Positions 1-12,743 of a stretch of DNA of 12,743 bases are shown piece after piece. Positions within the stretch are counted from its first letter, which is position 1. The number at the start of each line of letters is the position of its first letter. The stretch comes from a virus. Lineage: Duplodnaviria > Heunggongvirae > Uroviricota > Caudoviricetes. The translations under genes were made by a program, and so were the position numbers. Under the pieces are notes generated by a model. That model saw only the letters and a program-made list of their open reading frames with translations, searched no databases and was not told where the DNA came from. The stretch lies in the IMG/VR virus record IMGVR_UViG_2740892230_000006. The stretch is one strand, 5' to 3'.

Positions 1-905
1 CCGATGAGGAAGAGACGCTGTTACGTGTGGATGCGGCGATCAACAAAAAATACCGCCATGCAGACGGAACCGAAATGACTATTTCCCGTGTCTGCTGGGA
101 CATCGGGGGGATCGATGGCGAAATCGTTTATCAGAGGTCAAAAAAACACGGTGTTTTCCGGGTGCTGCCGGNNNNNNNNNNGCAGCGAAACCGTTTTGAG
201 ATGTATGTCTGGGGATGGGCACCGGGAGAGGAAGCCTTTCTGGTGGATAAAATCATCATTATGGGGCGTCCCGATGAGGAAGAGACGCTGTTACGTGTGG
301 ATGCTGCGATCAACAAAAAATATCGCCATGCGGATGGCACCGAAATGACCATTTCCCGTGTCTGCTGGGACACCGGGGGGATCGATGGTGAAATTGTTTA
401 TCAGAGATCAAAAAAACACGGTGTTTTCCGGGTGCTGCCGGTAAAAGGCGCGTCTGTCTATGGCAAGCCGGTGATCACCATGCCGAAAACCCGCAATCAG
501 CGGGGCGTGTATCTGTGTGAAGTGGGGACGGACACCGCAAAAGAAATTCTCTATGCCCGTATGAAAGCCGATCCCACGCCTGCGGATGAAGCCACGTCGT
601 ATGCCATCCGTTTTCCTGATGATCCGGAGATTTTTTCGCAGACAGAGGCGCAGCAACTGGTGGCGGAAGAGCTTGTGGAGAAGTGGGAAAAAGGAAAGAT
701 GCGTCTGCTGTGGGATAACAAAAAGCGGCGTAACGAAGCGCTGGACTGCCTGGTGTATGCCTACGCGGCATTACGTGTGTCCGTGCAACGCTGGCAGCTT
801 GATCTGGCTGTACTGGCAAAATCCCGGGAAGAAGAGACGACCCGGCCAACCCTGAAAGAACTGGCAGCGAAGCTGTCCGGAGGAGTGAATGGTTACAGTC
901 GCTGA
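1..905 (+). CDS. A: Terminase large subunit, C-terminal portion (5'-truncated at window edge); reading frame is open from position 3; positions 1-171 are a near-duplicate of 271-441 across a 10-N gap
   Basis: Translation (...RPDEEETLLRVDAAINKKYRHADGTEMTISRVCWDTGGIDGEIVYQRSKKHGVFRVLPVKGASVYGKPV...KKRRNEALDCLVYAYAALRVSVQRWQLDL...) matches from memory the C-terminus of lambda gpA (...RICWDTGGID...SKKHGLFRVIPIKGASVYGKPV...KKRRNEALDC...RWQLDL). Position immediately upstream of W and portal. Stop TGA at 903-905. Confidence 0.9.
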   Translation, partial: DEEETLLRVDAAINKKYRHADGTEMTISRVCWDIGGIDGEIVYQRSKKHGVFRVLPXXXXQRNRFEMYVWGWAPGEEAFLVDKIIIMGRPDEEETLLRVDAAINKKYRHADGTEMTISRVCWDTGGIDGEIVYQRSKKHGVFRVLPVKGASVYGKPVITMPKTRNQRGVYLCEVGTDTAKEILYARMKADPTPADEATSYAIRFPDDPEIFSQTEAQQLVAEELVEKWEKGKMRLLWDNKKRRNEALDCLVYAYAALRVSVQRWQLDLAVLAKSREEETTRPTLKELAAKLSGGVNGYSR

Positions 906-1095
906 ACTGCAGGCGCTGCGTCAGGCGCGCCTTGATTTATTAACCGGTAAACGGGTGGTGTCTGTCCAGAAAGATGGTCGCAGAATTGAATATACGGCGG
1001 CTTCTCTGGATGAGCTTAACCGGGCGATCAATGATGCGGAGTCGGTACTGGGGACAACCCGGCGTCGCCGTCGTCCGCTGGGAGTGAGGTTATGA
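889..1095 (+). CDS. W: Head-tail joining / head completion protein (gpW-like)
   Basis: 68-aa product MVTVAELQALRQARLDLLTGKRVVSVQKDGRRIEYTAASLDELNRAINDAESVLG...RRRRRP resembles lambda gpW (…[23 protein letters not shown]…) in size and motif. ATG at 889 is preceded by GGAGGAG and overlaps the terminase 3' end; its stop overlaps the portal start as ATGA (1092-1095). Confidence 0.85.
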   Translation: MVTVAELQALRQARLDLLTGKRVVSVQKDGRRIEYTAASLDELNRAINDAESVLGTTRRRRRPLGVRL

Positions 1096-2861
1096 AACGA
1101 ACGCCTGTCCTGATTGATGTGAACGGCGTTCCGCTTCGTGAGAGTCTCAGCTACAACGGGGGCGGCGCAGGATTTGGCGGGCAAATGGCGGAGTGGTTGC
1201 CACCGGCGCAGAGTGCCGATGCGGCCCTGCTGCCCGCGTTGCGTCTGGGGAATGCCCGGGCAGATGATCTGGTGCGCAATAACGGAATAGCGGCCAATGC
1301 GGTGGCACTGCATAAGGATCACATTGTCGGGCATATGTTTCTTATCAGCTACCGTCCGAACTGGCGCTGGCTGGGGATGCGGGAGACCGCAGCAAAAAGC
1401 TTTGTCGATGAGGTGGAGGCGGCCTGGTCGGAATACGCCGAAGGGATGTCTGGCGAGATCGACGTGGAAGGAAAACGCACGTTCACGGAATTTATCCGTG
1501 AAGGTGTGGGCGTTCATGCGTTTAACGGCGAAATCTTTGTGCAGCCGGTCTGGGATACGGAAACCACGCAGTTATTCCGTACGCGTTTTAAAGCCGTGAG
1601 TCCGAAACGGGTGGACACGCCAGGACACGGTATGGGGAACCGTTTTCTGCGGGCCGGTGTGGAGGTCGATCGATATGGCCGTGCCGTCGCGTACCATATT
1701 TGTGAGGATGATTTTCCGTTCTCTGGTAGTGGACGATGGGAACGGATCCCGCGTGAACTTCNNNNNNNNNNGGTGGAGGTCGATCGATATGGCCGTGCCG
1801 TTGCGTACCATATCTGTGAGGATGATTTTCCGTTCTCCGGGAGTGGACGATGGGAACGGATCCCGCGTGAACTTCCCACCGGGCGTCCGGCCATGCTGCA
1901 TATTTTCGAGCCGGTGGAGGACGGGCAGACCCGTGGGGCTAATCAGTTTTACAGCGTCATGGAACGGCTGAAGATGCTGGATTCCCTGCAGGCAACACAG
2001 CTTCAGTCGGCCATTGTGAAAGCCATGTATGCAGCGACGATTGAAAGTGAACTTGATACCGAAAAGGCCTTTGAATATATCGCCGGCGCGCCACAGGAGC
2101 AGAAGGATAATCCGCTTATTAATATTCTGGAGAAGTTCTCCAGCTGGTATGACACGAATAGCGTGACGCTGGGCGGAGTCAAAATTCCGCACCTTTTCCC
2201 TGGTGATGATCTGAAACTACAGACTGCGCAGGATTCAGACAATGGATTTTCGGCGCTTGAACAGGCGCTGCTGCGGTATATCGCCGCCGGTCTTGGCGTT
2301 TCCTACGAACAGTTGTCCCGTGATTACTCGAAGGTCAGTTATTCAAGTGCCAGGGCCTCTGCCAATGAGTCGTGGCGCTATTTTATGGGGCGGCNNNNNN
2401 NNNNCTCAAGTGCCCGCGCCTCCGCCAATGAGTCGTGGCGCTATTTTATGGGGCGGCGAAAATTTATTGCGGCCCGGCTGGCCACGCAGATGTTTTCCTG
2501 CTGGCTGGAAGAGGCACTTCTTCGGGGGATTATCCGTCCGCCACGGGCGCGTTTTGATTTTTATCAGGCGCGATCAGCCTGGTCACGGGCAGAGTGGATT
2601 GGTGCCGGAAGAATGGCCATTGACGGGCTCAAGGAGGTTCAGGAATCGGTGATGCGCATTGAGGCCGGACTGAGCACGTATGAGAAAGAGCTGGCGCTGA
2701 TGGGCGAGGATTATCAGGACATTTTCCGCCAGCAGGTCAGGGAATCTGCAGAGCGGCAAAAAGCCGGACTCTCACGTCCGGTGTGGATAGCGCAGGCGTA
2801 TCAGCAGCAGATAGCGGAGAGTCGCAGGCCGGAAGAGGAGACAACACCCCGTGAGACGTAA
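1092..2861 (+). CDS. B: Portal protein (gpB-like); apparent length is inflated by two scaffold-gap duplications (N at 1762-1771 and 2395-2404)
   Basis: Translation contains lambda gpB hallmarks recalled from memory: GNARADDLVRNNG, HAFNGEIFVQPVWDT, SPKR, HIFEPVEDGQTRGANQFYSVME, LQATQLQSAIVKAMYAATIESELDT, LQTAQDSDNGFSALEQALLRYIAAGLGVSYEQLSRDYSKVSYSSARASANESW, WIGAGRMAIDGLKEVQESVMRIEAGLSTYEKE. Stop TAA at 2859-2861. Confidence 0.92.
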   Translation: MKRTPVLIDVNGVPLRESLSYNGGGAGFGGQMAEWLPPAQSADAALLPALRLGNARADDLVRNNGIAANAVALHKDHIVGHMFLISYRPNWRWLGMRETAAKSFVDEVEAAWSEYAEGMSGEIDVEGKRTFTEFIREGVGVHAFNGEIFVQPVWDTETTQLFRTRFKAVSPKRVDTPGHGMGNRFLRAGVEVDRYGRAVAYHICEDDFPFSGSGRWERIPRELXXXXVEVDRYGRAVAYHICEDDFPFSGSGRWERIPRELPTGRPAMLHIFEPVEDGQTRGANQFYSVMERLKMLDSLQATQLQSAIVKAMYAATIESELDTEKAFEYIAGAPQEQKDNPLINILEKFSSWYDTNSVTLGGVKIPHLFPGDDLKLQTAQDSDNGFSALEQALLRYIAAGLGVSYEQLSRDYSKVSYSSARASANESWRYFMGRXXXXSSARASANESWRYFMGRRKFIAARLATQMFSCWLEEALLRGIIRPPRARFDFYQARSAWSRAEWIGAGRMAIDGLKEVQESVMRIEAGLSTYEKELALMGEDYQDIFRQQVRESAERQKAGLSRPVWIAQAYQQQIAESRRPEEETTPRET

Positions 2862-4617
2862 TCTTTCACACATTATTGCCGCGGCATTCAATGAACCGCT
2901 GCTTCTGGAGCCCGCCTATGCGCGGGTTTTCTTTTGCGCGCTCGGGCGCGAGATGGGGGCAGCAAGTCTTTCGGTACCACAGCAGCAGGTACAGCTTGAT
3001 GCTCCCGGAATGCTGGCTGAAACGGACGAGTACATGGCCGGAGGTAAACGACCGGCCCGTGTTTACCGGGTGGTGAACGGTATTGCTGTACTGCCGGTGA
3101 CCGGCACGCTGGTGCACCGGCTGGGGGGTATGCGGCCATTTTCCGGAATGACAGGCTATGACGGCATTGTCGCCTGTCTTCAGCAGGCAATGGCGGATAG
3201 CCAGGTGCGGGGCGTACTGCTGGACATTGACAGTCCGGGCGGGCAGGCCGCCGGCGCGTTTGACTGCGCTGACATGATTTACCGCCTCCGTCAGCAGAAG
3301 CCGGTCTGGGCACTGTGCAATGACACGGCCTGTTCTGCAGCCATGCTGCTGGCGTCGGCCTGCTCCCGACGGCTGGTTACCCAGACATCCCGTATCGGCT
3401 CCATTGGCGTGATGATGAGCCATGTCAGCTATGCCGGTCATCTGGCGCAGGCCGGTGTGGATATCACGCTGATTTACTCAGGGGCGCACAAGGTGGATGG
3501 CAATCAGTTTGAAGCCTTACCGGCAGAGGTTCGCCAGGACATGCAGCAGCGCATTGATGCGGCGCGCCGGATGTTTGCCGAAAAAGTGGCCATGTTTACC
3601 GGTCTGTCTGTTGATGCCGTCACGGGAACAGAGGCCGCCGTTTTTGAAGGTCAGTCCGGCATTGATGCCGGGCTGGCGGATGAATTAGTCAATGCGTCGG
3701 ATGCCATCAGTGTGATGGCCACGGCGCTGAACAGTAATGTCAGAGGAGGCACTATGCCGCAATTAACTGCAACGGAAGCCGCCGCGCAGGAGAACCAGCG
3801 AGTGATGGGGATCCTGACATGCCAGGAAGCGAAAGGACGTGAACAGCTTGCCACGATGCTGGCAGGACAACAGGGCATGAGCGTTGAACAGGCCCGGGCG
3901 ATTCTGGCCGCGGCGGCACCGCAGCAGCCGGTGGCATCCACGCAGAGTGAAGCCGATCGCATTATGGCGTGTGAAGAAGCGAACGGTCGTGAACAACTGG
4001 CGGCAACGCTGGCGGCGATGCCGGAGATGACGGTGGAAAAAGCCCGCCCGATCCTGGCTGCTTCACCGCAGGCGGATGCCGGACCCTCACTCCGTGATCA
4101 GATCATGGCACTGGATGAGGCAAAAGGGGCTGAGGCGCAGGCTGAACAGCTGGCTGCCTGCCCGGGAATGACTGTGGAGAGCGCCCGGGCTGTGCTGGCT
4201 GCGGGATCAGGTAAGNNNNNNNNNNTTGGCTGCCTCACCGCAGGCGAATGCCGGGCCCTCACTTCGTGATCAGATCATGGCCCTGGATGAGGCAAAAGGG
4301 GCAGAAGCGCAGGCTGAAAAACTGGCGGCCTGCCCGGGAATGACCGTGGAGAACGCCCGGGCTGTGCTGGCTGCGGGATCAGGTAAGGCAGAACCGGTCT
4401 CTGCATCCACAACCGCCCTGTTTGAACGCATCATGGCGAACCATTCACCGGCAGCGGTACAGGGTGGCGTGCCACAGACGTCAGCAGACGGTGATGCGGA
4501 CGTGAANNNNNNNNNNATTTCATGGCGAATCATTCACCGGCAGCGGTGCGGGGTGGCGTGTCACAGACGTCAGCAGACGGTGATGCGGACGTGAAAATGC
4601 TCATGGCCATGCCATGA
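2851..4617 (+). CDS. C: Head maturation protease / scaffold fusion (gpC-like, S49/SppA-family serine peptidase N-terminal domain with a Nu3-like scaffold C-terminal region); GTG start; frame apparently broken by scaffold gaps at 4216-4225 and 4507-4516
   Basis: N-terminus ...AAFNEPLLLEPAYARVFFCAL... then ...VVNGIAVLPVTGTLV...MTGYDGIVACLQQA...LLDIDSPGGQAAGAFDCADMIYRLRQQKPVWALCNDTACSAAMLLASACSRRLVTQTSRIGSIGVMMSH...ITLIYSGAHKVDGNQF...AVFEGQSGIDAGLADELVN matches the lambda gpC pattern recalled from memory. GTG at 2851 overlaps the portal stop. The terminal ...SADGDADVKMLMAMP is followed by TGA at 4615-4617. Confidence 0.85.
3754..4617 (+). CDS. nu3: Nu3-like scaffolding protein, internal in-frame start nested in the 3' part of the C gene
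   Basis: ATG at 3754-3756 is in the C frame and preceded by AGAGGAGG (3743-3750) at ideal spacing. The downstream sequence MPQLTATEAAAQENQRVMGILTCQEAKGREQ... parallels lambda Nu3 (…ENSRIMGILNCEEAHGREEQ…), which in lambda is made from an internal start within C. Confidence 0.55.
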
Positions 4618-4653
4618 AGTCAGTGCTGACCATCAACAGGAGGTTTTTACAAT

Positions 4654-5291
4654 ATGGTAACGAAAACCATCACTGAACAGCGTGCGGAAGTACGTATTTT
4701 TGCCGGTAATGATCCGGCTCATACCGCCACAGGCAGCAGCGGGATTTCNNNNNNNNNNTATGAGGTTTTAACAAAATGGTGACGAAAACCATCACTGAAC
4801 AGCGTGCGGAAGTACNNNNNNNNNNCTCGGCAACACCGGCACTGACGCCCCTGATGCTGGATGAAGCCAGCGGGAAACTGGTGGTCTGGGACGGACAGAA
4901 AGCCGGTAGTGCGGTTGGCATACTGGNNNNNNNNNNTTCTGCAACACCGGCTCTGACGCCCCTGATGCTGGATGAAGCCACCGGGAAACTGGTGGTCTGG
5001 GATGGACAGAAAGCCGGTAGTGCGGTTGGCATACTGGNNNNNNNNNNGTGCCCTGAGTCACGCGGCGCTGCCGTAACACGTTATCAGGCCACCGCGGTGG
5101 CCTGACTGATTTCTGAATGAAAGGAACTGNNNNNNNNNNTACTGCCGCTTGAAGGCACAGAGACGGTACTGACCTATTACAAGTCGGGGACCTTTGCGAC
5201 GGAGGCAATCCGCTGGCCTGACAGTGTGGATGAACACAAAAAGGCAAATGCCTTTGCCGGCACAGCCCTGAGTCACGCGGCTCTGCCGTAA
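4654..5291 (+). CDS. D: Head decoration protein (gpD-like); the scaffold interleaves variant fragments across five 10-N gaps (4749-5139), so the true gene is shorter (about 110 codons)
   Basis: AGGAGG at 4638-4643 then ATG at 4654. Fragments translate to [32 protein letters not shown] / [33 protein letters not shown] / ...[44 protein letters not shown], matching lambda gpD motifs (…[37 protein letters not shown]…GAAVGIL…TFYKSGTF…AFAGTA…). Stop TAA at 5289-5291. Confidence 0.8.
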
Positions 5292-5299
5292 CACGTTAT

Positions 5300-5319
5300 C
5301 AGGCCACCATGGTGGCCTG
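5300..5319 (+). repeat. Perfect 20-bp palindrome CAGGCCACCATGGTGGCCTG in the D-E intergenic region; a variant copy CAGGCCACCGCGGTGGCCTG lies at 5085-5104
   Basis: Read directly from the sequence. Both variant copies are perfectly self-complementary, and the two differences are at symmetric central positions (GC to AT). Confidence 0.45.
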
Positions 5320-5348
5320 ACTGATTTCTGAATGAAAGGAACTGATTT

Positions 5349-6531
5349 ATGGGATTGTTTACGACCCGCCAGTTACTCGGTTATACCGAACAAAAAGTGA
5401 AATTTCGTGCGCTGTTTCTGGAGCTGTTTTTCCGCCGTACGGTGAATTTCCATACCGAAGAGGTGATGCTGGACAAAATTACCGGAAAAACGCCGGTGGC
5501 GGCCTATGTCTCCCCGGTTGTTGAAGGAAAAGTGCTGCGTCATCGCGGTGGTGAAACCCGCGTGTTACGTCCGGGCTACGTCAAGCCGAAACACGAATTT
5601 AATTACCAGCAGGCGGTTGAGCGTCTTCCCGGTGAAGATCCGGCTCAACTGAACGACCCGGCCTACCGTCGTCTGCGTATCATCACCGATAACCTCAAAC
5701 AGGAAGAGCATGCCATTGTCCAGGTGGAAGAAATGCAGGCGGTGAATGCCGTGCTGTATGGCAAATACACCATGGAAGGGGATCAGTTTGATACTGTCGA
5801 GGTGGATTTTGGACGCTCTGAAGGAAATAACATTGAGCAGGCCGACGGTAAAAAATGGTCTGAGCAGGACCGTGATACGTTTGATCCGACGCATGATATT
5901 GACCTCTACTGCGATCAGGCCAGCGGTCTTGTGAATATTGCCATTATGGACGGTACTGTCTGGCGTCTGCTGAATGGTTTTAAGCTGTTCCNNNNNNNNN
6001 NCCTTGTGAATATCGCCATTATGGACGGTACGGTCTGGCGTCTGCTGAATGGCTTTAAGCTGTTCCNNNNNNNNNNCCTGGGGGCGGTGGTGTCTTTCAA
6101 AGGGTATTACGGCGATCTGGCCATTGTGGTGGCGANNNNNNNNNNGCGAAAAACTGGATACCCGTCGCGGCTCAAATTCACAACTCGAAACGGCAGTGAA
6201 AGATCTGGGCGCAGTGGTGTCCTTCAAGGGGTATTACGGCGATCTGGCCATTGTGGTGGCGAAAACGTCTTATGTGGCAGAGGACGGTACCGAAAAACGT
6301 TATCTGCCGGAGGGCATGCTGGTGCTGGGGAATACGGCGGCAGAGGGGATTCGTTGCTATGGTGCCATTAAGGATGCACAGGCGTTGTCTGAAGGAGTGG
6401 TGGCTTCTTCCCGTTACCCGAAACACTGGCTGACCGTGGGCGATCCGTCCTGTGAATTCACCATGACGCAGTCCGCTCCGCTGATGGTGCTGCCGGATCC
6501 GGATGAGTTTGTGGTGGTGCAGGTGAAATAA
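5349..6531 (+). CDS. E: Major capsid protein (gpE-like); frame interrupted by scaffold gaps at 5992-6001, 6067-6076 and 6136-6145 with duplicated flanks
   Basis: MGLFTTRQLLGYTEQKVKFRALFLELFFRR...GGETRVLRPGYVKPKHEFNYQQAVERLPGEDPAQLNDPAYRRLRIITDNLKQEEHAIVQVEEMQAVNAVLYGKYTMEGDQFDTVEVDFGRSEGNNIEQ...KLDTRRGSNSQLETAVKDLGAVVSFKGYYGDLAIVV...LPEGMLVLGNT...RYPKHWLTVGDPSCEFTMTQSAPLMVLPDPDEFVVVQVK* matches lambda gpE along its whole length from memory. Stop TAA at 6529-6531. Confidence 0.92.
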
Positions 6532-6538
6532 TCCGTGA

Positions 6539-6568
6539 GCGGGGGCGAAATGCCCCCGTGTCTTTTTT
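6539..6568 (+). terminator. Candidate intrinsic terminator/attenuator hairpin downstream of the major capsid gene
   Basis: GC-rich stem GGGGGC (6541-6546) / GCCCCC (6552-6557), loop GAAAT, optionally extended by one G-C pair and a G-U wobble, immediately followed by TCTTTTTT (6561-6568). It lies between the E stop (6531) and the FI start (6583). Confidence 0.5.
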
Positions 6569-6661
6569 CACAGGGGGCTGATATGGCAACAAAAGAAGAA
6601 AATCAGAAACGTCTTCGTCAACTGGCTGGCCTGCTGGGGCGCGNNNNNNNNNNAGGCTGAG

Positions 6662-7045
6662 ATGGCAACAAAAGAAGAAAATCTGAATCGTCTTCGTCAA
6701 CTGGCTGGCCTGCTGGGGCGCGAGGCGGATATGTCGGGGAGTGCTGCGGATATTGCTCAACGTGTGTCTGAGTGGGAAGAGGAGCTTGCTGTTTCCCCGG
6801 AGGGCATTATGCACTCTGATGAGAGCGGGGCTGATCAAAATCACACAGACGATGGTGAGCAGTTGAACAACACGGATGCTCCGGATGATGTTAAAGCCGT
6901 CCGGGTACGGAAGTGCCTGCAAGTAATGGGGTATTGCCCGGAGACAGGTCGTCCCGTTGAGCTGGCGTTACGGGGTATGCGTGTTCTGGTGCCATCATCA
7001 CTGGCAACGGCCATGATACAGCACGGAACGGCTGAATATGCGTGA
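6662..7045 (+). CDS. FI: DNA-packaging protein FI-like; complete copy carried on a short variant contig bounded by N-runs at 6644-6653 and 7072-7081
   Basis: 127-aa acidic product MATKEENLNRLRQLAGLLGREADMSGSAADIAQRVSEWEEEL... with C-terminal ...GRPVELALRGMRVLVPSSLATAMIQHGTAEYA, the same architecture as lambda gpFI. Sits between E and FII. A truncated first start of the same gene occurs at 6583-6643. Confidence 0.8.
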   Translation: MATKEENLNRLRQLAGLLGREADMSGSAADIAQRVSEWEEELAVSPEGIMHSDESGADQNHTDDGEQLNNTDAPDDVKAVRVRKCLQVMGYCPETGRPVELALRGMRVLVPSSLATAMIQHGTAEYA

Positions 7046-7081
7046 TTTTCAGAATGCCTTTGATGCTGCCCNNNNNNNNNN

Positions 7082-7370
7082 GCAACGTGTGTCTGAGTGG
7101 GAAGAGGAGCTTGCTGCTTCCCGGGAGGGCATTATGCCTGGTGATGAGAGCGGGCCTGAGCAAAATCACACAGACGATGGTGAGCAGTTGCACAACACTG
7201 ATGCTACGGATGATGTTAAAGCGGTCCGTGTGCGGAAATGCCTGCATGTGATGGGGTATTGCCCGGAGACAGGCCGTCCCGTTGAACTGACGTACCGGGG
7301 CATGCGTGTTCTGGTGCCATCACCACTGGCGACAGCCATGATACAGCACGGAACGGCTGAGCATGCGTGA
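7082..7370 (+). CDS. FI: 3' portion of a second FI allele, belonging with the main contig and probably continuous with the FI start at 6583 that is interrupted by the scaffold gap
   Basis: Translates in frame to ...QRVSEWEEELAASREGIMPGDESGPEQNHTDDGEQLHNTDATDDVKAVRVRKCLHVMGYCPETGRPVELTYRGMRVLVPSPLATAMIQHGTAEHA*, a diverged paralogue of 6662-7045. The stop overlaps the FII start as ATGCGTGA at 7363-7370. Confidence 0.55.
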
Positions 7371-7716
7371 TTTTCAGAATGCCTTTGATGCTGCCCTCGC
7401 CGGGGTAGACAGTACGATCGTTGAAGTGATGGGGCTCTGTGCGCAGTTCACCTCGGGGGCACAGTGTGGCAGCGAAGTTCAGGGGGTTTTTGACGATCCG
7501 GAGTCGCTGGGGTTTGCCGGTGGCGGGGTCCGTATTGAAGGAAGCAGCCCGTCATTATTTGTGCGGACGGATACGGTTCGTGCCGTGCGGCGTGGTGACA
7601 CGCTGACCATTAATGGTGAGATATTCTGGGTGGATCGTGTTTCTCCGGATGACGGGGGCAGCTGTTATCTCTGGCTCAACCGTGGGCAACCACCCGCAGT
7701 TAACCGGCGACGATAA
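7363..7716 (+). CDS. FII: Head completion / head-tail connector protein FII-like
   Basis: MRDFQNAFDAA...GVFDDPES...GGGVRIEGSSPSLFVRTDTVRAVRRGDTLTINGEIFWVDRVSPDDGGSCYLWLNRGQPPAVNRRR matches lambda gpFII (…VFDDPEN…VEGSSPSLFVRTDEVRQLRRGDTLTI…FWVDRVSPDDGGSCHLWL…PPAVNRRR) from memory. Stop TAA at 7714-7716. Confidence 0.9.
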   Translation: MRDFQNAFDAALAGVDSTIVEVMGLCAQFTSGAQCGSEVQGVFDDPESLGFAGGGVRIEGSSPSLFVRTDTVRAVRRGDTLTINGEIFWVDRVSPDDGGSCYLWLNRGQPPAVNRRR

Positions 7717-7731
7717 ACGCAGGGTGAAATT

Positions 7732-8265
7732 ATGGCGATAAAAGGGCTTGATCAGGCGATTGACAATCTGAGCCGGGTTCGTAAAAACGCCATTCCGGCG
7801 GCTTCAGCAATGGCCATTAACCGCGTGGCCACAACGGCGATTAATCAGTCTTCATCACAGGTTGCCCGGGAGACAAAGGTTCGCCGGAAACTGGTTAAGG
7901 AACGGTCCAGACTGAAACGGGCGACGGTCAGAAATCCGAATGCCAGAATTATCGTTAACCGCGGTGATCTCCCTGTGATTAAGCTGGGGATCAGGATGCC
8001 GGGGCGTCGCCCGGACAGCATACTTAAAGCCGGTCAGCATCGGTATCAGCGGGCATTTATTCAGCGATTAAAAAATGGTCGCTGGCATGTCATGCAGCGT
8101 GTGGCCGGGAAAAACCGTTACCCCATTGATGTGGTGAAAATCCCGATGGCGGTGCCGCTTACCACGGCGTTTAAACAGAATATTGAACGGATACGGCGTG
8201 AACGTCTTCCGAAAGAGCTGGGCTATGCGCTGCAGCATCAACTGAGAATGGTAATAAAGCGATGA
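7732..8265 (+). CDS. Z: Tail completion protein Z-like
   Basis: MAIKGLDQAIDNLSRVRKNAIPAASAMAINRVATTAINQSSSQVARETKVRRKLVKERSRLKRATV...[69 protein letters not shown] is near-identical to lambda gpZ as recalled. Its stop overlaps the U start as ATGA (8262-8265). Confidence 0.93.
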   Translation: MAIKGLDQAIDNLSRVRKNAIPAASAMAINRVATTAINQSSSQVARETKVRRKLVKERSRLKRATVRNPNARIIVNRGDLPVIKLGIRMPGRRPDSILKAGQHRYQRAFIQRLKNGRWHVMQRVAGKNRYPIDVVKIPMAVPLTTAFKQNIERIRRERLPKELGYALQHQLRMVIKR

Positions 8266-8657
8266 AACATACTGAACTCCGTGCAGCCGTACTGGATGCA
8301 CTGGAGAAGCATGACACCGGGGCGACGCTTTTTGATGGTCGCCCCGCTGTTTTTGATGAGGCGGATTTTCCGGCAGTTGCCGTTTATCTCACCGGCGCTG
8401 AATACACGGGCGAAGAGCTGGACAGCGATACCTGGCAGGCGGAGCTGCATATTGAAGTTTTCCTGCCTGCTCAGGTACCGGATTCAGAGCTGGATGCGTG
8501 GATGGAGTCCCGGATTTATCCGGTGATGAGCGATGTCCCGGCACTGTCAGATTTGATCACCAGTATGGTGGCCAGTGGCTATGACTACCGGCGCGACGAT
8601 GATGCGGGCCTGTGGAGTTCAGCCGATCTGACTTATGTCATTACCTATGAAATGTGA
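8262..8657 (+). CDS. U: Tail tube terminator protein U-like
   Basis: [91 protein letters not shown]...[27 protein letters not shown] is essentially the lambda gpU sequence as recalled. Confidence 0.93.
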
Positions 8658-8664
8658 GGACGAT

Positions 8665-9597
8665 ATGCCTGTACCAAATCCAATAATGCCGGTGAAAGGG
8701 GCCGGGACCACACTGTGGGTTTATAAGGGGAACGGTGACCCTTATGCGAACCCGCTTTCAGACGTTGACTGGTCGCGTCTGGCTAAAGTTAAAGACCTGA
8801 CGCCCGGCGAACTGACCGCTGAGTCCTATGACGACAGCTATCTCGATGATGAAGATGCGGACTGGACTGCGACCGGGCAGGGGCAGAAATCTGCCGGAGA
8901 TACCAGCTTCACGCTGGCGTGGATGCCCGGAGAGCAGGGGCAGCAGGCGCTGCTGGCGTGGTTTAATGAAGGGGATACCCGTGCCTATAAAATCCGCTTC
9001 CCGAACGGCACGGTCGATGTGTTCCGCGGCTGGGTCAGCAGTATCGGTAAGGCGGTGACGGCGAAGGAAGTGATCACCCGTACGGTGAAGGTCACCAATG
9101 TGGGCCGTCCGTCAATGGCAGAAGATCGCAGTACGGTAACAGCGGCAACCGGTATGACCGTGACGCCTGCCAGCTCCTCGGTGGTGAAAGGGCAGGGCAC
9201 CACGCTGACCGTGGCATTCCAGCCGGAGGGCGCAACTGACAAGAGCTTCCGTGCGGTGTCAGNNNNNNNNNNCACGGTGAAAGTCACCAACGTGGGACGT
9301 CCGTCGATGGCAGAAGATCGCAGCACGGTAACAGCGGCAACCGGCATGACCGTGACGCCTGCCAGCACTTCGGTGGTGAAAGGGCAGAGCACCACGCTGA
9401 CCGTGGCATTCCAGCCGGAAGGCGCAACCGACAAGAGTTTCCGTGCGGTGTCTGCGGATAAAACAAAAGCCACCGTGTCGGTCAGTGGTATGACCATCAC
9501 CGTGAAAGGTGTTGCTGCAGGCAAGGTCAACATTCCGGTTGTATCCGGTAATGGTGAACTTGCTGTGGTTGCAGAAATCACCGTCACCGACAGTTAA
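8665..9597 (+). CDS. V: Major tail tube protein V-like with C-terminal Ig-like (Big_2-type) domain; the ORF-track start at 8635 is probably an upstream in-frame extension; a scaffold gap at 9263-9272 duplicates part of the Ig-like region
   Basis: ATG at 8665 preceded by GAGGA (8656-8660). [136 protein letters not shown]... matches lambda gpV from memory (which starts MPVPNPTMPVKG). The C-terminal ...[11 protein letters not shown]...[70 protein letters not shown]... is the Ig-like domain. Stop TAA at 9595-9597. Confidence 0.92.
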
Positions 9598-9612
9598 TCC
9601 GGAGAGTCAGCG

Positions 9613-10035
9613 ATGTTCCTGAAAACCGAATCATTTGAATATAACGGTGTGAGCGTCACGCTTTCTGAACTGTCAGCCCTGCAGCGAATTGAGCATCTCG
9701 CCCAGCTGAAACGACAGGCAGAACAGGCGGGATCCAGTCTCAATCGACAGGTGAGCGTGGAAGATCTCGTCAGAACCGGTGCTTTTCTGGTGGCGATGTC
9801 CCTGTGGCATAGCCATCCGCAGAAGACAAAGATGCCGTCCATGAATGAAGCCGTTAAACAAATTGAGCAGGAAGTGCTTACCACCTGGCCCACAGAGGCA
9901 ATTGCTCAGGCTGAAAATGTGGTAATGCGTCTGTCCGGTATGTCTGAGTTTGTTGTGAATGATGCACCTGAACAGGCAGATGACGCCGGGCCAGCAGAGC
10001 CTGTTTCTGCGGGAAAGTGTTCGACGGTGAGCTGA
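9613..10035 (+). CDS. G: Tail assembly chaperone G-like
   Basis: MFLKTESFEYNGVSVTLSELSALQRIEHLAQLKRQAEQ...VRTGAFLVAMSLWHSHPQKTKMPSMNEAVKQIEQEVLTTWPTEAIAQAENVVMRLSGMSEFVVNDAPEQADDAGPAEPVSAGKCSTVS* is near-identical to lambda gpG as recalled. GGAGAG lies upstream of ATG 9613. Confidence 0.93.
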   Translation: MFLKTESFEYNGVSVTLSELSALQRIEHLAQLKRQAEQAGSSLNRQVSVEDLVRTGAFLVAMSLWHSHPQKTKMPSMNEAVKQIEQEVLTTWPTEAIAQAENVVMRLSGMSEFVVNDAPEQADDAGPAEPVSAGKCSTVS

Positions 10036-10451
10036 GTTTTGCCCTGAAACTGGCGCGTGAGATGGGGCGACCTGACTGGCGCGCCATGCTTGCCGGGATG
10101 TCATCCACGGAGTATGCCGACTGGCACCGCTTTTACAGTACCCATTATTTTCATGATGTTCTGCTGGATATGCACTTTTCCGGGCTGACGTACACCGTAC
10201 TCAGCCTGTTTTTCAGCGATCCGGATATGCATCCGCTGGATTTCAGTCTGCTGAACCGGCGCGAGGCTGACGAAGAGCCTGAAGATGATGTGCTGATGCA
10301 GAAAGCGGCAGGGCTTGCCGGAGGCGTCCGCTTTGGCCCGGACGGGAATGAAGTTATCCCCGCTTCCCCGGATGTGGCGGACATGACGGAGGATGACGTA
10401 ATGCTGATGACAGTATCAGAAGGGATCGCAGGAGGAGTCCGGTATGGCTGA
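9613..10451 (+). CDS. G-T: Tail assembly chaperone G-T fusion, made by -1 frameshift at 10011-10017
   Basis: The T-frame ORF (10017-10451) has no independent ribosome-binding site or plausible start and is entered only from G by the -1 shift. Its product ...FDGELSFALKLAREMGRPDWRAMLAGMSSTEYADWHRFYSTHYFHDVLLDMHFSGLTYTVLSLFFSDPDMHPLDFSLLNRREADEEPEDDVLMQKAAGLAGGVRFGPDGNEVIPASPDVADMTEDDVMLMTVSEGIAGGVRYG* matches lambda gpT as recalled. Confidence 0.85.
10011..10017 (+). promoter_or_regulatory. Programmed -1 ribosomal frameshift slippery heptamer G GGA AAG (G to G-T)
   Basis: In the G frame the codons are GCG GGA AAG TGT (...SAGKCSTVS*). A -1 slip on GGGAAAG re-reads GGG AAA GTG TTC GAC GGT GAG CTG... 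giving ...GKVFDGELSFALKLAREMGRPDW..., the T reading frame. This is the heptamer and position of the classic lambda G-T frameshift. Confidence 0.85.
10017..10451 (+). CDS. T: T-domain reading frame of the tail assembly chaperone (expressed only as the G-T frameshift product)
   Basis: Same as the G-T fusion. Stop TGA at 10449-10451 overlaps the H start ATG at 10444-10446. Confidence 0.8.
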   Translation: MFDGELSFALKLAREMGRPDWRAMLAGMSSTEYADWHRFYSTHYFHDVLLDMHFSGLTYTVLSLFFSDPDMHPLDFSLLNRREADEEPEDDVLMQKAAGLAGGVRFGPDGNEVIPASPDVADMTEDDVMLMTVSEGIAGGVRYG

Positions 10452-12743
10452 ACCGGTAGGCGATCTGGTCGTTGATTTGAGTCTGGATGCGGCCAGATTT
10501 GACGAGCAGATGGCCAGAGTCAGGCGTCATTTTTCCGGTACGGAAAGTGATGCGAAAAAAACAGCGGCAGTCGTTGAACAGTCGATGAACCGGCAGGCGC
10601 TGGCTGCACAGAAAGCGGGAATTTCCGTCGGGCAGTATAAAGCCGCCATGCGTATGCTGCCTGCGCAGTTCACTGACGTGGCCACGCAGCTTGCAGGCGG
10701 GCAAAGTCCGTGGCTGATCCTGCTGCAACAGGGGGGTCAGGTGAAGGACTCCTTCGGCGGGATGATCCCCATGTTCAGGGGGCTTGCCGGTGCGATCACC
10801 CTGCCGATGGTGGGGGCTACCTCGCTGGCGGTGGCGACCGGAGCGCTGGCGTATGCCTGGTATCAGGGCAACTCAACCCTGTCCGATTTCAACAAAACGC
10901 TGGTCCTTTCCGGCAATCAGGCGGGACTGACGGCAGATCGTATGCTGGTCCTGTCCAGAGCCGGGCAGGCGGCAGGGCTGACGTTTAACCAGACCAGCGA
11001 GTCACTCAGCGCACTGGTTAAGGCGGGGGTAAGCGGTGAGGCTCAGATTGCGTCCATCAGCCAGAGTGTGGCGCGTTTCTCCTCTGCATCCGGCGTGGAG
11101 GTGGACAAGGTCGCTGAAGCCTTCGGGAAGCTGACCACAGACCCGACGTCGGGGCTGACGGCGATGGCACGCCAGTTCCATAACGTGACGGCGGAGCAGA
11201 TTGCGTATGTTGCTCAGTTGCAGCGTTCCGGCGATGAAGCCGGGGCATTGCAGGCGGCGAACGAGGCCGCAACGAAAGGGTTTGATGACCAGACCCGACG
11301 CTTGAAAGAGAACATGGGCACGCTGGAAACCTGGGCAGACAGGACAGCACGGGCATTCAAATCCATGTGGGATGCGGTGCTGGATATTGGTCGTCCTGAT
11401 ACCGCGCAGGAGATGCTGATTAAGGCAGAGGCCGCGTTTAAGAAAGCGGACGATATCTGGAATCTGCGCAAGGATGATTATTTTGTTAACGATGAAGCGC
11501 GGGCGCGTTACTGGGATGATCGTGAAAAGGCCCGTCTTGCGCTTGAAGCCGCCCGAAAGAAGGCTGAGCAGCAGACTCAACAGGACAAAAATGCGCAGCA
11601 GCAGAGCGATACCGAAGCGTCACGGCTGAAATACACCGAAGAGGCGCAGAAGGCTTACGAACGCCTGCAGACGCCGCTGGAGAAATATACCGCCCGTCAG
11701 GAAGAACTGAATAAGGCCCTGAAAGACGGGAAAATCCTGCAGGCGGATTACAACACGCTGATGGCGGCGGCGAAAAAGGATTATGAAGCGACGCTGAAAA
11801 AGCCGAAACAGTCCGGCGTGAAGGTGTCTGCGGGCGATCGTCAGGAAGACAGTGATCATGCTGCCCTGCTGACGCTTCAGGCAGAACTCCGGACGCTGGA
11901 GAAGCATGCCGGAGCAAATGAGAAAATCAGCCAGCAGCGCCGGGATTTGTGGAAGGCGGAGAGTCAGTTCGCGGTACTGGAGGAGGCGGCGCAACGTCGC
12001 CAGCTGTCTGCACAGGAGAAATCCCTGCTGGCGCATAAAGATGAGACGCTGGAGTACAAACGCCAGCTGGCTGCACTTGGCGACAAGGTTACGTATCAGG
12101 AGCGCCTGAACGCGCTGGCGCAGCAGGCGGATAAATTCGCACAGCAGCAACGGGCAAAACGGGCCGCCATTGATGCGAAAAGCCGGGGGCTGACTGACCG
12201 GCAGGCAGAACGGGAAGCCACGGAACAGCGCCTGAAGGAACAGTATGGCGATAATCCGCTGGCGCTGAATAACATCATGTCAGAGCAGAAAAAGACCTGG
12301 GCGGCTGAAGACCAGCTTCGCGGGAACTGGATGGCAGGCCTGAAGTCCGGCTGGAGTGAGTGGGAAGAGAGCGCCACGGACAGTATGTCGCAGGTAAAAA
12401 GTGCAGCCACGCAGACCTTTGACGGTATTGCACAGAATATGGCGGCGATGCTGACCGGCAGTGAGCAGAACTGGCGCAGCTTCACCCGTTCCGTGCTGTC
12501 CATGATGACAGAAATTCTGCTTAAGCAGGCAATGGTGGGGATTGTCGGGAGTATCGGCAGCGCTATTGGCGGGGCTGTTGGTGGCGGCGCATCCGCGTCA
12601 GGCGGTACAGCCATTCAGGCCGCTGCGGCGAAATTCCATTTTGCAACCGGAGGATTTACGGGAACCGGCGGCAAATATGAGCCAGCGGGGATTGTTCACC
12701 GTGGTGAGTTTGTCTTCACGAAGGAGGCAACCAGCCGGATTGG
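10444..12743 (+). CDS. H: Tail tape measure protein H-like, 3'-truncated at window end (about 766 codons present)
   Basis: MAEPVGDLVVDLSLDAARFDEQMARVRRHFSGTESDAKKTAAVVEQSMNRQALAAQKAGISVGQYKAAMRMLPAQFTDVATQLAGGQSPWLILLQQGGQVKDSFGGMIPMF... running to ...GGKYEPAGIVHRGEFVFTKEATSRIG at the window edge with no stop. It is near-identical to lambda gpH as recalled. Absent from the ORF track only because no stop codon falls in the window. Confidence 0.93.
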   Translation, partial: MAEPVGDLVVDLSLDAARFDEQMARVRRHFSGTESDAKKTAAVVEQSMNRQALAAQKAGISVGQYKAAMRMLPAQFTDVATQLAGGQSPWLILLQQGGQVKDSFGGMIPMFRGLAGAITLPMVGATSLAVATGALAYAWYQGNSTLSDFNKTLVLSGNQAGLTADRMLVLSRAGQAAGLTFNQTSESLSALVKAGVSGEAQIASISQSVARFSSASGVEVDKVAEAFGKLTTDPTSGLTAMARQFHNVTAEQIAYVAQLQRSGDEAGALQAANEAATKGFDDQTRRLKENMGTLETWADRTARAFKSMWDAVLDIGRPDTAQEMLIKAEAAFKKADDIWNLRKDDYFVNDEARARYWDDREKARLALEAARKKAEQQTQQDKNAQQQSDTEASRLKYTEEAQKAYERLQTPLEKYTARQEELNKALKDGKILQADYNTLMAAAKKDYEATLKKPKQSGVKVSAGDRQEDSDHAALLTLQAELRTLEKHAGANEKISQQRRDLWKAESQFAVLEEAAQRRQLSAQEKSLLAHKDETLEYKRQLAALGDKVTYQERLNALAQQADKFAQQQRAKRAAIDAKSRGLTDRQAEREATEQRLKEQYGDNPLALNNIMSEQKKTWAAEDQLRGNWMAGLKSGWSEWEESATDSMSQVKSAATQTFDGIAQNMAAMLTGSEQNWRSFTRSVLSMMTEILLKQAMVGIVGSIGSAIGGAVGGGASASGGTAIQAAAAKFHFATGGFTGTGGKYEPAGIVHRGEFVFTKEATSRI

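What the first reader, a model, noticed from the sequence alone, without database searches (positions are those of the whole stretch)
172..9272. Sixteen 10-N spacers flanked by near-identical overlapping sequence: unmerged contig joins from co-resident related prophages or a mixed population
N-runs of exactly 10 occur at 172-181, 1762-1771, 2395-2404, 4216-4225, 4507-4516, 4749-4758, 4816-4825, 4927-4936, 5038-5047, 5130-5139, 5992-6001, 6067-6076, 6136-6145, 6644-6653, 7072-7081 and 9263-9272. In each case sequence before the gap recurs just after it with a few substitutions (for example 1-171 versus 271-441). In the terminase copies about nine of ten differences are synonymous third-position changes and one is nonsynonymous (I to T), pointing to real diverged homologues under purifying selection rather than sequencing error. 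Some inserted pieces have different upstream sequence (upstream of the D start at 4654 versus 4777; upstream of the FI start at 6583 versus 6662), so at least two related prophage copies or haplotypes are interleaved. The practical consequence is that gene lengths, apparent internal duplications and frame breaks in A, B, C, D, E, FI and V cannot be taken at face value.
Basis: seen in the sequence. Interest (0 to 1): 0.55.

Follow-up and report, generated by a model that had tools for sequence, protein, structure and literature searches.

The report
Assembly artefact: interleaved prophage alleles
The sixteen 10-N runs and the near-duplicate sequence around them are a short-read assembler artefact, in which two very similar lambda/phage-21-like prophage gene clusters were collapsed and their differing stretches written one after another; it is not a biological repeat, so it matters only for data quality.

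Summary
There are exactly 16 runs of 10 N at the stated coordinates, splitting the window into 17 segments. Thirteen pairs of stretches are 91-96% identical.

The decisive result is a k-mer signature:
- No 35-mer is shared between any two segments, yet 11 pairs share 34-mers.
- In 11 of 13 pairs the first base after the gap is the first mismatch.
- In those same pairs the left copy ends exactly 34 identical bases after the last mismatch.

This is what unmerged de Bruijn-graph bubble branches (k = 35) look like when scaffolded with a minimal N buffer, as Velvet/Pebble does.

Removing the Ns (160) and the duplicates (1,499) leaves 11,084 bp. That is colinear with an 11,083-bp terminase-to-tape-measure (A-to-H) module in a closed E. 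coli prophage.

Within the region phased (C to FI, nine bubbles), one allele at each bubble matches an 'X' prophage type (CP148326-like). The other matches a 'Y' type (CP070048-like). Phased alleles differ from their own type at 2 of 989 sites and from the other type at 77 of 989.

Both types sit at distant loci in closed E. coli chromosomes. They also occur in one isolate whose two prophage contigs reproduce six of the bubble intervals to the base.

Several contigs switch haplotype, so gene lengths here are unreliable. Co-resident prophages are more likely than a mixed culture, but this is not proven. Interest is low.

The parts
172..9272 (.). Sixteen N-runs of exactly 10 at 172-181, 1762-1771, 2395-2404, 4216-4225, 4507-4516, 4749-4758, 4816-4825, 4927-4936, 5038-5047, 5130-5139, 5992-6001, 6067-6076, 6136-6145, 6644-6653, 7072-7081 and 9263-9272. 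They are scaffold buffers, not sequence.
   Evidence: A fixed length of 10 despite negative true distances (overlaps of 53-315 bp) marks a minimum-gap placeholder.
1..171 (+). S1: stand-alone bubble branch in terminase gene A and the alternative allele of 271-441 (10 differences). It carries 34 identical bases on both sides of its variant block, so it is probably the first node of the scaffold, written with its k-1 prefix.
   Evidence: It is identical to L002 and L007.
182..1761 (+). S2: long contig covering the A 3' part, W and the B 5' part. The stretch 271-441 is the partner of S1. The last 104 bases (1658-1761) are the partner of the start of S3.
   Evidence: It ends 34 bases after the last mismatch with S3.
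1772..2394 (+). S3: contig inside portal gene B. Its first base is the first mismatch against S2. Its last 53 bases are the partner of the start of S4.
   Evidence: (the 104-mer 1772-1875 is exact in 15 IMG/VR prophage contigs).
2405..4215 (+). S4: contig covering the B 3' part and most of C (protease/scaffold). It is mainly X-type. Its last 162 bases are the X allele of bubble 4054-4215 / 4226-4387.
4226..4506 (+). S5: chimeric contig in C. The stretch 4226-4387 is Y-type and 4428-4506 is X-type.
   Evidence: No closed E. coli genome matches S5 at 99% or better (best 97.8%), although each half has exact matches. Its Y-to-X junction is absent from three public collections.
4517..4748 (+). S6: chimeric contig covering the C end, the C-D spacer and the D start (4654). 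The stretch 4517-4595 is Y-type and 4637-4693 is X-type.
4759..4815 (+). S7: 57-base stand-alone Y-type branch, the alternative of 4637-4693 (D start at 4776).
   Evidence: It is reproduced base for base, with the same ends, as the predicted k=35 branch between L019 and L104.
4826..4926 (+). S8: 101-base X-like branch in D. On the reference it abuts the end of S6 with zero overlap.
4937..5037 (+). S9: 101-base Y-type branch in D and the allele of S8 (5 differences). Together they form a textbook bubble: S6 -> {S8|S9} -> S11.
5048..5129 (+). S10: 82-base stand-alone X-type branch (D end and D-E spacer hairpin), the alternative of 5263-5344 in S11.
   Evidence: It is reproduced exactly by the L019/L104 prediction.
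5140..5991 (+). S11: contig covering the D 3' part and E (major capsid, start at 5349). It is X-type except for a Y-type patch at 5263-5344. It abuts S8/S9 with zero overlap.
6002..6066 (+). S12: 65-base Y-type branch in E, the alternative of 5927-5991. It ends 34 bases after its third mismatch rather than its fourth, which is a possible trace of a third haplotype.
6077..6135 (+). S13: 59-base X-type branch in E, the alternative of 6204-6262 in S14.
   Evidence: It is reproduced exactly by the L019/L104 prediction and by the L165/L166 prediction.
6146..6643 (+). S14: chimeric contig covering the E 3' part and the FI start (6583). It is Y-type up to about 6500 and X-type in 6575-6643. It abuts S11/S12 with zero overlap.
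   Evidence: The best closed-genome match is 99.0%, with none exact.
6654..7071 (+). S15: pure Y-type contig holding a complete FI (6662-7045). The stretch 6757-7071 is the partner of 7082-7396 (29 differences).
   Evidence: There are 475 closed-genome records at 99% or better, many at 100%.
7082..9262 (+). S16: contig covering the X-type FI 3' part, FII (7363-7716), Z (7732-8265), U (8262-8657) and the V 5' part (start about 8665). Its last 182 bases are the partner of the start of S17. It ends 34 bases after mismatch 148, not after the last mismatch.
9273..12743 (+). S17: contig covering the V 3' part, G (9613-10035), T (to 10451, with the slippery GGGAAAG at 10011-10017) and tape-measure gene H (from about 10444, cut by the window end).
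   Evidence: (the 100-mer 9273-9372 is exact in 31 IMG/VR contigs).
1092..2861 (+). Apparent portal ORF of 589 aa. The true length is 530 aa. It is inflated in frame by two inserted blocks: 104+10 = 114 nt and 53+10 = 63 nt.
   Evidence: One search compared with the annotations.
8665..9597 (+). Apparent major tail protein V, lengthened by 64 codons (182+10 = 192 nt, in frame). The true length is 246 aa.
   Evidence: One search compared.
5349..6531 (+). Major capsid gene E, split into ORFs 5349-6371 and 6049-6531. The 154 inserted bases (10+65+10+59+10) shift the frame. C (2851-4594) is broken in the same way by 172 inserted bases.
   Evidence: One search compared.

Best explanation
The window is a scaffold (probably from its very first base) produced by a de Bruijn-graph short-read assembler run at k = 35.

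The sequenced DNA held at least two closely related lambda/phage-21-like head-tail gene clusters. One, called 'X' here, resembles the prophage of E. coli CP148326 (and IMG/VR contig L019). The other, 'Y', resembles the prophage of CP070048 (and L104).

Where the two copies are identical for 35 bases or more, the graph collapsed them into one path. Where they differ, each copy formed its own branch.

The scaffolder saw from read pairs that both branches belong at the same place. It found no path from one to the other, because they are parallel rather than serial. It therefore wrote them one after the other with a minimal buffer of 10 N.

Each appended node is written without its k-1 prefix. It therefore starts at the first differing base, and the preceding copy stops 34 bases after the last differing base.

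The result is an 11.08-kb locus inflated to 12.74 kb, with haplotype-switching contigs, false in-frame 'duplications' (B, V) and false frameshifts (C, D, E).

What is shown and what is inferred:
- Shown: the k = 35 signature, the colinearity, and the two natural haplotypes.
- Inferred: Velvet/Pebble as the program. The scaffolding rule is documented in PMC2793427. The 10-N minimum and the prefix-less node export are from my memory of Velvet's code.
- Inferred: the two copies sit in one genome rather than in two strains.
For: 1; 16 N-runs, all of length 10.

2; in all 12 junctions or pairs where a right-hand piece can be scored, its first base is a mismatch. In 11 of 13 pairs the left copy ends exactly 34 identical bases after the last mismatch. 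The other two end exactly 34 bases after an earlier mismatch (31+34 = 65 and 148+34 = 182). S1 also has 34 identical bases before its first mismatch.

3; no 35-mer is shared between any two segments on either strand, while 11 pairs share 34-mers.

4. S6|S8, S9|S11 and S11,S12|S14 abut on the reference with zero overlap and zero gap.

5; 12743 - 160 - 1499 = 11084, against 11083 bp in L002.

6; across nine bubbles (989 bases, window 4054-7396) the phased X alleles differ from L002 at 2 sites and from L007 at 77. The phased Y alleles show the reverse.

7; both alleles of 12 of the 13 pairs have 2 to 66 exact matches among independent prophage loci. The alleles of the last pair (9081-9262 / 9273-9454) come within 2 and 1 differences.

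8. IMG isolate genome 2534681835 carries X (L019) and Y (L104) on two contigs. The k = 35 bubbles computed between them reproduce six of the window's bubble intervals to the base. They also reproduce S7, S10 and S13 exactly.

9; the closed chromosomes CP039837, CP031916 and CP101302 carry Y-type FI (100%) and X-type FI (99.0-99.3%) at loci more than 1 Mb apart.

10; 4,103 of 5,426 complete E. coli genomes hold this module, with a median of 2 and up to 9 places per genome.

11. [quoted passage not shown]

12. (PMC7175801): homogeneous lambdoid prophages are a known cause of broken short-read E. coli assemblies.
Against: The source assembly was not found. Assembler, k value, read coverage and sample purity are therefore unverified.

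Literature searches did not confirm the 10-N minimum.

Velvet's default bubble popping should have merged several of these short branches, so non-default settings or a different program are possible.

Two junctions (S11/S12 and S16/S17) do not fit a strict two-haplotype model.

In the 'single-copy' stretches the window is X-like at 5345-5926 and Y-like at 6263-6574, with no alternative allele present. Either the source copies are truly identical there or alleles were discarded; this cannot be told from the window.

The bubbles in A and B (S1/S2, S2/S3, S3/S4) and the V bubble (S16/S17) sort less cleanly into X and Y than the nine C-FI bubbles do.
Confidence: 0.8

Rival explanations
1. The same assembler artefact, but the two haplotypes come from two strains in a mixed or contaminated culture, or from a metagenome. 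Each strain would carry one prophage, rather than one cell carrying two.
For: The window alone cannot distinguish the two cases, and the k-mer signature would be identical. One close relative of S16 is a metagenome-derived contig (L123).
Against: Co-residence is the norm. The median is 2 places per closed genome. Three closed chromosomes carry both the X and Y FI types. One isolate genome's two contigs reproduce six bubbles exactly. The chimeric junction was not found in JGI metagenome contigs.
Confidence: 0.15
2. Contigs from any assembler were ordered against a reference phage afterwards and concatenated with 10-N linkers, by a reference-guided scaffolder or a submission script. The duplication would then be ordinary overlap of contig ends.
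For: 10-N linkers are a common convention. The pieces are in nearly perfect reference order.
Against: Exported de Bruijn contigs keep their k-1 overlaps. Here, neighbours that abut do so with zero overlap. Every appended piece starts exactly at a variant base, while only the first piece has a 34-base prefix. This points to concatenation inside the graph. Also, pieces of 57-82 bp would normally be filtered out before any external ordering.
Confidence: 0.05
3. The near-duplicates are genuine tandem partial duplications or a diversity-generating arrangement within one phage genome, and the Ns are merely masked bases.
For: None beyond the appearance of repeats. Some insertions happen to keep the reading frame (B and V).
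Against: The cut-off at exactly 34 shared bases has no biological rationale. After removing the copies, the locus equals the normal 11.08-kb module. None of 1,473 closed-genome records covering at least 80% of the window, nor phage 21, shows such duplications. Three gaps join pieces that are out of order.
Confidence: 0.01
4. The differences are sequencing or consensus errors in a single prophage.
For: None.
Against: Divergence is 4-9% and mostly at synonymous third positions: 61 synonymous against 30 nonsynonymous sites. Both alleles of 12 of the 13 pairs match independent natural sequences exactly.
Confidence: 0.01

Closest known systems
Unresolved de Bruijn-graph bubbles scaffolded by Velvet's Pebble module (Zerbino et al. 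2009, PMC2793427)
   Same: Nodes judged to be neighbours from read pairs, but lacking a connecting path, are merged with a buffer of Ns. The nodes are k-mer-exclusive. The first node carries the k-1 prefix and appended nodes do not. All of this matches.
   Different: The program and the 10-N minimum are not verified for this record. Default Velvet bubble popping would be expected to remove some of these short branches.
Fragmented or collapsed short-read assemblies of poly-lysogenic E. coli (for example the EHEC O157/O55 lambdoid prophage pools; PMC7175801)
   Same: Several near-identical lambdoid prophages in one chromosome break or collapse short-read assemblies. Closed O55:H7 USDA5905 carries both haplotype types seen here.
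   Different: The literature mostly describes contig breaks. Here the alleles were instead stitched into one scaffold, giving false duplications.
Phage 21 / lambda head-tail morphogenesis module (A-W-B-C-D-E-FI-FII-Z-U-V-G-T-H)
   Same: The gene order is the same. Identity is about 96% to phage 21 (OL657228) and 97% to the prophage of E. coli CP148326. Related loci carry the matching Pfam families.
   Different: Nothing biological differs. The sequence as written is a mosaic of at least two copies, and no database record matches the long contigs at better than about 98.7-99.3%.

Membership tests
De Bruijn-graph scaffold artefact (Velvet/Pebble type) | Every k-mer belongs to one node only: no k-mer is shared between pieces, but (k-1)-mers are shared at branch points. 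| tested here: met
   0 pairs share a 35-mer and 11 pairs share a 34-mer.
De Bruijn-graph scaffold artefact (Velvet/Pebble type) | A branch starts at the first variant base and ends k-1 bases after the last variant. | tested here: met
   the first base is a mismatch in 12 of 12 scorable pieces. The tail is exactly 34 in 11 of 13 pairs, and the other two end 34 bases after an earlier mismatch.
De Bruijn-graph scaffold artefact (Velvet/Pebble type) | Fixed minimal N buffer where the estimated distance is zero or negative. | tested here: met
   all 16 runs are 10 N, although true distances are -315 to 0. That 10 is Velvet's minimum comes from memory only; the literature search failed.
De Bruijn-graph scaffold artefact (Velvet/Pebble type) | Removing the redundant branches restores a normal colinear locus. 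| tested here: met
   11,084 bp against 11,083 bp in L002.
De Bruijn-graph scaffold artefact (Velvet/Pebble type) | Read coverage of about 1x on branches and about 2x on collapsed stretches, with read pairs linking both branches to the same flanks. | not testable with these tools
   No reads are available and the source record was not found.
Two co-resident related prophages in one genome | Both alleles are natural sequences that sort into two consistent haplotypes. | tested here: met
   2/989 against 77/989 differences over the nine C-FI bubbles. Both alleles of 12 of 13 pairs have exact matches elsewhere. The A, B and V bubbles sort less cleanly.
Two co-resident related prophages in one genome | Both haplotype types occur together in single closed chromosomes. 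| tested here: met
   CP039837, CP031916 and CP101302. IMG isolate 2534681835.
Two co-resident related prophages in one genome | Both copies are present in the very genome that was sequenced here, rather than in a mixture. | not testable with these tools
   This needs the reads or a long-read assembly of the source.
Lambda/phage-21-like head-tail module | Gene order A-W-B-C-D-E-FI-FII-Z-U-V-G-T-H with high nucleotide identity. | tested here: met
   The G/T slippery heptamer GGGAAAG lies at 10011-10017.
Genuine tandem duplication | Uninterrupted sequence across the junction of the two copies, and presence in related genomes. | tested here: not met
   Every junction is an N-run. No related phage or prophage shows the duplications.

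The most novel reading that the evidence does not exclude
The sequenced cell carries two (possibly three) phage-21-like prophages. Their head modules would be base-identical over kilobase stretches and 4-9% divergent only in short patches. That would be a footprint of recent, patchy gene conversion between co-resident prophages, rather than alleles discarded by the assembler.
Probability: 0.3. Interest if true: 0.2.

Novelty: not a real feature. Interest (0 to 1): 0.07.

Why it matters
The value is practical. Any annotation of this record would report a 589-aa portal, a V protein 64 residues too long, split C, D and E genes, and two FI genes. None of these exist.

The k-1 = 34 test is a quick, read-free way to recognise this artefact in other draft genomes and viral-contig collections. 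It has three parts: no shared 35-mer, a first base that is a mismatch, and a 34-base identical tail.

The long contigs should not be used as a phage haplotype, because several of them switch between two parental sequences.

Tried and rejected
1. Finding the source record. Exact-pattern scans of GTDB genome contigs, IMG/VR and JGI metagenome contigs did not return the window. A pattern spanning an N-run found nothing. A look-up of the FI protein showed it is far too common (23,417 blocks) to identify a source.

2. Literature confirmation that Velvet inserts a minimum of 10 N failed. The original Velvet paper is not held. Only the general Pebble N-buffer rule could be cited.

3. A strict two-haplotype model was rejected for S11/S12 and S16/S17. 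Both end 34 bases after a non-terminal mismatch, which suggests a third copy.

4. The closed O55:H7 pair L165/L166 was tried as a stand-in for the parents. It reproduces only 2 bubble intervals exactly and predicts many more bubbles than are seen. It therefore shows co-residence but is not the source pair.

5. The two central differences in the D-E palindrome were considered as a compensatory pair and rejected, because they fall in the hairpin loop.

Full report
**Observation**

They cut the window into 17 segments, S1 to S17, of 57 to 3,471 bases.

Blast of the segments against each other, followed by an ungapped comparison in register, gives 13 near-duplicate pairs. They are 53-315 bases long, carry 4-29 mismatches and have no indels.

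The statement that sequence before each gap recurs just after it holds literally at 8 gaps. At the 9263 gap the last two bases of S16 fall outside the repeat. At four gaps the partner lies 55-123 bases away, because a short piece is nested in a long one (S1 in S2, S7 in S6, S10 in S11, S13 in S14). At three gaps (4816, 5038, 6067) the flanks do not overlap at all.

The terminase detail is exact: 9 synonymous third-position changes plus one I>T. Over all pairs there are 61 synonymous and 30 nonsynonymous sites, and 66 of 91 coding differences fall at codon position 3.

**What the locus is**

The window aligns colinearly with the A-W-B-C-D-E-FI-FII-Z-U-V-G-T-H morphogenesis module of lambdoid phages:
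- 95.8% identity to phage 21 (OL657228), which is locus L001.
- 97.1% identity to a prophage of E. coli CP148326, which is locus L002.

The module is present in 4,103 of 5,426 complete E. coli genomes. The median is 2 places per genome and the maximum is 9.

On L002 the segments tile positions 3001-14083. Subtracting 160 N and 1,499 duplicated bases from 12,743 leaves 11,084, against 11,083 in L002. Nothing extra is therefore present; the surplus is entirely redundancy.

**The decisive signature**

In all 12 pieces that can be scored, the first base after the gap is a mismatch to its partner. In 11 of 13 pairs the other copy ends exactly 34 identical bases after the last mismatch.

S1, the first piece, also has exactly 34 identical bases before its first mismatch.

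The two exceptions also end exactly 34 bases after a mismatch, just not the last one. S12 ends at 31+34 = 65, and S16 ends at 148+34 = 182.

No 35-mer is shared between any two segments on either strand, while 11 pairs share 34-mers.

Three joins abut on the reference with neither overlap nor gap: S6 to S8/S9, S8/S9 to S11, and S11/S12 to S14. S8 and S9 are two 101-base alleles of the same interval.

This is the anatomy of a compacted de Bruijn graph with k = 35. Each k-mer lives in one node. A branch begins with the first k-mer that contains a variant and ends with the last one. Nodes appended to a growing scaffold contribute only the last base of each k-mer, so they lack the k-1 prefix.

No biological process would produce a cut-off at exactly 34 bases.

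**How the pieces came to sit in one record**

The Pebble paper for Velvet states what happens when two nodes are judged neighbours from read pairs but no path is found. [quoted passage not shown]

Two allelic branches are parallel, so no path leads from one to the other. Both link to the same flanks and both have single-copy coverage, which makes them 'unique' nodes.

From my own recollection of Velvet's code, the buffer has a floor of 10 N when the distance estimate is small or negative, and appended nodes are written without the k-1 prefix. I could not confirm the 10-N floor in the literature. The attribution to Velvet specifically is therefore an inference (about 0.7). The attribution to a k = 35 graph assembler is close to certain.

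**Two natural haplotypes**

Among 166 related loci gathered from closed genomes and IMG/VR, both alleles of 12 of the 13 pairs have exact matches, between 2 and 66 each. The alleles of the last pair come within 1-2 differences.

From C to FI the alleles sort cleanly. One matches L002 / L019 ('X'), and the other matches L007 / L010 / L012 / L104 ('Y').

I phased nine bubbles, 989 bases in all:
- The X path differs from L002 at 2 sites and from L007 at 77.
- The Y path differs from L007 at 2 sites and from L002 at 77.

The differences are therefore real sequence from two diverged homologues, not errors.

The bubbles in A and B (S1/S2, S2/S3, S3/S4) and the V bubble (S16/S17) sort less cleanly into these two types, although both alleles of the A and B bubbles still have exact natural matches.

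**Chimeric contigs**

S5 is Y-type in 4226-4387 and X-type in 4428-4506. S6, S11 and S14 switch likewise.

S15 is pure Y and has 475 closed-genome records at 99% or better, many at 100%. S5, by contrast, has none at 99% or better among 1,875 records (best 97.8%), and S14 has no exact match (best 99.0%).

The Y-to-X junction of S5 is absent from IMG/VR, GTDB representative genomes and JGI metagenome contigs.

These switches are what a graph traversal through collapsed shared nodes produces. A rare natural recombinant cannot be fully excluded.

**Co-resident prophages or a mixture?**

Exact 100-mers of the Y and X FI alleles were searched in IMG/VR. IMG isolate genome 2534681835 carries X on contig _000009 (L019) and Y on contig _000010 (L104).

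I computed k = 35 bubbles between L019 and L104. Six of the window's bubble intervals are reproduced to the base:
- 5047-5099
- 6898-6976
- 7018-7074
- 7354-7435
- 8141-8199
- 8512-8580

Four others are reproduced closely. S7, S10 and S13 are identical in sequence and ends to the predicted branches.

Among closed chromosomes, CP039837 (O55:H7 USDA5905), CP031916 (O45:H2) and CP101302 each hold a 100% Y-type FI region and a 99.0-99.3% X-type FI region at loci more than 1 Mb apart. The two USDA5905 loci are complete, separately annotated prophage modules.

Poly-lysogeny with this module is thus common. Homogeneous lambdoid prophages are a recognised cause of poor short-read E. coli assemblies (PMC7175801).

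I favour co-residence (about 0.8 of the artefact scenarios) over a mixed culture. Only reads or a long-read assembly can decide.

**Loose ends**

The non-terminal 34-base ends of S12 and S16 imply k-mers shared with a path not present here, which hints at a third copy.

In the stretches present only once, the window is X-like at 5345-5926 and Y-like at 6263-6574, with no alternative allele. Either the source copies are identical there (mosaicism or gene conversion) or the assembler popped those bubbles.

S16 has no close relative: the best is 69 differences in 2,181 bases. This too could reflect a popped-bubble consensus.

**Consequences for annotation**
- The portal ORF reads 589 aa instead of 530, because 114 + 63 inserted bases stay in frame.
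- V is 64 codons too long.
- C, D and E are split by insertions that shift the frame.
- FI appears one and a half times.

**Verdict**

The feature is an assembly artefact laid over a well-known phage module. The underlying biology is ordinary, so interest is low. The k-1 signature is a useful diagnostic for the same artefact elsewhere.

Noticed in passing
window 5084-5105 (S10 allele) and 5299-5320 (S11 allele): There is a 22-nt perfect palindrome in the D-E spacer: TCAGGCCACCGCGGTGGCCTGA versus TCAGGCCACCATGGTGGCCTGA. The two alleles differ only at the two central bases, so dyad symmetry is kept. It folds as a 9-bp GC-rich RNA hairpin with a tetraloop (-19.4 and -18.4 kcal/mol, z about -2.5), and the changes lie in the loop.
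   Followed up: partly
window 6757-7071 versus 7082-7396 (FI): The FI bubble is unusually rich in amino-acid changes (17 nonsynonymous against 12 synonymous sites, clustered in the first 130 bases). The bubbles in A, B, E and V are almost entirely synonymous. FI is also where phage 21 diverges most from both haplotypes.
   Followed up: no
window 10011-10017: GGGAAAG lies at the end of G (9613-10035), with the T-frame ORF running 10017-10451. This is the expected lambda-type -1 frameshift site for the G-T tail chaperone.
   Followed up: partly
window 7082-9262 (S16: FII, Z, U, V 5' part): No close relative was found among 166 related loci. The best has 69 differences (L123, a metagenome-derived IMG/VR contig), and L002 has 105-109. 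This may be a genuine mosaic or a consensus of popped bubbles.
   Followed up: no
L119 and L133 (both from IMG/VR contig 2869970738_000006, 45,485 bp): Two separate stored stretches of one contig each hold the exact Y-type FI 100-mer. This could mean two copies on one contig or simply overlapping stored stretches.
   Followed up: no
L002 11785-14345 (CP148326 prophage): The tape-measure gene of the closest closed-genome prophage is annotated as a frameshifted pseudogene, so that reference prophage may itself be defective.
   Followed up: no

Follow-up and report, generated by a model that had tools for sequence, protein, structure and literature searches.

Three related units in the nested scaffold gene of a lambdoid E. 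coli prophage correspond to the Tri boxes of phage 21

The closest described counterparts of the locus analysed here are the protease and scaffold genes of the phages lambda and 21. In lambda, the scaffold protein Nu3 is needed for portal incorporation, self-associates and interacts with the protease C, and an interaction between Nu3 and E has been seen in two-hybrid tests (PMC3224144). The corresponding genes of phage 21 are gene 5 and gene 6, of which the latter carries three repeat_region features in the record M81255.1, designated Tri1 box, Tri box and Tri3 box and noted as 'function unknown; putative'. We take M81255.1 to be the record of the 1993 paper on the phage 21 head operon by Smith and Feiss.

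The window, which is the whole 12,743-nucleotide stretch of viral DNA that was analysed, contains on its forward strand the first 1365 nt of a gene 5 counterpart (2851-4215), which appears as a stop-free translation of 455 codons with a GTG start. The product belongs to the lambda C homologues and consists of an S49 prohead protease followed by a C-terminal scaffold region. The Pfam Peptidase_S49 domain (PF01343, E 7e-35, 120.7 bits at a cut-off of 24.9) covers residues 146-293 (3286-3729, forward strand), and the NCBIfam SppA_dom model matches the same S49 region with an E of 4e-31, under its own cut-off. Next, a Shine-Dalgarno sequence GAGGAGG (3743-3749) and an in-frame ATG (3754-3756) are found together at 3743-3756 on the forward strand as the probable start of a nested gene 6, and M81255.1 has a putative ribosome-binding site and the start of the gene 6 coding sequence annotated at the corresponding positions. 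Judged from these signals, the nested gene 6 encodes a predicted scaffold protein which is the counterpart of lambda Nu3 and shares the C-terminus of the protease. The N-terminal two thirds of the gene 5 product would then be the S49 serine peptidase, and the C-terminal 200 residues are predicted to be separately translated from the internal ATG.

Several complete E. coli chromosomes contain the 1365-nt stretch at 100% identity, among them NZ_CP027544.1, where it is annotated as 'S49 family peptidase', and the complete-genome copy of gene 5 is 1506 nt (501 aa) long. In the complete E. coli chromosomes the S49 peptidase gene is located between the portal gene and the genes for the decoration and major capsid proteins, in the order terminase, head-tail joining protein, portal, S49 peptidase, decoration protein and major capsid protein. 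The pieces of the window are collinear with the annotated prophage of NZ_CP027544.1 and display the same head-module order from the portal through the protease/scaffold and decoration genes to the capsid gene. With the region being 98.9% identical at the nucleotide level to genes 5/6 of phage 21 (M81255.1, OL657228), it is nearly certain that it represents a phage-21-type head gene 5 with a nested gene 6 in a lambdoid E. coli prophage.

The scaffold region contains three consecutive related units, all located on the forward strand upstream of the run of N at 4216. Unit 1 (RVMGILTCQEAKGREQLATMLAGQQGMSVEQARAILAAAAPQQP) spans residues 317-360 (3799-3930), unit 2 (DRIMACEEANGREQLAATLAAMPEMTVEKARPILAASPQADAGP) residues 369-412 (3955-4086) and unit 3 (DQIMALDEAKGAEAQAEQLAACPGMTVESARAVLAAGSGK) residues 416-455 (4096-4215). 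The sequence-only reading from which this analysis started had proposed exactly these three units, and its peptides are found unaltered in the translation. Their relatedness is well beyond chance, as the local BLOSUM62 scores between the units amount to 83-101 compared to shuffle means of about 24 (z 12-17), a level reached by none of the 2000 shuffles, and 19-23 residues are identical over 36-37 aligned positions. The three units, the lambda unit and 17 units of related proteins can be superimposed free of gaps when anchored on the EAxG(R/A)E turn, and aligning the same units with MAFFT, but without that of lambda, gives seven invariant columns. The common signature reads I-[LM]-x-[LC]-x-E-A-K-G-R-E-x-L-A-x-x-L-A-x-x-P-G-M-T-V-E-x-A-[KR]-x-[IL]-L-A-A-A-P.

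The three units evidently match the Tri boxes. The repeat regions at 5542-5645, 5682-5792 and 5823-5936 of M81255.1 correspond to window positions 3821-3924, 3961-4071 and 4102-4215, so that the Tri1 box lies inside unit 1, the Tri box inside unit 2 and the Tri3 box inside unit 3. Since the annotated features of a 98.9% identical gene map inside the three units, the triplication was already on public record, and it is nearly certain that the units and the boxes are the same elements. The window gene and the phage 21 gp5/gp6 are further alike in the 1506-nt gene length of the complete-genome copy, which holds exactly three units, in the gene 6 start and in the positions of the three units, and the record OL657228 contradicts the possibility that gene 5/6 of phage 21 virions lacks the three units. 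They differ in a few amino acid substitutions, such as A/V in unit 2 and some differences in the tail, and in that the window copy is interrupted by assembly joints.

In contrast to the 21 type, the unit profile matches lambda C (439 aa) only once, at residues 362-400, in agreement with the sequence-only reading. The lambda unit is most like unit 1 of the window, and each of the window units aligns with it at z 15-20. Otherwise the lambda gpC/gpNu3 system is alike in its S49 domain, in the scaffold gene nested in frame, in the location between the portal and the decoration/capsid genes, and in having one homologous unit and a related C-terminal tail. The reading had also considered that well-assembled homologues, lambda among them, might carry the same three units, which is the case for the 21-type phages but not for lambda.

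The make-up of the window raises the question of whether the repeat number could have been created or collapsed when short reads from several prophages were assembled. The window (1-12743) is a patchwork of 17 assembly pieces connected by 16 joints of exactly ten N each, which start at positions 172, 1762, 2395, 4216, 4507, 4749, 4816, 4927, 5038, 5130, 5992, 6067, 6136, 6644, 7072 and 9263, and a BLAST comparison of all 17 with a complete E. coli prophage reveals that neighbouring pieces overlap, are allelic or are slightly out of order on the reference. For example, 4826-4926 and 4937-5037 represent one stretch twice as alleles, both mapping to 11638-11738 of the reference locus L004, while 5048-5129 maps after the start of 5140-5991. 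Open reading frames which cross the joints are not real, and the window looks like a set of ordered short-read contigs from one genome with several sibling lambdoid prophages. Many database entries of the protein are likewise 'partial' fragments. Against an artefact, all three units reside on one uninterrupted contig of 1811 nt (2405-4215) that matches a complete E. coli chromosome at 99.8% identity, and the DNA identity between the units is 53-61%, which is too diverged for an assembler to confuse them. In addition, the 100% identical sequence is present in complete chromosomes, the triplicated gene recurs in both the 1993 and the 2022 sequence of phage 21, and 1864 complete E. coli genomes carry the three-unit gene 6. 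The single contig, the diverged unit DNA and the identical sequence in complete genomes rule out the assembly explanation, the probability of which is negligible, and the initial view that the three units are no gap artefact is upheld.

The run of N at 4216-4225 is a joint between two pieces and does not represent a true gap in the gene. The piece that follows (4226-4506, forward strand) contains a second allele, from unit 3 into the C-terminal tail, with 95.7% identity to the reference. Its place there is L004 11205-11484, in partial overlap with the preceding piece, which ends at L004 11365, and it is a copy from a sibling prophage and no fourth unit, just as the sequence-only reading had left this allele of unit 3 out of its count. 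The next piece (4517-4748) again overlaps the preceding one on the reference, and its part at 4517-4617 on the forward strand is an allele of the C-terminal tail (…FMANHSPAAVRGGVSQTSADGDADVKMLMAMP) that ends with a TGA stop codon at 4615-4617.

The suggestion that the triplication might be unusual did not hold, as it instead represents the normal annotated architecture of the phage 21 gp5/gp6. The 603-nt three-unit gene 6 is present at a coverage of at least 80% in 1864 of the 5426 complete E. coli genomes, or about a third, at 2922 places with up to five in a genome, and its identity is 92-100% among the records listed. The triplication is therefore the known, ordinary protease/scaffold architecture of phage 21 and very common in E. 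coli; being among the commonest head-gene alleles of E. coli prophages, it has little weight as a discovery. In IMG/VR, where the unit-profile scan finds near-identical E. coli prophages only and serves for counting alleles rather than for diversity, three units are present in 72 of the 80 loci with an identical unit 1. The other eight comprise six loci with a 22-residue deletion in unit 2, one truncated by a stop codon and one at a contig end.

The 22-residue deletion is in frame and removes helices 2-3 of unit 2 (…EEANGREQLAA|APLADAGP…), which leaves two and a half units. This allele is found in the IMG/VR loci L010, L022, L040, L045, L048 and L063 at locus positions of about 3190-3260, and also in the protein P0016. 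Two further shortened forms affect the protease part: in P0001 (283 aa) the first 76 residues of gp5 are joined to the scaffold region and the whole S49 domain is gone, and P0100 (382 aa) has lost, in frame, the stretch between the end of the S49 domain and a point inside unit 2. The two probably represent prophage genes in decay.

Several lines of evidence indicate that the triplication is not recent. Tandem Repeats Finder does not detect the unit array, and the direct DNA seeds within it are only 12-22 nt long at spacings of 150 and 153 nt, which disposes of recent slippage or a tandem duplication at the DNA level. The window units are 82%, 75% and 60% identical to the same-position units in Salmonella and other relatives, as opposed to 46-53% to their own siblings. 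Since each unit is closer to the same-position units of relatives than to its siblings, the triplication must have predated the divergence of these phage lineages; as judged from the alignments it is old, and the units are orthologous by position in the E. coli and Salmonella relatives. The Salmonella Gifsy-type and other enterobacterial proteins (P0029, P0033, P0068, P0092) share the architecture and the three position-orthologous units, although the identity in the scaffold region is only 47-64%.

The copy number has nevertheless changed among the homologues. One unit is present in lambda and in P0089, two in the E. coli variants P0020 and P0021, three in the 21 type, in Salmonella and in P0068, P0076 and P0067, and four in the E. 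coli variant P0027. The last three units of P0027 are 80-85% alike, an indication that they were amplified more recently. The junction in P0020 lies inside a unit (GMSVEQAR|PILAAS) and that in P0021 in a linker, and the two proteins have apparently arisen through unequal recombination of units or linkers. Unequal recombination thus later gave rise to alleles with two, about two and a half, and four units. These variants were spotted in a first homologue search that returned mostly partial fragments and was used for this purpose and not for statistics.

To place the unit in a wider context, a profile of 20 units was compared with 1.84 billion representative proteins, which resulted in 973 matching clusters at E <=0.001 and 82 at E <=1e-10. 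Among the representatives listed, which are the best 150 of the 973 clusters by score and in which multi-unit proteins are over-represented, 134 of 144 proteins have one unit, eight have two and two have three; for the listed full-length proteins of at least 380 aa, a single unit is found in 55 of 57. The distance from the last unit to the C-terminus has a median of 49 aa among the representatives listed, and a single unit some 49 residues from the C-terminus is clearly the rule in the protein family. Proteins with two units are also found among the distant, more divergent representatives (P0106, P0158, P0189 and P0213), which is consistent with duplications having arisen more than once. In a comparison of 162 diverged units, conservation is highest at I, E-A-x-G-R-E, A, L-A, M, A, L and P, and within the EAKGRE turn the residues E, A, G, R and E are 90-98% conserved, as would be expected of a functional surface. 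The tail that follows the unit has a loose pattern of a short L-D/E-x-x-M helix, a Pro-containing stretch and an amphipathic end.

The unit has no covering family in Pfam or NCBIfam, and the PHROGs matches are restricted to the generic 'head scaffolding' and 'capsid assembly' and to unknown families. No PDB chain is matched significantly by the sequence profile of the unit, and neither sequence similarity nor a significant fold similarity to solved structures of P22-type or phi29-type scaffolding proteins is detected. The literature on the Tri boxes, the EAKGRE motif and gpNu3 that was searched, which does not include the original phage 21 head-operon paper, contains nothing specific to the unit. 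The unit is thus a widespread, well-conserved scaffold module that has neither a curated family nor a solved structure. The one sub-threshold family match is that of unit 3 to the helix-hairpin-helix family PF00633, with 13.1 bits at a cut-off of 24 and an E of 0.093, which might hint at nucleic-acid-binding repeats. However, the match is below significance and confined to unit 3, the units are acidic to neutral, and scaffold proteins exit the shell before or during DNA entry, all of which makes a nucleic-acid-binding role very improbable.

In an AlphaFold model of the 199-aa gp6 equivalent (P0002; 17 sequences), each unit consists of three short helices with a pLDDT of about 76-84, while the linkers are at 62-69 or lower and the pTM of the 199-aa protein is 0.28. 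A lone unit is predicted with the same three helices at a pLDDT of 82, and the C-terminal tail of about 46 residues would form two short helices. The scaffold region is accordingly pictured by the model as a series of predicted three-helix modules, each of about 40 residues, on flexible linkers rich in Pro, Gln and Ala, similar to beads on a string.

Such an organization suggests a possible role for the units in procapsid assembly. The C-terminal region common to the protease and the scaffold would allow the protease to be co-assembled into the procapsid, and the conserved unit would serve in protein-protein contacts, either in self-association of the scaffold or in binding of the portal or the major capsid protein. 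Three such units on flexible linkers would provide more contact points and more reach for each scaffold chain than is the case for lambda Nu3. We infer with slightly less than even confidence that the unit is a protein-protein interaction module and that the triplication adds valency or length. A bolder proposal would regard the EAKGRE module as the defining element of S49-type protease/scaffolds and its copy number as an evolvable valency dial, with each 21-type chain binding as many as three subunits of the capsid or the portal through its triple module, and we consider it tentative and rather doubtful. Considered as a whole, the locus is very likely best explained as a 21-type gene 5/6 with its Tri boxes, in which an old triplication multiplied a putative contact module. 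Alleles with half of unit 2 deleted (six of the 80 loci) or with a whole unit missing (P0020 and P0021) exist, which suggests that the three copies may not be strictly needed, provided that the prophages concerned are not defective. For probing the scaffold contacts of the lambda type in procapsid assembly, a ready series is available in the natural alleles, which have from one to four copies.

A sharing of the C-terminus between scaffold and protease is also known from herpesvirus UL26/UL26.5, and in P22 the scaffold protein has a C-terminal helix-turn-helix, such small helical elements being in contact with the coat protein. The resemblance is a functional analogy only, in that the shared C-terminus targets the protease to the procapsid; neither sequence nor significant fold similarity is detected, and the module is no member of these families. 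By analogy with the herpesvirus and P22 scaffolds, binding to the capsid could be the task of the conserved C-terminal tail and not of the unit.

A different kind of function would be that of cleavage cassettes, with each unit offering a cut site for the gpC-type protease gp5, for example E-A|K-G, so that a scaffold with more units is cut more often and its pieces exit the procapsid. In lambda, C presumably degrades Nu3 (PMC3224144), conservation within the unit is highest in the EAKGRE turn, and the leader of the lambda portal is cut at …LREYA|GYHG according to the NC_001416 annotation, which loosely resembles EA|KG. But the likeness amounts to two residues, no cleavage-site data were found for S49 prohead proteases, and a cut site does not need a conserved folded module of 40 residues, and this explanation is improbable. 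As a separate observation, the cut in the lambda B leader (L003 37-102) is faintly like the invariant E-A|K-G turn, which may be a coincidence.

The lengths of the scaffold parts bring up yet another explanation, in which the units do not represent three binding sites but mainly provide bulk or spacing, thereby determining how far the scaffold chain extends and taking the place of the unstructured linker of lambda. The S49 domain is separated from the unit by 64 residues of unstructured linker in lambda and by 23 residues in phage 21, and the annotated gp6 of 200 aa and lambda Nu3 of 201 aa are almost equal in length; the persistence of alleles with a half-deleted unit 2 would also be compatible with a spacer. 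On the other hand, all three units have preserved the complete signature with its charged EAxG(R/A)E turn through a long divergence, whereas a mere spacer could drift as the linkers do, and the total lengths after the S49 domain are still unequal, with 208 aa in the 21 type and 142 aa in lambda. Length compensation as the main function is therefore rated as unlikely, and the contact module is the reading that we retain.

The annotated lengths given above correspond to L001 2404-3006 for gene 6 of phage 21 and to L003 2333-2938 for lambda nu3, and the two proteins differ in composition. The annotated start of Nu3 is within the end of the S49 domain and that of gene 6 just before the unit, and because its start lies farther upstream, lambda nu3 includes the end of the S49 domain. 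Lambda Nu3 is consequently made up of the S49 domain end, a long linker and one unit, whereas the phage 21 gp6 is composed of three units.

Two lambda-derived proteins in the searches have unusual extensions. P0143 (844 aa) is lambda C fused in frame to an N-terminal segment resembling a tape measure protein, and P0134 (582 aa) is lambda C with extra C-terminal sequence in frame; in all likelihood they represent chimeric assemblies or engineered lambda vectors and not natural genes. Finally, the tail genes of the window (7082-12743) are only 80-90% identical to the prophage whose head genes match at 99-100%, and this part is either a mosaic module or derived from a different sibling prophage. 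The last piece of the window aligns to the reference prophage over a part of its length only.
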